Shown: positions 1 to 64,000 of the stretch, in pieces
How the letters are laid out: the number at the start of each line of letters is the position of its first letter
Numbering within the stretch: the first letter of the stretch is position 1
DNA from: Bacillota bacterium
GTDB taxonomy: Bacteria > Bacillota > Clostridia > SK-Y3
Reading direction: 5' to 3'
Length of the DNA stretch: 64,000 nt
Assembly (NCBI GenBank): GCA_022360955.1
Contig: JAKSBV010000309.1
Coordinates: 6,053-70,052 of the forward strand
Position numbers and translations under genes: made by a program
Notes under the pieces: model-generated
Told to the model about the DNA's origin: nothing
Databases searched by the model: none
What the model saw: only the letters and a program-made list of their open reading frames with translations

Positions 1-310
1 ATCGTCTGACCTTTAAAACAACGGTTATCTGTAATGTATATTACTCAATGCCATAACGGAGCATCCCGGTATATCCTACTTACTTTTCAGATATACAGCT
101 CAAGAGCGAGATTATTACATATACCTCCAACCGATTCACACCACCCATCGGCTCTCTGAATGGTCAGCACATCTTTTAACTCTTTCATCGCTTTTGTCAT
201 CACTATAAATATAATTGTTTAACATTTTACCAGTGCCTTATTGATTTGTCAACGGTGTTTTTTAATGTTCCCTGTTAAAATGTTCAGATAAAATTGAACA
301 TAATATGTTG

Positions 311-374
311 TATGGATACCCATCTTTAAAATGGCATTTATATTTACGCAAAAAATGCAGAATCATCGTTATTT
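311..374. mobile_element. MITE-A repeat, truncated copy (about the first 60 percent)
   Basis: tatggatacccatctttaaaatggcatttatatttacgcaaaaaatgcagaatcatcgtt aligns with the left part of full copies at 11595 and 52601; the right half is replaced by an F-element fragment. Confidence 0.6.
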
Positions 375-457
375 AATGGCTGGTCCATTCTCAACCCCCA
401 TCTCTTAACTATTTTTCTGCCTTGGAATCATTTTCTTCAACCCACATCTATACACCC
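375..457 (+). mobile_element. F-element fragment (arm2 plus beta terminal repeat)
   Basis: tggtccattctca...ccttggaatcattttcttcaacccacatctatacaccc matches the beta half of the complete F-element at 46493-46728. Confidence 0.6.
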
Positions 458-663
458 TGCGCTCCTTGATTGACTTGGCTCACCTTTTTAATGCTTTTCT
501 CCAGCTTCGGACGGGGTATCATCACCTGGTGTCCGCATCCCAAGCATTTAATCCGAAAATCCATTCCCGTTCTCACAATTTCCCACTGTTTATTCCCGCA
601 GGGATGTTGCTTTTTGAGCTCCACCACATCTCCAATATTGAGCTTCATAGGCACGTGCATCAC
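448..663 (-). CDS. DUF951 family small protein
   Basis: KLNIGDVVELKKQHPCG...FRIKCLGCGHQVMIPR resembles DUF951/YyzM-like proteins; the last codons GV-stop lie inside the repeat terminus. Confidence 0.75.
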   Translation of the reverse strand: MMHVPMKLNIGDVVELKKQHPCGNKQWEIVRTGMDFRIKCLGCGHQVMIPRPKLEKSIKKVSQVNQGAQGV

Positions 664-1523
664 CTCTTATCATTGATTACTACAATTTTATTATAGGGTA
701 TCTCAATCTCTTCTCGATCAAAAGTATCTTTAATCCGCTTTCGCAATTCCCTCTCAACACTCCACTGCTGCCCTGCAACGGTCTTTGCAAAAATCCGTAT
801 CACTACGCCGGAATCACCAAGATCCATAACCCCCAAAACCTCAGGCCCTTTAACAATAGAAGCGATTTCCTTCGAGGCTGTCTCAGATACCTGCGTTAAG
901 ACGGAAATGACATCATCTATCTTTTCTTCATAGGCCACCGATACATCTACAATTGCCCCTTTACTGCCACGGGTATGGTTGGTTACTTTAGTGATTTCGC
1001 CATTGGGAATAATGTACAAATCGCCGGCATAATGTCTAAGCTTTGTAATCCTCAGACCCACTTCTTCGACCGTTCCCATCATTTTGTCGATGGTAATCAT
1101 ATCTCCGACTGCAAATTGATCTTCCAACAGGATAAAAAAGCCCGTTATAACATCTTTCACCAGACTTTGGGCTCCAAAGCCTACGGCCAAACCGCCTACC
1201 CCTGCCGCCGTAATAATCGTGGTCGTTTCTATGCCAAATACGCTCTGCAGCGTGGTCACAATGGCAATAAAATATACGGCATACCGTAAGATGCTGATAC
1301 AAAGGGTAGAAAGGGTATCGGTTCTCTTATCATCCAATTTATATTTGAATTCTCTCTGTTTATCAAAAAATTTTTGAATCGCTAAAGAACCGAACTTAAT
1401 TGCGATGGCCGATAACAAAATAATAAGAACCGTTTGGCCTATTTTTCCCAGCCCCGCAAATATATGTCCCTCGTTTTGCATAATAGCTCTTTCAAATAAG
1501 GCTTTTAGCTGATCCCATTCCAT
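660..1523 (-). CDS. mechanosensitive ion channel, MscS family
   Basis: N-terminal TM helices then LVKDVITGFFILLEDQFAVGDMITI and a beta-domain typical of MscS; RBS GGGAGGG upstream. Confidence 0.9.
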   Translation of the reverse strand: MEWDQLKALFERAIMQNEGHIFAGLGKIGQTVLIILLSAIAIKFGSLAIQKFFDKQREFKYKLDDKRTDTLSTLCISILRYAVYFIAIVTTLQSVFGIETTTIITAAGVGGLAVGFGAQSLVKDVITGFFILLEDQFAVGDMITIDKMMGTVEEVGLRITKLRHYAGDLYIIPNGEITKVTNHTRGSKGAIVDVSVAYEEKIDDVISVLTQVSETASKEIASIVKGPEVLGVMDLGDSGVVIRIFAKTVAGQQWSVERELRKRIKDTFDREEIEIPYNKIVVINDKR

Positions 1524-1564
1524 TTATTGCCCTCCCTTCCCAGACCTTCTGTCTATCCGCTATC

Positions 1565-2107
1565 TTACTTATGACCATATTTCAAAACAAATATACTAAT
1601 GATAAAGCCGATTGTACTAATATTGTGAAACCACAGATAGAGATCTTGCAGGCGATTTTTCCACCGGTTTTCATTTTGATTTTTCTTCTTGGCTTTCCCA
1701 TTCAGCATATTATCGATAATCGTAATAATATCATACATCCAATCCGCAATCAAAATCACTGCAATCGCCCGGATGATAAACACATCGACATACACTAGTG
1801 CATATATGAAATAAAGAATAACCATTAAATTCATAGCAATCATAAACCCATATCCCAGCCTGCGTATATTGACCCCTAATATTTCTCCAATATCCGAAAA
1901 TTCCTGATCCGCATCTTCCATTTCAATCTCCTCAATATCTTCTTGCTGCTCCTGAGCGGGTGCGGTTAACCGATTTAAATTCCCGATGGATATAAAAACA
2001 AGGATCAGGGACATTATTACAAAGAATGCCTCTGCATCATAACAAATAATCATAGCAGGAAAAACAATGATCATAAAAATCATCATAAACAAATGTTTAA
2101 CAGACAT
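1565..2107 (-). CDS. hypothetical membrane protein
   Basis: 180-aa ORF with several hydrophobic segments and an acidic loop; RBS-like GTGAGG; no family recognised. Confidence 0.5.
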   Translation of the reverse strand: MSVKHLFMMIFMIIVFPAMIICYDAEAFFVIMSLILVFISIGNLNRLTAPAQEQQEDIEEIEMEDADQEFSDIGEILGVNIRRLGYGFMIAMNLMVILYFIYALVYVDVFIIRAIAVILIADWMYDIITIIDNMLNGKAKKKNQNENRWKNRLQDLYLWFHNISTIGFIISIFVLKYGHK

Positions 2108-2122
2108 AACCTCACATCCAAT

Positions 2123-2704
2123 TTATTTTAGTTTGATTTCCAGAGAATTCCTTATCATGACGGCAACCTCTCCTCTTGTAACCGGCTTATGGACATCTAT
2201 TTCCAAAGCATTCGTAATGCCTAGCTGATCCCCTAACTGCATAAAATTATCCGGCCAGTTTTCACCTTCCACATCATTGGCATAACCTAACGCTCTCACA
2301 AGCATTGTAACCACTTCCGAATACCTGATCTGATTACTCACTTTAAAAGTATCGTCGGGATAACCGGCCACAACGTTCAAGCTATATGCGGTTGCAATAT
2401 AATTGAAGCCCCAGTGATCGGAAGCAACATCGGTAAAAGGGAATGCCTCGGGCACAATAGGATCTTCTTCATAGCCCAGCATTCTGGAAATCACGGCACA
2501 AAATTCTACCCTGCTGATGGGATTTTCCAACCCTAAGCTTCCGTCCGGATAGCCTTTCAACAGGTTCAATGCCACTAACTTATTCACGGCTTCTTCCTGT
2601 ACTGCCGATGTTTCATTCTCTTGCGAAGGGACAGCCGCAGCAGGCCCCAACAGACACACAAAAATTAAGCTTATTACCATTATTCTTATTCTAAAGTTTC
2701 TCAA
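2123..2704 (-). CDS. secreted S-layer homology (SLH) domain protein
   Basis: signal peptide followed by SLH-like modules (LLKGYPDGSLGLENPISRVEF, FTDVASDHWGFNYI, VAGYPDDTFKVSNQIRYSE); start placed at TTG 2704 behind AAGGGAG rather than the track start 2722. Confidence 0.75.
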   Translation of the reverse strand: MRNFRIRIMVISLIFVCLLGPAAAVPSQENETSAVQEEAVNKLVALNLLKGYPDGSLGLENPISRVEFCAVISRMLGYEEDPIVPEAFPFTDVASDHWGFNYIATAYSLNVVAGYPDDTFKVSNQIRYSEVVTMLVRALGYANDVEGENWPDNFMQLGDQLGITNALEIDVHKPVTRGEVAVMIRNSLEIKLK

Positions 2705-2953
2705 AATATTTCTCCCTTTCAAAAATCAGAGGCAAGAAATCGGAAACTAATATTTATTGTTCCGACCCTTTCTTCATCCTCCGTTTTAAATTTTTTAATT
2801 TTCATAAATTAACAACATTATACTACTTTTTTTTTAATGATAAAAGAGAAAATACCATATAGAATAATTATTTAATAAAATTGAAATATTAAATAAGAGA
2901 ATTGCACCATGACCGACCGTCGATTCTTGAATAATATCTAAGGAGGTTATATC

Positions 2954-3451
2954 ATGTCAAAAACAGTTGTAGGCATTTTCGATTCCCAGGATCTTGCCGA
3001 ACAAGCAGCAAGGCAAGTACAGGATAATGGCTTGAGAACCAGTGACATTTCTATTATCGCAAAGGAGAACGATCAACAGGGGAATGAAGAAGCAGGCAGG
3101 TTTACCAACAACAGGGCCGGCGCCAACGATAATGTTTCCGGCGGTGCAGTGACAGGAGGCGTTTTAGGAGGTGTGGCAGGATTACTGCTTGGCATGGGCA
3201 CAATGGTTATTCCCGGGTTGGGCGTTATTGCAGCCGCAGGGCCCATTGCAGGTTTGCTGTCCGGCGCAGTAACAGGCGGCATTGTAGGTGGCCTGGTTGA
3301 CCTGGGTATCCCCGAAGAAGCCGGTCGAAGATATGAATCGGAAATTAAACAAGGAAAAATTTTATGGAGCATGTCCACTGAAGAAAATAATGCCGAACAA
3401 GTGGCTAACATTTTAAGAACTACCGGCGCAGCCAATGTGGAAATACATTAA
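2954..3451 (+). CDS. general-stress-protein-like protein (YflT/GSP17M-type N domain plus glycine-zipper segment)
   Basis: VVGIFDSQDLAEQAARQVQDNGL N-terminus, Gly-rich GGAVTGGVLGGVAGLLLG core, RYESEIKQGKIL C-terminus; strong RBS AAGGAGG. Confidence 0.5.
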   Translation: MSKTVVGIFDSQDLAEQAARQVQDNGLRTSDISIIAKENDQQGNEEAGRFTNNRAGANDNVSGGAVTGGVLGGVAGLLLGMGTMVIPGLGVIAAAGPIAGLLSGAVTGGIVGGLVDLGIPEEAGRRYESEIKQGKILWSMSTEENNAEQVANILRTTGAANVEIH

Positions 3452-3480
3452 TAGTGGGGAGTGGGGGGTAGGGAGTGGGG
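3452..3480 (+). repeat. GGGGAGT-type purine word array, begins 1 nt after a stop codon
   Basis: TAGTGGGGAGTGGGGGGTAGGGAGTGGGG directly follows TAA at 3449-3451. Confidence 0.7.
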
Positions 3481-3491
3481 CGTCAAAAGGA

Positions 3492-3519
3492 GGAAGGTTG
3501 AGTGTACACTCAACCTTCC
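3492..3519 (-). terminator. hairpin between convergent genes, overlaps the acyl-CoA synthetase stop codon
   Basis: GGAAGGTTGAG-tgtaca-CTCAACCTTCC, 11-bp stem; followed by CTCCTTTT on the minus strand. Confidence 0.45.
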
Positions 3520-5237
3520 GGGTGTTCTAAGTATCTTTTGATTTTCTTGGTTGTGGTTTTGGCAAAGTCTTCTTTGCGGATTGTGAAATCCGTCATACGT
3601 TTATAAAGAGGCATTTTGTGGTTTACTTTCTTTACTTCCTCCTCTATTAATGCCCTCACCTGTTGTTCTATATAATCTTTACCCAGTTCTTCTTCTATAG
3701 CTTCAAAATTGGGTAGTATTTGGCCGTTTACATAAGTTTCGCCGCTTTCTTCATCGTATTTGCCCCATACCAAGCTTTCGGCAACATAATCACTTCTGTT
3801 AAGATAGGTTTCCACTTCTTCCGGAAAAATGTTCTTGCCGTTTTTGGTGACAATGACATTCTTCTGTCTGCCTGTAATATGCACGAAGCCCTCTTGGTCA
3901 ATAAATCCCAGATCCCCGGTATGAAACCATCCGTCTCTGATGACTTTTGCAGTGTCGTCTTCGTTCTGAAAATACCCCAGCATGACATTATTCCCTTTGC
4001 AAATAATTTCACCGATTCCTTCTTCATTGGGATTGTCAATCTTTACTTCCATCTCCGCCAGAGGCAATCCGGCCGCATCATCTTTATAGCAACAGTCTCT
4101 ATTGACGGCGACAATAGGAGAACATTCGGTTAAGCCATACCCCTGCACAAGGGAGAAGCCTATGTCCCTAAAGCCCTTGGCAATCATCGGGTCTATACCT
4201 GCTGCTCCGCTGATGAACAACCTTAAATGCCCTCCCAGGGCATTATGAATATTTTTAAATATTTTCTTAGAAATGTCTATGCCTACGCTCTTTAACAAAT
4301 AGCTTGCTTTGATCGCTATGCGCAGTTTGTTGTCCATACCGCTTTTTTCAGCTTGTTTCCATACCTTTTTATACATGGCCTCAAAGATGAGGGGCACCCC
4401 CAGCATCACCGTAACTTTTGCTTCTTTTAGGTTCTTCACAATATGGCGCAGCCCTTCGCAATATGCGATTGTACTGCCTCGATATATTTGACATAAGAAC
4501 CCGCATGTACACTCATAAGCATGGTGTATCGGCAAAACCGAAAGAAAGACATCTTTTTCTCCGATATAAATCATTTTACACATTTCCATTAAATTTGTAC
4601 AAATATTTTTATGGGAAAGCATGACACCCTTCGCCAACGCCGTCGTACCGGAAGTAAAAAGAAGAATCCGCATTTCGTCGGGATCAATGGTCCGGTCGAT
4701 ATAACTTGTATTCCCTTGATTTAATAGCTGCTTCCCTTGCTCTATCAACTTATGAAACGAAACACTCGTATCGGTGCCTTCATCTTCATCCATATTAATG
4801 CGTAACGTTAACCCCGGTAAGGCTGCATTGATACTGTTTATCGATTCTCTATGCTTGCCCGAATAAATAATAACACTTGCCTCGGACACACCGACAAGGT
4901 GCTCTATTTCCTGTACCGGAAGCTCCTTATCCAACGGCACAATTGTTCCCACACCATTTACCACAGCAAGATAAGAAACCGCCCATTCATATCTGTTCTC
5001 GCCTATCAGGGCAATGCGTTTTCCCTGCAGTCCCAAATCCATTAACGCGGTCCCCAACGCTTCCACATCATTTTTAAACTGTTTAAAAGATATGGGCTGA
5101 TAATCATCATTTCCCTTCTCTTTTACCAGAAATGCCGTTTTGTCTCCAAACAGTTGCGTACTTTGCACCAACATCTCTTTCAAGTCCTTAATTTCTCTTA
5201 CCTCATATAATGGTGTATTCGCCCTTTTCATTTTCAA
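3510..5237 (-). CDS. long-chain acyl-CoA synthetase (AMP-forming)
   Basis: LLFTSGTTALAKGVMLSH AMP-binding motif, GYGLTE, TGDLG motifs; 575 aa. Confidence 0.9.
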   Translation of the reverse strand: MKMKRANTPLYEVREIKDLKEMLVQSTQLFGDKTAFLVKEKGNDDYQPISFKQFKNDVEALGTALMDLGLQGKRIALIGENRYEWAVSYLAVVNGVGTIVPLDKELPVQEIEHLVGVSEASVIIYSGKHRESINSINAALPGLTLRINMDEDEGTDTSVSFHKLIEQGKQLLNQGNTSYIDRTIDPDEMRILLFTSGTTALAKGVMLSHKNICTNLMEMCKMIYIGEKDVFLSVLPIHHAYECTCGFLCQIYRGSTIAYCEGLRHIVKNLKEAKVTVMLGVPLIFEAMYKKVWKQAEKSGMDNKLRIAIKASYLLKSVGIDISKKIFKNIHNALGGHLRLFISGAAGIDPMIAKGFRDIGFSLVQGYGLTECSPIVAVNRDCCYKDDAAGLPLAEMEVKIDNPNEEGIGEIICKGNNVMLGYFQNEDDTAKVIRDGWFHTGDLGFIDQEGFVHITGRQKNVIVTKNGKNIFPEEVETYLNRSDYVAESLVWGKYDEESGETYVNGQILPNFEAIEEELGKDYIEQQVRALIEEEVKKVNHKMPLYKRMTDFTIRKEDFAKTTTKKIKRYLEHPEG

Positions 5238-5371
5238 CCTCCCTTTTAATCAAAAATATCTGCATTTAGAAAAAACAAAAAAAACATTTTTGATTTGTAT
5301 ATCTTTTACTATACTCGCTCCTTGTGTGCTATGCCCTTGCACCTATTTCTTTTGCATTACTGCTAAATTTA

Positions 5372-6715
5372 TTATATAGTAAATCGTTCGACTGTACCAG
5401 TATTTTCTTGATATTCCGATCCGTGTTCCTGCTTTGCCAGCATCATTGTCAAGATAGCCGTATTTGTGTTTTTCATTCCTTTATTTCCGAGGCACCCTAA
5501 ATTTTGCAGCGTTTTCTCAACATCCAGATCTACGATACCGTCATAAGATGCGGCGCCGACTCCTTTAACGGCAAGAAAAGCGGCACGGGCCGCAGCACTT
5601 ACTGCCGTCGCTATCTTCAACGCGCACCCCGGTTTTGCCCCGTCGCATATTACCCCCGCAATGTCCGCTACCATGATTCTTATACTGCATTCTATTTGAT
5701 GCATGCCGCCCCCCAGCATATAAACAATGCCGGCGCAGGCTCCTATCGATGCAGCTATACTGCATCCGCACAGGGCCGACATCCTACCGATAAACCCCTT
5801 GGCGTGAATGGTAATCAATTCGCTTAGCGCCAAGGCCCGAAGCTTGCTCTCCCCTTCTATATTCATTTTTTCCGCAAATGCTATGACAGGCAGTGATGCC
5901 GTAAGTCCTTGGTTTCCACTGCCGGCAGTACTCATTACAGGCAATGTACTGCCTGACATTCTGGCATCCGCCGCTGCTGCCGTCAATGCAATAGCATAAT
6001 TTGTCACATCGTCACACATCAATCCCAGATCCACATTGTCCTTAATGCTTTTGCCCACCCTTAACCCATAGTCTGAGCGCATTCCGTCTTCCGCAATATA
6101 CCTGTTCATTTCAACGGTCTTTTTTAAGAAATAAAGCTGCTCAACGGGCACATTCATGCAAAAAGAATATATATCCCCTACTTTTGCGCCGTTCAAGGGA
6201 TGGTTCTGTTCTCCCCTATTTATTTTGAGGTCAGAGTCGTCGTCTTCTATGATTATATCGTCATTATAGCTTACATAGGTAAAATGATCATGTCTTTTCC
6301 GGATAATCGCTACACTGCTGTCTGCATTATGATAGCAAACGGCCCTAATATATATTTTTTCAGAACCATGGGCAATGTCTACCAATATCTTGTTTTCTCC
6401 TTTCATCCTTTTTGCTGCTTGTATTTCCCGATCACATAAACGGCTGAAAATCTGCAAGTCATATGGAGGTGTTCTGCTTATGCCTCCTATCGCTGCCGCA
6501 ATCTCCAAGCCGGTCATACCCGTTTTGGGTATGCCGACACCCTTACCGTTTTTGTAAATATATTCACTTACGTAGACTTCTATGCTATCGGGTATATCTC
6601 GATGCATTGAAGCCGCCCTAGCCACTGCCAAGGCCACTGCAGCCGGTTCCGTACAGCCCGTTGCAGGAATGATTTCTTTTTTTAAAATATTCAGATAGAA
6701 TGAATCCTTATTCAT
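5372..6715 (-). CDS. L-cysteine desulfidase family protein (UPF0597/YhaM-like)
   Basis: IIPATGCTEPAAVALAVA N-terminal motif and SAGSGNQG motif typical of this family. Confidence 0.8.
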   Translation of the reverse strand: MNKDSFYLNILKKEIIPATGCTEPAAVALAVARAASMHRDIPDSIEVYVSEYIYKNGKGVGIPKTGMTGLEIAAAIGGISRTPPYDLQIFSRLCDREIQAAKRMKGENKILVDIAHGSEKIYIRAVCYHNADSSVAIIRKRHDHFTYVSYNDDIIIEDDDSDLKINRGEQNHPLNGAKVGDIYSFCMNVPVEQLYFLKKTVEMNRYIAEDGMRSDYGLRVGKSIKDNVDLGLMCDDVTNYAIALTAAAADARMSGSTLPVMSTAGSGNQGLTASLPVIAFAEKMNIEGESKLRALALSELITIHAKGFIGRMSALCGCSIAASIGACAGIVYMLGGGMHQIECSIRIMVADIAGVICDGAKPGCALKIATAVSAAARAAFLAVKGVGAASYDGIVDLDVEKTLQNLGCLGNKGMKNTNTAILTMMLAKQEHGSEYQENTGTVERFTI

Positions 6716-8264
6716 TGATAGGCCCCCTTACTTTTTCCTGAAATTGTCCCGGTGTCATGTTGTACTTTCTTTTAAAAATTCGGATAAATTGTGAAGTGTC
6801 GTTATAACCGCACAATCCTGCTACGGACGTTACACTTAATGCCTTATCGCTCAATAATGCCCTTGCATTTTCCATACGGGCTTCCGTAAGATGATCCGTG
6901 TAATTTTTACCCGTTTTGTCTTTCAGCAAATGGCTTAAATAACTGCTGTTCAAAAAGAAGATATTCTCTGCAAGCTGTTTAAGTGAAATATTCTTATCAT
7001 AATTATTTCTAATATATTCCAAAACAAATTTTATAATAACATCGGTGGAAGACTTGTTCTCTGATTTTTGATAATCTATAATTTTGCCGAACCTTTCAAT
7101 CTTTTCTCTGAAAGATTGTATAATTTCTTCTACCGAATTATATTCCATTATGTTAAACGTTCTGTTAAAACGCGACAATTTTACCGGTAATGCCGATTGG
7201 CTGCCTGTCAGGATACCGGAAGTAATTTCATTTAAAACAATATTGATTTTATTGCCCATATCTTCAACACTATAGATGGAAATGTCCTTATGCCCGGCCG
7301 TATTCACCATGACATGCTCAATCATTTCATAGGTTCGGTGCATCATCCCCTGTTCAAGATATAACTTAAGCAGGACTGCTTCCCTGTGTCCAAAAATCGA
7401 TACATATTTTTCTCTTTTTTTGACGGTTTCATAGTAGTGCACATGATCACGATCTATCGCTTTATATTTTAAAGACAACATGGCCTCTTTGTAGGCCGTA
7501 TGGAGTTCCGAAAGTCCTTGATGTTCGCTGCTTATACCGGCATAATGTCCCTTTGAACTTTTGTCGAGAATGCTTAACACCTTCTCAGCAGACATGCACT
7601 CCCCTTCTCCTTTATTGTGCCTCAACAATAGGGTGTTCATGGTTTTATCGGTTTTTATCAGTTCACAACAAGGATTTTCACTTGCAAGGGTTGTAAGGAT
7701 ACCTGCATTTATCTCTTTTTTCTGTTTAAGCCCATTTGGAGACAGATCCTCATATATGACCATCAACGTATACCTCTTTAAAGACATATTTAATGCATGA
7801 TCGTGCTCATCGATGTAACGCATTGACGGACGGGTAATCCACTGATAAAGGCGATTTTTCATATCGAGCCGTGCATTTTGCAATTTTAATGCCTTCATGC
7901 TATCCATGGTCTGCTTTAATACTTTATAGAGTTCCTCCTGTTTAACAGGCTTTAGGATGTAGGAAGAAACCCCGTATTCCATAGCCCTTTTGGCATACTC
8001 AAATTCACCGTAACCGCTTATGATGCCCACATTGCATTGGGGATAATGTTTTTGTATCAATGAAGCAAGCTCCAGCCCATCAATATTAGGCATACGCACA
8101 TCAGTCAGAACAAGATCCGGAACCTGCTCATGAATACGGTCAAATGCACATTTCCCATCGGCTGCCTCCCTTATTATCATATCCTGGCTATCCTTCCACT
8201 CGCTTACCATTTTGACAAGGGATTTTCTTGCACAATCTTCATTTTCAACAATTAAAATGTTCAA
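6708..8264 (-). CDS. response regulator with AraC-type HTH output (YesN-like)
   Basis: receiver domain (LVLTDVRMPNIDG, YILKP) plus C-terminal AraC HTH (SVTSVAGLCGYNDTSQFIRIFKRKYNMTPGQF); TTG start behind GGAAGGTGA; 8-nt overlap with the downstream gene. Confidence 0.9.
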   Translation of the reverse strand: MNILIVENEDCARKSLVKMVSEWKDSQDMIIREAADGKCAFDRIHEQVPDLVLTDVRMPNIDGLELASLIQKHYPQCNVGIISGYGEFEYAKRAMEYGVSSYILKPVKQEELYKVLKQTMDSMKALKLQNARLDMKNRLYQWITRPSMRYIDEHDHALNMSLKRYTLMVIYEDLSPNGLKQKKEINAGILTTLASENPCCELIKTDKTMNTLLLRHNKGEGECMSAEKVLSILDKSSKGHYAGISSEHQGLSELHTAYKEAMLSLKYKAIDRDHVHYYETVKKREKYVSIFGHREAVLLKLYLEQGMMHRTYEMIEHVMVNTAGHKDISIYSVEDMGNKINIVLNEITSGILTGSQSALPVKLSRFNRTFNIMEYNSVEEIIQSFREKIERFGKIIDYQKSENKSSTDVIIKFVLEYIRNNYDKNISLKQLAENIFFLNSSYLSHLLKDKTGKNYTDHLTEARMENARALLSDKALSVTSVAGLCGYNDTSQFIRIFKRKYNMTPGQFQEKVRGPINE

Positions 8265-8289
8265 GACTTATCACCTTCCTATTTCGAGA

Positions 8290-9123
8290 TTAACTCTTAA
8301 CCGCTCCTGCCGATATCCCCGTTATTATATACTTTTGCAAAAAACAATATATGATTACGATAGGCACCATGGACATAAAATAGGCTGTAAATGACATGGG
8401 GTAATTGAATGAGTACTGGGTTTTGAAATTATATTGAAAAAGGGGCAATGTCCAGTAATCCGATGACTTGTTAAGCAAGAGCAGCGGAAGCATAAAATCA
8501 TTCCAAAACCATAGAATGTCAATGATCATAAGGGTTGCAATCATTGGTTTTATCAGGTGAACAATAATTCTTGTGTATGTGCTGAAAACATTACAGCCAT
8601 CAATGTATGCAGCCTCTTCAATATCTCTGGGGATGGCTCTTATGTATCCTACAAACAAAAAGACGCCCCGTATAAGGCTGAAAGATACATAAAGCAAAAT
8701 AAGCCCCTGACGGTTCAACAGATTCAATTTTGTCATTTGCTTTACCAAAGGAAGCATAATGATTTGAAAGGGAACAAACAATCCCAGGAGTATATAGTAG
8801 TATAAAAACCGGTAATATCTATTATTAAAATTCCTTGCAATCGCATAGGAAACTGTGGGTACAAAAAAGACTACAATGGTCATGCTTATTGTGGAAATCA
8901 TCAAAGAATTGGCTGCATAGTTCCAAAACTTATTTCTGCTGAAAAGTTCCACAAAATTGCCGATATAAAATGCCGAAGGCAGTGCAAAAAAACTTTTTGC
9001 GGCTTCAGGCAACGGTTTAAAGGCAGTAATTATCATTATATACATGGGCCCTAAAGTCAAAACAATACCAAAAATCATTACCATTTTCCCAAGCAGTTTC
9101 CAGATAGTTTTTTCTTTAATCAT
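8290..9123 (-). CDS. carbohydrate ABC transporter permease
   Basis: six TM segments and an EAA-like loop (EEAAYIDGCNVFSTYTRIIVHLIKP); ATGA overlap with the upstream permease. Confidence 0.9.
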   Translation of the reverse strand: MIKEKTIWKLLGKMVMIFGIVLTLGPMYIMIITAFKPLPEAAKSFFALPSAFYIGNFVELFSRNKFWNYAANSLMISTISMTIVVFFVPTVSYAIARNFNNRYYRFLYYYILLGLFVPFQIIMLPLVKQMTKLNLLNRQGLILLYVSFSLIRGVFLFVGYIRAIPRDIEEAAYIDGCNVFSTYTRIIVHLIKPMIATLMIIDILWFWNDFMLPLLLLNKSSDYWTLPLFQYNFKTQYSFNYPMSFTAYFMSMVPIVIIYCFLQKYIITGISAGAVKS

Positions 9124-10010
9124 TCTGAAATAACACCTCCTTTACCGGAAATTTTAATCTGTATATAGGAAAGGGTCGCAATTATGATGAATAATATAAC
9201 CGCTTCCGCGTTTGCCAAAGCAAACCTCATCTCCTGAAAGCCATGCTTGTAGATCAAAACCGAAATAATTTCCGTTGCTTTTGCAGGCCCCCCGTTGGTC
9301 ATGGCATATACATAATCAAATACCGTCAGCCCGCTTTTAAGTGTCAATACAAAATTCACCGTCAATGTGGGGATCAGGTAGGGCAGCGTAATATACCTAA
9401 AGCGCTGAAAAGAATTGGCCCCGTCAATAGAAGAGGCTTCATAAATCTCTTTTGGAATCGTCTGCAATCCGGCTACAAATATAACAATGGGTAAGGCAAT
9501 AGCCTGCCAGCTGTTCACTAGTATAACCGCATTTAAAGCCGTTTTGGTACTTGCCAAGGGACTCTGGGACAATAGCCCGATCCCCAGTCCTTTTCCTATA
9601 ACGGGAATGGCCCTGAAAAAAAGTTGATCCCATATCAATGCGACGGTTACCGAACTAAGCATCGCCGGAAAGAAAAATATGGATTTAAAAAATGTCTTGA
9701 ATCTGACGAGTGAATCCAAGATCAACGCCATTGCCAATGCCGCGCTTATCACAATGACTACCAGTGCAGCCGCATAATAGACAGTAATTGAAAGGGAATT
9801 CCAAAACCTTTCATCGGTCAGCAATCGTCTGAAATTATCAAGCCCAATGATATTATAGGAAATGTCAATGCCATTCCAATCGGTCATGCTATAATATATA
9901 CCGCATATCACACTATAAATATAAAAAAACGAATATAAAAGCAAGGCCGGCAAGGAAAACATAAAATAAATCAATTTGTTTGTATCAATTTTGCCTTTTA
10001 AGTAAAACAT
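9120..10010 (-). CDS. sugar ABC transporter permease
   Basis: EAA loop YEASSIDGANSFQRFRYITLPYL; MalF/UgpA-like topology. Confidence 0.9.
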   Translation of the reverse strand: MFYLKGKIDTNKLIYFMFSLPALLLYSFFYIYSVICGIYYSMTDWNGIDISYNIIGLDNFRRLLTDERFWNSLSITVYYAAALVVIVISAALAMALILDSLVRFKTFFKSIFFFPAMLSSVTVALIWDQLFFRAIPVIGKGLGIGLLSQSPLASTKTALNAVILVNSWQAIALPIVIFVAGLQTIPKEIYEASSIDGANSFQRFRYITLPYLIPTLTVNFVLTLKSGLTVFDYVYAMTNGGPAKATEIISVLIYKHGFQEMRFALANAEAVILFIIIATLSYIQIKISGKGGVISE

Positions 10011-10057
10011 AAAGCACCCCTTTACTATTTACCCTTCGGATAAAATTTGCCTTAAAC

Positions 10058-10096
10058 TTTCACAAGGCCTCATTTCTTTAAAGAGACCTTGTGAAA
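10058..10096 (-). promoter_or_regulatory. intercistronic stem-loop between the binding-protein and permease genes
   Basis: TTTCACAAGG ... CCTTGTGAAA, 10-bp stem with 19-nt loop; typical position for differential mRNA stability in ABC operons. Confidence 0.4.
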
Positions 10097-10242
10097 ATTT
10101 CAACATGTTGAATACTTGCTTTTTGTGTTCAATGTAAATATCTTGTTTTAAAAAATGTATGTCCCTTGGACACAAACAAAACGCTCATGCTTTTAAACAG
10201 CCTTGTTCAAATGTATGGATAGGCTGCCGTAGGCTATCTTTA

Positions 10243-11535
10243 TTATTGCAAAGCGTTTCCTATGGTTTTGTCCACATTTTCCAAGAAGGCCTCAATGTCC
10301 CTTTCAATAATCATTGCCTGTACACTTGTAAATAGATCATTCGAAATATTATTTTGTACGCTTGAGGCCATCCAGTCATGGATAGGACCTTCATTGATCT
10401 TATCTATAACAGGCAATACTCCCTTGTTTTTATAAACGGTACCCTTTATACAGGAAGGTGCACCATCCGTATCCGACCAAAGTTGTGCATTTTCAACACG
10501 AGAAATAAATTCTATAAATTTGAGGCCGGCCTCTTTCTCTTCCGGTGTGGCATCACCGGATATACATATTGCGGCATCCACTCCTGTCAGAACCGCAGTT
10601 TTATCCTGCTCATCATTAGGGATAGGAAATGCGCCAAGATTCATGTCGGGGTTGGCCATCAGTATAGTACCTCTTGCATATGAACCGGAAATAATCATAG
10701 CACTCTGCCCGTTTGCAAATAGGTCCCACATTTGATTGGCAGACATCCCAAGGGCATCTTCATTGCCGTAATCGGTTATTTCTAATATTTTTTCTGCAAG
10801 GGCTTTATAACCTGCACTGTCGGCGACCTTCTTTTCTCCTTCTATGACATCAACCGTATATTCAACTAATCCGTCATTCATGGAAATGGCCAAACTTTGA
10901 AAGATATGTCCAAGGCACCACAAATCTTTATAGGAAAGGAGAAACGGCTGAATACCTGCTTGTTCAAATTTTTGACACGCACTCATCAGCTCCGCCCAAG
11001 TAACGGGTATATCAATACTCATTTCATTAAACATATCCATATTATAGTAAATACACATATAGTTCTGACTGAGAGGCAGCGCATAATTTTTACCGTCATT
11101 GGCCTTTGACATTTCCAGTACCCCTTGATTGACACGGTTTAAAAAATCATGCCCGGTCAAACACTCAATATATCCGTTTTTAACTTTCTGTTTAAACTGC
11201 ATTTGCGTGGGGTAATCGGTAAAAATGGGCGGGGCGTCGTTAGCAGCAATCCTTGATATTAAAACATTGCCCGGGTCCGGGATCGTATTCTGTTCAATAA
11301 CAATGTTTTTATTTTCTTCCCTAAACCGCTCAATGATCTGGGCATATGCCGTTTGTGGCGCTTCTTCCCCTTTTTGCTGTAAAAATTCCAATTTAATCGT
11401 CTTTGGTTCAACATTCTTTTCATTTGTACCGGTTTTTGCCCCGTCATTTGATGATTCAGAGCTGTCACAAGCGGATAATGAAAAAGTTACCATCACTGCT
11501 GCAAGCACCAATACTAAAAATCTTTTCATTTTCAT
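10243..11535 (-). CDS. ABC transporter extracellular solute-binding lipoprotein
   Basis: MKMKRFLVLVLAAVMVTFSLSAC lipobox; family-1 sugar-binding protein features; start moved to ATG 11535 behind AGGAGG (track start 11589 is GTG inside repeat-adjacent DNA). Confidence 0.85.
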   Translation of the reverse strand: MKMKRFLVLVLAAVMVTFSLSACDSSESSNDGAKTGTNEKNVEPKTIKLEFLQQKGEEAPQTAYAQIIERFREENKNIVIEQNTIPDPGNVLISRIAANDAPPIFTDYPTQMQFKQKVKNGYIECLTGHDFLNRVNQGVLEMSKANDGKNYALPLSQNYMCIYYNMDMFNEMSIDIPVTWAELMSACQKFEQAGIQPFLLSYKDLWCLGHIFQSLAISMNDGLVEYTVDVIEGEKKVADSAGYKALAEKILEITDYGNEDALGMSANQMWDLFANGQSAMIISGSYARGTILMANPDMNLGAFPIPNDEQDKTAVLTGVDAAICISGDATPEEKEAGLKFIEFISRVENAQLWSDTDGAPSCIKGTVYKNKGVLPVIDKINEGPIHDWMASSVQNNISNDLFTSVQAMIIERDIEAFLENVDKTIGNALQ

Positions 11536-11594
11536 AAACACAAGATCCTCCTTTAAAATATTTTTTCGAAGGCCATAATGTCTTAGCACCGATG

Positions 11595-11707
11595 ATATAG
11601 ATACCCAACTTTAAAATGGCATTTATATTTACACAAATAACATGAATCAGGTGTTTTTTCAAACGCCTTATGTAAATGTATTTTTAGGTGGCAGTCGGTT
11701 ATCTTTA
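11595..11707. mobile_element. MITE-A repeat, full copy
   Basis: ATATAGATACCCAACTTTAAAA ... CAGTCGGTTATCTTTA terminal inverted repeats; 60 bp upstream of the binding-protein start. Confidence 0.75.
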
Positions 11708-11752
11708 TTATACCCCAATCCTTTGTCTAAAGACACTATGCACCTCCCTAGA

Positions 11753-11952
11753 GGGTGTATAAATTCTGGGTGAAGAAAATTATTCCAACAACTGGTATTC
11801 CAAGGCTAAGACCCTGTAAGCTTGCGCCGGGCCGCAGCAAAACTCGCTATCGCTCAAACAGTTGCTGCTTCCTCCCTCTGCTTCGCTAACAGGCTCTAAG
11901 CCTTTCCATAAGGTCATTTCCATAATTTTCTTCACCTACACTAAATACACCC
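11753..11952 (-). mobile_element. F-element, complete short variant (beta end at left, alpha end at right)
   Basis: GGGTGTATAAATTCTGGGTGAAGAAAATTATTCCAACAACTGGTATTCCAAGGCTAAG ... GGTCATTTCCATAATTTTCTTCACCTACACTAAATACACCC; both ends match the ends of the copy at 46493-46728; the centre is a different palindromic stem. Confidence 0.7.
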
Positions 11953-11962
11953 CCTCTGCTTA

Positions 11963-12003
11963 GGTGTATAAATTCTGGTTGAAGAAAATCATTCCAACAA
12001 CTA
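11963..12003 (-). repeat. solo F-element beta terminal repeat, 3' of the Cas12f/TnpB-like gene
   Basis: GGTGTATAAATTCTGGTTGAAGAAAATCATTCCAACAACTA, near-identical to 11754-11794; similarity to other copies stops after CAACAACT. Confidence 0.7.
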
Positions 12004-12012
12004 TATGTCTGC

Positions 12013-12056
12013 AAAAAACAAACAGCCCTCAACAAGATCTCTCTTGTTGAGGGCTG
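12013..12056 (-). terminator. intrinsic terminator downstream of the Cas12f/TnpB-like gene
   Basis: minus strand CAGCCCTCAACAAG-agagat-CTTGTTGAGGGCTG followed by TTTGTTTTTT. Confidence 0.75.
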
Positions 12057-12182
12057 CCGTTACATTGGTCAGATAGCTGCATTTTCATGAACATGTTTAT
12101 GCCCATGCTTACGATGTAAGCTTCAATCCGCCGATAGGACCAATCCCTGCCGGCAGATCATGGTGCAGCAGCAATAACACCA
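12057..12182 (-). ncRNA. hypothetical guide-RNA/omega-RNA-like scaffold in the 3' UTR (unproven)
   Basis: ~125 nt between stop codon and terminator with local hairpins (GCTTAC-gat-GTAAGC 12107-12121; palindrome CTGCCGGCAG 12147-12156); position analogous to TnpB omega RNA. Confidence 0.2.
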
Positions 12183-13793
12183 TTAAATAATTTGTATCAG
12201 CCGATTCAAGTCCTCTGCGCTTTCGAGTTTTTTAATCAGGCTGTACTTTTTCTTAAAATCTTTATGCTTTGTATGTTCTTCAATATTAGTACGAAAATCT
12301 TGTATGATCCTTTCGATTTCATCCCAGAACTCATCCATACAGTGATTGGAATGGTTGGCATAGTAGTTCAGACCCAAGATTTTGTTTGTAAACTTTACAC
12401 CTTTCGGCGTGTTTTCCAGCTTCACTTTCACTGTGCCCTGATAGTGCTGATTCAATCTTCTAGCCAGATTTAAGCTGCCTAATTGTTCAATATCCATCGT
12501 TTTGCCACAAGTCACACATATAAACAGATCCCTGGAAAACCTATTTTGTCCGGTATGCATCCCGCATGCAGGACATGTATAAAAAATGCCCACCGGACTG
12601 ACTCTAATAGGAACAGGCAATCCTTTCTCCGTCAATTTATATTCCAATATTCTTATCAGCTCATTATAGCTGTAAGGGCTTAAAATCGGCATATAGCTTG
12701 TATTGTCCTGGTCTTTCCACTGCAATTTGTCTCCTTTATCATAGAGAGCCTGCATGACCACTTGTGACCGTTCCCGGCAGGCAATATTTACAATCGTATT
12801 GGCCAGTTTATGGATTTCATGCACCGGTAACGGGTAACTGCGGTTTTGTACCCCTGATATGCCGTTTATCAATAGGGCCCCGCTTTCGACCACCTGACTG
12901 TCCTGATCTGCCGCGGTATAATGCACGGGGCTTTTAAGCCCTCTTGCAATCCCCAAATATGTGGTAGTTTCTACCTTTTCAGCCTCTCCTATATCAATGC
13001 TGACGGATAAATAATACTCATTTTTCTTCTTAATAAGCCTTGCCGTTTTCAGCATTTCGGATTTATGCAAGGCCTGCTTCAAATACTTTTCCTGCCAGCG
13101 TCCAAAGGAAAGAGGCAGCAATATAAACCGTTCTTTTCTGCCCGTACTTTCCAACACTTTGGACTCTTTATGGATATAGGTTAGTTCTGCATCCTTTTGA
13201 CCGGGAATTGCTTTTCTGTTTTGATCTTTCACGTTCATCAGGTAAAGCTTTGCATAGTATTTATCATTTTTGCCGTCATACAACAAGCAATAATCCCGAT
13301 TGGTTGCATATCTGCAAAAAAATATCGGCTTAACGCTGGTGCTTTTTGCAATAATTCGCTTGATCTGCCGGTCACATTCATATAAAGGCTGGGCTTCATC
13401 GGTTAACCGTGCCATTGCGTTTTCATACTTGGCTTGCCATTTTTCCTCAGATAAATAGGCAATGGGATAATTGGCATACTGCTGAATCTCGCTTAAACTC
13501 AAATAACTCGCCAGCGTCATCCCAAAATCTATTTTTAACGCATCTTTAAAAGGCTGAACATCAAAGCGATTCAGCTCTTTGCTAAGCCCTTTATCCACCC
13601 ACTTTGCGATAAGGTTGGCCCTATAATTCCCTCTAGCATCCTTATAATCTCTACGGATGTCTTCAATATGCTTACAGGCCTTATCCAGCAGATATTGATA
13701 GGCGCGGGAGTAATTGAGCATCGCTCGCTCCATAATTTCGCGCTTCCGTTTACCGGGATTATGCAGTTTTAAAGTAATCGTCCGCATCGCCAT
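12183..13793 (-). CDS. Cas12f/TnpB-superfamily protein with substituted RuvC triad (predicted nuclease-dead RNA-guided DNA-binding protein)
   Basis: TITLKLHNPGKRK N-terminus, FGRWQ motif, GIARGLKSPV (RuvC-I with Ala for Asp), VVMQAL (RuvC-II with Gln for Glu), YTCPACG...FICVTCG zinc ribbon, DIEQLGSLNLARR (RuvC-III with Glu for Asp); ~89-aa C-terminal tail. Confidence 0.8.
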   Translation of the reverse strand: MAMRTITLKLHNPGKRKREIMERAMLNYSRAYQYLLDKACKHIEDIRRDYKDARGNYRANLIAKWVDKGLSKELNRFDVQPFKDALKIDFGMTLASYLSLSEIQQYANYPIAYLSEEKWQAKYENAMARLTDEAQPLYECDRQIKRIIAKSTSVKPIFFCRYATNRDYCLLYDGKNDKYYAKLYLMNVKDQNRKAIPGQKDAELTYIHKESKVLESTGRKERFILLPLSFGRWQEKYLKQALHKSEMLKTARLIKKKNEYYLSVSIDIGEAEKVETTTYLGIARGLKSPVHYTAADQDSQVVESGALLINGISGVQNRSYPLPVHEIHKLANTIVNIACRERSQVVMQALYDKGDKLQWKDQDNTSYMPILSPYSYNELIRILEYKLTEKGLPVPIRVSPVGIFYTCPACGMHTGQNRFSRDLFICVTCGKTMDIEQLGSLNLARRLNQHYQGTVKVKLENTPKGVKFTNKILGLNYYANHSNHCMDEFWDEIERIIQDFRTNIEEHTKHKDFKKKYSLIKKLESAEDLNRLIQII

Positions 13794-13812
13794 AAGAATC
13801 TTCCTTGTATCC

Positions 13813-13842
13813 AGTGGGGAGATAGGAGTAGGGGGTGGGGAG
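13813..13842 (+). repeat. GGGGAGT-type word array (G-rich on plus strand) in the 5' UTR region of the Cas12f/TnpB-like gene
   Basis: AGTGGGGAGATAGGAGTAGGGGGTGGGGAG; complementary in character to 13987-14023; contains hairpin GGGTGGG-gaga-CCCACCC at 13833-13850. Confidence 0.7.
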
Positions 13843-13914
13843 ACCCACCCTGTTCCTTTGCACTCCTGCTCCTCTTCACACTATAATCAAAATCCAAAAA
13901 ACAGATCACAATAA

Positions 13915-13944
13915 AATATACCACACTATTGTTTTACCATGCAA
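13915..13944 (-). promoter_or_regulatory. candidate sigma-A promoter for the Cas12f/TnpB-like gene
   Basis: minus strand TTGCAT (13944-13939), 18-nt spacer, TGgTATATT extended -10 (hexamer at 13920-13915). Confidence 0.4.
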
Positions 13945-13986
13945 GTATTATTCGTTGATAAGGGACAATGGGGTAAGAGCGAGGTT

Positions 13987-14023
13987 CTCACTCCCCGCTC
14001 CCCACACCTCACTCCCCACTAAC
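13987..14023 (-). repeat. GGGGAGT-type purine word array immediately 3' of adhE (purine-rich on the sense/minus strand)
   Basis: minus strand GTTAGTGGGGAGTGAGGTGTGGGGAGCGGGGAGTGAG, starting 6 nt after the adhE TAG. Confidence 0.7.
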
Positions 14024-14029
14024 AAACAC

Positions 14030-16633
14030 CTATTTCCCAAATGCTTTCACATATACTTCTTCAAGTTCTTTAACCAATGGTAGCCTCGGGTTAGCTGTGG
14101 TACACTGATCTTCGAAAGCTTTATCGGCCAGTTCGCCCACGTTTGCCATAAACAGCTTTTTATCCACGCCGCATTCCGCGATGGTCGCAGGTATATTAAC
14201 CGCTTTCATTAAATCTTTAATGGCTTTGATTAAGCTCTTAACCCCTTCTTCGACGGTTGAGGCCGGTAATCCCAGCGCTTTTGCGATTTCCGCATACTTC
14301 TTGTCCGCAATAAAGGTCTCATATTTGGGGAAAGATACAAACTTCGTCGGTTTCTGCGCATTATACGCTACGACGTGGGGCAGCAAAATAGCATTTGCTC
14401 TTCCGTGGGGGATATGATACTCTCCGCCCAATTTGTGTGCAAGGCTGTGATTGATGCCCAAGAATGCATTCGTAAAGGCCATTCCGGCGATACAGGACGC
14501 ATTGTGCATTTTTTCTCTTGCAACACGGTCATTCCCGTCTTTATAGGCCTTTGGCAGGTATTCAAATACCATTTGAATCGCCTTCATGGCCAAGGCATCG
14601 GTATAATCGGAAGCCAAAATCGAAACATAAGCTTCAATTGCGTGGGTTAATACATCCATACCCGTATCTGCGGTAACCGAAGCCGGTACTGTCATTACAA
14701 ACTCTGGATCTATAATGGCAACATCCGGGGTTAGTTCATAGTCCGCAAGGGGATATTTTACATTTTTCTGTTTATCTGTGATCACCGCAAAGGAAGTAAC
14801 CTCCGAACCCGTTCCCGATGTGGTGGGAATGGCCACCATTTTTGCTTTTTTGCCCAGTTTGGGGAATTTAAATACCCTTTTTCTAATGTCCATAAACTTC
14901 AGGCGTAAAGCATTAAAGTCCGTTTCAGGATGTTCATAGAACAACCACATGCCCTTAGCCGCGTCCATTGCAGAACCGCCGCCTAATGCAATAATCACAT
15001 CGGGCTGGAACTTATTCATTGCATCGCAGCCTTTCATAACCGTTTCTACCGATGGGTCCGGCTCTACTTCGGAGAATATTTCGCAGTGTACATATTGTTC
15101 TCTTTTTCTGAGATAGTACAGTACTTTATCCACATATCCCAATTTCACCATGTATGGGTCGGTAACAATCAGTGCTTTAGTGATATCGGGCATTTTTTCA
15201 AGATACTGTGTTGAACCGTATTCAAAGTAAATCTTTTCCGGAATCTTAAACCACTGCATATTTACTCTTCTCCTTGCCACTCTCTTTTTATTAATCAAAT
15301 TAACTGCCGATACGTTGGAAGTTGTGGAGTTTCTTCCGAAAGAGCCGCATCCCAGTGTCAATGACGGTATGTTGGTATTGTACAAATCTCCGATTGCACC
15401 ATGGGTAGAAGGTGAGTTAATAATCAGTCTGCCCGCTTTGATTCTCTTGGAGAAGGCTTCAATCACCTGCTGATTTTCGGAATGGATAACTGCCGAATGC
15501 CCCAAGCCTCCGAATTCAACCATTTCTTCCACCCGTTTAATCCCTTGTTCCGCATCTTTTACGACATAGTAGGCCAGTATCGGGCTTAATTTTTCCCGGG
15601 ATAACGGATATTCCGCTCCGACTCCTTCCAATTGTGCAATTAAAATCTTAGTATCTTTGGGTACGTTCAATCCGGCCATCTGCGCAATATTATATGCCGA
15701 CTGACCTACAACCGCAGCATTCATTACGCCTTTCTTTTCATCAATGGCAACTTTCTCTAATTTCGGAATTTCTTCTTTACTTAAAAAGTAGCACTGATGC
15801 TCTTTCATGAAGTTCTCAAATTCTTTGGAGATTTCTTTGTCTACAATCACGGCCTGTTCCGATGCACAGATCATACCATTGTCAAAGGTCTTGGACAGAA
15901 TAAGATCGGTAGCCGCTCTTTTCACATTGACCGATTTCTCAATATAGCACGGTACATTTCCAGGTCCTACGCCAAGTGCCGGCTTTCCGCTGCTATATGC
16001 CGCTTGCACCATCCCTGAACCGCCTGTTGCAAGTATCAATGCTACACTGGAATGGTTCATCAACGCCTGTGTCGCTTCCAGGGAAGGCTGCTCTATCCAT
16101 AAAATACAATCTTCCGGCGCCCCGGCGTCAATAGCCGCATCTCTTACCACACGCGCCGCTTCTGCACTGCACTTTTGCGCCGAAGGATGAAATGCAAATA
16201 TAATCGGGTTCCTGGTCTTCATTGCAATAATGCATTTAAACATGGTAGTGGACGTGGGATTGGTTACCGGGGTAACCCCTGCTACAACGCCTATCGGCTC
16301 CGCAACTTCTACATAATCCTCTAATTCGTTTTCATGGATGATCCCAACCGTCTTGTCATACTTAATGTTATTATAAATATATTCTGTTGCAAATATGTTT
16401 TTAGTGATTTTATCTTCATAGACCCCTCGTCCGGTTTCTTCAACAGCCATTTTCGCCAAACGCATATGGTCGTCCAAACCGGCCATCGCCATCGCTTTTA
16501 CAATCGCATCCACCTGATGCTGATCTAAAGCCATAAATTTATCTAACGCGATTTGTGCTTTTGAAACCAGCGTATCAACGGTTTGCTGTGCATTGTTTTC
16601 TTGTGGTTTTTGCTTGCTTACTTTTTCTGCCAT
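14030..16633 (-). CDS. adhE: bifunctional acetaldehyde-CoA / alcohol dehydrogenase
   Basis: 867 aa; N-terminal aldehyde dehydrogenase domain (catalytic Cys context NGMICASEQ) fused to an iron-type alcohol dehydrogenase (GGGSAMDAAK, HxxxH region). Confidence 0.97.
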   Translation of the reverse strand: MAEKVSKQKPQENNAQQTVDTLVSKAQIALDKFMALDQHQVDAIVKAMAMAGLDDHMRLAKMAVEETGRGVYEDKITKNIFATEYIYNNIKYDKTVGIIHENELEDYVEVAEPIGVVAGVTPVTNPTSTTMFKCIIAMKTRNPIIFAFHPSAQKCSAEAARVVRDAAIDAGAPEDCILWIEQPSLEATQALMNHSSVALILATGGSGMVQAAYSSGKPALGVGPGNVPCYIEKSVNVKRAATDLILSKTFDNGMICASEQAVIVDKEISKEFENFMKEHQCYFLSKEEIPKLEKVAIDEKKGVMNAAVVGQSAYNIAQMAGLNVPKDTKILIAQLEGVGAEYPLSREKLSPILAYYVVKDAEQGIKRVEEMVEFGGLGHSAVIHSENQQVIEAFSKRIKAGRLIINSPSTHGAIGDLYNTNIPSLTLGCGSFGRNSTTSNVSAVNLINKKRVARRRVNMQWFKIPEKIYFEYGSTQYLEKMPDITKALIVTDPYMVKLGYVDKVLYYLRKREQYVHCEIFSEVEPDPSVETVMKGCDAMNKFQPDVIIALGGGSAMDAAKGMWLFYEHPETDFNALRLKFMDIRKRVFKFPKLGKKAKMVAIPTTSGTGSEVTSFAVITDKQKNVKYPLADYELTPDVAIIDPEFVMTVPASVTADTGMDVLTHAIEAYVSILASDYTDALAMKAIQMVFEYLPKAYKDGNDRVAREKMHNASCIAGMAFTNAFLGINHSLAHKLGGEYHIPHGRANAILLPHVVAYNAQKPTKFVSFPKYETFIADKKYAEIAKALGLPASTVEEGVKSLIKAIKDLMKAVNIPATIAECGVDKKLFMANVGELADKAFEDQCTTANPRLPLVKELEEVYVKAFGK

Positions 16634-16786
16634 AATATAAAACCCCCTATGTTTTAGTGGACATCTGACAATGGACCGTGGAAAATGACCACCTTCAGCC
16701 GTCTATAAGTATTATTGCTTTTTGTTCATTCATTTGCTTTTATATAAAATAGCTTATCGCTATTTGTTGTTACTTGATAAGGATAT

Positions 16787-16804
16787 TTGTTAAATATTTA
16801 TCAA
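16787..16804. promoter_or_regulatory. Rex-like operator upstream of adhE
   Basis: TTGTTAAATATTTATCAA, 17 of 18 matches to TTGTTAAnnnnTTAACAA. Confidence 0.5.
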
Positions 16805-16826
16805 TCCCTATTATCATTATACGGCA

Positions 16827-16844
16827 TTGTTAAAATTTTGTCAA
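16827..16844. promoter_or_regulatory. weak Rex-like half-palindrome upstream of adhE
   Basis: TTGTTAAAATTTTGTCAA; good left half, poor right half. Confidence 0.3.
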
Positions 16845-16851
16845 TGCTTTA

Positions 16852-16869
16852 TCGTTAAAATTTTAACAT
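16852..16869. promoter_or_regulatory. Rex-like operator upstream of adhE
   Basis: TCGTTAAAATTTTAACAT; perfect 14-bp palindrome GTTAAAATTTTAAC, 16 of 18 matches to the Clostridial Rex consensus. Confidence 0.55.
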
Positions 16870-16900
16870 TCACTTGAATAAAACCCCTGATATTATTACA

Positions 16901-16980
16901 CTCTAAATGGCATTTATAGTTGAATAAAAACCGTAGCACCCATCCGCTTATTTGGTCAAACGTATTTTAAGCTGTCAAAT
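16901..16980. mobile_element. MITE-A repeat, degenerate internal fragment without termini
   Basis: ctctaaatggcatttatagttgaataaaaaccg...tatttggtcaaacgtattttaag aligns with the reverse complement of the copy at 62118-62221. Confidence 0.45.
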
Positions 16981-17050
16981 ACGCTGTCCTTAACTAATAT
17001 GCATATGATTCACTTTACATGATCCCCCAAGCCTAGCTCCCCATTCCAAA

Positions 17051-18223
17051 CTAATAATACTCCATCCGGACTTCTTTCCCCATGCTTTCTAAACACTTGG
17101 CAATTTCTTTTACCAGCTTGAGCTTGATGCTCAAGTCCAAAGGAAGGTCCGGGTTCTGGTGGGCAGGGTTCATAGCCCTTCCAACAAAAAAATGTATCTT
17201 CGTGCCTTGCTCCAGCAAAATCTTCGCCATGCGGGAAGCACCGTCTTTTCGGTTTAGTTTGAGAATGTCTTTCATAGTACTTTGATCGGATTCATACATC
17301 TTTATATAGTCCAACGTTTTGCCCAAGGTCAGTACGCCCTCTGTGGCCAAATCTATGCCCTCTATTTCTGCGGTAGGCGGTATGGACGGATTAAAATAAT
17401 TAAAGTTTGTCACCATCGCCTTGCCCAATTCCCGGCTTACAATTTGTGAGGTCGTACCTCCGCACACAATTTTTTTGCCTTTTTCATCCATAAATCGGTT
17501 CACTACATAACGATCTTCGGACCTTTTCACCGGCGGTCCCACCATTACAGCCACTTGCAGCGGCTTCCTCACTTTGATGGCTACAACCGTAGTATCATCC
17601 CCGGGTTTTTGCATATATAGATTATCACAAACCGATAACAGCAGCTTTGCAATATTTTTTGCCGTCATTTCTTGTTTATACACCCTCTGAATATATTCTT
17701 TGACGTTATCCCACTGCCATCCTAAATTCAAGGTTCCTCCGATACCCGCGTGCATGACACCGTCACTGGTCATAATAAACATATCCCCGGGTACAACAGT
17801 GAACCGGCTCTCATTAATCACTTTGCCGTGAATGTTCCGCTGCTGCTTTTGCAGATCGGCAAAACAACCTTTTCTCACGAAAAATACGGAAGGATTGTCG
17901 AATTCCACCAGGTATGCATCACCCGTATTAAAAATCTGCAATATGGAAAACGTTGAATATGCGATCCCTCTTTCCTTACACTCCGGCAGCGTACTGGCAA
18001 TCGTTTCTACCGCTTCCTCGATATTTTCGCCGTTCACCAGCATTGTGCCTATAATCTTACTTGTCAGTGTGGCCAATATATTGGCTTTTACACCACTGCC
18101 CAATCCATCGGCCAGTACGACAATGACAGATTTTTCATTTCGCATGATTTCGATTTTATCACCGCATAATTCTTCATTGTATTTGTTCAAGCTTTCAAAG
18201 CTTGTTTCGACAAATAAGCTCAT
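17051..18223 (-). CDS. PP2C/SpoIIE-family serine phosphatase
   Basis: ELCGDKIEI...VLADGLGSGVKANILA and TSDGVMHAG motifs; ATGA overlap with the upstream hydrogenase-like gene. Confidence 0.85.
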   Translation of the reverse strand: MSLFVETSFESLNKYNEELCGDKIEIMRNEKSVIVVLADGLGSGVKANILATLTSKIIGTMLVNGENIEEAVETIASTLPECKERGIAYSTFSILQIFNTGDAYLVEFDNPSVFFVRKGCFADLQKQQRNIHGKVINESRFTVVPGDMFIMTSDGVMHAGIGGTLNLGWQWDNVKEYIQRVYKQEMTAKNIAKLLLSVCDNLYMQKPGDDTTVVAIKVRKPLQVAVMVGPPVKRSEDRYVVNRFMDEKGKKIVCGGTTSQIVSRELGKAMVTNFNYFNPSIPPTAEIEGIDLATEGVLTLGKTLDYIKMYESDQSTMKDILKLNRKDGASRMAKILLEQGTKIHFFVGRAMNPAHQNPDLPLDLSIKLKLVKEIAKCLESMGKEVRMEYY

Positions 18224-19941
18224 TTGTCCTCCCCTGCGTCCGCTAAAATTGAATGTTTAAGGTTGGTAAGCGCCATCTTGGTCTCTGCCGTTGTCTCTCC
18301 TAGCAGACTGGCGATTTCCTGTGCTACACGCATCTGCTTTTCAATGACCTTCTGAGCAATATCGACTGTTTCCGAACGCATCTTATACAATTGCCGCTGC
18401 TGTTTTTCTTCTTTGGACACATCTCTAATAAGGGCAATGATCAATTGTTGATCTTTAATGTATAGAATAGACTGTTCTACGGTCTTATTATATTTTTCAT
18501 AGTAGTATTTTCTATTCAAAATATTTTCGCCGGTCTCTTGGACACATTCAAAATCGGAACAATCCAATACATTATATATATGTTTTCCTACGATATCCTC
18601 TTGCCCTAATCGGAAAAGCTGTTGTGCCGCCGGGTTGAAAGTCTGTATACATAATTCCTCATTCAAGGCCAGAATCGCATTGGGTGTCGAATGTATAATG
18701 ATATTTGAAATAGATTCCGCCCTCTCTCTCATATAGGGCAAACACATGTGCAATTCCGCTTTATGGTGATATACGGCAATAGCTTTTTCTCTACAGGTGG
18801 AGTATCCGCAAGCACCGCAGTTCAGCTCTTTTGCCTGACTCGACTTCCCTATTTTGCCGAGTATTTCCCTTATTGTCTCTTCATCGGGCATGGGATAATT
18901 TTTGGACCTGTCGACAAAATGCTTGGATAAATCGACATTGATATCCGCAGCCACGGTGAGCTTTCCGTCTTTTCGACTGCTTTTTACATACTCAATCAGT
19001 TTTTCCCTCGCCTTTAACAAACCGCCCTTAATCGGTTTGATGCAGGAACCTCCCAGGCAGCTTCCCTCACATGCATTCATCTCAACAAAATGTTCGGTGA
19101 TTTCGCCTTCTGCCATTGCGCCCAAGACGTGTATGCACCGCTCTATGCCGTCTATGCTTACACATCTGTATTTTGTGCCTCTGTCCTTGCTCAATGTTTT
19201 GATAATGCCGCCGGGCGCCGGATAAAATCTCGCGATTTCATTTTTAAAGCCCTTTATCTCTCCGGCATTGTCGGCGTCCAAATCGACACCTTCACTTTCC
19301 ATCCAATCGGCCAGTTCTTCAAAAGTAATAATGGCATCTACTGCGCCTTCGTGCTGCAAATCGTTGCACTCCGCCTTTTTAGACAAACAGGGCCCTATAA
19401 ACACCACTTTGATTCTTGGTCCATAGACTGCACGCATCATTTTGGCATGTGCGATCATAGGCGATACAACCGGGGCCATTTGTTCAATGAGCACCGGATA
19501 ATATCTTTCAATTAATGAAACAGCCGTGGGACATGCCGTCGTGATGATATTCTTCATTTGACCCTGCTTTAAAAGCCTTTGATATTCTTTTGTTACCTGG
19601 GCCGCACCTATCGCCGTTTCTTCCACATGGGTAAAACCCCAATTTTTTAAAACCGCAAATATTTTTCTGTTATCCTGCATTGAGAAAACTGAAACAAAGG
19701 AAGGTGCAAGACTGACATACACCTTTTCTTTCTTCTCTATATAGGCCTTGACTTTGTCAATATCACTTCGGACACTCTTTGCATTCTGCGGACATACCCG
19801 CAAACACTTGCCGCACAATACGCATTCATCCTCTACGATTTGCGCCTGTTCTTCATTAAAAGTGATGGCATTCACGGGGCAGCTGCGAATACATTTATAA
19901 CAATTTTTGCAATTAGCCTTTTTAAATCGAATAATCCCCAC
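18220..19941 (-). CDS. sensory-type [FeFe]-hydrogenase-like protein with PAS domain (HydS-like, group C)
   Basis: two N-terminal 4Fe-4S ferredoxin motifs; H-cluster motifs TTACPTAV (Ala in place of the proton-relay Cys), GPCLSKKAE, EMNACEGSCLGGS; extra CGACGYSTC...C cluster motif; C-terminal PAS. Start set at GTG 19941 behind GGGGAGG. Confidence 0.85.
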   Translation of the reverse strand: MGIIRFKKANCKNCYKCIRSCPVNAITFNEEQAQIVEDECVLCGKCLRVCPQNAKSVRSDIDKVKAYIEKKEKVYVSLAPSFVSVFSMQDNRKIFAVLKNWGFTHVEETAIGAAQVTKEYQRLLKQGQMKNIITTACPTAVSLIERYYPVLIEQMAPVVSPMIAHAKMMRAVYGPRIKVVFIGPCLSKKAECNDLQHEGAVDAIITFEELADWMESEGVDLDADNAGEIKGFKNEIARFYPAPGGIIKTLSKDRGTKYRCVSIDGIERCIHVLGAMAEGEITEHFVEMNACEGSCLGGSCIKPIKGGLLKAREKLIEYVKSSRKDGKLTVAADINVDLSKHFVDRSKNYPMPDEETIREILGKIGKSSQAKELNCGACGYSTCREKAIAVYHHKAELHMCLPYMRERAESISNIIIHSTPNAILALNEELCIQTFNPAAQQLFRLGQEDIVGKHIYNVLDCSDFECVQETGENILNRKYYYEKYNKTVEQSILYIKDQQLIIALIRDVSKEEKQQRQLYKMRSETVDIAQKVIEKQMRVAQEIASLLGETTAETKMALTNLKHSILADAGEDK

Positions 19942-19942
19942 G

Positions 19943-20188
19943 CTATAACCTCCCCAGAATACACTCTTTGAACTTTTCTTCAACATTCGATACCGTAATC
20001 CCTTCAATGAAGTCGTTTTCTACCTTGACGGAAACACCCTGCGTACAATGTCCCAGACAAAAAGAAGCCTTTAGTTCAATCTTCTGCTCCAGTCCGTATT
20101 CCTTTATAAGCCTTTGGAATGTTTGTATAATGTGATGGGAACCTTTTAGGTGACATGAGCTCCCCACACATATATAAACCTGCAGCAT
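19943..20188 (-). CDS. thioredoxin-like [2Fe-2S] ferredoxin domain protein
   Basis: CVGSSC...CLGHC cysteine pattern (NuoE/HndA-like); start at ATG 20188 behind GGGGGTG. Confidence 0.7.
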   Translation of the reverse strand: MLQVYICVGSSCHLKGSHHIIQTFQRLIKEYGLEQKIELKASFCLGHCTQGVSVKVENDFIEGITVSNVEEKFKECILGRL

Positions 20189-20231
20189 AACAGGCACCCC
20201 CAGTATAAACAAAATTGACCGGCGTCAATTG

Positions 20232-20249
20232 TTGTTAAATATTTAACGA
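20232..20249. promoter_or_regulatory. Rex-like operator upstream of the ferredoxin/HydS/PP2C operon
   Basis: TTGTTAAATATTTAACGA, 17 of 18 matches to TTGTTAAnnnnTTAACAA; 44 bp upstream of the first start codon. Confidence 0.55.
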
Positions 20250-20402
20250 TTATTATTATAAAATACTGTTAAATCATTGTCAATGACATAGAAACTATTA
20301 TTGATACGGTTTTTGTATAAATTATTATTTAGATACGGTTTTTCAAGCAAAAACACCCCACTTCTTCAGGCAGGGTAATTGATCTCATTATAAAAATCAA
20401 AT

Positions 20403-20750
20403 TTAATCAAAAAATTTCCCCTTATAAAAATTCTCATTGCCAAGTTTCTTTGCCGTCAGTCTGAACATGACGCAGCCATCTGGACATACAATGTCCTTGC
20501 TATATTTATCATTGCCGCCAATGTTCTCTAAATCTCCGCCACTTCTAACCGACTCCATGATTGGGAACATACTCATCATAACCTTGGAACAGATACCTTG
20601 TCCATCCGAATTTGTGGGACAGCCATAGGTGCAGGTATACTTATCCCCCACTTCCTCACCGTTTCGGCAGTACCGCTCTGTGCGGTCACTGCGAAGAAAC
20701 CCAGTTACCTCAATCTCAAATTCGTACTCCTCATCATACCATTTTTTCAT
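20403..20750 (-). CDS. TIGR04076-like small cysteine-rich protein
   Basis: GDKYTCTYGCP...ICSKVMMSMFPIMESVRSGGDL...VCPDGCVMFRL pattern as remembered for TIGR04076; strong RBS GGAGG. Confidence 0.55.
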   Translation of the reverse strand: MKKWYDEEYEFEIEVTGFLRSDRTERYCRNGEEVGDKYTCTYGCPTNSDGQGICSKVMMSMFPIMESVRSGGDLENIGGNDKYSKDIVCPDGCVMFRLTAKKLGNENFYKGKFFD

Positions 20751-20787
20751 GATTAACCTCCAAATTCTAATTTATCGAACAGTTTAA

Positions 20788-20890
20788 TAAAGATAACCAA
20801 CTTTAAACTTAAAAACATTATTTATATAAACAACGATGATTCTACGTTTTTTATGTAAATATAAATTCAATTTTAAAGTTGGATATCTAT
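20788..20890. mobile_element. MITE-A repeat, full copy
   Basis: TAAAGATAACCAACTTTAAAC ... TTTTAAAGTTGGATATCTAT; 38 bp upstream of the start at 20750. Confidence 0.8.
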
Positions 20891-21121
20891 GAACAACTCA
20901 CTCGCATAATAATAGGATTGTTCAAACTTTATATGCTTATTATACATAATTGATGGATTATACGTCCAGTAATTATGTAAATAAAATTAAATTTATACAA
21001 ATATCGGTTTTCTTCTCTTAACATCCTTTACCATCGTATAGAATGCTCCCCTATACGATTATCATATAGACGTTCCAATTCGTTAGAAGTCATCCTGCCT
21101 GTGCATAATAACTCTATAACA

Positions 21122-21613
21122 TTAACATTTTTCCCAACACAACACTTCTTTCAAGCTTTTTTTGGGCGGATTGCCCTCTTGCTCCGGATACCCTATTGCA
21201 ATCAAAGATATGAGCTTATCATTTTCCGCTGCATTGAGGTATTCCGCAACCTCTTGTGCATAAAGCTTTTTATGACCGGCTACCCAGCATGAACCCAACC
21301 CATGGGCTTTGGCGGCCAATAAAATATTCTGTGTCGCAGCAGCACCGTCTTCCAGCATATACTTCGTATCTTCACACAAAACGGCTACACACACAGGTGC
21401 CTGGGCAATAAATCTGCCGTACTCACAAATATCCGCAATATGTTTTCTTCTTTCTTCTTCCGTAACCACAACAAACTTCCACGGCTGTCTATTCAGGGCC
21501 GTAGCCGCCAGTCTGCCGCAGTCGATAATATCCTCAATCACTTCTTTAGGTACGGATTTCGGCAGATATTTCCTTACGCTTCTTCTTTCCTTTAAGACTT
21601 TTAATGCCTCCAT
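21122..21613 (-). CDS. nitroreductase family protein
   Basis: LKERRSVRKY, NRQPWKFVVV motifs; start at ATG 21613 behind AGGAGG. Confidence 0.9.
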   Translation of the reverse strand: MEALKVLKERRSVRKYLPKSVPKEVIEDIIDCGRLAATALNRQPWKFVVVTEEERRKHIADICEYGRFIAQAPVCVAVLCEDTKYMLEDGAAATQNILLAAKAHGLGSCWVAGHKKLYAQEVAEYLNAAENDKLISLIAIGYPEQEGNPPKKSLKEVLCWEKC

Positions 21614-21668
21614 ACTATAGCCTCCTTTATACATAGGGGGTAACATCCCTCTCCCACCCCCGATTATT

Positions 21669-22124
21669 TTACGGCTCTATCGTGATTCTCTTATCACAAA
21701 CCATTTGCTGCCTGGAGCTATTAACGATGATTTTTCCGTTAACAACGGGATTGCTTTCTTCTCCAACCCTATATTCTCCTTCGAAAAAATTGTCATCTGC
21801 CATGATGTCACCTAGCGTACCATCATTTCTTAAGAGAATTTCTCCCGGTTGATTGGCGATTCTTGCAACGATTGTGCTTGATTTTGCCAGAGGTATTGCC
21901 GGGTTATAATGCTCAACTTCTACCGTAATACGCACGGTATCCCCCTTTTTCAAGGGGCGTTCGGCGTTATGGGTTATACCCTTGATATAGATGTCCTGCG
22001 TCTCAAAGGAGAGACTAACCGAAGAGGCCGCTTGTTGGGCAACCTTGGTGCCGGCCGTTCTTTCACAAGCCGTTAATAACAGCATACACACAATCAATAA
22101 TACTTTTCCATAATATTTTTGCAT
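21669..22124 (-). CDS. hypothetical lipoprotein
   Basis: MQKYYGKVLLIVCMLLLTAC lipobox; start at ATG 22124. Confidence 0.6.
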   Translation of the reverse strand: MQKYYGKVLLIVCMLLLTACERTAGTKVAQQAASSVSLSFETQDIYIKGITHNAERPLKKGDTVRITVEVEHYNPAIPLAKSSTIVARIANQPGEILLRNDGTLGDIMADDNFFEGEYRVGEESNPVVNGKIIVNSSRQQMVCDKRITIEP

Positions 22125-22198
22125 ACTGCCCTTTCCCCCTTCTTTCATGCCGGTATCCTTCACACCCATTATAGGTTAACGCACACTCACATTAGAGG

Positions 22199-22501
22199 TA
22201 TCATTCTATGGACCGGAGATCGGAGGTCAGAAGGCGGAGGTCGGAATCTGACCCAACAGGAGCACAAAGTAATCAACAGCAAGGTGGCATGAACGGTAGG
22301 CGGTTCATTCTCACCCCTCATCTCTCAGCCCTCAACTACTTTTTAGCCTTGGAATATCAGTTGTTGGATACTGAACTTTAAAATTGAATTTATATTTGAA
22401 CAAACAATGTAGAACCCTCATTGTTTGTTTAAATGAATTTTAAGGTATAAAGTTCGGTATCTTTGTTGGAATCATTTTCTTCACCCAGCATTTATACACC
22501 C
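22199..22501 (+). mobile_element. F-element lacking a recognisable alpha terminus and interrupted by a MITE-A copy
   Basis: arm1 GGAGATCGGAGGTCAGAAGGCGGAGGTCGGAAT, core CAGGAGCACAAAGTAATCAACAGCAAGGTGG, arm2 ...CTCTCAGCCCTCAAC and beta repeat TTGTTGGAATCATTTTCTTCACCCAGCATTTATACACCC align with 46493-46728. Confidence 0.7.
22367..22464. mobile_element. MITE-A repeat nested inside the F-element beta repeat
   Basis: GATACTGAACTTTAAAA ... ATAAAGTTCGGTATC splits CCTTGGAATATCAGTTGTTG / TTGTTGGAATCATTTTC, which is contiguous in the copy at 46676-46705. Confidence 0.75.
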
Positions 22502-23538
22502 GCATGGGACCCTTTCATTCTATCTTTTGCAATATAGATGATAATATCTTCTTTTTGTACGACTCTATCCTTATCAGGATTTACCATGATTTCGCCATTG
22601 GCAATTCCTAAAATAACCGCATCGAATTGCTCAATATATTTACAGACCAAATCTTTAAAGGTCAGTCCTACATCTTCGTCTCTCACACCGCACTCGTAGA
22701 GCTCATTGCCATAAGTGCTGGTCAGAAGTTCCTTTAACGCATGGCTGACATTTTTATATAAGGCGCTTCTCACCATGATTCTGCTGCTCATTTGATTACT
22801 GATAATGATATCATCCACATTGGCCCTGTCAAAATGGGACACATTTTCTTCATTGAGCACTTCTGCAATCAGATGAATACGGGTGTTCAGTTTGTCAACA
22901 GCCAGACATATCAAAACCGTCTTGGCATCTTCCATCCCTTCGCTCACCAGCTTTTCATCTGCAACCACAATGACCGTATTGGCAAACTGAACGTTGGCCT
23001 TTCTTAAAGTCTCATCTTTTGTCGGATCTCCATGTACAAAATAGGCATTGGGATAGTCCAAATCCAGCCTTTCCCGTTCATCAATTACAACAATTTCTAA
23101 GGCCCGGTCGTCCTGCGCCAATTCGTGTACAATGGTTTTACTTTTATTATTCCAGCCGATGACAACAATATGGTCTTTAATCTTTACATCCACCAGTCCC
23201 ATCCCTTTCTTTAATCTATTCTCAACAAAAATTGATGCTACCGCAGCGGTAATAAAGCCAAAAGCACTTATTCCTATCAGCATCAGTATGGTCGCGATGA
23301 TGCGTCCGGCTAATGTCACTGGAAAATAATCGCCATATCCTACCGTAGTAGAAGTCACAAACCCCCACCAAAATGCATCCCCTACACCCAGATCGGGATT
23401 CACAGGACTCTCAAAATAATAATATGCGCTGGAACATATAATTAGACTTATCAGCCCCACAACCAACAGTTTATAAATATTGCCTTTTTCAAAGGATATG
23501 TGCAGTGCTTTAATCACATTAATAAAAATCGATAACAT
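22492..23538 (-). CDS. potassium channel with RCK/TrkA-N domain
   Basis: TTVGYGD selectivity filter followed by an RCK domain (HIVVIGWNNKS); start at ATG 23538, because the track N-terminus translates a tandem repeat; the last codons GV-stop come from the repeat. Confidence 0.85.
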   Translation of the reverse strand: MLSIFINVIKALHISFEKGNIYKLLVVGLISLIICSSAYYYFESPVNPDLGVGDAFWWGFVTSTTVGYGDYFPVTLAGRIIATILMLIGISAFGFITAAVASIFVENRLKKGMGLVDVKIKDHIVVIGWNNKSKTIVHELAQDDRALEIVVIDERERLDLDYPNAYFVHGDPTKDETLRKANVQFANTVIVVADEKLVSEGMEDAKTVLICLAVDKLNTRIHLIAEVLNEENVSHFDRANVDDIIISNQMSSRIMVRSALYKNVSHALKELLTSTYGNELYECGVRDEDVGLTFKDLVCKYIEQFDAVILGIANGEIMVNPDKDRVVQKEDIIIYIAKDRMKGSHAGV

Positions 23539-23561
23539 AGCGTAACTTGTCACCCCTTTTT

Positions 23562-23602
23562 TTAGTTGATAGTTGACAGCTGACAGTTGACAGTTAGTAA
23601 CC
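23562..23602 (+). repeat. AGTTGACAG-type word array
   Basis: TTAGTTGATAGTTGACAGCTGACAGTTGACAGTTAGTAACC. Confidence 0.65.
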
Positions 23603-23690
23603 GGTGGGTTTTCCACTTTTTCTACCGGTTACAGACCACACCTATCACTATAAGTTTTATAGAACACTCTGCAAAAATTTTTTTGCATGT

Positions 23691-23715
23691 TTAACTACCC
23701 ACTACCCACTAATCA
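23691..23715 (-). repeat. AGTGGGT-type purine word array immediately 3' of the spermidine-synthase-like gene
   Basis: minus strand TGATTAGTGGGTAGTGGGTAGTTAA, directly after TAG at 23716-23718. Confidence 0.65.
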
Positions 23716-25248
23716 CTATCTCCCCCAAGCTTTCTGATAATATTGCAGCAGCACGGGATTGGTCAAACTGTTTATTTCCACTTGATCATAGGCAGTCTGT
23801 TCATCTTTGCCAAATTCAAATGCGGCTTTTGCTACATCGCTACTGAGGTATCGTGTGGGCACGGTAATATCAATACGGTCCTTTGACAAGGGTCTGTTGG
23901 ATGCCAGCGTAAAGCCCCAGTCCCCAAACGAGGGCACATTGATATGATATCCCGAGGTATAAAAACCTTCCGACGCAACGGTCTTTCTAATGCACCAATA
24001 GGCTTCGTTTGCATAATAGGGGCTGGTAGACTGAATGGCTGCGGTTCCGCCGTCACTCAGCCGCTTATATAGGAGCCTATAAAATAAATTGGTGTACAAT
24101 TTATTTAACGATTCGTTATTCGGGTCCGGCAGGTCTACAATAATGACATCGAAACGCTCTTGAGAGGTTTCAAGGTATTTGTAAGCATCCCCATTTATAA
24201 CCTCCACCTTGTCGTGCCGCAAAGCATTCTCGTTAAGCTGTTTAACCAACGGATTTTCTCTGCAAAATGCTACGACCTCAGGGTCTAAATCCACCAGCAC
24301 AATACGTTTAACCTGATCGTATTTAAGCAGTTCCCTGGCGGCCATTCCGTCACCGCCACCTAATATCAATACGTTTTCCTGTTGGGCTGCAAGGCTCATT
24401 GCAGGATGTACCAGGGCTTCATGATAACGATATTCATCCAGAGAGCTAAACTGAATATTCCCATCTAAAAACAAGCGCAAATCATCCCGATGTTTGGTAA
24501 CAACCATTTTCTGATACGCAGTTTGTTTGCTGTAGATAATTTGATCTCTATAGAAGCTGTCTTCTATCAGATCTGCGGTATAATCCCCTGTGATAAATCC
24601 TATTAATATAATCAAAGCAAATATGACAGCAAGTGTTTTCATCAACACAATGTTTTTTATAAACTTTTGGTATTTAAATATAACAATCATGGCAACCCCA
24701 ATATTCACCAGACCTATTAAAAAAGCCGTCCTGATTTCACCAAGATTGGGGAGTAATATAAGGGGAAATGCCAATGAGCCTAACAAGGCTCCGATATAGT
24801 CAAAGCTCAACACATTGGCAATTGTAAGCCGAAGATTATTCTCTTTCTCTTCAATAATACGTGTAATAAGCGGTATCTCCAGTCCTACCAATATGCCAAT
24901 GATAATAATCGTAAGGTACATGACCAAGTAATACATATTTATAAAAGCGTAGGAGGCAAACAGCAGTATGGCAGACAGTCCACCGACCAGGCCAATGGAT
25001 AGTTCTACCGCCACAAATGTATCAAAAAGGTTACGGCGAAATCGTTTTGATAAATAGGACCCTATGCCCATTGCGCTCATAAACAAACCGATCGTAATCG
25101 AATACTGCTTGACGCTGTTTCCTAATAAATAAGAACTGATGGCCCCTATAATTAACTCATAAATAATACCGCAAATTGCTATCATAAAAATGGCAAATAA
25201 AAGCGGAGCCGCATCAATATGTTTTTGTTCTTTTTTTTCCTGTGTCAT
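23716..25248 (-). CDS. membrane-anchored spermidine synthase-like polyamine aminopropyltransferase
   Basis: about 7 N-terminal TM helices then LILGGGDGMAARELLKY, VDLDPEVV, DLPDP motifs of the SpeE fold; start at ATG 25248 behind AAGGAG. Confidence 0.85.
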   Translation of the reverse strand: MTQEKKEQKHIDAAPLLFAIFMIAICGIIYELIIGAISSYLLGNSVKQYSITIGLFMSAMGIGSYLSKRFRRNLFDTFVAVELSIGLVGGLSAILLFASYAFINMYYLVMYLTIIIIGILVGLEIPLITRIIEEKENNLRLTIANVLSFDYIGALLGSLAFPLILLPNLGEIRTAFLIGLVNIGVAMIVIFKYQKFIKNIVLMKTLAVIFALIILIGFITGDYTADLIEDSFYRDQIIYSKQTAYQKMVVTKHRDDLRLFLDGNIQFSSLDEYRYHEALVHPAMSLAAQQENVLILGGGDGMAARELLKYDQVKRIVLVDLDPEVVAFCRENPLVKQLNENALRHDKVEVINGDAYKYLETSQERFDVIIVDLPDPNNESLNKLYTNLFYRLLYKRLSDGGTAAIQSTSPYYANEAYWCIRKTVASEGFYTSGYHINVPSFGDWGFTLASNRPLSKDRIDITVPTRYLSSDVAKAAFEFGKDEQTAYDQVEINSLTNPVLLQYYQKAWGR

Positions 25249-25422
25249 AGACAATCTCCTTAAACAGAAAAGCATAAACGCCTAGTATCAAACCATTTTT
25301 CGGGTCTTTGCTCTTTCCTCTTCCGATATAATTCCTGAAAATTTATAAATACACTCGGCAGTGATAAAGAGTAGGAGCTGAAAAAGCACTGCGCTCTTCC
25401 AACTCCCCCCACATTCCCTCTT

Positions 25423-25617
25423 TTACAGTATCACCGCACTGACCACAATGGCTACCCCTATAAATATGCCTGCAACCGCTAACCCGGCCGCTATATTGTG
25501 ATCGTCAATTTCCTTATTTAAATCAAAGGGTGTAATCATATCAAACAGCTTATATCCCAAAGCACAAAAAATCATTCCGATTGCAAAATAGACAATGGTT
25601 GAAATAATTGGATTCAT
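25423..25617 (-). CDS. DUF350 domain membrane protein
   Basis: 64 aa, two TM helices, FDLNKEIDDHNIAAGLAVAG motif. Confidence 0.75.
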   Translation of the reverse strand: MNPIISTIVYFAIGMIFCALGYKLFDMITPFDLNKEIDDHNIAAGLAVAGIFIGVAIVVSAVIL

Positions 25618-25649
25618 TTCCCTCCGACCTCCTTTTCAGTTTCGATGTA

Positions 25650-25856
25650 TTATGCTATTGCTGCCTTAATAATAATGGCCGTAGCAATAAATATGCCTGC
25701 AATTACAGCGCCTATGGCAGGGTTCTTTTCTTTAATTTCTTCGGCAAAATTATAAGGTGTAATCCAATCAAAAAACTTATACCCCACAAGCATTAACGCT
25801 AATGACAACAACGCATACACAATGGTAGCTAAAAACTCATTTGCAAGTATATCCAT
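25650..25856 (-). CDS. DUF350 domain membrane protein
   Basis: paralog of the neighbouring gene (YNFAEEIKEKNPAIGAVIAG); start at ATG 25856 behind AAAGGGGA. Confidence 0.75.
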   Translation of the reverse strand: MDILANEFLATIVYALLSLALMLVGYKFFDWITPYNFAEEIKEKNPAIGAVIAGIFIATAIIIKAAIA

Positions 25857-25947
25857 ATCACTGTCCCCTTTCTTTATGCAATAAGGTGTTGGAAATGTGG
25901 AATGGCGGTACGATGACAACCTGCCCACGACCAACTACCCTCAAAAC

Positions 25948-26610
25948 CTACTTACCAAAGCTGATGCCTCCACCCATACTACTTCTGGAACTGCTGCTGC
26001 CCGAACGTATGGAACGGGAGCTTGATGACGTACTGCTGTTTGTTCTAATTTTACCCGCCGCAGTACTGTCTGTCCGGATTTTATTATTATTTTTTGGTGC
26101 CTGAACCTCCTGTGCAGATGTATTTCTGGTTGTGCCATAGCCGCCTCCATATCGCCCGGAATCGGTTCTATAGTATCCTCTTCCCCGGTAAATATCGTCG
26201 TAGAAAATAATAACATTCGGGCTATAGGGCCTGTAAAGTCCATAGTAACCATTCCTGTGAATATATTTTCTTGAAGAAACCTGCACATAGGTTTTGCCTG
26301 CTTCACCCTTATAGATTAACACATAATGGTCGTCATACATAAGATTAATACTTTGTTCATTGTTTAAATCACTATAAGACATAGGCTTTTTTTCCTTCAT
26401 AATATACCGTGCGGTGTCCGGGACACTCATCGTCGTTGTGTACACATTTGCTCTATCGGACCTATTCATGGTTCCCGTAAGGCTGGTTGTGTACTCAAAC
26501 TTCGGATCCCTCTCGATTTTCTTTGCCACTGTCACCGAAGGTATACTCAATACGATCGTCAATACCAATATAACGGCAATAATAATATACGTTGTTTTTC
26601 TATTCCCCAC
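25948..26610 (-). CDS. DUF4247-like membrane-anchored protein
   Basis: N-terminal TM, YDDHYVLIYKGE core, Tyr/Gly/Ser-rich tail ending GGGISFGK; GTG start behind AAGGGGGGG; family call from memory and neighbourhood. Confidence 0.5.
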   Translation of the reverse strand: MGNRKTTYIIIAVILVLTIVLSIPSVTVAKKIERDPKFEYTTSLTGTMNRSDRANVYTTTMSVPDTARYIMKEKKPMSYSDLNNEQSINLMYDDHYVLIYKGEAGKTYVQVSSRKYIHRNGYYGLYRPYSPNVIIFYDDIYRGRGYYRTDSGRYGGGYGTTRNTSAQEVQAPKNNNKIRTDSTAAGKIRTNSSTSSSSRSIRSGSSSSRSSMGGGISFGK

Positions 26611-26759
26611 TGCAATCCCCCCCTTCTGTTCGGCATTGTAACATTGCTAGGGTCTGCCCTATTACTATATACGTTACAAAATTCGATATGTTTGTGAATT
26701 CTTTTAATTATTTTCCTTTTTAAGGGCTCTTCTTCTTTCTGCTTAATCCAAATACATTC

Positions 26760-27281
26760 CTAACTTCCCGGATAGATCTCTATATTATAATCTTCTATCC
26801 ATCTGCCTACACTCATCTCAACCTCTCCGTTCCATATTTCGATGGAAAGAAGGTTGTCGCCGTCTTCGTCACTGTATTGATAGTAATCCACCTGTTCCCC
26901 TTTTACGACATTGATATTGCCGGCCACTTCCTCAATGACGGCATCGCTGCCTTCCTGCATATAGTAGGTAATCCCCTTATATTCATAAACTTTCGGGGTT
27001 TCTGTGGTAATGGCCACCACTTCGTTATATAAGCTTATCTCAATATCATCATCCTGCTCCACACTCAGCCAATACGTCTTTCGGGAATCTTTCACCTTGT
27101 ATTCCGTCCATTTCCACCCATGATCATTGAATTTTAATACGGCCTGCACTTCATAATCCGTCTCTTCAATGCTTACGATATCACCCGGACGCATATTGAA
27201 CAATGTTCTGGCTTCCTGCGGCTGTGCATCAGCATTTTTATTGGCTTTCATCAGATTCTTCAACCTGTCGAATATCCCCAT
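26760..27281 (-). CDS. DUF4178 domain protein
   Basis: GDIVSIEETDYEVQAVLKFNDHGWKWTEYKV pattern; start at ATG 27281 behind AAGGAGG gives N-terminus MGIFDRLKNL. Confidence 0.7.
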   Translation of the reverse strand: MGIFDRLKNLMKANKNADAQPQEARTLFNMRPGDIVSIEETDYEVQAVLKFNDHGWKWTEYKVKDSRKTYWLSVEQDDDIEISLYNEVVAITTETPKVYEYKGITYYMQEGSDAVIEEVAGNINVVKGEQVDYYQYSDEDGDNLLSIEIWNGEVEMSVGRWIEDYNIEIYPGS

Positions 27282-27476
27282 CCAACCAGCCTCCTTATCA
27301 TTATAAGACAAATTTTTATCTTTTTCATTGTATCATATAACGTTATGAAATCAAAGCAATGGAAAATTTTTAATAAAAAAATTTATTTTTCATTTCTCTA
27401 AAACTAATCCTTGAATTTTACGTACACTAATATATAATAGAACTAAATTAAAATTGAAAAAAAAGGAGGTTTTTTC

Positions 27477-27860
27477 ATGGATATCAAAGACAAGATTGAA
27501 AGGTTCATGCTTGATATGAATCTTAGTTTTGAAGAAATTGAAGAAAATACGTGGATGATTGAAGATGAGCTATCGCATATAGATAATATCATTGTGAACC
27601 TGTCGGATCCCATTTTGTTATTTAGGGTCAAAATAATGGAAATACCAAAAGAAAATCGTGAGGAATTTTATAAAAAGCTATTGGAGTTAAACGCCAATGA
27701 TTTGCTGCACGGCGCTTATGCCATTGAAAACGACAGCGTGGTCATCGTAGATACGTTGCAGGCGGAAAACCTTGACATGAACGAATTTCAGTCAACTATT
27801 GAAAGTATCGGTATGGCACTGACACAACACTACGATCTGTTGGTGAAATATTTTAATTAG
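27477..27860 (+). CDS. YbjN-like / PspA-associated small protein
   Basis: 127 aa; IERFMLDMNLSFEEIEENTWMIED resembles YbjN-type chaperone-like domains; directly upstream of pspA. Confidence 0.5.
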   Translation: MDIKDKIERFMLDMNLSFEEIEENTWMIEDELSHIDNIIVNLSDPILLFRVKIMEIPKENREEFYKKLLELNANDLLHGAYAIENDSVVIVDTLQAENLDMNEFQSTIESIGMALTQHYDLLVKYFN

Positions 27861-27863
27861 TTA

Positions 27864-27888
27864 TTAGTGGGGAGTGAGGAGTGGGGTG
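27864..27888 (+). repeat. GGGGAGT-type purine word array 3 nt after a stop codon
   Basis: TTAGTGGGGAGTGAGGAGTGGGGTG following TAG at 27858-27860. Confidence 0.7.
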
Positions 27889-27966
27889 TAAATAACCCGT
27901 GAACCATTGAATCCGAATCTCCATTGTGAACTGCAAGTGATATATGATATAAGGAGGTTACTTATT

Positions 27967-28641
27967 ATGGGAATTTTTAGTCGTCTTTCTACGGTCATAA
28001 AATCTAATATCAATGATGCCATTTCAAAGGCAGAAGATCCTGAGAAGATGCTGAATCAAATGATCATTGACATGTCCGAACAATATAACAAAGCGAAGGT
28101 GGAAGTGGCCGCCGCTATCGCCGACGAGAAAAAACTTAAAAAGCTACTGGATGAGCACGAAGCGAAGGTGAATGAGTGGTCAAGCAAAGCAGAACTGGCC
28201 GTTTCCAAAGGTGATGACAGTCTTGCCATTGCCGCACTCAATCGCAAAAAAGAATATGAAAGTCTTGCGGAACAGTATAAGACCCAGTGGGAAGCACAGA
28301 AGGCTGCAACGGATAAACTGAAAGCCAGTCTGCGAGACCTTAGTACTAAAATAGAGGAAGCAAAACGCAAAAAGAATCTTTTGATCGCCAGAGCTAAAAG
28401 AGCGGAAGCACAAAAATCGATTCAAAAGACCATGTCGGGCCTGAATGATACCAGCGCTTTCGATTCTTTTAACCGTATGGAGGAAAAGGTCAACGATATC
28501 GAAAGTCGGGCAATGGCTGAAGTAGAACTCAACGAAGCAATGGCCGGCGACGATTTGGAAAAACAATTCTCCGAATTGGAAAATGAGAATGGTGAAGTCA
28601 TGGACGAATTAGCCGCATTAAAGGCTAAGATGGGAAAGTAA
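27967..28641 (+). CDS. pspA: PspA/IM30 family protein
   Basis: MGIFSRLSTVIKSNINDAISKAEDPEKMLNQMI N-terminus and long coiled coil; start at ATG 27967 behind AAGGAGG. Confidence 0.9.
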   Translation: MGIFSRLSTVIKSNINDAISKAEDPEKMLNQMIIDMSEQYNKAKVEVAAAIADEKKLKKLLDEHEAKVNEWSSKAELAVSKGDDSLAIAALNRKKEYESLAEQYKTQWEAQKAATDKLKASLRDLSTKIEEAKRKKNLLIARAKRAEAQKSIQKTMSGLNDTSAFDSFNRMEEKVNDIESRAMAEVELNEAMAGDDLEKQFSELENENGEVMDELAALKAKMGK

Positions 28642-28646
28642 CGACA

Positions 28647-28685
28647 TAGTAGCGTACAGTGTACAGGATACAGCATACAGTAAGG
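28647..28685 (+). repeat. GTACAGG/ATACAG-type word array 3' of pspA
   Basis: TAGTAGCGTACAGTGTACAGGATACAGCATACAGTAAGG, starting 6 nt after TAA. Confidence 0.7.
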
Positions 28686-28695
28686 TAGAATATCC

Positions 28696-28727
28696 AAAAG
28701 GTAATCCATTCGGGTTACCTTTTTTTG
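28696..28727 (+). terminator. intrinsic terminator of pspA
   Basis: AAGGTAA-tccattcggg-TTACCTT followed by TTTTTT. Confidence 0.65.
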
Positions 28728-28739
28728 AACAAAAATTTG

Positions 28740-28759
28740 GGCAGACCCTTTGGTCTGCC
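28740..28759. terminator. second GC-rich hairpin between convergent genes
   Basis: GGCAGACC-cttt-GGTCTGCC; modest T/A runs on both sides. Confidence 0.4.
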
Positions 28760-28816
28760 TTTATCGGTTTAGGCGCCTTGATCTCCTTGCGATGCATCAT
28801 GCCCCATTGATTTTAA

Positions 28817-28849
28817 CTATACGCTGTATCCTGTACACTGTATCCTGAT
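28817..28849 (-). repeat. inverted partner word array, 3' of the DUF4097 gene (purine-rich on its sense strand)
   Basis: plus strand CTATACGCTGTATCCTGTACACTGTATCCTGATT, complementary in word content to 28647-28685. Confidence 0.7.
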
Positions 28850-28870
28850 TTTAGCCGTACCCCGCATCCC

Positions 28871-30226
28871 TTATCTTTTTTTAAAGTGAATTCTCCCTGA
28901 GCCGGTTCTCACTCTAAAAGGTGTTCCCCCGCCGTTTACTTTTCCTTCCACTTCACTGTCCCTGCTTCTATCATCATTAAATTTTATCTCTGTATCATCA
29001 AACTCACAGGAAATGCGGCCGGACAATGTGCTTGCATCTATATCAAACTTAAAGTCCTCCGGTAAATATAACCTCACATCACCGGAGCGAGCGTGAACCC
29101 TATAGCCGTCCGGCGTTTCTTCAAATGCATGGGATAAATGGATATCTCCCGATCCGGTTCGGAACGAAGATCCTTTTTTGAAGAGCCCCTCTTTTATCCA
29201 TACGTCTCCCGATCCGGTTTCCAGCTCTACTTTTCCTTCGTACGATCCCACATCTATATTCGCCGAACTCGCCGAAACGCGGACGTCTGCTTTTACCTTT
29301 TGCGCCTTAATATCTCCCGAACCGGAAGTGATCTCTATTGCATCGGCCACTGCCTCATTCAACGTTAATGTTCCGGACCCCGATTGTATATGAACCGTTC
29401 CGGCCGTCATATCTGTTAATATTTTATCCCCTGAATTGGATTGAACCTTTGCGCTCCGGGCTTTAAGCCGGTCAACCTTCAAATTGCCGGAGCCGGCCTG
29501 TATCTCTAGAATATCCGTCTCAATATCTGCAAGCCTTTTGTCCCCTGACGCAGAAATAATAGCTGCCTCTTCTGCCGCAAGATGCTGCAAGTCCAAATTG
29601 CCTGAACCCGCTTCTATATTTACGGTATCTGCCTGAATATTTTTCAAGGTCTTGTCCCCGGAAGAAGAAATAACGTTCAGAACACTTTTGTTTTTCAGCC
29701 CGTCAATGTCTATCTCCCCCGAGCCGCTTTTGACCTCAATCTGTTGAAGCTGCTCCGGAAGTTCTACCTCTAGATTCAAATCCATTCTTCTCACCTTTAA
29801 ACCGTTAAAAACCATGGATTGGTAAACAACAATCCCGTCTTTTTCTTTTGTTTCACTTTTCATGCTTGAGCCGGATGCATATTGAACTTCTAAAACAATC
29901 TTATTGTCCTCTTCTCTTACATCCAAAAATATGTCGTCGATCAGCGGTCGTGTACCCCTACTCTCTATTTCTTTATGCAGCACCGCACGTACCACGTCTG
30001 CTTTTGTTGTTCTGACTGTTACATCGCCACTATTGCAGATGACTTCAATTTCTCGCTGCTCGTTCAATGTGATTTCTTCCTTTTGCGTATCTTTTTCAAG
30101 CTTGGTTTTGCCAAATACATCGGAAAAACCCGTTGCACCAACCTCTTGTCCGTTTATTGTAACGGTGCAACCACTCATAAAAGAGATGAAAATCAATAAT
30201 ACACCTATCACTACAAATTTTTTCAT
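28871..30226 (-). CDS. DUF4097 beta-strand repeat lipoprotein (LiaG-like putative adhesin)
   Basis: lipobox FISFMSGC; many SGSG(D/N)(I/L) repeat units. Confidence 0.8.
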   Translation of the reverse strand: MKKFVVIGVLLIFISFMSGCTVTINGQEVGATGFSDVFGKTKLEKDTQKEEITLNEQREIEVICNSGDVTVRTTKADVVRAVLHKEIESRGTRPLIDDIFLDVREEDNKIVLEVQYASGSSMKSETKEKDGIVVYQSMVFNGLKVRRMDLNLEVELPEQLQQIEVKSGSGEIDIDGLKNKSVLNVISSSGDKTLKNIQADTVNIEAGSGNLDLQHLAAEEAAIISASGDKRLADIETDILEIQAGSGNLKVDRLKARSAKVQSNSGDKILTDMTAGTVHIQSGSGTLTLNEAVADAIEITSGSGDIKAQKVKADVRVSASSANIDVGSYEGKVELETGSGDVWIKEGLFKKGSSFRTGSGDIHLSHAFEETPDGYRVHARSGDVRLYLPEDFKFDIDASTLSGRISCEFDDTEIKFNDDRSRDSEVEGKVNGGGTPFRVRTGSGRIHFKKR

Positions 30227-30228
30227 TT

Positions 30229-30870
30229 TTATTTCCTCTCCTGCTTCTTTGCTTTAATGATTAAATAAAACCCCAATGCTAAAAATAGTAGGGATAATGA
30301 TAGATTTTTAGCAGAAATAAGGTGCCAGGTATCAAAATATTTTTCCAATATCCGGTTCATGCTGTCTACAAAAGTACTCAAAAGTCCTAAAGCACCAATG
30401 CCGATTAAAATAGTACCCACCACATTTTTATTGGTAAAAATCTTATCGGTAACCTCCTCAAATGCAGGCAAATTAATATCCTGCAGGATCTCACCCTTAT
30501 TGAGGGAAGCACAGGAGGTAAGGCTGTCAATGAATGCATAAATCCATATCAACCCTATGATCGGACCTACCGTCGTGAAAAAATCCGTTAGCACCATTAT
30601 ACCGAAAAAAGCAAGCAAAAATACCAGTCCCTTGTTTTTAAGGCCCAAATACACATGGCCTGCGCCGGGAATCAGTGAAAGCAGAAAGCATATACCGGTT
30701 TTTCTGCTGCCTGCCACTTTCTTGCCTTCATTTCGAAAAACAGCTTTTTCGATACAGTCACGGCACACTATCCTTCCTTTGATGATAAGGGTCGCTTCTG
30801 CATTTATTGCATTGCCGCATTTTTCACAAATATTTGTTATATTATCCTGTTGGTGATTTTCACCGGTCAT
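30229..30870 (-). CDS. zinc-ribbon membrane protein
   Basis: CEKCGN...CRDC ribbon then about 4 TM helices; operon position between anti-sigma and DUF4097 genes. Confidence 0.5.
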   Translation of the reverse strand: MTGENHQQDNITNICEKCGNAINAEATLIIKGRIVCRDCIEKAVFRNEGKKVAGSRKTGICFLLSLIPGAGHVYLGLKNKGLVFLLAFFGIMVLTDFFTTVGPIIGLIWIYAFIDSLTSCASLNKGEILQDINLPAFEEVTDKIFTNKNVVGTILIGIGALGLLSTFVDSMNRILEKYFDTWHLISAKNLSLSLLFLALGFYLIIKAKKQERK

Positions 30871-31246
30871 TCCTATACGCCTCCTTCATTTTATCCAACT
30901 TCTTTTGAAAATCTTCTATCCATTTATTAAATGCTCTCACCGAATCATCCATAAATCCATTCACATAATCTGTCGGCCGCGTCATCATCTGTGTCTGCGC
31001 CTGAACCGTATGGTGAAAAAGATCTGCTTTGTCTGGCGGCAATAATACGGTGATAAATATCAGCACGGCTGTCATAACCATACTAATGCCCAGTCGTTTC
31101 ATGTCAATGATCAATGCCGCACGGGGCTTGCAATGCCGTTTTTGGGCGATCTTCCGGACCTCCCCCATCACCTTTTGCGTAAAGTGGGACGGGGCTTTTA
31201 TTTCTTCCGTACCTCCGAACAATTCATCAATGCTGTCCCGCTTCAT
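30860..31246 (-). CDS. putative anti-sigma factor (single-pass membrane protein)
   Basis: overlaps the ECF sigma gene end; central TM LGISMVMTAVLIFITVLL; start at ATG 31246 behind GGAGGTGA; no zf-HC2 motif seen. Confidence 0.45.
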   Translation of the reverse strand: MKRDSIDELFGGTEEIKAPSHFTQKVMGEVRKIAQKRHCKPRAALIIDMKRLGISMVMTAVLIFITVLLPPDKADLFHHTVQAQTQMMTRPTDYVNGFMDDSVRAFNKWIEDFQKKLDKMKEAYRNDR

Positions 31247-31811
31247 GCCATTCACCTCCATATCCGTCTAACACAAGATAGCTTTTCAATATCTTCTTAG
31301 CGCGGTACAACCGTGTTTCAACGGTTCTGACAGACAGTTCCAATATTTCCGCTATATCTCGATAGCTTAAGTGCTGATAGTAAAACATTACGACAACGAT
31401 TCTATATTTTTCATCCAATTTATTAACCGCGTTCTGCAGTGTTTTCTGTTCTTCGTTCAATATATATATTTCCTGGGGGGCAGGGGTATCTGCTTTGACA
31501 TCGTCTATTTGTCCGGTACCGCCGAAGAAGGTGAAAAAGTTTTTTCTCTTCTTGCTTCTATACCAGTCAATGCATTTATTGGATGCAATCTTATAAAGCC
31601 AGGTAGAAACGCGGGCGTCGGCTTTAAAGGAAGGCAATTTTTTATATACCGTTATAAATATTTCTTGGCAGATGTCCTCGGTTTCGCTATAGTCTCCCGT
31701 AAAGCGGTACACAAGATTAAACACCTTATCTTTGTATCTGTCTACAAAAATGGAGAACATATGGGTTTCACCCGCTATTATTTTTTGTATCATTTCTTGA
31801 TCCGATAGCAA
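31227..31811 (-). CDS. ECF-type RNA polymerase sigma-70 factor
   Basis: region 2 (FSIFVDRYKDKVFNLVYRF, DICQEIFITVYK) and region 4 (LSYRDIAEILELSVRTVETRLYRAKK); start uncertain (TTG 31811, ATG 31793 or GTG 31838). Confidence 0.9.
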   Translation of the reverse strand: MLSDQEMIQKIIAGETHMFSIFVDRYKDKVFNLVYRFTGDYSETEDICQEIFITVYKKLPSFKADARVSTWLYKIASNKCIDWYRSKKRKNFFTFFGGTGQIDDVKADTPAPQEIYILNEEQKTLQNAVNKLDEKYRIVVVMFYYQHLSYRDIAEILELSVRTVETRLYRAKKILKSYLVLDGYGGEWHEAGQH

Positions 31812-31963
31812 TCCCCATCCCCCCTTTTTGTCTTTCACTTTATTTAGACGCCGTTTATTTTAAAACTACTTCAAATGATTTTAAAAATTTTGGCGGACCT
31901 TGGGGACGAACTTTTCGATTCCTCTTTGAAGGATAAAAAAATCCGTCCCCAATATCCGTTCTC

Positions 31964-32959
31964 TTACCTTAAAAAAGGTACCGGCAGCTCCAATATATAA
32001 CAAATCTGTAGTATAAGCTCAATAAGAATAAAAATGCATCCCAGAATAAGCGGAATGTAATATGCAAACGGTACACGGCCATCCTCTCTGCTCACATCAA
32101 TAGGCCCTACGACCGTCCTCTCCGTATTATGTCTTAACAATGTCATGAGTCCCCAAAATGCGGCAGCCGCAAAGATAACAAGCAACATAAAAAATGCCGT
32201 GCTCATCCAATCGAGTTGAGGCATCTGTATGCTTTCCGCTTCCGGCAAAGGTATACTCAGCATTTGCTGCAGTTTTCTTACACCGTACGTAGCCAAAACA
32301 GCAATGCTGTTATTGGTAAAATGGGCAATAACACCGGCAAAAATGGAATTTGTCCTGTAGACCACATATCCAAGCAAGAGTCCGATCAGGAAGATGGGGA
32401 TAATGGTTTGAATATTGCGATGCATGATTGAAAACAATAAGGCCGATACAATAAGAGCGGTCTTTTTCCCAAATCTTTCATACCCTCGCATAATCACCCC
32501 TCTAGCCATTACTTCTTCACAAATCGCCGGACATAAGGCAAGAACTATAAGGCCTAAGAAAAGCTCCGTTACATTATTAATCTCGGGCAACGGGTTGGGC
32601 AGCGGTCTTCCGAAGGTGCTGATCAGCAAATGAATCAATAAATTTATAAATCCGATTAGAGGGATTGCAAATAGCGTCATCCCAAATACAATCAGCCCGT
32701 TGCTTATCGATATTTTGTTGAGCCGCAGCACCTCCTTGACATTTTTACGTCTTGCGACAATATATGCGCATGAAGGTACTAAAAAAAAGACTACTTGTAT
32801 TGCAATTGTGGAAAAACTTGTCATTTCAAGCCGCACATCTTTTATTTGAATCAATATGCCCAAACCGAAAAGAATTGCTGCCCCGATAAAAAATATCGTA
32901 TTCGCCCCTAAAATTGAGACATTTTGATCTGGGTTTCTTACTGTTTTAATTTCATCCAT
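31964..32959 (-). CDS. CPBP family intramembrane glutamic endopeptidase
   Basis: EEVMARG, FSIMHRN, HFTNN motifs. Confidence 0.85.
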   Translation of the reverse strand: MDEIKTVRNPDQNVSILGANTIFFIGAAILFGLGILIQIKDVRLEMTSFSTIAIQVVFFLVPSCAYIVARRKNVKEVLRLNKISISNGLIVFGMTLFAIPLIGFINLLIHLLISTFGRPLPNPLPEINNVTELFLGLIVLALCPAICEEVMARGVIMRGYERFGKKTALIVSALLFSIMHRNIQTIIPIFLIGLLLGYVVYRTNSIFAGVIAHFTNNSIAVLATYGVRKLQQMLSIPLPEAESIQMPQLDWMSTAFFMLLVIFAAAAFWGLMTLLRHNTERTVVGPIDVSREDGRVPFAYYIPLILGCIFILIELILQICYILELPVPFLR

Positions 32960-33205
32960 ATGTCGAACAGCCTCCAATTTTTAATAAAGAATTGCTTTCT
33001 ACTGCGTTATTATTTTTTAATAACCTCTTCTCCATGAAAATGCATACTTATATATTACAATATTGCTGTTGACATTGTCTACAAGTAATGTGAAATCCTT
33101 TATGTAAAACTTTGCTGTATACACCCAAAACAAAACAGCAGTGTGGACCCACACTGCTGCCTGTTTGCTTTCCTGCCCATTCATATAGAAATTTTTTCTT
33201 TTTGA

Positions 33206-34165
33206 TTACTGATTTACAACATTGACAGGATGACCTGCTAAGAATTGTTCCAAGTTATCTGTTGCAATATTCATAAGCCGTTCTCTGGCCTCTTTCGGAG
33301 CCCATGCAATATGCGGTGTAATAATAATATTTTTCGCCGTAATGAGCGGATTCTCCATTTTGATCGGTTCGGTGGATACGACATCTACGGCTGCTCCGGC
33401 CACTTTTCCGCTGTTCAGCGCCTCAGCCAGCTCTTCCTCTACAATCAGAGGTCCTCTGGATGTATTGATGAGCATTACACCATCTTTCATTTTTGCAATT
33501 GTATCTTTATTGATGATCCCCTTTGTACTTTCAAATAGCGGACAGTGTAAGCTGATTACATCCGATTGTGTCAACAGCTCATCCAAAGCTGCATATTTTA
33601 TGCTATCGGTTTCCAGCATTTTATTTTGATATTCATCATACGCCAATACATTCATGCCGAAAGCCTGTGCTATTTTGCCTACTGCTTGACCGATTCTCCC
33701 GAACCCGATAATCCCCATTGTTTTTCCTGCTAACTCAATCAACGGGTAATTCCAGAAGCAAAAATCCGGACAGTTTGTCCATGCACCTCTTTTAACTTCT
33801 TCATGATGGGCCCACACATGATGGCACATTTCCAATAATAAAGCTATCGTCATTTGCGCTACTGCCGTTGTGCCGTATGTCGGAATATTTGCAACCGGAA
33901 TCCCTTGTTCTTTGGCAGCTTCCACATCTACTACATTATAGCCTGTTGCCAATACACCAATCCATTTAAGTTGAGACGCCTGCTCCAATGTTTCTCTTGT
34001 CAAGGGTGTTTTATTCGTATAAACGATTTCCGCATCACCGATTCTTTCCAATATCTTATCTTGCGGAGTGCGATCGTAAACCGTTAGCTCTCCCAGCTTT
34101 TGCAGTCCTTCCCATGTTAGATCTCCGGGATTTAACGTGTATCCGTCTAATATTACAATCTTCAT
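33206..34165 (-). CDS. D-isomer-specific 2-hydroxyacid dehydrogenase (glycerate/hydroxypyruvate reductase-like)
   Basis: GIIGFGRIGQAVG NAD motif and catalytic R/E/H context (NTSRGPLI, PHIAWA); start at ATG 34165. Confidence 0.9.
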   Translation of the reverse strand: MKIVILDGYTLNPGDLTWEGLQKLGELTVYDRTPQDKILERIGDAEIVYTNKTPLTRETLEQASQLKWIGVLATGYNVVDVEAAKEQGIPVANIPTYGTTAVAQMTIALLLEMCHHVWAHHEEVKRGAWTNCPDFCFWNYPLIELAGKTMGIIGFGRIGQAVGKIAQAFGMNVLAYDEYQNKMLETDSIKYAALDELLTQSDVISLHCPLFESTKGIINKDTIAKMKDGVMLINTSRGPLIVEEELAEALNSGKVAGAAVDVVSTEPIKMENPLITAKNIIITPHIAWAPKEARERLMNIATDNLEQFLAGHPVNVVNQ

Positions 34166-34216
34166 GTCCCACATCTCCTTTTTGATTTTTGGGTTCAATT
34201 ACACATATAATCTATT

Positions 34217-35497
34217 TTACTTCTCTAAAAACAGCCTTGGCAGCATCAATACCGTATCGGGAAAATACGAAATGATTAATAACGCTCCGATCAAGGGCAC
34301 GAGGAAAGGTAATATTTCTTTATACAATTTCTCCAGCTTAACATTTGCAACCTTGCTGCATACAAACAACGACATCCCCACCGGCGGAGTCGATAGGCCA
34401 ATCATGAGATTCAGCACAATCATTACGCCCAAGTGTACCGGGTCCAGGCCTACTGCTGCTATCAGCGGCATCAGAAACGGCACGGTAATCAGCAATATCG
34501 ATAAGCTTTCCATGAACATGCCTAAAATTAAAAATGAAATGTTTAACAATAAAATAATTACATATGGGTTTGTCGTAATCGAAAGTATGGACTCCGTTAC
34601 TCTTTGCGGAATACCTTCCATAGCAATCACCCATGAAAATGCCGCAGCCGCACCGATGATGAATACTACGGTCGCAGATGTTACTACGGTATTTAAAAGC
34701 ATTTCTATCAAATTCCGAGGGGTTATTTCTTTATAAACAATAAATCCTAGAATAAATGCATAAACTGCTGCTATAACCGCCGCTTCAGTGGGTGTAAATA
34801 TCCCTGCTAAAATACCCCCTATAATGATGACCGGCGTTAAAAGTGCCAGAAATGCATCTTTAAATGTTTTCCATACCTCTCTAAAATAAAATCCCTTTGT
34901 TGTCGGATATCCCCTTTTAACCGAAATAATGTACACCAGTACCATACACATAAGCCCTAATAAAAGTCCGGGGATAAATCCGCCTAAAAAAAGTGCTCCG
35001 ATTGAGACCTCTGCTGCCGCGCCATATACAACCATCGGTATGCTGGGCGGAATAATAGGGCCGATTGTCGCGGAAGCTGTCGTGACCGCAGCGCTAAATT
35101 CCGCATCGTACCCTTCGTCTGTCATCGCCTGCATCTCCACCTGGCCTAATCCACCAGCGTCGGCAACAGCCGATCCGGACATACCTGAAAATATGATACT
35201 CGCTACAATATTCGAATGCCCGAGTCCTCCGGGTATATGCCCTACCAGTGCAGTTGCAAACCTGAAAATCTTCTTGGTAATTCCCCCTGTATTCATCAAT
35301 TGCCCTGCTAGAATAAAAAATGGGATAGCAAGTAAAATATATGAATCAATACCGGAAATGATCCTATGGACTGCCGCAACTGCCGCATATTTATCTGTAA
35401 TAACCATGGCCGATATGGTACTAAACCCCAAAGAAACAGCAATTGGTACGCCGAGGATCATCATAACAGCAAAAGCAATCATTAAAATAGAACCCAT
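34217..35497 (-). CDS. TRAP transporter large permease (DctM family)
   Basis: 426 aa, about 12 TM, typical DctM sequence (MGSILMIAFAVMMILGVPIAVSLG). Confidence 0.95.
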   Translation of the reverse strand: MGSILMIAFAVMMILGVPIAVSLGFSTISAMVITDKYAAVAAVHRIISGIDSYILLAIPFFILAGQLMNTGGITKKIFRFATALVGHIPGGLGHSNIVASIIFSGMSGSAVADAGGLGQVEMQAMTDEGYDAEFSAAVTTASATIGPIIPPSIPMVVYGAAAEVSIGALFLGGFIPGLLLGLMCMVLVYIISVKRGYPTTKGFYFREVWKTFKDAFLALLTPVIIIGGILAGIFTPTEAAVIAAVYAFILGFIVYKEITPRNLIEMLLNTVVTSATVVFIIGAAAAFSWVIAMEGIPQRVTESILSITTNPYVIILLLNISFLILGMFMESLSILLITVPFLMPLIAAVGLDPVHLGVMIVLNLMIGLSTPPVGMSLFVCSKVANVKLEKLYKEILPFLVPLIGALLIISYFPDTVLMLPRLFLEK

Positions 35498-35520
35498 TTT
35501 CTCACTCCTAATCCAAGTTA

Positions 35521-35557
35521 CATATAGATACCCAACTTTAAAATCGAATTTATATTT
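35521..35557. mobile_element. MITE-A repeat, terminal fragment
   Basis: CATATAGATACCCAACTTTAAAATCGAATTTATATTTCC; overlaps the stop codon of the DctQ gene. Confidence 0.6.
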
Positions 35558-36041
35558 CCATATTCTCTTTTTGACCTATTAGCTTAATCACCGATTCGAT
35601 AAGATGAATAACCATTAATGTCGCGCTTACGGGAAATGATGCATAAAACCATGCAATGGAAAGATTTATCGTATTATAGGATTGCGCCCATGTATCTCGC
35701 ACAATTTGAAACCCTTGTTTAATGACAACCAATAAAAATAGTATGGTCAATAATTCAATCATTATTTTTATACACTTTGAAGCTTTTGCAGAAACTGCAT
35801 TCACTAAAAAATTCAGCCTAATATGTTCTCGCCTTTTAAATGCGATACTGACTCCGATAAATATCATCCATGCAAAAGTGACAATACTGGTCTCGTACAC
35901 CCAAATCAACGGTTTTTGTAATATATATCTATATAAAACCCCTGTTGTGGTTAAGACGGTTAATATCACAACAAGTAATAATGCTATTTTCTCTGCGATG
36001 GCATTCGTAAGATCACTCAATTTACGAATAAACGTAAGCAT
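35550..36041 (-). CDS. TRAP transporter small permease (DctQ family)
   Basis: 4 TM helices, operon position; start ATG 36041 or GTG 36053. Confidence 0.85.
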   Translation of the reverse strand: MLTFIRKLSDLTNAIAEKIALLLVVILTVLTTTGVLYRYILQKPLIWVYETSIVTFAWMIFIGVSIAFKRREHIRLNFLVNAVSAKASKCIKIMIELLTILFLLVVIKQGFQIVRDTWAQSYNTINLSIAWFYASFPVSATLMVIHLIESVIKLIGQKENMEI

Positions 36042-36205
36042 ACGGACTTTCACCCTCCTTCAATACCATTTCCTATCAAGCACTGTAGGGTTATTATACG
36101 CTTCACTACTGCATATATACATTTTATAACAGTATCCGGAATAGGCTGCTACTCCGGACATTGTTATAAAATGCTGCTACAGTCCCTGCTGCGAATCGTT
36201 CTTCG

Positions 36206-37279
36206 TTATTTTACCGCTTCTTTTATTGTATCAATTAAATCTTTGCCCAATACGGATTCCCACTCTTTATAAACTTTCGCCGTAGCTTCCTGGAAAGGCT
36301 TTAGATCCGGTCTGCTTACTTGCATGCCTTTCGCTTCAAGGTCTGCCAATAGATTGGTCTCGTTTTCCTGTACCATTTTCCTATGCTCTTGTGCAAATTT
36401 TACGGCGCCTTCTTTTAATATCTTTTGAGCGTGGGCAGGCAGTTTGGCCCAAGCCTTTTCGCCTATTACAAGCGGACAGCTTTCATATTTATGGTTGGTA
36501 ATGGAAATATATTTTTGAACTTCGTCAAATTTTGCAGCATGTATGTTGGTGATCGGGTTTTCCTGCCCGTCAAAGGCCCCCTGCGATAAAGCAAGATATA
36601 ATTCTGAGAATGCCAGTGGAGCCGGACTTGCACCTAACGCTTTAAAGATTGCCAGTGTCATTTTATTTTCAGGTGTCCTTAATTTCAAACCCTTTAAATC
36701 TTCGGGCTTTTCAATAGGTCTTTTGCTATTTGTAATTTGTCGTAATCCATTTTCCCAATATCCTAAAATTCTCATGCCTTTTTCCGGAAGGTCTTTTGCC
36801 AGTTCCTCACCTACAGGTCCGTCAAGCAGTTTTCCTACTTTTTCATGTGAATCAAACAGGAAAGGAAGTTCAATTGCAGCCAACTTGGGTTCATAAGTAG
36901 CAATAATGCCATGTGCGTTTATACTCATATCCAATGTACCCATTGAAACGGCTTCCGCCATCTGTCGGTCGGTTCCGAGCACCTCTGCCGGATACAAATC
37001 AATTTGAATCATGCCCGCGCTCTCTTCTTTGACCCAATTTGCATATTTTTCCGCCGTGATATGACGCGGATTAGTTGTTGGGGAGCCATATCCTAGTTTT
37101 AACACAATATCGGCTTCCTTTTTATCTTCTTCCGACTGATCTGCTTCTGAGTCCGGTGCTTGAGAGGATTCTTCAGGCTTTTCAGTGTCTTTCGGCTTGT
37201 TTCCCAATCCGGTACAGCCTGCTGAAAATAACATAACAACTACCAATAAAATCGATACTACTACCACATTTTTTTTCAT
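36206..37279 (-). CDS. TRAP transporter substrate-binding protein (DctP family)
   Basis: lipobox FSAGC, acidic linker, DctP-type fold motifs (RQITNSKRPI, ENPITN). Confidence 0.9.
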   Translation of the reverse strand: MKKNVVVVSILLVVVMLFSAGCTGLGNKPKDTEKPEESSQAPDSEADQSEEDKKEADIVLKLGYGSPTTNPRHITAEKYANWVKEESAGMIQIDLYPAEVLGTDRQMAEAVSMGTLDMSINAHGIIATYEPKLAAIELPFLFDSHEKVGKLLDGPVGEELAKDLPEKGMRILGYWENGLRQITNSKRPIEKPEDLKGLKLRTPENKMTLAIFKALGASPAPLAFSELYLALSQGAFDGQENPITNIHAAKFDEVQKYISITNHKYESCPLVIGEKAWAKLPAHAQKILKEGAVKFAQEHRKMVQENETNLLADLEAKGMQVSRPDLKPFQEATAKVYKEWESVLGKDLIDTIKEAVK

Positions 37280-37306
37280 TATTTTTCCTCCTCTAATTTT
37301 AGAATT

Positions 37307-38062
37307 TTAATCCATGTGAGAGCCGCCGTTTATATCAATGTCTTCACCGGTAATATACGCCGCACTATCAGAAGCAAGAAAAGCAACCGTTTCCGCTACT
37401 TCCATTGCCGTACCAGGGCGTTTCATCGGAATTGTTTCCCATATGGCTCGTTCCTTTTCCATGGGAAGCCCTACTCTTATTTCGGTAGCGATTAATCCGG
37501 GTGCTACACTATTTACGGTTATGCCATGCTCCACCACTTCTCTTGCAAGCGATTTTGCAAAGCCTAATATACCGGCTTTAGCGGCCGAATAATGTGACCC
37601 TCCATATACACCTCCCCCTCTTTTCGCCGAAACAGAGCTAAGGTTAATAATTCTTCCATGCTTCTGTTCCATCATTGGTCTAAGTACCGCTTTGGAACAT
37701 AAAAACACACCTTTTAAATTAACAGCAATAACCCTGTCCCAATCGGCTTCAGTGGTATCTATTGTTTTGACCGGCTGCGTTATACCGGCGTTATTCACTA
37801 AAATATCTACTTTCCCAAATTGCCGCAAAGCCGTTCCAACCATCTGTCCTACACTTTCTTCATTCGTTACGTTGACCTCTACACCAATCGCCCTTTTGCC
37901 CAGCTCCTTTATTTCTTCTGCAACTTCTTCTGCGCCCTTTATGTCTATATCTGCCGCTACAATGTCGGCACCTTTTTGTGCCAGGCAAAGCGCAATTGCT
38001 TTTCCTATGCCTTTTTTAGAACCTGCCCCCGTTACAATGGCTACCTTTCCCTCTAAGCTCAT
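37307..38062 (-). CDS. SDR family oxidoreductase (FabG-like)
   Basis: TGAGSKKGIG, NNAG, YSAAK motifs. Confidence 0.9.
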   Translation of the reverse strand: MSLEGKVAIVTGAGSKKGIGKAIALCLAQKGADIVAADIDIKGAEEVAEEIKELGKRAIGVEVNVTNEESVGQMVGTALRQFGKVDILVNNAGITQPVKTIDTTEADWDRVIAVNLKGVFLCSKAVLRPMMEQKHGRIINLSSVSAKRGGGVYGGSHYSAAKAGILGFAKSLAREVVEHGITVNSVAPGLIATEIRVGLPMEKERAIWETIPMKRPGTAMEVAETVAFLASDSAAYITGEDIDINGGSHMD

Positions 38063-38076
38063 TGTGAATAGCCTCC

Positions 38077-39024
38077 TTATTTGCTTTTCTTTTTAAGAAC
38101 TTCTTTTGCTGCATTGACGATATCCTTGACACTCATGCCATAGTGCTCGTACAGCAGCTCCGAATCCCCCGATTCACCAAACATATCGGGAATCGCCACT
38201 CGTTTAACAATCGTAGGATAATTTTCGCTTAAGACCTCCGATACGGCACTGCCCAGCCCTCCGAAAATGTTGTGATCTTCAACGGTTACAATGCCCCCGG
38301 TTTCCTGTGCCGCTTTAATGATGGCTTCTTGGTCAATCGGCTTTATTGTATGCATTTCCAACACTTTGACATTGATGCCTTCTGCTTTGAGCCTTTCTGC
38401 AGCATCCAATGTTTTATACACCATTGCGCCCGTACCAATGATGGTTAAGTCATTGCCATTATGTTTTAACGCTACGGCTTTACCAATTTCGAACTTATAG
38501 TTTTGGTCAAAAATGACAGGTGAAGGATTTCTAAGCAATCTTATATAGACAGGCCCTTCATAATCAACGACTGCCCGTGCGGCTAATCTTGCAGAAGTGC
38601 CGTCGGCCGGATGAACAATGGCCACATTCGGAATGGATCTCATAATCCCGATATCTTCTATTGCTTGATGGGTCGCACCGTCTGCTCCGACCTGCAGCCC
38701 GCCATGACTTGCAATAATACGCACATTCAATTTGGGATAGCATATAAATGTTCTGATTTGTTCACATGCTCTCATACTGGCAAATACGCCGTATGTCGCT
38801 GCGAAGACTTGTGTGCCGGTTGTTGCATAACCTGCTGCAATCGCCATAAAGTTTTGCTCGGCAATCCCAAAGTTGTATGATCTCTCCGGAAACGCTTTAT
38901 GAAAGAGATCGGTCGAACAAGATTTTGCAATATCCGCATCCATCACTACAAAATCTTCTCTTTCTTTTCCCAGCCGAACCAATTCTTCTCCAAAAGCTCT
39001 TCTTGTAGCAATCTGTTCCAGCAT
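38077..39024 (-). CDS. transketolase, C-terminal (pyrimidine-binding) subunit
   Basis: RRAFGEEL..., FGIAEQNFMAIAAG; split-type transketolase B subunit. Confidence 0.9.
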   Translation of the reverse strand: MLEQIATRRAFGEELVRLGKEREDFVVMDADIAKSCSTDLFHKAFPERSYNFGIAEQNFMAIAAGYATTGTQVFAATYGVFASMRACEQIRTFICYPKLNVRIIASHGGLQVGADGATHQAIEDIGIMRSIPNVAIVHPADGTSARLAARAVVDYEGPVYIRLLRNPSPVIFDQNYKFEIGKAVALKHNGNDLTIIGTGAMVYKTLDAAERLKAEGINVKVLEMHTIKPIDQEAIIKAAQETGGIVTVEDHNIFGGLGSAVSEVLSENYPTIVKRVAIPDMFGESGDSELLYEHYGMSVKDIVNAAKEVLKKKSK

Positions 39025-39026
39025 GA

Positions 39027-39863
39027 TTATTCAGCCTCCTTTTCCAACTCTGCAAGCGCTTGTTTCACTTGGTCGTCATTAGGCGCCAACCCATGCCACA
39101 CCGCTACATTTTCCATAAAGGATACCCCTTTGCCTTTTACGGTATGTGCTACAATTACGACAGGTCCTTTGATTTTATGGGCTTTTTGAAACGCATCTAA
39201 AATTTCTATCATATTATGTCCGTCAATTTCTATTGTATTCCACCCGAAAGCTTCCCACTTTTCTACAACAGGATGGATATCCATAACCTCTTTTGTCCAA
39301 CCGTCAACCTGGAGTCCGTTATAGTCAACAATTGCAATAAGGTTATCCAAACGGTAGTGGGCCGCCGACATCGCTGCTTCCCATACGATACCTTCCTGGA
39401 TCTCTCCGTCGCCGAGCAATACATAGACACAGTAGTTGAGTCTATTTCTTTTGGCGGCCAAAGCCATACCAATTCCCACCGACAAGCCATTCCCCAGGGA
39501 CCCTGACGTCATATCTATCCCCGTTGTTTTCTGCATATCCGGATGCCCTTGGAGTATAGAATGAAATTTTCTCAATGTGTTCAGATGCACCATATCGAAA
39601 TAGCCCTTTTCTGCAAGTGCCGCATACCATACGGGGCATGCATGCCCCTTCGATAAAATAAATCGATCTCTTGCTTCCCAATTCGGGTTTTGAGGATCAA
39701 TCTGCATAACGTGAAAATACAGTGCGGTAACAATATCCGCCGCTGAGAGTGATCCCCCCGGATGGCCTGCATTTGCCTTGTAAATCATTTGAATGATGTC
39801 TTTCCGGATATTGTTTGCCTTTTCTTTCAAATATTTTATATCTTCTAACGTATAAGAAATCAC
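39027..39863 (-). CDS. transketolase, N-terminal (TPP-binding) subunit
   Basis: GHPGGSLSAADI, LLGDGEIQEGIVWEA; GTG start. Confidence 0.9.
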   Translation of the reverse strand: MISYTLEDIKYLKEKANNIRKDIIQMIYKANAGHPGGSLSAADIVTALYFHVMQIDPQNPNWEARDRFILSKGHACPVWYAALAEKGYFDMVHLNTLRKFHSILQGHPDMQKTTGIDMTSGSLGNGLSVGIGMALAAKRNRLNYCVYVLLGDGEIQEGIVWEAAMSAAHYRLDNLIAIVDYNGLQVDGWTKEVMDIHPVVEKWEAFGWNTIEIDGHNMIEILDAFQKAHKIKGPVVIVAHTVKGKGVSFMENVAVWHGLAPNDDQVKQALAELEKEAE

Positions 39864-39934
39864 GATAAATACACCACCCCGTTAGTACTGCTTTATTATT
39901 TTGAAATATATGTTGAAGAATCAACAAAGCAGTA

Positions 39935-40816
39935 TTAGTCTAGTCTCTTCATTTTAAATATCTCTTTGGATTTTTTAATATTCCCGGTAAAATTCTCATA
40001 ATTTCTTGTCACAATGCCTAATTGCAGAATGCTCAGAACACAAAGTTCACTAATACGAGCCGCCGGCAAATCACTTAAGAAATGTGTTGTTTTGGAACTG
40101 GTATAAAGCACGATGTCAGAATATTCTGTTATGGGTGAGTTTGCATACCCTGTTATACAGATGACAGTCGCTCCTTTCTGTTTGGCTACCTTCACAGCAT
40201 CTACGGTATTAATGGCCCTTCCGCTATGAGATATGCCAATGGCAACATCGTTTTTTGTCAACTGAGCAGCCGACGTTATTTGTAAAAACGCATCATTAAA
40301 AGCACTGCACGGTAATCCTATTTGTAAAAACAAATTAAGCGCACTTAACGCAATAGAGCCCGATCCGCCTTCACCATATAAATTGATTTTCTGTGCACCG
40401 GAAATAGCATCAATGGCCTTTTCCACTTTGCTGTCATCAAGAATCATAAGGGTATCGTCTATCACTTCTTTATTAAATTTAAATATTTTTTGTTTTAGTA
40501 CTTTGATAGAATCATTTTTATCGATTTTTTCGATTTCTCCCACCGGGGATAAAAGCTCCCTTTCAACATAAAATTTAAGCTCCGTATACCCTTTGAATCC
40601 TAATGATTGGCAGAACCTTATAATAGTAGCCGCACTCGTACCAATTTTTTCTGCAAGCATGCTGATGGGTAAATTTAAAATATTGTCTTTATTATCTAAT
40701 ATATAGTCAGCTATTTTTTTTTCCGAATCACTTAGCAAATGATAATGATTTCTTATTCTGGCCAAATACTCAATTTCATCTACACCTTTTAGAAAATTAC
40801 TGTTTTTTTCACTCAT
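39935..40816 (-). CDS. MurR/RpiR family transcriptional regulator
   Basis: N-terminal HTH (AEKIGTSAATIIRFCQSLGFKGY) plus SIS domain; start at ATG 40816 behind GGGGGAG. Confidence 0.9.
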   Translation of the reverse strand: MSEKNSNFLKGVDEIEYLARIRNHYHLLSDSEKKIADYILDNKDNILNLPISMLAEKIGTSAATIIRFCQSLGFKGYTELKFYVERELLSPVGEIEKIDKNDSIKVLKQKIFKFNKEVIDDTLMILDDSKVEKAIDAISGAQKINLYGEGGSGSIALSALNLFLQIGLPCSAFNDAFLQITSAAQLTKNDVAIGISHSGRAINTVDAVKVAKQKGATVICITGYANSPITEYSDIVLYTSSKTTHFLSDLPAARISELCVLSILQLGIVTRNYENFTGNIKKSKEIFKMKRLD

Positions 40817-41298
40817 TCTCTTCTCCCCCAAATATGCATAAAGCATCTTATTATATGGAACTAATTTCATTTTTTCGTTAATTTTATGAAAAAAGTTTCA
40901 TATAACCCATTATACGCCCCCCTTTAACAAAAGTCAACTCCATGCCTATGGAAAGACTTTGTATACATTGCAACAATATTATGATTAAATTTTTTTATGG
41001 ACCGAGTGATAGTGGCTGACTATACGGAATAAAATTCCATTTTGTGAAACATACAGATGCTTTTCATGTAGATGCTTTTATTGTGTATTGAGGGAGGGTT
41101 GAAATTCGTTTCATTTTTTATATATTAATTACGAAACAAATTCCATTGACTACATTATATATCTTTTCTATTAAATTGTCCACCCTTTTTGTGCATATTT
41201 TATAAATTAAATTTTTAACAAAGATTATCCCATCAAAAAAAAGCCAGCCCCGTGATCAAAGTCAATCAGGACCAGCCTTTATAAGCTATTATACGAAC

Positions 41299-42243
41299 CT
41301 ATTTTTCACCGGCAAGCATGAGAAGTTCTTCCCATCTGCTGTCTATTTCTGCTTGAATTTCGGCAATCATATGTTCGTTGCCTTTTTTGAATAAATGTCT
41401 GAATCTTCCCTGCGGCTTCAGATATTCTTCAACAGGCAATTTATTCTTAGGTTTATAGTTAACGGTCACTTTGCCGTTTTCTACTTCATATAAAGGCCAG
41501 ATGCAGGTCTCAACGGCAAGTTTGGATATATCCATCAATTTAGGGGTATCATATCTCCACCCTCTGGGACATGGCGCCAATACATTCAAGAAACAGGCCC
41601 CTTTGGTATAAAGTGCTTTTTCAGCCTTTTGGTGAAGATCTCTAAAGTTACCGATAGGTGCGGTCTGTGCTACATAAGGTAAACGATGATTTGCCATAAT
41701 TAAGGTAAGGTCTTTCCTATATTGACTCTTGCCCGGTATGACCGAACCCGCAGGGGAAGTAGTCGTATCCGCATATTTGGGAGTCGCAGAGGAACGCTGA
41801 ATACCGGTGTTCATATATGCACCGTTATCATAACATACGTAAACCATGTCATGTCCTCTTTCCATCGCTCCCGACAAAGACTGCAAGCCGATATCATAGG
41901 TACCGCCGTCTCCACCAAATGCAATAAACTTTGTTTCTCCGTCCGCCGGTAATTTCCCTTTTCTCTTCATCGCAACATAAGCTGCTTCAGCACCTGAAAT
42001 CGTTGCAGCAACATTTTCAAAAGCACTGTGAATAAAGGAATCTTTCCAAGCCGTATAAGGATAAAGAAATGTTGAAACTTCCATACAACCGGTTGCCGCT
42101 CCAACAACTGCATGGTCTTCCGGTTTTAAAGCCCTCAGGACCGTTCTGGAAACAACAGGAGCACCGCAACCGGCACACATTCTATGACCACCGGTAAATC
42201 TTTCCGGTTTTTTCGCTTCTTGTTTTAAATTATAAGCCATCAT
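41299..42243 (-). CDS. 2-oxoacid:ferredoxin oxidoreductase beta subunit (TPP-binding; pyruvate type likely)
   Basis: GCGAP..., GGDGGTYDIG motifs. Confidence 0.9.
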   Translation of the reverse strand: MMAYNLKQEAKKPERFTGGHRMCAGCGAPVVSRTVLRALKPEDHAVVGAATGCMEVSTFLYPYTAWKDSFIHSAFENVAATISGAEAAYVAMKRKGKLPADGETKFIAFGGDGGTYDIGLQSLSGAMERGHDMVYVCYDNGAYMNTGIQRSSATPKYADTTTSPAGSVIPGKSQYRKDLTLIMANHRLPYVAQTAPIGNFRDLHQKAEKALYTKGACFLNVLAPCPRGWRYDTPKLMDISKLAVETCIWPLYEVENGKVTVNYKPKNKLPVEEYLKPQGRFRHLFKKGNEHMIAEIQAEIDSRWEELLMLAGEK

Positions 42244-42251
42244 TGCACCTC

Positions 42252-43433
42252 CTATTCTCTTACACCAAGATAATTGTAAACTGATTTTATTTCTCCGGTC
42301 TTAACGATTTCGAGTAATGCATCGTATACAAATGCTATATCATCGGTTCTGACATCTCTTCCGCCTAATCCATAGATGTAGTTAATTACTTTTATACCAT
42401 CCACTCTTCCGTACAGGGCGCTGGTAATATCGGTAAACAGAGGGCCTCCGGCAGCATTAAAGCTGTCCGCCTTATCCATTACGGCGATCGCTTTACATTT
42501 TGAAAGTGCTGCTGTAATTTCGTCAACGGGGAACGGTCTGTAGACTCTGATTTTGATTAAACCGGCTTTTACGCCTTTTTCTCTTAATTGATCGACAACA
42601 TATTTGGCAGTACCTGCAGTAGAATTGATAACAACAATAGCAACTTCCGCATCTTCCATTTTATATTCTTCAAATAAACCGTATTTTCTTCCGGTCAGCT
42701 TTTCAAATTCTTCAGCAACTTCAAGGATTACTTTCTTAGCCTTCATCATTGACTCCGCCTGCTGTCTCTTATGTTCAAAGTAATGATTCTGCAAGTCTAA
42801 AGGACCTACGGCTATAGGATTTTCTTTATCGTTTAAGTAATGTTCGGGTTTATAGTCCCCTACAAATGCTTTTACTTTCTCGTCTTCTATCAATTCAATA
42901 TTTTCAACAGCATGACTGGTAATAAATCCGTCATAACAATTCATAACAGGCAGCAACACATCCGGGTGCTCGCCAATCTTAACCGCTTGAATCAAGTTGT
43001 CATAAGCTTCTTGGTTCGTTTCACCATATAATTGAACCCATCCGGAATCCCTTGCTCCCATAGAGTCACTATGGTCATTATGAATGTTGATAGGACCGGA
43101 CAATGCTCTGTTTACTACCGATAACGCAATAGGCAGCTTACATGACGCTGCTATATAAAGCATTTCCCACATCAACGCAAGACCGTTGGCCGATGTCGCC
43201 GTCATCGTTCTTGCCCCGGCCGCTTGCGCACCAATACATGCACTCATCGCACTGTGCTCAGACTCTACCGGTACAAATTCAGTATCTACTTTACCATCCG
43301 CAACAAAAGATGAGAAATACTGGGGTATTTCTGTGGATGGTGTAATCGGAAAAGCTGCAACAACATCCGGATTAACTTGCTTCATAGCCACTGCTACAGC
43401 TTCATTACCGCTTAATCTATCTCTAATTGCCAT
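42252..43433 (-). CDS. 2-oxoacid:ferredoxin oxidoreductase alpha subunit
   Basis: GNEAVAVAMKQVNPDVVAAFPITPSTEI N-terminus. Confidence 0.9.
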   Translation of the reverse strand: MAIRDRLSGNEAVAVAMKQVNPDVVAAFPITPSTEIPQYFSSFVADGKVDTEFVPVESEHSAMSACIGAQAAGARTMTATSANGLALMWEMLYIAASCKLPIALSVVNRALSGPINIHNDHSDSMGARDSGWVQLYGETNQEAYDNLIQAVKIGEHPDVLLPVMNCYDGFITSHAVENIELIEDEKVKAFVGDYKPEHYLNDKENPIAVGPLDLQNHYFEHKRQQAESMMKAKKVILEVAEEFEKLTGRKYGLFEEYKMEDAEVAIVVINSTAGTAKYVVDQLREKGVKAGLIKIRVYRPFPVDEITAALSKCKAIAVMDKADSFNAAGGPLFTDITSALYGRVDGIKVINYIYGLGGRDVRTDDIAFVYDALLEIVKTGEIKSVYNYLGVRE

Positions 43434-43450
43434 TAATTATCCCTCCCTCA

Positions 43451-43759
43451 TTAGTCTTCTTCTACAAAATCAATTGCATCAAACGGACAGACTTCTACAC
43501 AAACACCGCAGCCTTTGCAGTGGTCATAGTCGAACTCCGTTCTCTTGCCGTCTTCATCTATAAGAATCGAAGTATCCGGACATACAGGATAGCAAAGCAG
43601 ACATTGCTTACATTTATCCTTTAACCAGATGGGCTTCATGGAACGCCAGTCACCGGTTTTAAAATCTTCCGCATTGCCCGCGTCCAAGATCATCCCGCCG
43701 GGAGTCGTGTCTTTCCAAGTAATTTCAGGATTTATAACTTTCTTTCTCTCTTTACTCAT
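43451..43759 (-). CDS. 2-oxoacid:ferredoxin oxidoreductase delta subunit (2x 4Fe-4S)
   Basis: CKQCLLCYPVCP and CKGCGVCVEVCP motifs. Confidence 0.9.
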   Translation of the reverse strand: MSKERKKVINPEITWKDTTPGGMILDAGNAEDFKTGDWRSMKPIWLKDKCKQCLLCYPVCPDTSILIDEDGKRTEFDYDHCKGCGVCVEVCPFDAIDFVEED

Positions 43760-44334
43760 AGCCCTTTCACCTCCGTTAACGCTCTCTTGAGAGCCTGCAT
43801 GTTCCCTTCGATAACCTGTGGTTTAGAAGCAAACTTATGGGCAAATGATTCTTCCATATCTTTTACAAATGCATTTTCATCCATAATACGACTTACTTTC
43901 ACAACTGCTGCCAACATAGGCGTATTTGGAAAATACTTTCCTAACGCGTCAATAGATATGGTTCTTGCGTCTACCGTACAAATTTTTCCCTGGTAGCCGT
44001 TTAATTTTTCTCTGATTTGTTCAGGTGATTTTTGAGTATTAACAATAATAGCGCCGTTTTCTTGAAGACCTGCAGTGACATCGACCGAGCCGATCAGCGT
44101 TTCGTCTACAACCACAACATAGTTTGGTTCATAGATATTACTGTGCACAGTAACCCTTTCGTCGCTGATTCTGTTGTATGCAGTAATCGGAGCACCCATT
44201 CTCTCCGGACCGTATTCCGGAAAACCCTGGATATACTTCCCCGTATTGAATGCTGCATCTGCAAGCAACAGCGAAGCCGTCTTTGCGCCTTGTCCGCCTC
44301 GACCATGCCATCTGATTTCAACAACTTTTGACAT
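43756..44334 (-). CDS. 2-oxoacid:ferredoxin oxidoreductase gamma subunit
   Basis: EIRWHGRGGQGAKTAS motif; start at ATG 44334 behind AAGGAGGG. Confidence 0.9.
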   Translation of the reverse strand: MSKVVEIRWHGRGGQGAKTASLLLADAAFNTGKYIQGFPEYGPERMGAPITAYNRISDERVTVHSNIYEPNYVVVVDETLIGSVDVTAGLQENGAIIVNTQKSPEQIREKLNGYQGKICTVDARTISIDALGKYFPNTPMLAAVVKVSRIMDENAFVKDMEESFAHKFASKPQVIEGNMQALKRALTEVKGL

Positions 44335-44750
44335 AAGGTATTCCCTCCTTACTCGATTATCTAAAATATATATTGTAAAATAAGGTAAAACATACATATG
44401 TAGGGGTTTTTAAAGGGTATTGTTGTTATTGTATACAGTATACACGGCTGCGTAAACCTACATATTGTTTCCCATAAAATTACCTCAGCATAAGTATATC
44501 AACCTGTTATTTTATTGTCAAGGAGGATTTTCCGATAATACTTGCATTAGCTGATTTGCACAAATATAAAAAGTGATTATTATATACAATAACCACTTTT
44601 GTACTTCAAAAACCATTTTATACCTTTTTTCCGGACCCCCTTGGCGGGGATTTTTATGTCAGAATACCAGACCTTTGTCCCATATTTTAAAGTGAAAGGA
44701 GCTGCTAATATCATTCTTTTTTCGTTCAACCCATAATGCCGGAGCACACA

Positions 44751-45026
44751 CTAGGTTTTAAAAATAAGCTGCAATATCAAAAGCAATACGACCCCCGGGA
44801 TTCCCAGCACACCTGCTGTTAATGCCGTAAGAGGATTTACACCGATATGTATATTCATAAAGCTTCCTATTACATTGATGACGATTAAGATGATCCCGCC
44901 CAATATACCGTTATAAATTAACTTGATGACTATTTTCAACGGAACCAACAGAACCCATCCTACTATGTATAAGAGGATCAGGCCGAATACATAGGCGATA
45001 ATCACATTAAATTCTATTACCGGCAT
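44751..45026 (-). CDS. bofA: pro-sigma-K processing inhibitor BofA
   Basis: IYNGILGGIILIVINVIG...GVNPLTALTAGVLGIPGVVLL; synteny recR-yaaL-bofA as in Bacillus; start at ATG 45026. Confidence 0.85.
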   Translation of the reverse strand: MPVIEFNVIIAYVFGLILLYIVGWVLLVPLKIVIKLIYNGILGGIILIVINVIGSFMNIHIGVNPLTALTAGVLGIPGVVLLLILQLIFKT

Positions 45027-45100
45027 TTTTATCACTCCTGTAGTTTTTGTTCGGAGTCTGGCGTTCGGGGTGCGGCACGTACAACTTTTGGAGATCATAA

Positions 45101-45172
45101 GACGCAGGGAGAATATGAGTGTTTCTCCTATACGCTGAAATCAACTCTTTGCTCTCAGCCCTCAACGCTCAA
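45101..45172 (+). repeat. possible F-element remnant
   Basis: contains CTCTCAGCCCTCAAC (45152-45166), identical to the arm2/beta junction of the copies at 22322 and 46651; the rest is diverged. Confidence 0.3.
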
Positions 45173-45298
45173 CAATGACTTCAACTGTAAAGTATAACCT
45201 ATTACATTTATACTACTTACTTCAGGATAATATGATAAAAATTTTGGACAACGGTTAAAGAAAAACCGAAGCTCATTGCGCATTCGGTTTTTTTTGCA

Positions 45299-45652
45299 TT
45301 ATTCTGCCACTGTTTCTTTCGATCTTTTTAAAGGTTCCACATTGATCTTTTTTTCTTTAGCCTTTTTTAATAAATACTGATATCTTGTTTGCGCAGCCTT
45401 CATCTGGTAAATATAAAAATCTATTAGCTCCTGTTCCTGCACAAATTCAAAGTTTCTATTGGCTATTTCCAGTTCTTTTTGCGCCTGAAGAAGATTATCA
45501 AGGATTTCTTTTGCTTCTCCGTCGTCCTCATCCATCTCCATTTTTATGGGTGTTTTTTGCTGAAGGAAAAAATTATGTAAAAAAGGCAGCTTAGGATTTT
45601 TATTTTTTTTAGGTTCTACATTATACATCTTTAGTGCAGCAGATTTATTCAT
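45299..45652 (-). CDS. yaaL: DUF2508 (YaaL-like) protein
   Basis: LQAQKELEIANRNFEFVQEQELIDFYIYQMKAAQTRYQYLLKKAK; synteny; start at ATG 45652 behind GGAGGG. Confidence 0.7.
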   Translation of the reverse strand: MNKSAALKMYNVEPKKNKNPKLPFLHNFFLQQKTPIKMEMDEDDGEAKEILDNLLQAQKELEIANRNFEFVQEQELIDFYIYQMKAAQTRYQYLLKKAKEKKINVEPLKRSKETVAE

Positions 45653-45881
45653 GGTGTCCCTCCAATTAGTTTTATTTTCATTTGCTATGGACTGCATTAC
45701 ATATGCATATCTGTCACATCATTTGTAATTATATCCAATTTTGATGTTTTTATTACCATACGAACTATAAAAGTTACAATTGATGTTTATATTACATTAT
45801 ATGTGGAGAAGCTAAATATATACCTTCGCTCATTTATCAAAATGACAAAACAAGGAACACTTTATCTGCTTTTGAATATAC

Positions 45882-46022
45882 TAGAGATAACCAACTTTAA
45901 ATCTAAAAACATATTTACATAAGGCGTTTTAAAAATGCATTATTCATATCCAATACTAATAACATCGGAAGGGTATTGAACCTTTTCGATTTATGAATTC
46001 GATTTTAAAGTTGGTATCTATA
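45882..46022. mobile_element. MITE-A repeat, long variant
   Basis: TAGAGATAACCAACTTTAAATC ... GATTTTAAAGTTGGTATCTATA with extra internal sequence. Confidence 0.75.
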
Positions 46023-46129
46023 GTTTAGAGAACTGGCGAATATAGAATTGCTTTTTCCAAATAATTGTGTTTAAGCATCTATTGTGCCATTTTCATTTTT
46101 ATGAAAACAGGGTTGCAGGAGGGATAAAA

Positions 46130-46318
46130 TTGTATTTTGAAACGATTACCTACGAAAGAAACGAACGTTTTTGTCCGGTATTGCAAAAAAATGTGCTCAT
46201 GGATGTCAATGAAAAACATTGCGCCGGACATACCACCGTCGATGTGAAATGCTGCAATGAAAGTCAATGTTCAAAACAATTTGGCAAATGTACGAATACA
46301 GTCATACAAGGCATGTAA
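46130..46318 (+). CDS. hypothetical small cysteine-rich protein
   Basis: 62 codons from TTG 46130, 6 nt after AGGAGGG; 7 Cys; no family recognised. Confidence 0.4.
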   Translation: MYFETITYERNERFCPVLQKNVLMDVNEKHCAGHTTVDVKCCNESQCSKQFGKCTNTVIQGM

Positions 46319-46438
46319 TGTCCACAGGCCTGTATAAAAAGTTTAGTTGATGTAATATGATTCCGGCAAAAATCATGAACGTTAAGTCCGGCATCCAACA
46401 ACCGATAAAGTATGCTCTTCATTCGGCAGTATAAAAAT

Positions 46439-46490
46439 GACGCCAATCGTCACTTAAAACGGCTGGCGTCTTGATCTTTTTGCTTTTTTC
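46439..46490 (+). terminator. possible terminator of the small plus-strand ORF
   Basis: GACGCCA ... TGGCGTC (7-bp stem, 18-nt loop) followed by TTGATCTTTTTGCTTTTTT. Confidence 0.35.
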
Positions 46491-46492
46491 AC

Positions 46493-46728
46493 GGGTGTAT
46501 TCAGTGTAGGTGAAGAAATTTATGGAAATGACCTTATATACCGGAGGTCGGAGATCAGAGGGCGGAAGTCGGAATATAACCAAACAGGGACGCAAAGTAA
46601 TCATAGACAAGCGTATCGTAAATGGTGGGTGGTCCATTCTCACCTCTCATCTCTCAGCCCTCAACTATTTTTTAGCCTTGGAATATCAGTTATTGGAATA
46701 ATTTTCTTCACTTCAAATTTATGTGCCC
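46493..46728 (+). mobile_element. F-element, complete copy with 9-bp target-site duplication
   Basis: alpha end GGGTGTATTCAGTGTAGGTGAAGAAATTTATGGAA, beta end (reverse complement) GGGCACATAAATTTGAAGTGAAGAAAATTATTCCAA; flanked by TTTTTTCAC at 46484-46492 and 46729-46737. Confidence 0.85.
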
Positions 46729-46873
46729 TTTTTTCACTATCTGCTTGACAGGGAGCACTTTATGAGGCTTTACCCATGGTGACCATGATTTCCGATAAGA
46801 CTTTATTTACATTTAATAATACTTTATTTTTTACGACAGAAGTTTTTTGGTACTGTACAACCGCGCACCGAGC

Positions 46874-47473
46874 TTAAATCTCTCTCCGCCCTTCTATCGC
46901 TTTCGTAAGGGTTACTTCATCGGTATATTCCAAGTCCCCTCCGATCGGAATGCCGTGAGCAATTCTGGTAACTTTAATACCCAGAGGCTTTAAAAGCTTG
47001 GAGATATACATAGCCGTTGCTTCCCCTTCTATATTAGGGTCTGTTGCCATAATGACCTCCTGGATTTCATTATTTTTGACTCTATCCAAAAGCTCTTTAA
47101 TCTTGATGTCTTCCGGCCCTATACCACTCATAGGCGATATGGCACCGTGCAGCACGTGATACAAACCATGATACTCTCTTGTCTTTTCCATTGCGATTAC
47201 ATCTCTGGGATTTTCAACAACACTGAGAAGACTGCCGTCTCTTTTACTATTACTGCATATTCTGCACGGATTGATATCGGTAAGATTTTGACAGCACGTG
47301 CAATAGCTTATGTTCTTTTTGGCACTATCAATCGCTTTAATCATATTATCTACTGCAGCCGCAGGCATATCAAGTACGTAAAATGCAAGACGCTGGGCGG
47401 TTTTATGCCCTATCCCCGGCATTTTCTCAAATTCTTCTATCAGTCGTGCTACCGGTGCAACGTAATAACTCAT
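46874..47473 (-). CDS. recR: recombination protein RecR
   Basis: [18 protein letters not shown]4 zinc finger [12 protein letters not shown], Toprim domain. Confidence 0.97.
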
Positions 47474-47630
47474 CCTATCACCCTATTTTCTAATTTGAAT
47501 TGATAAAGTATCTTTCATAAAAGCCGAGGAAGGCTACCCTCGGCTTTTATCATTACTATACGTACTTTTAGCTCAGCTTTATACATTTACAAGCCTGTTG
47601 AGCATTACCTTCTTTATTCATTTTTCTTCC

Positions 47631-47660
47631 CTAATTCTTCATTCTTAATTCTTCATTAAT
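47631..47660 (-). repeat. GAAGAAT/GAATTAA-type purine word array immediately 3' of ybaB
   Basis: minus strand ATTAATGAAGAATTAAGAATGAAGAATTAG directly after TAG at 47661-47663. Confidence 0.6.
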
Positions 47661-48008
47661 CTAAAACATTCCCGGCAGATTCATACCACCTGTGATTTTT
47701 CCCATCTCTGAAGACATCATTTCTTCCGCTTTTCTAATTGCTTCATTTACAGCCGCCATCACCAAATCCTGTAACATTTCTACGTCATCGGGATCTACAA
47801 CTTCAGGATCTATCTTAATCTCCTGAATCTCTTTCTTTCCTGTGGCAATCACCGTAATAGCGCCTCCGCCCGCAGAAGCTTCTACTGTCTTTTCTTCCAG
47901 CTCTTCTTGGAGTTTAGCCATATCTTGCTGCATCTTTTGTGCCTGCTTTAACATTTTGTTCATATTTCCCATTCCACCCATGCCTGGGAATCCACCGCGT
48001 TTTGCCAT
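47661..48008 (-). CDS. ybaB: YbaB/EbfC family nucleoid-associated protein
   Basis: [27 protein letters not shown]...; start at ATG 48008, 7 nt after GGGAGG. Confidence 0.95.
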
Positions 48009-48026
48009 TGTCAAACCTCCCTGATA

Positions 48027-48058
48027 TTAGTGGGGAGTAGGGAGTGGGGAGTGGGGAG
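48027..48058 (+). repeat. GGGGAGT-type word array (four G-runs) upstream of ybaB
   Basis: TTAGTGGGGAGTAGGGAGTGGGGAGTGGGGAG. Confidence 0.7.
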
Positions 48059-48168
48059 TTGTTGTGTCCCCCATAATACCCGGACTGCCTATCCCAAATC
48101 ATCTGAATCACTATTTTATACTATAATAACGTATATGCATAAATCTCTCAAGTATTAATTGCATGAAA

Positions 48169-48345
48169 GGATATATAAATTCCTGTTGAAGAAGATTATT
48201 TGACCAAATAATATTCCAAGGTCAAAAAATAGTTTAAGGCTGAGGGCTGAACATGAACGGCCCACCGCTCATACTTTACTCTTTATTCTACAATCACTCA
48301 TAACCTAATTCTTAATTATTCATTATTCATTATTAATTATTCTTT
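48169..48345 (-). mobile_element. F-element, diverged copy without alpha terminus, 3' of dnaX
   Basis: GGATATATAAATTCCTGTTGAAGAAGATTATTTGACCAAATAATATTCCAAGGTCAAAAAATAGTTTAAGGCTGAGGGCTGAAC aligns with the reverse complement of 46640-46728; ends in an AT-rich word array. Confidence 0.6.
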
Positions 48346-48358
48346 GCCCTTCCCCTCC

Positions 48359-49987
48359 CTACTCATCATATACCTCTATCCTATCTCCCCATTCATCTTT
48401 TCGGCGCAGGATTTGCTCCAATTTGTCTTCTTCCTCTGCTTCCTGCTGCTTTTCCCCTGCTTCTCTTGCCAATAAGCACTGTATCTTTACCGATGTACCC
48501 GATAATTTGGCTATAATTTCTTCTAACAATTGCGTATTATCACTTTTTGCAACCATCATTCTGTTGGTTGCAAAAGCATTTTTAAATATGATGCCGATCC
48601 CTTCATTGGCAGGCTCTACCCTTGTATCGGTTAAATAGCCGAACAAAACCAATTTTCCGCTTTTTTTTACTTCAGCGATTATTTCCGGCCATAGATGAAT
48701 CACTTTATTGACCTCTTCACTATTGGGAGGAACCACTTTCTTCTTAACGGACGCTTTTTGAGGAGAGACCGAAGGCGTTTGTTTTTTGGCAGGCTCCCGT
48801 TTTGCCGGAACGGGTTCCGTTTTAATGGCTATGGTTCCTGTCATAAGCTTATGTTCAAGCTCGGCGATTCTATCCATAAGTGCTTCCGGTGATGTATCCA
48901 GTCTGGCTTTAGATAATTTGAGCAACGCCATTTCAAGTATAATCCGCGGATTTGCCGCCCATTTCGCCGTAGCTTGTGCCTCTGACAATACGTTAATACA
49001 ATATATCATTTTCTCCTGACTAAAGTGCGTTCCATGTTCTTTTAATCGCGCGATGCCCTCCGGGGCCATATCCAAAACATTTTCAGGTTTGTCTAAGGTT
49101 TTACACATCAGCAAATTTCTGAAATGCCGAATGAAATCATCAATAAAATGATGGACATCTCGCCCTTCCATGATAAGCTGCTCAATAAGCTCCATCAGCT
49201 TATTGGCGTTGTCCTCTATAATCCCCTGAGACATCTGAAAAAGAAACGTATGATCCACAACACCCAAAATAGAGGCTACGTCTTCATATTGAATAAGTTC
49301 TCCGGTGAAAGCCATACACTGGTCCAGAATACTTAAAGCATCTCGCAGAGAACCGTCGGAGGCACCGGCTACCAGTCTTAATGCCCGGTCATCAATACGA
49401 ATACCGTCATCGGTTATTATTTTCTTGATCCTGCCTATCATATCATCTGTTGAAATACGTTTAAAATCGAATCTCTGGCAGCGAGACAGGATGGTTGCAG
49501 GAATTTTGTGCGGCTCTGTGGTAGCTAACACAAACAATACATGGGAAGGCGGTTCTTCCAATGTTTTTAACAGCGCATTAAAGGCTCCTGTAGATAGCAT
49601 ATGGACTTCGTCAACAATATATACTTTGTATTTTCCTTTTGCAGGCGAATAGGCTACTTCATCTCTAATCTCCCGTATGTTGTCAACCCCATTGTTGGAA
49701 GCGGCGTCTATTTCTACTACATCCATAATACTGCCATTCATAATGCCTTTGCAAATGTCACAGACATTGCAGGGATTACCTTCTTGATTGTTCATACAGT
49801 TTACGGCCCTGCTGAATATTTTTGCCGTTGAAGTCTTTCCCGTTCCTCTCGTGCCGCAAAAAAGATAAGCATGTCCTATTCGCTGTGAATGAATTTGGTT
49901 TTTGACGGTTTGGGTAATATGGTTTTGACCCACCACATCCTCAAAAACCTGCGGCCTCCATTTTCTATATAAAGCTGTATACGCCAT
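48359..49987 (-). CDS. dnaX: DNA polymerase III subunits gamma/tau
   Basis: LYRKWRPQVFEDVVGQ, GTRGTGKTS Walker A, zinc module, VYIVDEVHMLS. Confidence 0.97.
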   Translation of the reverse strand: MAYTALYRKWRPQVFEDVVGQNHITQTVKNQIHSQRIGHAYLFCGTRGTGKTSTAKIFSRAVNCMNNQEGNPCNVCDICKGIMNGSIMDVVEIDAASNNGVDNIREIRDEVAYSPAKGKYKVYIVDEVHMLSTGAFNALLKTLEEPPSHVLFVLATTEPHKIPATILSRCQRFDFKRISTDDMIGRIKKIITDDGIRIDDRALRLVAGASDGSLRDALSILDQCMAFTGELIQYEDVASILGVVDHTFLFQMSQGIIEDNANKLMELIEQLIMEGRDVHHFIDDFIRHFRNLLMCKTLDKPENVLDMAPEGIARLKEHGTHFSQEKMIYCINVLSEAQATAKWAANPRIILEMALLKLSKARLDTSPEALMDRIAELEHKLMTGTIAIKTEPVPAKREPAKKQTPSVSPQKASVKKKVVPPNSEEVNKVIHLWPEIIAEVKKSGKLVLFGYLTDTRVEPANEGIGIIFKNAFATNRMMVAKSDNTQLLEEIIAKLSGTSVKIQCLLAREAGEKQQEAEEEDKLEQILRRKDEWGDRIEVYDE

Positions 49988-50054
49988 GATTACACCTTCT
50001 TTAGTATTAATATTATAATCATATCATAATTCTTTAAATTGAAAAAGATACATA

Positions 50055-50074
50055 GGTGTATAAATTTTAGTTGA
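50055..50074 (-). repeat. F-element beta-terminus remnant
   Basis: GGTGTATAAATTTTAGTTGA matches the first 20 nt of the beta repeat; 10 bp from the XRE gene stop. Confidence 0.45.
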
Positions 50075-50083
50075 TATCCTCTG

Positions 50084-50413
50084 CTATTGTGAGTCCAAAT
50101 GCCCGAACATAACTTTGATGACATCAATCGCCATCTTCTTTTCTTTGTCAGTCCTATTGCCCATAAGCTGCAACCATTGATTGATCACTATGTCATCTCT
50201 AGATTGGATAGTATCTTTCATTAGATAATCTATCGTTACGCCTAAAGCATCAACTATTTTAATAAGTGTCTTGACTGTTATATTTTTTTCTCCTCTTTCA
50301 ACACGTCCCATATACGCTACTGAAATTTCTGCATATTCCGCCAACCGCTCTTGCGTTAACCCTACCTTTAAACGTTCTTCGCGAATCCTTTTGCCTAATG
50401 CTATCGGCTCCAT
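50084..50413 (-). CDS. XRE family HTH transcriptional regulator
   Basis: LGKRIREERLKVGLTQERLAEYAEISVAYMGRVERGEKN. Confidence 0.85.
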   Translation of the reverse strand: MEPIALGKRIREERLKVGLTQERLAEYAEISVAYMGRVERGEKNITVKTLIKIVDALGVTIDYLMKDTIQSRDDIVINQWLQLMGNRTDKEKKMAIDVIKVMFGHLDSQ

Positions 50414-50572
50414 ATAAAATCACTCCCTTATGGTTACTTTAACCATAAAAAGAAGAAAATTTAACGATCTATATGCCTTATTTTATATTGACTATAGGTC
50501 GTTTTGTGTGTTAAAATTTAATACATATCCAAATGATTAAGCGTATGAAAGTTTACTTGGCAGGCGTTACAA

Positions 50573-50676
50573 TAAAGATAACCAGCTTTAAACCTTAAAA
50601 TACTATTTATACAAACAACGGCGATTCTGCGTTTTTTGTGTAAATATAAATTAGATTGTAAAGTTGGGTATCTATA
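50573..50676. mobile_element. MITE-A repeat, full copy
   Basis: TAAAGATAACCAGCTTTAAACC ... GATTGTAAAGTTGGGTATCTATA; 29 bp upstream of the start at 50706. Confidence 0.8.
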
Positions 50677-50705
50677 GGAGAAAACAAGCAAAAGGAGGGA
50701 CTTTC

Positions 50706-51233
50706 ATGTTTTGTCGAAACTGCGGTTCAAGCATTGATCATTATTCAAAATGCTGTGTGCATTGCGGCACACCACTTCTAAACAATCCGAAATATTGTCC
50801 CGTATGCGGCAGCAAAATGACTAAAATCGAGGGATTTGATACCGGAAGCAAGCAAAATGCAACTCCTTGCCTTCATAACGGTAATCGGCCGCGCACCATA
50901 TATCAAGTACTTACTGATAAGGACAATATAAATACCGACTTTTCTCCGCTCCCAAAATACTATCAGGAAGAGTTTTTCAAAATTTTAAAGTCAAATGAGA
51001 CTTACAAAGGAAAGTTGAATTGGGCCGCTTTTTTCTTCGGTATATTTTGGGCTCTCTCTAAAGGCCTATGGTGTACTGCCGTTATCGGTGTGATTTTATC
51101 ACTGCTTACCTATGGCATCGCCGGAATCATATATGGGTTTGTTTTAGGCTTTCGGGGCAATTACATATACTATAATGCATATGTGAAAATGAAACACGCT
51201 AAAACGCATGTGAACAAGCAGCCATGGTTCTAG
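50706..51233 (+). CDS. zinc-ribbon plus DUF2628-like membrane protein
   Basis: CRNCGS..CVHCG and CPVCGS ribbons, then WAAFFFGIFWALSKGLW TM region; start at ATG 50706 behind AGGAGGG. Confidence 0.55.
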   Translation: MFCRNCGSSIDHYSKCCVHCGTPLLNNPKYCPVCGSKMTKIEGFDTGSKQNATPCLHNGNRPRTIYQVLTDKDNINTDFSPLPKYYQEEFFKILKSNETYKGKLNWAAFFFGIFWALSKGLWCTAVIGVILSLLTYGIAGIIYGFVLGFRGNYIYYNAYVKMKHAKTHVNKQPWF

Positions 51234-51443
51234 GTTTTTTGTTCCCATATCAATTTGATTTTAAAGTTCGGCATTCATATCTGACTGCCTCACATACACG
51301 TGAATGGATACTAGACTTTCTATTAAATAGATTACTATCACCGGCTAAGCTTTCTATGCCCGTTAACAAAACAAAAACAGTGATAAGCCGGTGAAAAACA
51401 CGCTCCTCACACCCTACTCTCCACTGTCCGTTACAATATAAAA

Positions 51444-51716
51444 GGCCGTACACCCTTTCTCGAATTATCTTCATATGCGTTACTCCTGCAGTTAGCTCAG
51501 ACCAGGCACCCTCACGGCACACGAAGGGGTTCGCTTATCGCTGCTTCGTTCCCGACCTGACGAGGTTCACGAGTCTCCGTTGCGTAAGACCCAATCTTCA
51601 TCACCACTTACAAAAGCCGGACCATACAAAAAATAACCCTCAAAAGAGCATTCACCCTTGCTATAGCGGATTGCAAGTACAGGGCACCGCTACCTCCCCG
51701 GCTAGTACGACCAAAA
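51444..51716 (-). ncRNA. ffs: signal recognition particle RNA, long Bacillus-type (scRNA)
   Basis: minus strand GGTCGTACTAGCCGGGGAGGTAGCGGTGCCCTGTAC (Alu domain) and GTCAGGTCGGGAACGAAGCAGC (domain IV) closely parallel B. subtilis scRNA as remembered; T-run after the 3' end. Confidence 0.9.
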
Positions 51717-51878
51717 TTTATTTCATCATAAGATCTTGTCAACTATAGAATCACCATTAACCGTGAATTCTATACACTGCAAAATCATCGGATGAAATTT
51801 TACCAATATTATAAATTGTCACAAAGAACATTATAATATATATGCTGCAATAATTCAACTAGTATTTTTATGCAATTT

Positions 51879-52436
51879 CTATTCATCGTGACCCCAGCTC
51901 TCTTTCAACTGAAAATCGCTGCGATATAGTTCAAAATACTTGCAATGCATCTTAAAAATCTCAATATTTTTTTGATAGATCAAACCGATTTTCGTTAATA
52001 CATTAGCAGATTTGTGATTGCTTATTTTTGTAAGACCTATGATTTTATCAAGTTTTAATCGTTCAAATCCGTATATAAGCGTTGCATAAGCTGCTTCCGT
52101 GGCATATCCTTTCCCCCACGCCTCTTTGTCCAGCAGATATAGCACTTCCGTTTCACCCAAACTTTCTATCCTGTTCAGTCCGCAATTTCCCAGCATTTTA
52201 TTTCTTTCCTTATCCATAAGGGCCCATGTTCCGAATCCGTCTTCCTTCCACGATTCAATAATTTTATTTAGCCATTTTTGCGCTTCACTTCTTGTGTATC
52301 CCCTTCCTTTAGGGAGTTGCTCGCCCACTTCGTGCTGGCCTACAATTTCCGCAAAAGCATCAATATCCCTTTCACAAAACCTTTTCAATAGAAGTCTTTT
52401 TGTTTCGATTTCATTGTTTTTCAATTGCCTAAACAT
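51879..52436 (-). CDS. GNAT family N-acetyltransferase (RimJ/RimL-like)
   Basis: ETKRLLLKRF..., GNCGL...WGKGYATEA motifs. Confidence 0.9.
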   Translation of the reverse strand: MFRQLKNNEIETKRLLLKRFCERDIDAFAEIVGQHEVGEQLPKGRGYTRSEAQKWLNKIIESWKEDGFGTWALMDKERNKMLGNCGLNRIESLGETEVLYLLDKEAWGKGYATEAAYATLIYGFERLKLDKIIGLTKISNHKSANVLTKIGLIYQKNIEIFKMHCKYFELYRSDFQLKESWGHDE

Positions 52437-52600
52437 ACAATCCCCCTGCTTAAACGTATTCTATCATATTGCTTCATAATACTAATATATCATATGTTTT
52501 TACTTTATTATACAGTTTTATAAATTTTAGCATCTCATTTTTTATAACCCATCAAAGGCAATCCGATGTGTGCTTTCTGTCGGTCTAAATTTTTGACCCC

Positions 52601-52705
52601 ATATAGATACCCAACTTTAGAATTGAATTTATATTTACACAAAAAACATAGAATCATCGTTGTTTGTGCAAATAATATTTTAAGGTTTAAAGTTGGTTAT
52701 CTTTA
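52601..52705. mobile_element. MITE-A repeat, full copy
   Basis: ATATAGATACCCAACTTTAGAA ... GGTTTAAAGTTGGTTATCTTTA. Confidence 0.8.
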
Positions 52706-52734
52706 AAGAAAGCCTAGCGCTTTTAAGCACTAGG
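52702..52734 (-). terminator. terminator of asnB
   Basis: minus strand CCTAGTGC-ttaaaa-GCGCTAGG followed by CTTTCTTTAAA. Confidence 0.5.
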
Positions 52735-52742
52735 AATGCTTT

Positions 52743-54581
52743 CTACATCATCCTTACCTTATATGCCCGCAGCCATATATCCACCTGTACCAGATAAGCA
52801 AATATCTGAGCACTCGCCATCAATTGCCCGAACCAGGGTTTGCCGAAACCGGCACCATCAGTATCCAGCATCTCTTGCACCGCTTGAACATTGATCAGCT
52901 GCAGCAAGGGTGAATTTTTATCATTCAGCACTTCCTGCAATAATGCCTTAGTCCCCTGATAATAGTTTGGATTGTGCGTTTTGGGATAGGGACTCTTCTT
53001 ACGCCAAATAACATCATGAGGCAGTATACCTTCCAAGGCTGTGCGAAGCAGACCTTTTTCACGCCGGTTATAATATTTCATGTCCCACGGCACATTCCAC
53101 ATATATTCTACAATACGATGGTCGCAAAAGGGGACACGCACTTCCAGCCCGGCGGCCATGCTCATCCTATCTTTGCGGTCGAGAAGTGTGGTCATAAACC
53201 ATGTAAGGTTCAGATATATCATCTCTCTCATACGCGCTTCCTTCTTGCTTTCTCCCTGGAGCTTCGGCGTCTCTGCAACGGTATCCGAATACCTTTGATT
53301 CACATATGCCATAGCATCGCCCGGCGTCCATGTTGTTAACAATTCCGCTCGTTCTCGGGTTGCCCTTGACCACGGAAAGCCGGGAGTATTGAGCATTTCA
53401 TCCCTATAGTACCACGGATAACCCCCGAACACTTCGTCCGCACATTCGCCCGATAATGCAACGGTGGCATCCTTTTTGATTTCATGACAGAACAGATATA
53501 ATGAGGCATCCACATCGGCCATCCCGGGCAAATCCCTGGCCAGCACTGCCGTTTTCAATGCCTCCATCAACTGGGGCGTATCGATTCTTATATCGTGATG
53601 CTGCGTCCCTAAATAGTCAGCGACACGTTGTACCCAGGGTGCATCGCTGTTTGGCTGAAAGGCACTGGGTTTAAAATATCTATCATTATCCAGGTAATCG
53701 ATTGAGAACGTATGCAGCGGTCCTAACCCCTTTTCTTGATATACGTTCCTTGCAACAGCACTGATAGCACTGGAATCCAGCCCTCCGGATAAGCATGTGC
53801 AAACAGGTACATCGGCTACTAGCTGACGCTTGATCGCATCTTGTACCAATGTCCTTACCTGTTCCTTCGTACGCTCCATATTATCCCTATGCGTCCGGCT
53901 GTCCAGTGACCAATACTTTTGCACCTGCATGCCGCTGCGACGATAGGTGAGCCAATACCCGGGCCTCAATTCATATATCCCGTGAAACACACCGCATCCG
54001 GGGGTGCGCGCAGGTCCCATCAGAAATATTTCTGCCAGCCCCTCCCTATCAATAAGGGGCTCTACTTGAGGATGGGCCAGCAATGCCTTTAATTCGGAAC
54101 CAAAGATCAAAGCATCTCCTTGACGGGTATAAAAAAGGGGCTTCACCCCCATACGGTCACGGGCAAGAAACAGGCACTGCTCTGTCTCGTCCCAAATACC
54201 GAAGGCATAGATCCCGTTAAAGTATTCTACACATTTCGAACCCCATTCCATGTAGGATAGCAGCAGTACTTCCGTATCGGAATGGCCTTCAAAAGCATAC
54301 CCCTTAGCTTGCAATTGTTCTCTCAGCTCATCGGTATTATAAAGTTCTCCGTTATACGTCAGCACATAAGTATGATTGCCCCGTTTACGCACCATTGGCT
54401 GTTCTCCCCCTGCCGGGTCAATCACGATCAACCTTCTATGGACGAGCCCTGCGCAAGTAGAAACCCAAATACCCGATGCATCCGGGCCTCGATTTACTAA
54501 AGTGCTTCTCATCCCTTCCAAAACAGACTGCTGTTTCGATAAATCCCTCTGCCAATCAATCCATCCGGCAATACCACACAT
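52743..54581 (-). CDS. asnB: asparagine synthase (glutamine-hydrolysing)
   Basis: MCGIAGW N-terminal nucleophile, SGGLDSS PP-loop; 612 aa. Confidence 0.95.
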   Translation of the reverse strand: MCGIAGWIDWQRDLSKQQSVLEGMRSTLVNRGPDASGIWVSTCAGLVHRRLIVIDPAGGEQPMVRKRGNHTYVLTYNGELYNTDELREQLQAKGYAFEGHSDTEVLLLSYMEWGSKCVEYFNGIYAFGIWDETEQCLFLARDRMGVKPLFYTRQGDALIFGSELKALLAHPQVEPLIDREGLAEIFLMGPARTPGCGVFHGIYELRPGYWLTYRRSGMQVQKYWSLDSRTHRDNMERTKEQVRTLVQDAIKRQLVADVPVCTCLSGGLDSSAISAVARNVYQEKGLGPLHTFSIDYLDNDRYFKPSAFQPNSDAPWVQRVADYLGTQHHDIRIDTPQLMEALKTAVLARDLPGMADVDASLYLFCHEIKKDATVALSGECADEVFGGYPWYYRDEMLNTPGFPWSRATRERAELLTTWTPGDAMAYVNQRYSDTVAETPKLQGESKKEARMREMIYLNLTWFMTTLLDRKDRMSMAAGLEVRVPFCDHRIVEYMWNVPWDMKYYNRREKGLLRTALEGILPHDVIWRKKSPYPKTHNPNYYQGTKALLQEVLNDKNSPLLQLINVQAVQEMLDTDGAGFGKPWFGQLMASAQIFAYLVQVDIWLRAYKVRMM

Positions 54582-54601
54582 TATTTTTCACTCCTTTACA
54601 T

Positions 54602-54654
54602 CAAAAAATGACACCCCAAATAATCTACCGTCGGATTATTAAAAGGGCGTCATT
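54602..54654 (-). promoter_or_regulatory. leader terminator/attenuator hairpin just upstream of the asnB RBS
   Basis: minus strand AATGACGCCC-[AATAATC..GATTATT inner stem]-GGGGTGTCATT followed by TTTTTT, about 20 nt before AAAGGAG-ATG. Confidence 0.45.
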
Positions 54655-54750
54655 GTCCTCAAATAATACTCATTCTCATTTTATAAAGTGATCCAGTACT
54701 ACTATATGAATACTTTGATGATTTGGTGACAGTAAAGATCGCGCACTTTA

Positions 54751-54800
54751 CACCTAAATACATTTGAACAAAGGTGTTTTAAAAAATACATGATTCATTC
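54751..54800. mobile_element. MITE-A internal fragment
   Basis: cacctaaatacatttgaacaaaggtgttttaaaaaatacatgattcattc aligns with the reverse complement of 11640-11690. Confidence 0.4.
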
Positions 54801-54994
54801 ATTTTACTTACGTCCAATGGTCTGTATATTCTATTTTTCGAAACACATTTTGATCGGTTATGGATTGATTAACACATTTTTCTATAAACTGTATCAAAAG
54901 CTACAAAATATACATTTTTTATAGTATAATAATTTATGTATTATGAACATCGACATTTAAAATGCGTTATCTATAGAAGGTTGGAGGGAATAAA

Positions 54995-55267
54995 ATGCAT
55001 TTATTGGTTGGGGCAATCGTTTTTGTGATCGGCGTGTTTATTTTAAACCTTGGCGTTACTGCAAATATAACGGAAGAGTATGCTATCTTATATTTAGCAT
55101 CTGTTATTGCTATATGTACATCATTCCTCGCTCGCACCATAAAAGAAACCAAGCAAAGTCAGCACAAAAGTACAATAAAGGGCTCATCATCCTATTTGAA
55201 TGATTTTTTAGAAGAGTTCAATAAATCTAAAAAGGATACTAAAAAGGCTCCAAAGGATACTTCATAA
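54995..55267 (+). CDS. hypothetical small membrane protein
   Basis: two TM helices then a Lys-rich tail; RBS GGAGGG. Confidence 0.5.
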   Translation: MHLLVGAIVFVIGVFILNLGVTANITEEYAILYLASVIAICTSFLARTIKETKQSQHKSTIKGSSSYLNDFLEEFNKSKKDTKKAPKDTS

Positions 55268-55400
55268 AGCATCTCTATCTGCAGCCCTCTTAGTCTTTTC
55301 TATTTTTCATTCAAAAGTGCTCACATATAACCTCTAAAGCCTGCTCCGGAGGTTACAAATGCACTTCCTATTATTTTAGCCCTTTTTTACATGACATGGT

Positions 55401-56981
55401 TTATTTCCTGTTGGCCGGTTCAATATTAATTTTACTTCCTTTGATGCTATTGTCCTTCATGAGTACCAATACTTCTCTGGCATATTCTCTGGGTACTTCG
55501 ACAAAAGTATACTTATCGTAAATATCAATGGTTCCGATTACTCTCCCGGAAATCCCCGTATTGCTGGCAATGCTCCCTACAATATCTTTTGCTTTTATTC
55601 TATGGTTACGGCCTACATTAATAAATAATCTCACCATACCCGCTGCCGCACCGGTATCATTATAATCGTCTTCGACCGTATCTTCTTTATTCTCACTTGT
55701 TACGGCTATTTTGAGCAGCGCTGCCGCGATATCCAACGAAGTATACTCTTCTTCTGTCAGCTTCTCGATCCAATGGACATATTGACTTAAATGCCCTTGT
55801 TCTACCGTTTCTTTCACTTTTTCTATAAATTCGCTTGTCTTTACCTCTTGTACATCGCTGATAGACGGAACCTGACGCAGTTTGATTTTTGTTTTAGCAT
55901 ATCGCTGTATATCTCTTAACTTATAGATTTCCCGTCCTACTACAAAAGTAAAGGCTCGTCCTGTTCTGCCCGCTCGTCCTGTTCTGCCGATTCTGTGCAC
56001 ATAATATTCCTCATCCTGCGGAACATCATAATTAAAAACAGCCTCTACATCATCAACATCAATCCCTCTGGCCGCCACATCCGTTGCAACAAGGATATCA
56101 ATCGTCCCGTTCCTAAACTTGGTCATTACCCGGTCCCTTTGCTGCTGCTTCATGTCTCCGTGCAAACCGTCCGCAAAGAATCCCCTTATTTGCAGGGTAT
56201 TTACCAGCTCATCCACCTTTTTCTTCGTATTACAAAAGATTAGTGATAATTTCGGATTGTACATATCAATTAAACGGCATAAAATTTCTGCTTTCATCTT
56301 TTGTTTTACTTCAAAATAGATCTGTTCGATGCTGGGCACGGTCAATGCCTTATGCACTACCTTCACCAGTTGCGGATCCTTTTGATATTTTTTGGTTAAG
56401 TCTAAAATGGCTCTGGGCATTGTAGCTGAAAACAAGATGGTCTGTCTGTCTTCGGGAATCTTATCCAATATGGTTTCAATATCTTCTCTAAAACCCATAT
56501 CCAGCATCTCGTCGGCTTCATCTAGAATAACCTTTTTAACTGTACCCATCTTTAGCGTCCTGCGCCTCATATGATCCATGACACGTCCGGGCGTCCCAAT
56601 AATAATTTGTATCCCTTTTTTCAAAGCCTTAATCTGGCGCTCTATCGGCTGTCCACCATAAATAGGTAAAATCCCGATGTCCTTTTTATATTTAGACAAT
56701 CTTTTGAGCTCTTCCGCTACCTGAATGGCTAATTCTCTTGTAGGGCATAAAATAACGGCTTGAGGGACTCGGCTCTCCAAGTCTACCATCTCTAAAATAG
56801 GGATACCGAAGGCCGCTGTCTTTCCGGTGCCCGTCTGGGCCTGTCCGATTACATCTTTGCCTGTTAAGATATACGGGATAGCCTGGGACTGAATCGGCGA
56901 GGCTTCTTCAAAACCCATATCCTCAACTGCTTTATTAATCTCTTCTGACAACTTTAGATCTTCAAACTTCCATTTTTCCAT
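55401..56981 (-). CDS. DEAD-box ATP-dependent RNA helicase with DbpA-type C-terminal RNA-binding domain
   Basis: Q motif, AQTGTGKT, DEAD, SAT, HRIGRTGRAG motifs. Confidence 0.95.
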   Translation of the reverse strand: MEKWKFEDLKLSEEINKAVEDMGFEEASPIQSQAIPYILTGKDVIGQAQTGTGKTAAFGIPILEMVDLESRVPQAVILCPTRELAIQVAEELKRLSKYKKDIGILPIYGGQPIERQIKALKKGIQIIIGTPGRVMDHMRRRTLKMGTVKKVILDEADEMLDMGFREDIETILDKIPEDRQTILFSATMPRAILDLTKKYQKDPQLVKVVHKALTVPSIEQIYFEVKQKMKAEILCRLIDMYNPKLSLIFCNTKKKVDELVNTLQIRGFFADGLHGDMKQQQRDRVMTKFRNGTIDILVATDVAARGIDVDDVEAVFNYDVPQDEEYYVHRIGRTGRAGRTGRAFTFVVGREIYKLRDIQRYAKTKIKLRQVPSISDVQEVKTSEFIEKVKETVEQGHLSQYVHWIEKLTEEEYTSLDIAAALLKIAVTSENKEDTVEDDYNDTGAAAGMVRLFINVGRNHRIKAKDIVGSIASNTGISGRVIGTIDIYDKYTFVEVPREYAREVLVLMKDNSIKGSKINIEPANRK

Positions 56982-57373
56982 TATTGTTTGTATCTTCCTT
57001 TCACCTAACTATATTTAATGCAAGTCGTTTTATGTGGTAAATTCTTCCCAAAACCGTAAGAACCCGATGTCTTTTCGATTTTAGCATGATCTTGTAAGCA
57101 CGACTCATTTTACATTCATAAACGGCACGCAGAGTTATTGTATGTCACTACTCACGATTTGTCAAAGGGAAAAGAAAAATTTTTTTATTATTTCACGCTT
57201 TTTATAGAACTTAATGTGTAACTTTATAAAGACATGGGAAAAATATATATTATCCAACCATTGTGAATTCGCGAATACTGTGATACACTATAGCTAACAT
57301 TCAGGATCGACGTATAATACCATATTAAACACACTAAATGTTTTATATTTTGAACTATAAGGAGCACGGGTTT

Positions 57374-58321
57374 ATGCAATTAAAGGATTTAAAGATCGGA
57401 AATTTTGCTGTCTCATCACCTATCATACAGGGCGGCATGGCGGTACGTATATCCACTGCCTCCCTCGCAGCCGCAGTAGCCAACGAAGGCGGTATCGGTA
57501 TCATCGCAGGTACCGGCATGAGTCTGGACGAACTTAAATCTGAAATCCGCAAAGCAAAGGAACTGACTAAAGGAATCATCGGCGTAAATGTCCTTTTTGC
57601 AGTAAGAGAATTCGCCAATTTGGTTAAGGCTGCAATTTCTGAAAAAATTGATTTGATTGTTTCAGGTGCCGGGTTTTCCCGGGATATGTTTACTTGGGGC
57701 AAAGAAAACGGCGTCCCTGTTGTCCCTATCGTATCATCTGCAAAACTGGCTGTACTTGCAGAAAAACTGGGCGCTTCCGCTGTGGTCGTAGAGGGAAAGG
57801 AAGCCGGGGGACATCTGGGCACAAATCTACCGTTAAAGGAAATACTGCCGGAGGTCTGCAAGGCTGTTAAAATCCCTGTGGTCGGTGCCGGCGGCATCAT
57901 GGATGGTAAAGATGTCGCGGATGTTATAAAGCTTGGTGCCAGCGGCGTCCAAATGGGTACTCGTTTCGCTGCCAGCATTGAATCCAATGCCTCGGAGCAG
58001 CTTAAGGCTTTATATATCAAAGCGCAGAAAGAAGATGTCGTCCTTGTCAAAAGCCCTGTAGGCTTACCGGGTCAAGGTATAAAAAATCACTTTTTTGATT
58101 TGATCGCGGGGGGAAATACCCCTAAAATCGAAAATTGTGTGAACTGCTTAAAGCGGTGTTCCCACAGCTTTTGCATTATGGATGCCTTGAAAAATGCATG
58201 TAAATCCGGCGATAACGAGAAAGCTCTGGTTTTTTCAGGTGAGTATGTGCATAAAATCAACGAAATTCTCCCTGTAAAAACCATTTTCAAAAAGTTGTTG
58301 GCCGATATAAGAAGTGCTTAA
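57374..58321 (+). CDS. nitronate monooxygenase / FabK-like FMN oxidoreductase
   Basis: PIIQGGMA, GGHLG, AGGI motifs; start at ATG 57374. Confidence 0.8.
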   Translation: MQLKDLKIGNFAVSSPIIQGGMAVRISTASLAAAVANEGGIGIIAGTGMSLDELKSEIRKAKELTKGIIGVNVLFAVREFANLVKAAISEKIDLIVSGAGFSRDMFTWGKENGVPVVPIVSSAKLAVLAEKLGASAVVVEGKEAGGHLGTNLPLKEILPEVCKAVKIPVVGAGGIMDGKDVADVIKLGASGVQMGTRFAASIESNASEQLKALYIKAQKEDVVLVKSPVGLPGQGIKNHFFDLIAGGNTPKIENCVNCLKRCSHSFCIMDALKNACKSGDNEKALVFSGEYVHKINEILPVKTIFKKLLADIRSA

Positions 58322-58382
58322 GCTGGGCTTTTGCATAAACGCGTGCGTAGCACCCTTTATGAAAGAAATAACGGGTGCTGCT

Positions 58383-59138
58383 TTATGCGACTTTCATTTG
58401 AATTCTGATATAAAGTGTCTTATTGTCAAAAATCGATAAATTAGTGTCTTCAATAATCACAAGTTGTTTGACGAGATCAATATTGTTTGCAATCGCATAA
58501 TCAAAAAATTTTAAGACGCCCGTGTTCAGTTCTTCAAGGCTGTCAATCGTGATATCATAGCAAAGATAGTTTCCCTTTTCCAATATATGTTCTCCTTGCG
58601 TTTGGACTTCTGTACAAAGACAGCAATAGTCATCATAATATACTTCATAAATATGACTGTCATGCTTGGTCTCCACTTTTCCTATAAAGTTATAATAGTC
58701 CAAGGCCGTAGGCACATAATCGATAGTACATCTCCAGACTTCGCATAGATTCCTTGTACTCAATGCTTCAATTCTAAAGTTTGTATTGGCATCTTCCAAT
58801 CCTTCCGATGATTTGATAAGCGCATTGGTTTTCTGCTTCAACGCCTCTAAAGCCTTGATTTGTGCTTCAATCTCTACAACAGATTTTTTCATGATCCCCA
58901 CATAATCGTCTTTATTGTCAATGTCAAACAGCTCTTTAATTTTACCCACCGAAATACCCAATGCCCTTAGTGATAAAACATGTGATAGGATATAAACTTC
59001 CTTCAACCCATACATCCTATAACCGTTTTTTTCTATGGATGCAGGAACCAATACCCCTTTTTCTTCAAAATATCTAATTTGATGCGTGGATACCTTCATT
59101 AATTTAGCCAATTGCCCTATTGTTATTTTATCTTTCAT
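58383..59138 (-). CDS. MerR family transcriptional regulator with C-terminal effector domain
   Basis: ITIGQLAKLMKVSTHQIRYFEEKGVL HTH and coiled coil; start at ATG 59138 behind GGGAGGGG. Confidence 0.85.
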   Translation of the reverse strand: MKDKITIGQLAKLMKVSTHQIRYFEEKGVLVPASIEKNGYRMYGLKEVYILSHVLSLRALGISVGKIKELFDIDNKDDYVGIMKKSVVEIEAQIKALEALKQKTNALIKSSEGLEDANTNFRIEALSTRNLCEVWRCTIDYVPTALDYYNFIGKVETKHDSHIYEVYYDDYCCLCTEVQTQGEHILEKGNYLCYDITIDSLEELNTGVLKFFDYAIANNIDLVKQLVIIEDTNLSIFDNKTLYIRIQMKVA

Positions 59139-59600
59139 AGCAACCCCTCCCAAGGATATGATGATAAATGCAAAAACCCGGGAACCGCTTCACCTATTTT
59201 TAATGGCATCGACCTATCATTCCTTCTCATCAAAATTATAACAATGACATTCCGAAAGCGCAATCTCTCCCGCGTCCCTCCACATTTTAAATAATACGCC
59301 GAATTTTCAAGGCACGAATCACCTGTTTATACATTGATATAGCTTGCAAAAAAGAATATGCCACTACCAACCCAAATATTAAGTAATATAGAAAAATATG
59401 TTCAAAAACTTTAAGTCTGTTATTAGATATGTTATAGTGAAATATAATAAGGAAACGTTACGTTTAAGACATTAAAAATCCGCAGCAACATTGTCGTCAG
59501 CATACATATCAGGGAAAAATGATGTCATCAATTTATAATACAAAGATTACGTATAACCAAATGAAACCTTAGGCCAAAATAATGATAAGGTGGGGAAAAG

Positions 59601-60509
59601 ATGGACAGAAAAAAAATAATCTTAGGCTGGACGGGTGTCGTCATAACCGTACTATTTTCAAGCTTTTGGGCTTATTGGGGCGCTTTCGAGAACTTCCACG
59701 AAGGCTGGTACACCGCTTCCCTTTGGGAAAATATCCTTATGCTGATTTTTCAATACTTGATATTGGCTATCATATTTGTTTTATTAGCTTTAACCTCCTT
59801 AAAGTGGAAACGTATCGGGCTCCTGCTCCATATTGCTTTAGGTATCTTTTGTGTTTGGTTTTTTTCCGGAGCTACTTTTAATACGCTGGGGCTGCTCATC
59901 GTCATCCCTTTTCTTGTGCTGGGACTGGTTTATTATTTTGGCGATCCCTATCCTAAAAAATGGGCCTATCGGCTTATCATATTTGTACCGCTGATTATTG
60001 TTTTAGCCATTTCAATCCCTCAAGGGATTAGGGTATCGCAAAGGGTTAATGACGGCAATTTTGGCATCAGAATCGTTGAAGGAAACGGCATTACACTTGC
60101 CTGGGCCCCAAGGGGACCGGGATGGCCGGACAAAGGCGTGTCATGGGAAGAAGCACAGGACATTTGCAGGTATTTGTCCGAAGATGGCATGACAATTATG
60201 ACAGAGGCCCAAAATATCTGGCGTTTGCCGACAGCTGACGAAGCGGTTCGCTGCATGGCCATTCATGGTGAAAATGCCGGTGGAACGTGGCTTGCGGAAG
60301 AAGAAAAGGCGGTATATAAGAAAAGGCCGGATAAGGAGACGCCTTTATGGGATGTACATTCCAAAGTGATTTATTATTGGACAAACGATACATCCATAAA
60401 GGATGGGCAAAAGGCTTATATTATTACCTATCATGGCGGCGTATTCCCTAAAAGCAAAACAAATCGTCAAAACTATCAGAGTTTCAGGGCTGTTAAAGAA
60501 ACCAAGTGA
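59601..60509 (+). CDS. membrane protein with DUF1566-like C-terminal domain
   Basis: about 5 TM helices then WRLPTADEA motif typical of DUF1566 (Lcl C-terminal) domains. Confidence 0.6.
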   Translation: MDRKKIILGWTGVVITVLFSSFWAYWGAFENFHEGWYTASLWENILMLIFQYLILAIIFVLLALTSLKWKRIGLLLHIALGIFCVWFFSGATFNTLGLLIVIPFLVLGLVYYFGDPYPKKWAYRLIIFVPLIIVLAISIPQGIRVSQRVNDGNFGIRIVEGNGITLAWAPRGPGWPDKGVSWEEAQDICRYLSEDGMTIMTEAQNIWRLPTADEAVRCMAIHGENAGGTWLAEEEKAVYKKRPDKETPLWDVHSKVIYYWTNDTSIKDGQKAYIITYHGGVFPKSKTNRQNYQSFRAVKETK

Positions 60510-60540
60510 AACAGGGGACGGTTCTCTGTTTCACTTTCAG
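60506..60540 (+). terminator. hairpin terminator between convergent genes
   Basis: GTGAAACAG-gggacggttct-CTGTTTCAC then TTTCAG; overlaps the TGA stop. Confidence 0.5.
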
Positions 60541-60568
60541 CATATTCCTTTTCATTGAATCAAATGTT

Positions 60569-60808
60569 TTAAAATAACTCTTCAATTTTCTTACCGTCAA
60601 TCTCATATACGCATAGTTCGGTTGTCGGACACCAGCCTATATTTCCGCTTTCATCACACACAGCAGCCCGCTCTAATGTGCCGGATTCTTCTTCCGGAAG
60701 CAGATTTCCAAAAAAGAGGCCCGGTCGTGTCGCTTTATAGGCTCCAAGACCTGTTCCCAAAAGAATATATATCTTTCCTGTCGACCTATGTTTTACTTTA
60801 ATCGCCAT
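60569..60808 (-). CDS. hypothetical protein
   Basis: 79-aa ORF with RBS-like AGAGGGGTG upstream; no family recognised. Confidence 0.4.
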   Translation of the reverse strand: MAIKVKHRSTGKIYILLGTGLGAYKATRPGLFFGNLLPEEESGTLERAAVCDESGNIGWCPTTELCVYEIDGKKIEELF

Positions 60809-60976
60809 TTTAACACCCCTCTAACAAAACTTTATTATATCAATTGTCCTGCACAAGTTACCATAAATAATTATACAGCAAAAGCTGCGTCGAATTCTGT
60901 CAGATATTGCGGAATGCCATGATTCATTTTATGCCTCCAATATAGTCTGACCTATTACTATTTGACACATAAAAGT

Positions 60977-61273
60977 TCATTTGCATAAGGCGAATTGCTC
61001 TGCCCATTTGCAAAAGACCTGCCACTCATCTAATTTATGGTCTTTACGGGCCCAATATATTGTATAGATATTTTCATAATTCATGGTACAAGTTCTAAGC
61101 TGATTATAGCTTGAGGGCAACAACTGTATTATGTTATACCAAATCTCTCTGTCTTTGGTGTCTAAATATGTAGTCCTCAGTTTTTCCAAATAATCTACCA
61201 CGTCAGATAAAAATGCAGATGATTGAGCCGTTAATCCACTGGTTTTTATATACCAATAACACTTGCTTGTCAT
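60977..61273 (-). pseudogene. possible 5'-truncated gene fragment (hypothetical)
   Basis: 98-aa ORF without RBS; the conserved-looking segment LLPSSYNQLRTCTMNYENIYTIYWARKDHKLDEW looks like the C-terminal part of a larger protein. Confidence 0.3.
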
Positions 61274-61386
61274 TAACTAAAGCCCTATCCATCATTTTCT
61301 TTTTCACATCTTGTTTAATTTTAATATTATCGTTAACTTTTGTGGTATATTTATAATAAACATTATGTTTATAGGCGGGTGTATAA

Positions 61387-61758
61387 ATGACTTTTGGTAA
61401 ACGTTTACGGGCATTAAGAGAAGAAAAAAATATGTCTCAGATAGAGCTTTCCAAACAACTTAAAATTACAAGCCAAGCGTTGTCTCAATATGAATTAGGT
61501 AAACGTATGCCCGATACTTTTATGCTGGAAAAATTGGCAGATTTTTTTGATGTCACCATTGACTATTTGCTGTATAGAGTCAACATACGAAATCCTTATC
61601 AGGATAAAAGAGAATCAGGATTTGTGTCCAAGGTCCATTATAATCTTGATTTAGCCGGATTATCCGATGAGGATATTAAACAAGTTGAAGATTATATTGC
61701 TTTTCTTAAGACAAAGTATAATCCGGACGGGGCGTTGAAAAAAAACAATCTTCCTTAA
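61387..61758 (+). CDS. XRE family HTH transcriptional regulator
   Basis: FGKRLRALREEKNMSQIELSKQLKITSQALSQYELGKRMP. Confidence 0.85.
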   Translation: MTFGKRLRALREEKNMSQIELSKQLKITSQALSQYELGKRMPDTFMLEKLADFFDVTIDYLLYRVNIRNPYQDKRESGFVSKVHYNLDLAGLSDEDIKQVEDYIAFLKTKYNPDGALKKNNLP

Positions 61759-62117
61759 TCAAAAGCAAGAGAGTGCATTCGGGTTGAGGCGAATAGGCTT
61801 GGATATTTGATCTATCGTTGTTCTTCTTATGATAAAGCATTTTGATATTAAGTTTTTAACCGGATTAGTCGGAACATAATACTTACAGAAACAAACAAAA
61901 TAGAAAAAGAAATTTTCCTTATAATGCAGTGTAATATAGAGCCGGTTGTTTTTCTCTAGTGAAGTCATTCCTAGATAAATGAATCCACAATATTCCATGC
62001 AGCAGCAAATGCAATTGGTCCTGCAATTGCCATTGTGATATAGCTGTATGATACATTCTCTAAAAGCACATATCTGCCTGTTAACCATTCAAGTATCGGC
62101 TTTAATATTACTTTCAT

Positions 62118-62221
62118 TAAAGATAACCAACTTTAAACCTAAAAATACATTTGGTCAAACAACGATGTTTCTCCGTTTTTTGTCCAAATATAAATGCCAT
62201 TTTAAAGTGTGATATCTATAT
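62118..62221. mobile_element. MITE-A repeat, full copy
   Basis: TAAAGATAACCAACTTTAAACC ... CATTTTAAAGTGTGATATCTATAT. Confidence 0.8.
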
Positions 62222-62600
62222 GTCCGACCTTTTTCTATTATATGTTTATACACAATCACTATCGTAAGAATATACATTATAGATTTTGCCGCATTAGTTG
62301 CAAAAATAAAAATCGTGAGTAACGCATTGATTCATAAGAAGCCTGATGGCGTTATTCAGCCCTATATTATGCCTTGGTTACGATCAGGGGATCGTATTGC
62401 GTTTATTGTGGTTGCAAATGAAACGACATATTCCCTGCAAGTTTGTTGGTCATAAGCGATATCGGTCTGAAAGAAGCTGCACAACCAAAGTTATGGGCAC
62501 AATAGAATTAATCAAATTATTGATATCCTAAAAGGGTAAGATATATATCATCAGCATTAGATATAGACACGGTAGCTTATACTGCCTAAGGAGGAGTAAA

Positions 62601-63281
62601 ATGATAAACGTACTAATCGTTGAAGATGACCCCATGGTAGCAAAACTAAATGAGAGATACGTTGAAAGCATCTATGGATTCAATGTAAAAGGTATACTAA
62701 CAAATGGAGAAGAAGCCCTAACATTCTGTAAGCACAATCAAGTAGATCTCATTATACTTGATCTATACATGCCAAGGTTAGATGGTGTAAGTTTTTTAAA
62801 GGAACTTAGAAAGACATTTATGATGATAGATGTTATCTTGGTCACTGCTTCAACGGAAACGCAAAACATAGATGCAGTATTAAAGCTGGGAGCAGTAGAT
62901 TACTTGATAAAACCCTTTGATTATGAAAGACTAAAGAACTCCCTTGAAAGCTATGCCAATAGATATCATATTCTTCACAACGCCGAAACAGTAAAACAGG
63001 AGGATCTTGACCAACTGACAAAGGTATTTAAAAATAATAGGGGCACTAGTCTTGCAAAAGGACTCCATGAAAAGACCCTTGAAAGAATCAGGCTGTTTAT
63101 GAAAAAAAATTCTAAGAACTATCTTTCCAGTGAGATGGTTGCCGCGGAGATGACATTATCCAAAGTTACCGTAAGAAGATATTTAGAATACTTAGAAGCT
63201 ATTGGAGAAATAAAAATAGAAGTAGCATATGGCTCCGTAGGGCGTCCATCCCTTAAATATAAATATGTTGGAGATCAATAA
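62601..63281 (+). CDS. two-component response regulator, CitT/DcuR (CitB) family
   Basis: VLIVEDDPMVAKLNERYV, DLIILDLYMPRLDG, YLIKPF receiver motifs and C-terminal HTH; RBS AAGGAGGAG. Confidence 0.9.
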   Translation: MINVLIVEDDPMVAKLNERYVESIYGFNVKGILTNGEEALTFCKHNQVDLIILDLYMPRLDGVSFLKELRKTFMMIDVILVTASTETQNIDAVLKLGAVDYLIKPFDYERLKNSLESYANRYHILHNAETVKQEDLDQLTKVFKNNRGTSLAKGLHEKTLERIRLFMKKNSKNYLSSEMVAAEMTLSKVTVRRYLEYLEAIGEIKIEVAYGSVGRPSLKYKYVGDQ

Positions 63282-63549
63282 CAGGTTTAAGTGATAAGAG
63301 GAACTGTTAATAAATTGTCATAATATTTTTTATGTATTAAATTTTTAGAATATTTTCTAAAGGTATTTTATTTTCTTGGAGTCATATAAAATGTATTTAA
63401 AGTACTATAGGACGTATGAATTATGCTGAAAAGAGCTCAAAAATTCACGAAGAGAATAAGGACAAGTATGGGGTCTGTGGTAAAATGAGGGAAGCGCATT
63501 GTCACAAAAATATAACATGCTTCCCAAAATATAAAAAGGAGGTTTTACA

Positions 63550-64000
63550 TTGAGCAATATGGCTAAAGAAAAAGAAGGCTTCAAAATCATGGGCATGTCA
63601 ATTCCAATTTTTATTTGTGTTACCTTGGTCGTTTTCATTGCTACTTACATGGGTGCTCTGCCAAAAGGAATGGTTGGTGCTTTTCCGCTCATGATGATCA
63701 TTGGGGCAATATTCGATGAAATTGGTAACAAAACACCTTTTGTGAAGGATTACCTTGGCGGAGGACCTATCGTCATAATATTTGGTTCGGCCTTTTTAGT
63801 CACCTATGGTATCTTACCGGAGCAAGCAGGGGAGATTGCAACAAATTTTATGAAGGGTGAAGGATTTTTAAATTTTTATATTGCTGCACTTATTACAGGC
63901 AGTATATTAGGTATGGATAGGAAGTTATTGGTTAAAGCATCGATAAGATATTTGCCTGCTATCATTGGCGGAGTCATCGTTTCGTTAGGCTTAGTCGGAA
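63550..64000 (+). CDS. 2-hydroxycarboxylate transporter family (citrate/malate:cation symporter), partial, continues beyond the window
   Basis: open frame to the window end: ...GFKIMGMSIPIFICVTLVVFIATYMGALPKGMVGAFPLMMIIGAIFDEIGNKTPFVKDYLGGGPIVIIF...; TTG 63550 (7 nt after AGGAGG) or ATG 63559; not in the supplied ORF track. Confidence 0.8.
   Translation, partial: MSNMAKEKEGFKIMGMSIPIFICVTLVVFIATYMGALPKGMVGAFPLMMIIGAIFDEIGNKTPFVKDYLGGGPIVIIFGSAFLVTYGILPEQAGEIATNFMKGEGFLNFYIAALITGSILGMDRKLLVKASIRYLPAIIGGVIVSLGLVG

What the first reader, a model, noticed from the sequence alone, without database searches (positions are those of the whole stretch)
46484..46737. Complete F-element with perfect 9-bp target-site duplication, inserted in a terminator T-tract
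Seen: TTTTTTCAC (46484-46492) | GGGTGTATTCAGTGTAGGTGAAGAAATTTATGGAA ... TTGGAATAATTTTCTTCACTTCAAATTTATGTGCCC | TTTTTTCAC (46729-46737). The ~35-nt ends are imperfect inverted repeats. They share GGG(T/C)(G/A)(T/C)AT termini and a GTGAAGAAA(A/T)TTAT core. The duplicated target is the T-run after a hairpin (46439-46470).

Established: a direct duplication of fixed length flanking inverted repeats is the signature of cut-and-paste or copy-in DDE-type transposition. IS200/IS605 elements, the usual home of tnpB, make no duplication and have no inverted ends.

Inference: the F family is mobilised in trans by a transposase not present in this window. This makes its sequence relationship to the Cas12f-like gene flanks unusual.
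Basis: partly seen in the sequence, partly recalled or inferred. Interest (0 to 1): 0.6.

Follow-up and report, generated by a model that had tools for sequence, protein, structure and literature searches.

The report
Orphan MITE with 9-bp duplication
The 236-bp "F-element" is a real, non-coding miniature transposon that duplicated 9 bp of its target when it landed just after the recR gene; it is one of about a hundred copies in this Clostridia genome, it is an ordinary kind of selfish DNA, and the enzyme that moved it could not be found.

Summary
Window 46493-46728 is a 236-bp element with imperfect terminal inverted repeats, flanked on both sides by TTTTTTCAC.

This is not chance. The genome has about 240 F-type ends and 39 paired copies of 67-337 bp. 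Of these, 20 have perfect 9-bp duplications and 8 have one mismatch. Three copies that landed inside other repeats have paralogous "empty sites" carrying the 9-mer once.

F is therefore a MITE, moved in trans by an enzyme that makes 9-bp staggered cuts (DDE-type). No transposase lies in the window. No autonomous parent was found in the 522-contig assembly. The only intact DDE transposase seen, of the IS256 family, has unrelated ends.

The link to the Cas12f/TnpB-like gene is trivial. A solo 45-nt F end lies 177 bp downstream of a single-copy, apparently domesticated gene.

F sits between the recR stop codon and a bidirectional terminator hairpin. All other strains recovered carry it there, so the insertion is old.

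Two side observations are of more interest. In other strains the same insertion carries a different 98-bp core (core swapping). The 200-bp F variant carries a hairpin with an invariant loop and covarying stems in the five other genomes recovered.

Verdict: a new member of a known kind, of low to moderate interest.

The parts
46484..46492 (.). Left copy of the 9-bp target-site duplication, TTTTTTCAC
   Evidence: Identical to 46729-46737.
46493..46728 (+). F element, 236-bp variant, non-coding MITE, written here from the L end to the R end
   Evidence: 300 BLAST hits in the genome; 39 paired copies. Only spurious 63-aa and 74-aa ORFs overlap it.
46493..46527 (+). L-type terminal inverted repeat (GGGTGTATTCAGTGTAGGTGAAGAAATTTATGGAA)
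   Evidence: The family consensus is GGGTGTATTTAGTGTAGGTGAAGAAAATTATGGAAATGA.
46693..46728 (-). R-type terminal inverted repeat (GGGCACATAAATTTGAAGTGAAGAAAATTATTCCAA on the minus strand)
   Evidence: The family consensus is GGGTGTATAAATTCTGGGTGAAGAAAATTATTCCAACAA.
46538..46671 (+). Core module, an imperfect long palindrome shared with a second MITE family. In other strains a 98-bp core of the 200-bp F variant replaces it at this same insertion.
   Evidence: core shared with at least 58 copies that have other termini. (L011 and L013 carry the other core between the same ends and duplications).
46729..46737 (.). Right copy of the 9-bp target-site duplication, TTTTTTCAC
46439..46470 (.). Hairpin with U-rich tails on both strands: probable bidirectional terminator between recR (minus strand) and a small ORF at 46130-46318 (plus strand). 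F lies between the recR stop codon and this hairpin.
   Evidence: I2; -15.9 and -18.1 kcal/mol; none of 200 shuffles folds as well.
11753..11953 (-). Second F copy in the window (200-bp variant, opposite orientation, no recognisable duplication)
11962..12006 (+). Solo R-type F end, 177 bp downstream of the TnpB-like gene (12183-13793, minus strand)
   Evidence: Only these 45 nt are shared with the F family.
22170..22501 (+). Hybrid element: left end of the second (TA-flanked) family, shared core, a nested small palindromic repeat, and an F R-type end at 22471-22501
48169..48199 (+). Degenerate solo F-like end
   Evidence: C351:54221.
427..457 (-). Degenerate solo F-like end
   Evidence: C351:6509.

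Best explanation
[quoted passage not shown] It is a 236-bp, non-coding, internally palindromic sequence bounded by terminal inverted repeats of about 35-45 bp.

Inferred mechanism: a transposase supplied in trans bound the two ends and cut the target with a 9-bp stagger. It then joined the element, and gap repair produced the TTTTTTCAC duplication. That is DDE-type cut-and-paste or copy-in chemistry.

Shown:
- the anatomy of the element;
- the 9-bp duplication as a family-wide rule;
- single-copy 9-mers at paralogous empty sites;
- high copy number;
- absence of any coding capacity;
- absence of a transposase in the window.

Inferred:
- The enzyme class.
- The parent insertion sequence is missing from this assembly, either lost or unassembled.
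- This copy is now an old, fixed passenger in the recR 3' untranslated region, upstream of the terminator hairpin. The evidence is that copies are 83-97% identical and that all four sites checked are occupied in every other strain.
- The interior of the element is dispensable and exchangeable. Copies of 67-107 bp made of the two ends alone still carry duplications, and at this very locus other strains carry a different core. This is best explained by gene conversion between copies through the shared ends.
For: - Anatomy and duplication.
- Copy number: about 243 F-type ends genome-wide and 300 BLAST hits.
- Duplications: of 39 paired copies, 20 are perfect at 9 bp and 8 have one mismatch.
- Empty sites: copies C231:6796-7026, C22:8541-8844 and C333:6029-6249 sit inside other repeats. 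Uninterrupted paralogues of those repeats carry the 9-mer once.
- Chance: a 9-mer match occurs at about 1.2e-5 per position.
- No transposase in the window.
- Mini-copies of 67-107 bp consisting of ends only also have duplications.
- Related MITEs with the same end core (TGAAGAAWATTAT followed by GGAA or TCCAA) occur in other genera of the same bacterial family.
- Copies are 83-97% identical.
- F is present at the window site and at three other sites in all other strain assemblies recovered.
- A published analogue shows the same logic: MITEAba12 is 113 bp, makes 9-bp duplications and is mobilised by ISAba12 (PMC6382973).
Against: No autonomous element with F-type ends was found.
- No long pair of inverted ends encloses a transposase.
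- The 281 solo ends share no common interior.
- DDE_Tnp_1, ISL3 and ISKra4 models gave no hit in the assembly. The ISLre2 model (PF06782) also gave none, but its control rang in no genome, so that negative is weak.
- The one intact DDE transposase, of the IS256 family in contigs C35 and C206, has different inverted repeats.

The assembly is a fragmented draft (522 contigs), so absence is not proven. No orthologous empty site was found for this particular copy; the insertion event here is inferred from the duplication and from paralogous cases. 11 of 39 paired copies lack a clear duplication. This is expected for old copies, recombinants or nested insertions, but it was not resolved copy by copy.
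Confidence: 0.87

Rival explanations
1. F is a deletion derivative or cargo-less shell of the TnpB/Cas12f-like element (IS200/IS605 or IS607 type) and is moved by that system.
For: A solo F end lies 177 bp downstream of the TnpB-like gene at 12183-13793.
Against: Only 45 nt are shared, and the gene's upstream flank has no F homology. The gene is single-copy in the genome. Its RuvC-I motif reads GIARG rather than GIDxG, and it matches guided_TnpB only below the family cut-off. IS200/IS605 elements make no duplications and have no inverted ends (established knowledge), whereas F has both. Earlier follow-ups e1-2992492 and e1-2992494 reached the same view.
Confidence: 0.02
2. The resident IS256-family transposase (contigs C35 and C206), whose family makes 8-9-bp duplications, cross-mobilises F even though the ends differ.
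For: It is the only intact DDE transposase detected (NF033543, 416.8 bits). The IS256 family and its Mutator relatives typically give 8-9-bp duplications (established knowledge, from memory).
Against: Its inverted repeats (GAAYAAAA...CGTGTAAAYGGWAATAATC) show no convincing similarity to the F ends. Degenerate IS256-like copies are not flanked by F ends. MITE mobilisation normally requires matching ends (PMC6382973).
Confidence: 0.07
3. F, or at least its core, is kept because it does something for the host. It could be a structured RNA or DNA module placed in 3' untranslated regions, rather than purely selfish DNA.
For: The whole element folds as a long hairpin. The 200-bp variant carries a central hairpin with an invariant loop, TGTTTGAGCGNNAGCGAGTTT. 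Its stems covary across the five other genomes recovered. All sampled insertions are fixed across strains.
Against: For the core carried by this copy, divergence shows no strand-specific RNA constraint: G-U 312 against A-C 339 at Watson-Crick consensus pairs. RNAalifold finds no consensus fold over 92 copies. The fold of this copy is only marginally better than shuffles (z = -1.9 and -1.2). There is no Rfam match. The core is replaceable at this very locus. The duplications show that spread is by transposition whatever the later use.
Confidence: 0.08
4. The flanking TTTTTTCAC repeat is a coincidence of T-rich DNA, and F arrived by recombination rather than by transposition.
For: The target is T-rich and next to a terminator tail.
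Against: Chance is about 1e-5 per position. 28 of 39 copies carry 9-bp duplications of unrelated sequence. Paralogous empty sites also argue against it.
Confidence: 0.01

Closest known systems
MITEAba12 of Acinetobacter (Adams and Brown 2019, PMC6382973)
   Same: Both are small non-coding elements with imperfect terminal inverted repeats and 9-bp target-site duplications. Both are multi-copy and intergenic, and both are mobilised in trans. In both, only a fraction of copies retain recognisable duplications: 36 of 90 there, 28 of 39 here.
   Different: MITEAba12 is 113 bp with 16-bp repeats, and a co-resident parent (ISAba12) has matching ends. F is 67-337 bp with 35-45-bp repeats and several interchangeable cores. 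It occurs in Clostridia, and no parent was found. There is no sequence similarity.
IS256-family and Mutator-like elements with their derivatives (8-9-bp duplications)
   Same: The duplication length fits. An IS256-family transposase is present in the genome.
   Different: The resident element's inverted repeats do not resemble the F ends. Membership is therefore not supported.
Other insertion-sequence groups reported to give 9-bp duplications (ISLre2, ISKra4, IS1, the IS903 group of IS5, the IS10/IS50 group of IS4; ISfinder family table, recalled from memory)
   Same: The duplication length fits. ISKra4 ends are listed as starting GGG, as F ends do.
   Different: ISKra4 and DDE_Tnp_1 (IS4/IS5) models gave no hit in this genome. 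The ISLre2 model gave none either, but its control rang in no genome, so that search is uninformative.
Palindrome-associated transposable elements of IS200/IS605 (TnpB-linked)
   Same: Both are small, non-coding and hairpin-rich, and an F fragment lies near a TnpB-like gene.
   Different: Those elements have no inverted ends and make no duplication. F has both.
TA-flanked MITEs of the IS630/Tc1-mariner type (for example Correia and RUP)
   Same: The second family in this genome, which shares F's long core, looks like this type. It has TA|TAGATAAC...GTTATCTA|TA ends and a TA at the polymorphic site.
   Different: F itself makes 9-bp duplications, not TA.

Membership tests
MITE (non-autonomous derivative of a DDE transposon) | Small size and no coding capacity | tested here: met
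   The element is 236 bp, and copies range from 67 to 337 bp. Only spurious 63-aa and 74-aa ORFs overlap it.
MITE (non-autonomous derivative of a DDE transposon) | Terminal inverted repeats | tested here: met
   The consensus ends are 26/31 identical by my count, with an invariant TGAAGAAAATTAT core.
MITE (non-autonomous derivative of a DDE transposon) | Target-site duplication of fixed length | tested here: met
   Of 39 paired copies, 20 are perfect at 9 bp and 8 have one mismatch. Paralogous empty sites carry the 9-mer once.
MITE (non-autonomous derivative of a DDE transposon) | Dispersed, multi-copy, mostly intergenic | tested here: met
   About 243 ends on many contigs. Copies abut gene ends.
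MITE (non-autonomous derivative of a DDE transposon) | A cognate autonomous element with matching ends and the same duplication length | tested here: not met
   None was found in the assembly, in the few long end-pairs of relatives that were inspected, or in plasmid, phage or viral collections. The draft state of the genome and the closure of the genome search limit this test. Orphan MITEs are known, so this does not bar membership.
IS200/IS605-type palindrome-associated element (TnpA/TnpB-mobilised) | No terminal inverted repeats and no target duplication; insertion next to a short specific motif | tested here: not met
   F has inverted ends and 9-bp duplications of varied sequence.
IS256-family derived MITE | Ends matching an IS256-family element; 8-9-bp duplication | tested here: not met
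   The duplication length fits, but the ends of the resident IS256-family element differ.
IS630/Tc1-mariner MITE | TA target duplication | tested here: not met
   F duplicates 9 bp. The TA pattern belongs to the other family that shares its core.
Tn3-derived inverted-repeat miniature element (TIME) | 5-bp duplication and roughly 38-bp GGGG... ends of Tn3 type | tested here: not met
   The duplication is 9 bp. The feature definition is from memory and from the abstracts listed.
REP/BIME elements moved by REP-associated tyrosine transposases | Short GC-rich palindromes, no inverted-repeat termini, no duplication | tested here: not met
   F has inverted ends and duplications. A REP-associated-transposase-like gene does exist in the genome, scoring 77.1 bits against a cut-off of 80, but its chemistry does not fit.

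The most novel reading that the evidence does not exclude
The F family may be more than junk. The 200-bp variant is the allele present at this very locus in other strains. It carries a central hairpin whose 20-nt loop, TGTTTGAGCGNNAGCGAGTTT, is invariant while its stem covaries across the five other genomes recovered. The family also persists across genera with no detectable autonomous partner. One reading is that F carries a functional protein- or RNA-binding module. It could also be mobilised by an as yet unrecognised, possibly host-encoded, transposase. On this reading, cores are swapped in place by gene conversion between two MITE families that use different transposition chemistries.
Probability: 0.1. 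Interest if true: 0.55.

Novelty: new member of a known kind. Interest (0 to 1): 0.28.

Why it matters
- **Assembly quality.** The MITE load explains the poor assembly. There are about 240 F-type ends, plus at least 58 copies of a second family and a third small repeat.
- **Annotation.** It warns annotators that repeat fragments next to the TnpB-like gene are incidental.
- **This copy.** It lengthens the recR 3' untranslated region by 245 nt ahead of its terminator. It appears neutral, because every strain recovered carries it.
- **Wider interest.** Two MITE families with different target duplications (9 bp and TA) share a core. The core at one orthologous insertion differs between strains. 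This is a clean natural example of modular exchange between non-autonomous elements.
- **Open question.** The enzyme that moves F is unidentified. Finding it would define or extend an insertion-sequence group in uncultured Clostridia.

Tried and rejected
1. **Autonomous parent in the genome.** I used a regex for F ends allowing up to 5-7 substitutions. I inspected all inverted pairs 0.7-4.5 kb apart and found only housekeeping genes and no duplications. An all-against-all comparison of 1.5 kb inward of 281 solo ends found no shared interior. Clustering of all ORFs of 150 aa or more found no multi-copy transposase.

2. **Family models on the genome.** PF06782, PF01609, PF01610 and NF033572 gave no hit. 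PF00872 found an IS256-family element with unrelated ends.

3. **Relatives.** Long pairs of ends in G001 and G003 enclose housekeeping genes such as pyruvate kinase and phosphofructokinase, not transposases.

4. **Public collections.** There was no similarity in plasmids or phages. The genome contigs pattern scan gave mostly chance hits plus more MITEs. The viral-contig scan gave none with F-type ends.

5. **Orthologous empty site or polymorphism.** Four F sites were examined in other strain assemblies, and all were occupied. One look-up found nothing.

6. **Structured-RNA idea for the long core.** Rejected. G-U and A-C mismatches are symmetric, there is no alifold consensus and there is no Rfam hit.

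7. **TnpB cargo idea.** Rejected.

Full report
**1. The observation**

Window 46484-46737 reads TTTTTTCAC | GGGTGTATTCAGTGTAGGTGAAGAAATTTATGGAA ... TTGGAATAATTTTCTTCACTTCAAATTTATGTGCCC | TTTTTTCAC, exactly as described. The repeat finder reports the direct repeat as 10 nt (46483-46492 and 46728-46737), because the element's last base equals the base before the left repeat. It also reports 23-nt inverted arms at 78%.

A 9-mer match at a fixed offset occurs at about 1.2e-5 per position in this window. At offset 245 the only matches are here.

**2. It is one member of a large family**

The element gives 300 BLAST hits in the 4.64-Mb, 522-contig genome that holds the window. A regular expression for the ends finds about 243 of them. 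They fall into two types:
- L: GGGTGTATTTAGTGTAGGTGAAGAAAATTATGGAAATGA
- R: GGGTGTATAAATTCTGGGTGAAGAAAATTATTCCAACAA

Thirty-nine L/R pairs lie 67-337 bp apart. Of these, 20 are flanked by perfect 9-bp direct repeats of unrelated sequence and 8 by repeats with one mismatch.

Three copies sit inside other repeat families. After F and one repeat copy are removed, the flanks form an uninterrupted repeat. Its paralogues elsewhere carry the 9-mer once. This is the classical paralogous empty-site proof of insertion with duplication.

Mini-copies of 67-107 bp consist of little more than the two ends and still have duplications. The duplicated 9-mers have no clear consensus and are mildly AT-rich, 67% against 60% for the genome.

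**3. What moved it**

The element has no coding capacity. All ORFs of 150 aa or more in the window were scanned against Pfam. They are housekeeping genes or have no family match, apart from one TnpB-like gene.

In the whole assembly I found:
- an intact IS256-family transposase in contigs C35 and C206;
- an IS21 fragment;
- REP-associated-tyrosine-transposase-like genes.

The inverted repeats of the IS256-family element (GAAYAAAA...CGTGTAAAYGGWAATAATC) do not resemble the F ends. Its degenerate copies are not flanked by F ends.

DDE_Tnp_1, ISL3, ISLre2 and ISKra4 models gave no hit. The ISLre2 control did not ring in any genome, so that negative is weak. No long pair of F ends encloses a transposase. 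The 281 solo ends share no common interior.

F is therefore an orphan MITE in this assembly. A 9-bp staggered cut points to a DDE-type enzyme. From memory of the ISfinder family table, the candidate groups are IS256, ISLre2, ISKra4, IS1, the IS903 group of IS5 and the IS10/IS50 group of IS4. None was confirmed. The genome search closed before IS1595, rve and IS630 models could be tried.

**4. The TnpB/Cas12f-like gene**

The 536-aa protein encoded at 12183-13793 (minus strand) matches only the Cas12f1-like TNB domain and, below cut-off, guided_TnpB. It has GIARG where RuvC-I normally has GIDxG, and it is single-copy.

It shares with F only a 45-nt solo R end at 11962-12006. Its upstream flank has no F homology. 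The juxtaposition is incidental, in agreement with earlier follow-ups of this scan (e1-2992494, e1-2992492).

**5. Local context**

On the minus strand the gene order is dnaX (48359-49987), ybaB/ebfC (47661-48014), recR (46874-47473), a DUF2508 gene (45299-45697) and bofA (44751-45098). This matches the Bacillus dnaX-yaaK-recR-yaaL-bofA arrangement, which I recall from memory.

F lies between the recR stop codon and the hairpin at 46439-46470. The hairpin is stable on both strands (-15.9 and -18.1 kcal/mol; none of 200 shuffles folds as well) and has U-rich tails both ways. It probably terminates recR and the convergent small ORF at 46130-46318.

The target 9-mer is the distal part of the plus-strand tail. 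The proximal tail stays next to the stem, so termination is probably unaffected (inference).

**6. Age and strain comparison**

Copies are 83-97% identical to one another. Exact-protein look-ups recovered the recR locus from five other assemblies at 98-99% flank identity. All five carry F at the same site, and two of the contigs end inside it. Three further F sites are also occupied in every other strain recovered.

No orthologous empty site was found. F insertions therefore look old and fixed, which is consistent with loss of the parent.

**7. Things learned on the way**

(a) *Core swap at this locus.* In L011 (ERZ23500165) and L013 (GCA_028280005.1) the same ends and duplications enclose the 98-bp core of the 200-bp variant. 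The window and L012 instead carry the 134-bp core at 46538-46671. This is best explained by gene conversion through the shared ends. I cannot fully exclude an assembly artefact, but each allele appears in two independent assemblies.

(b) *A second family shares the long core.* At least 58 copies of a second MITE family carry it. That family has different termini (TATAGATAACGCAC...GCGTTATCTATA), and an insertion that is polymorphic between strains is flanked by TA.

(c) *No sign of strand-specific RNA selection on the long core.* G-U and A-C mismatches are balanced, and there is no Rfam match.

(d) *A conserved hairpin in the 200-bp variant.* This variant is conserved in other genera of the family and beyond. 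Its central hairpin has an invariant loop, TGTTTGAGCGNNAGCGAGTTT, and stems that covary: GCAGCA/TGCTGC, GCATC/GATGC, GCACAGCA/TGCTGTGC and CAAATCACT/AGTGATTTG. This is unexplained.

**8. Comparison and verdict**

F works like MITEAba12 (9-bp duplications, mobilised in trans; PMC6382973) and meets every defining feature of a MITE except an identified parent. It is not an IS200/IS605-type, IS630-type, Tn3-derived or REP-type element. It is a new member of a known kind.

The finding is correct but ordinary. The core swap and the conserved hairpin are the only aspects that might repay further work.

Noticed in passing
window 46538-46671; L011 3799-3896; L013 3799-3850: At this same F insertion (same ends, same duplication), two other strain assemblies carry the 98-bp core of the 200-bp F variant. 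The window and L012 carry the 134-bp core instead. This looks like in-place core replacement by gene conversion between MITE copies.
   Followed up: partly
genome-wide, e.g. window 22170-22370; L011 4402-4632 against window about 46017-46031: A second, more numerous MITE family (at least 58 copies) shares F's long core but has TATAGATAAC... termini. One insertion is present in L011 and absent from the window, with TA on both sides. This suggests IS630/mariner-type mobilisation and more recent activity than F.
   Followed up: partly
window 11753-11953 (centre about 11830-11870); L002, L003, L007, L009, L039, L050, L105: The 200-bp F variant has a central hairpin with an invariant 20-nt loop, TGTTTGAGCGNNAGCGAGTTT. 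Its stems covary across the five other genomes recovered. There is no Rfam match and the function is unknown.
   Followed up: partly
window 22170-22501: Hybrid element: a left end of the TA-flanked family, the shared core, a nested copy of the small palindromic repeat of about 105 bp (22367-22470), and an F R-type end that overlaps the stop codon of the potassium-channel gene by 10 bp.
   Followed up: no
L012 3981-3990 (ERZ27314245 k141_410920): In this contig the F copy is followed not by the expected duplication and flank but by DNA that matches another G000 locus (C435:342 onward). This is either recombination between F copies or an assembly chimera at the repeat.
   Followed up: no
L016 2356-2472; L013 3851-3918: Extra insertions of the small palindromic repeat (about 105-116 bp) relative to the window's genome. 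That family is also polymorphic between strains.
   Followed up: no
G000 contigs C35:86-1192 and C206:2053-2367: An IS256-family transposase, intact at 408-419 aa, with inverted repeats GAAYAAAA...CGTGTAAAYGGWAATAATC. There are also an IS21 fragment (C493) and two REP-associated-tyrosine-transposase-like genes with a DnaA-like C-terminal region (C47, C114).
   Followed up: partly
window 44751-49987, minus strand: Conserved dnaX-ybaB-recR-DUF2508-bofA gene order as in Bacillus. The large signal recognition particle RNA is at 51446-51710 (minus strand).
   Followed up: no
window 13813-14023: G-rich inverted word arrays (GGGGAG-type) upstream of the TnpB-like gene recur at about 20 other loci in the genome.
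   Followed up: no
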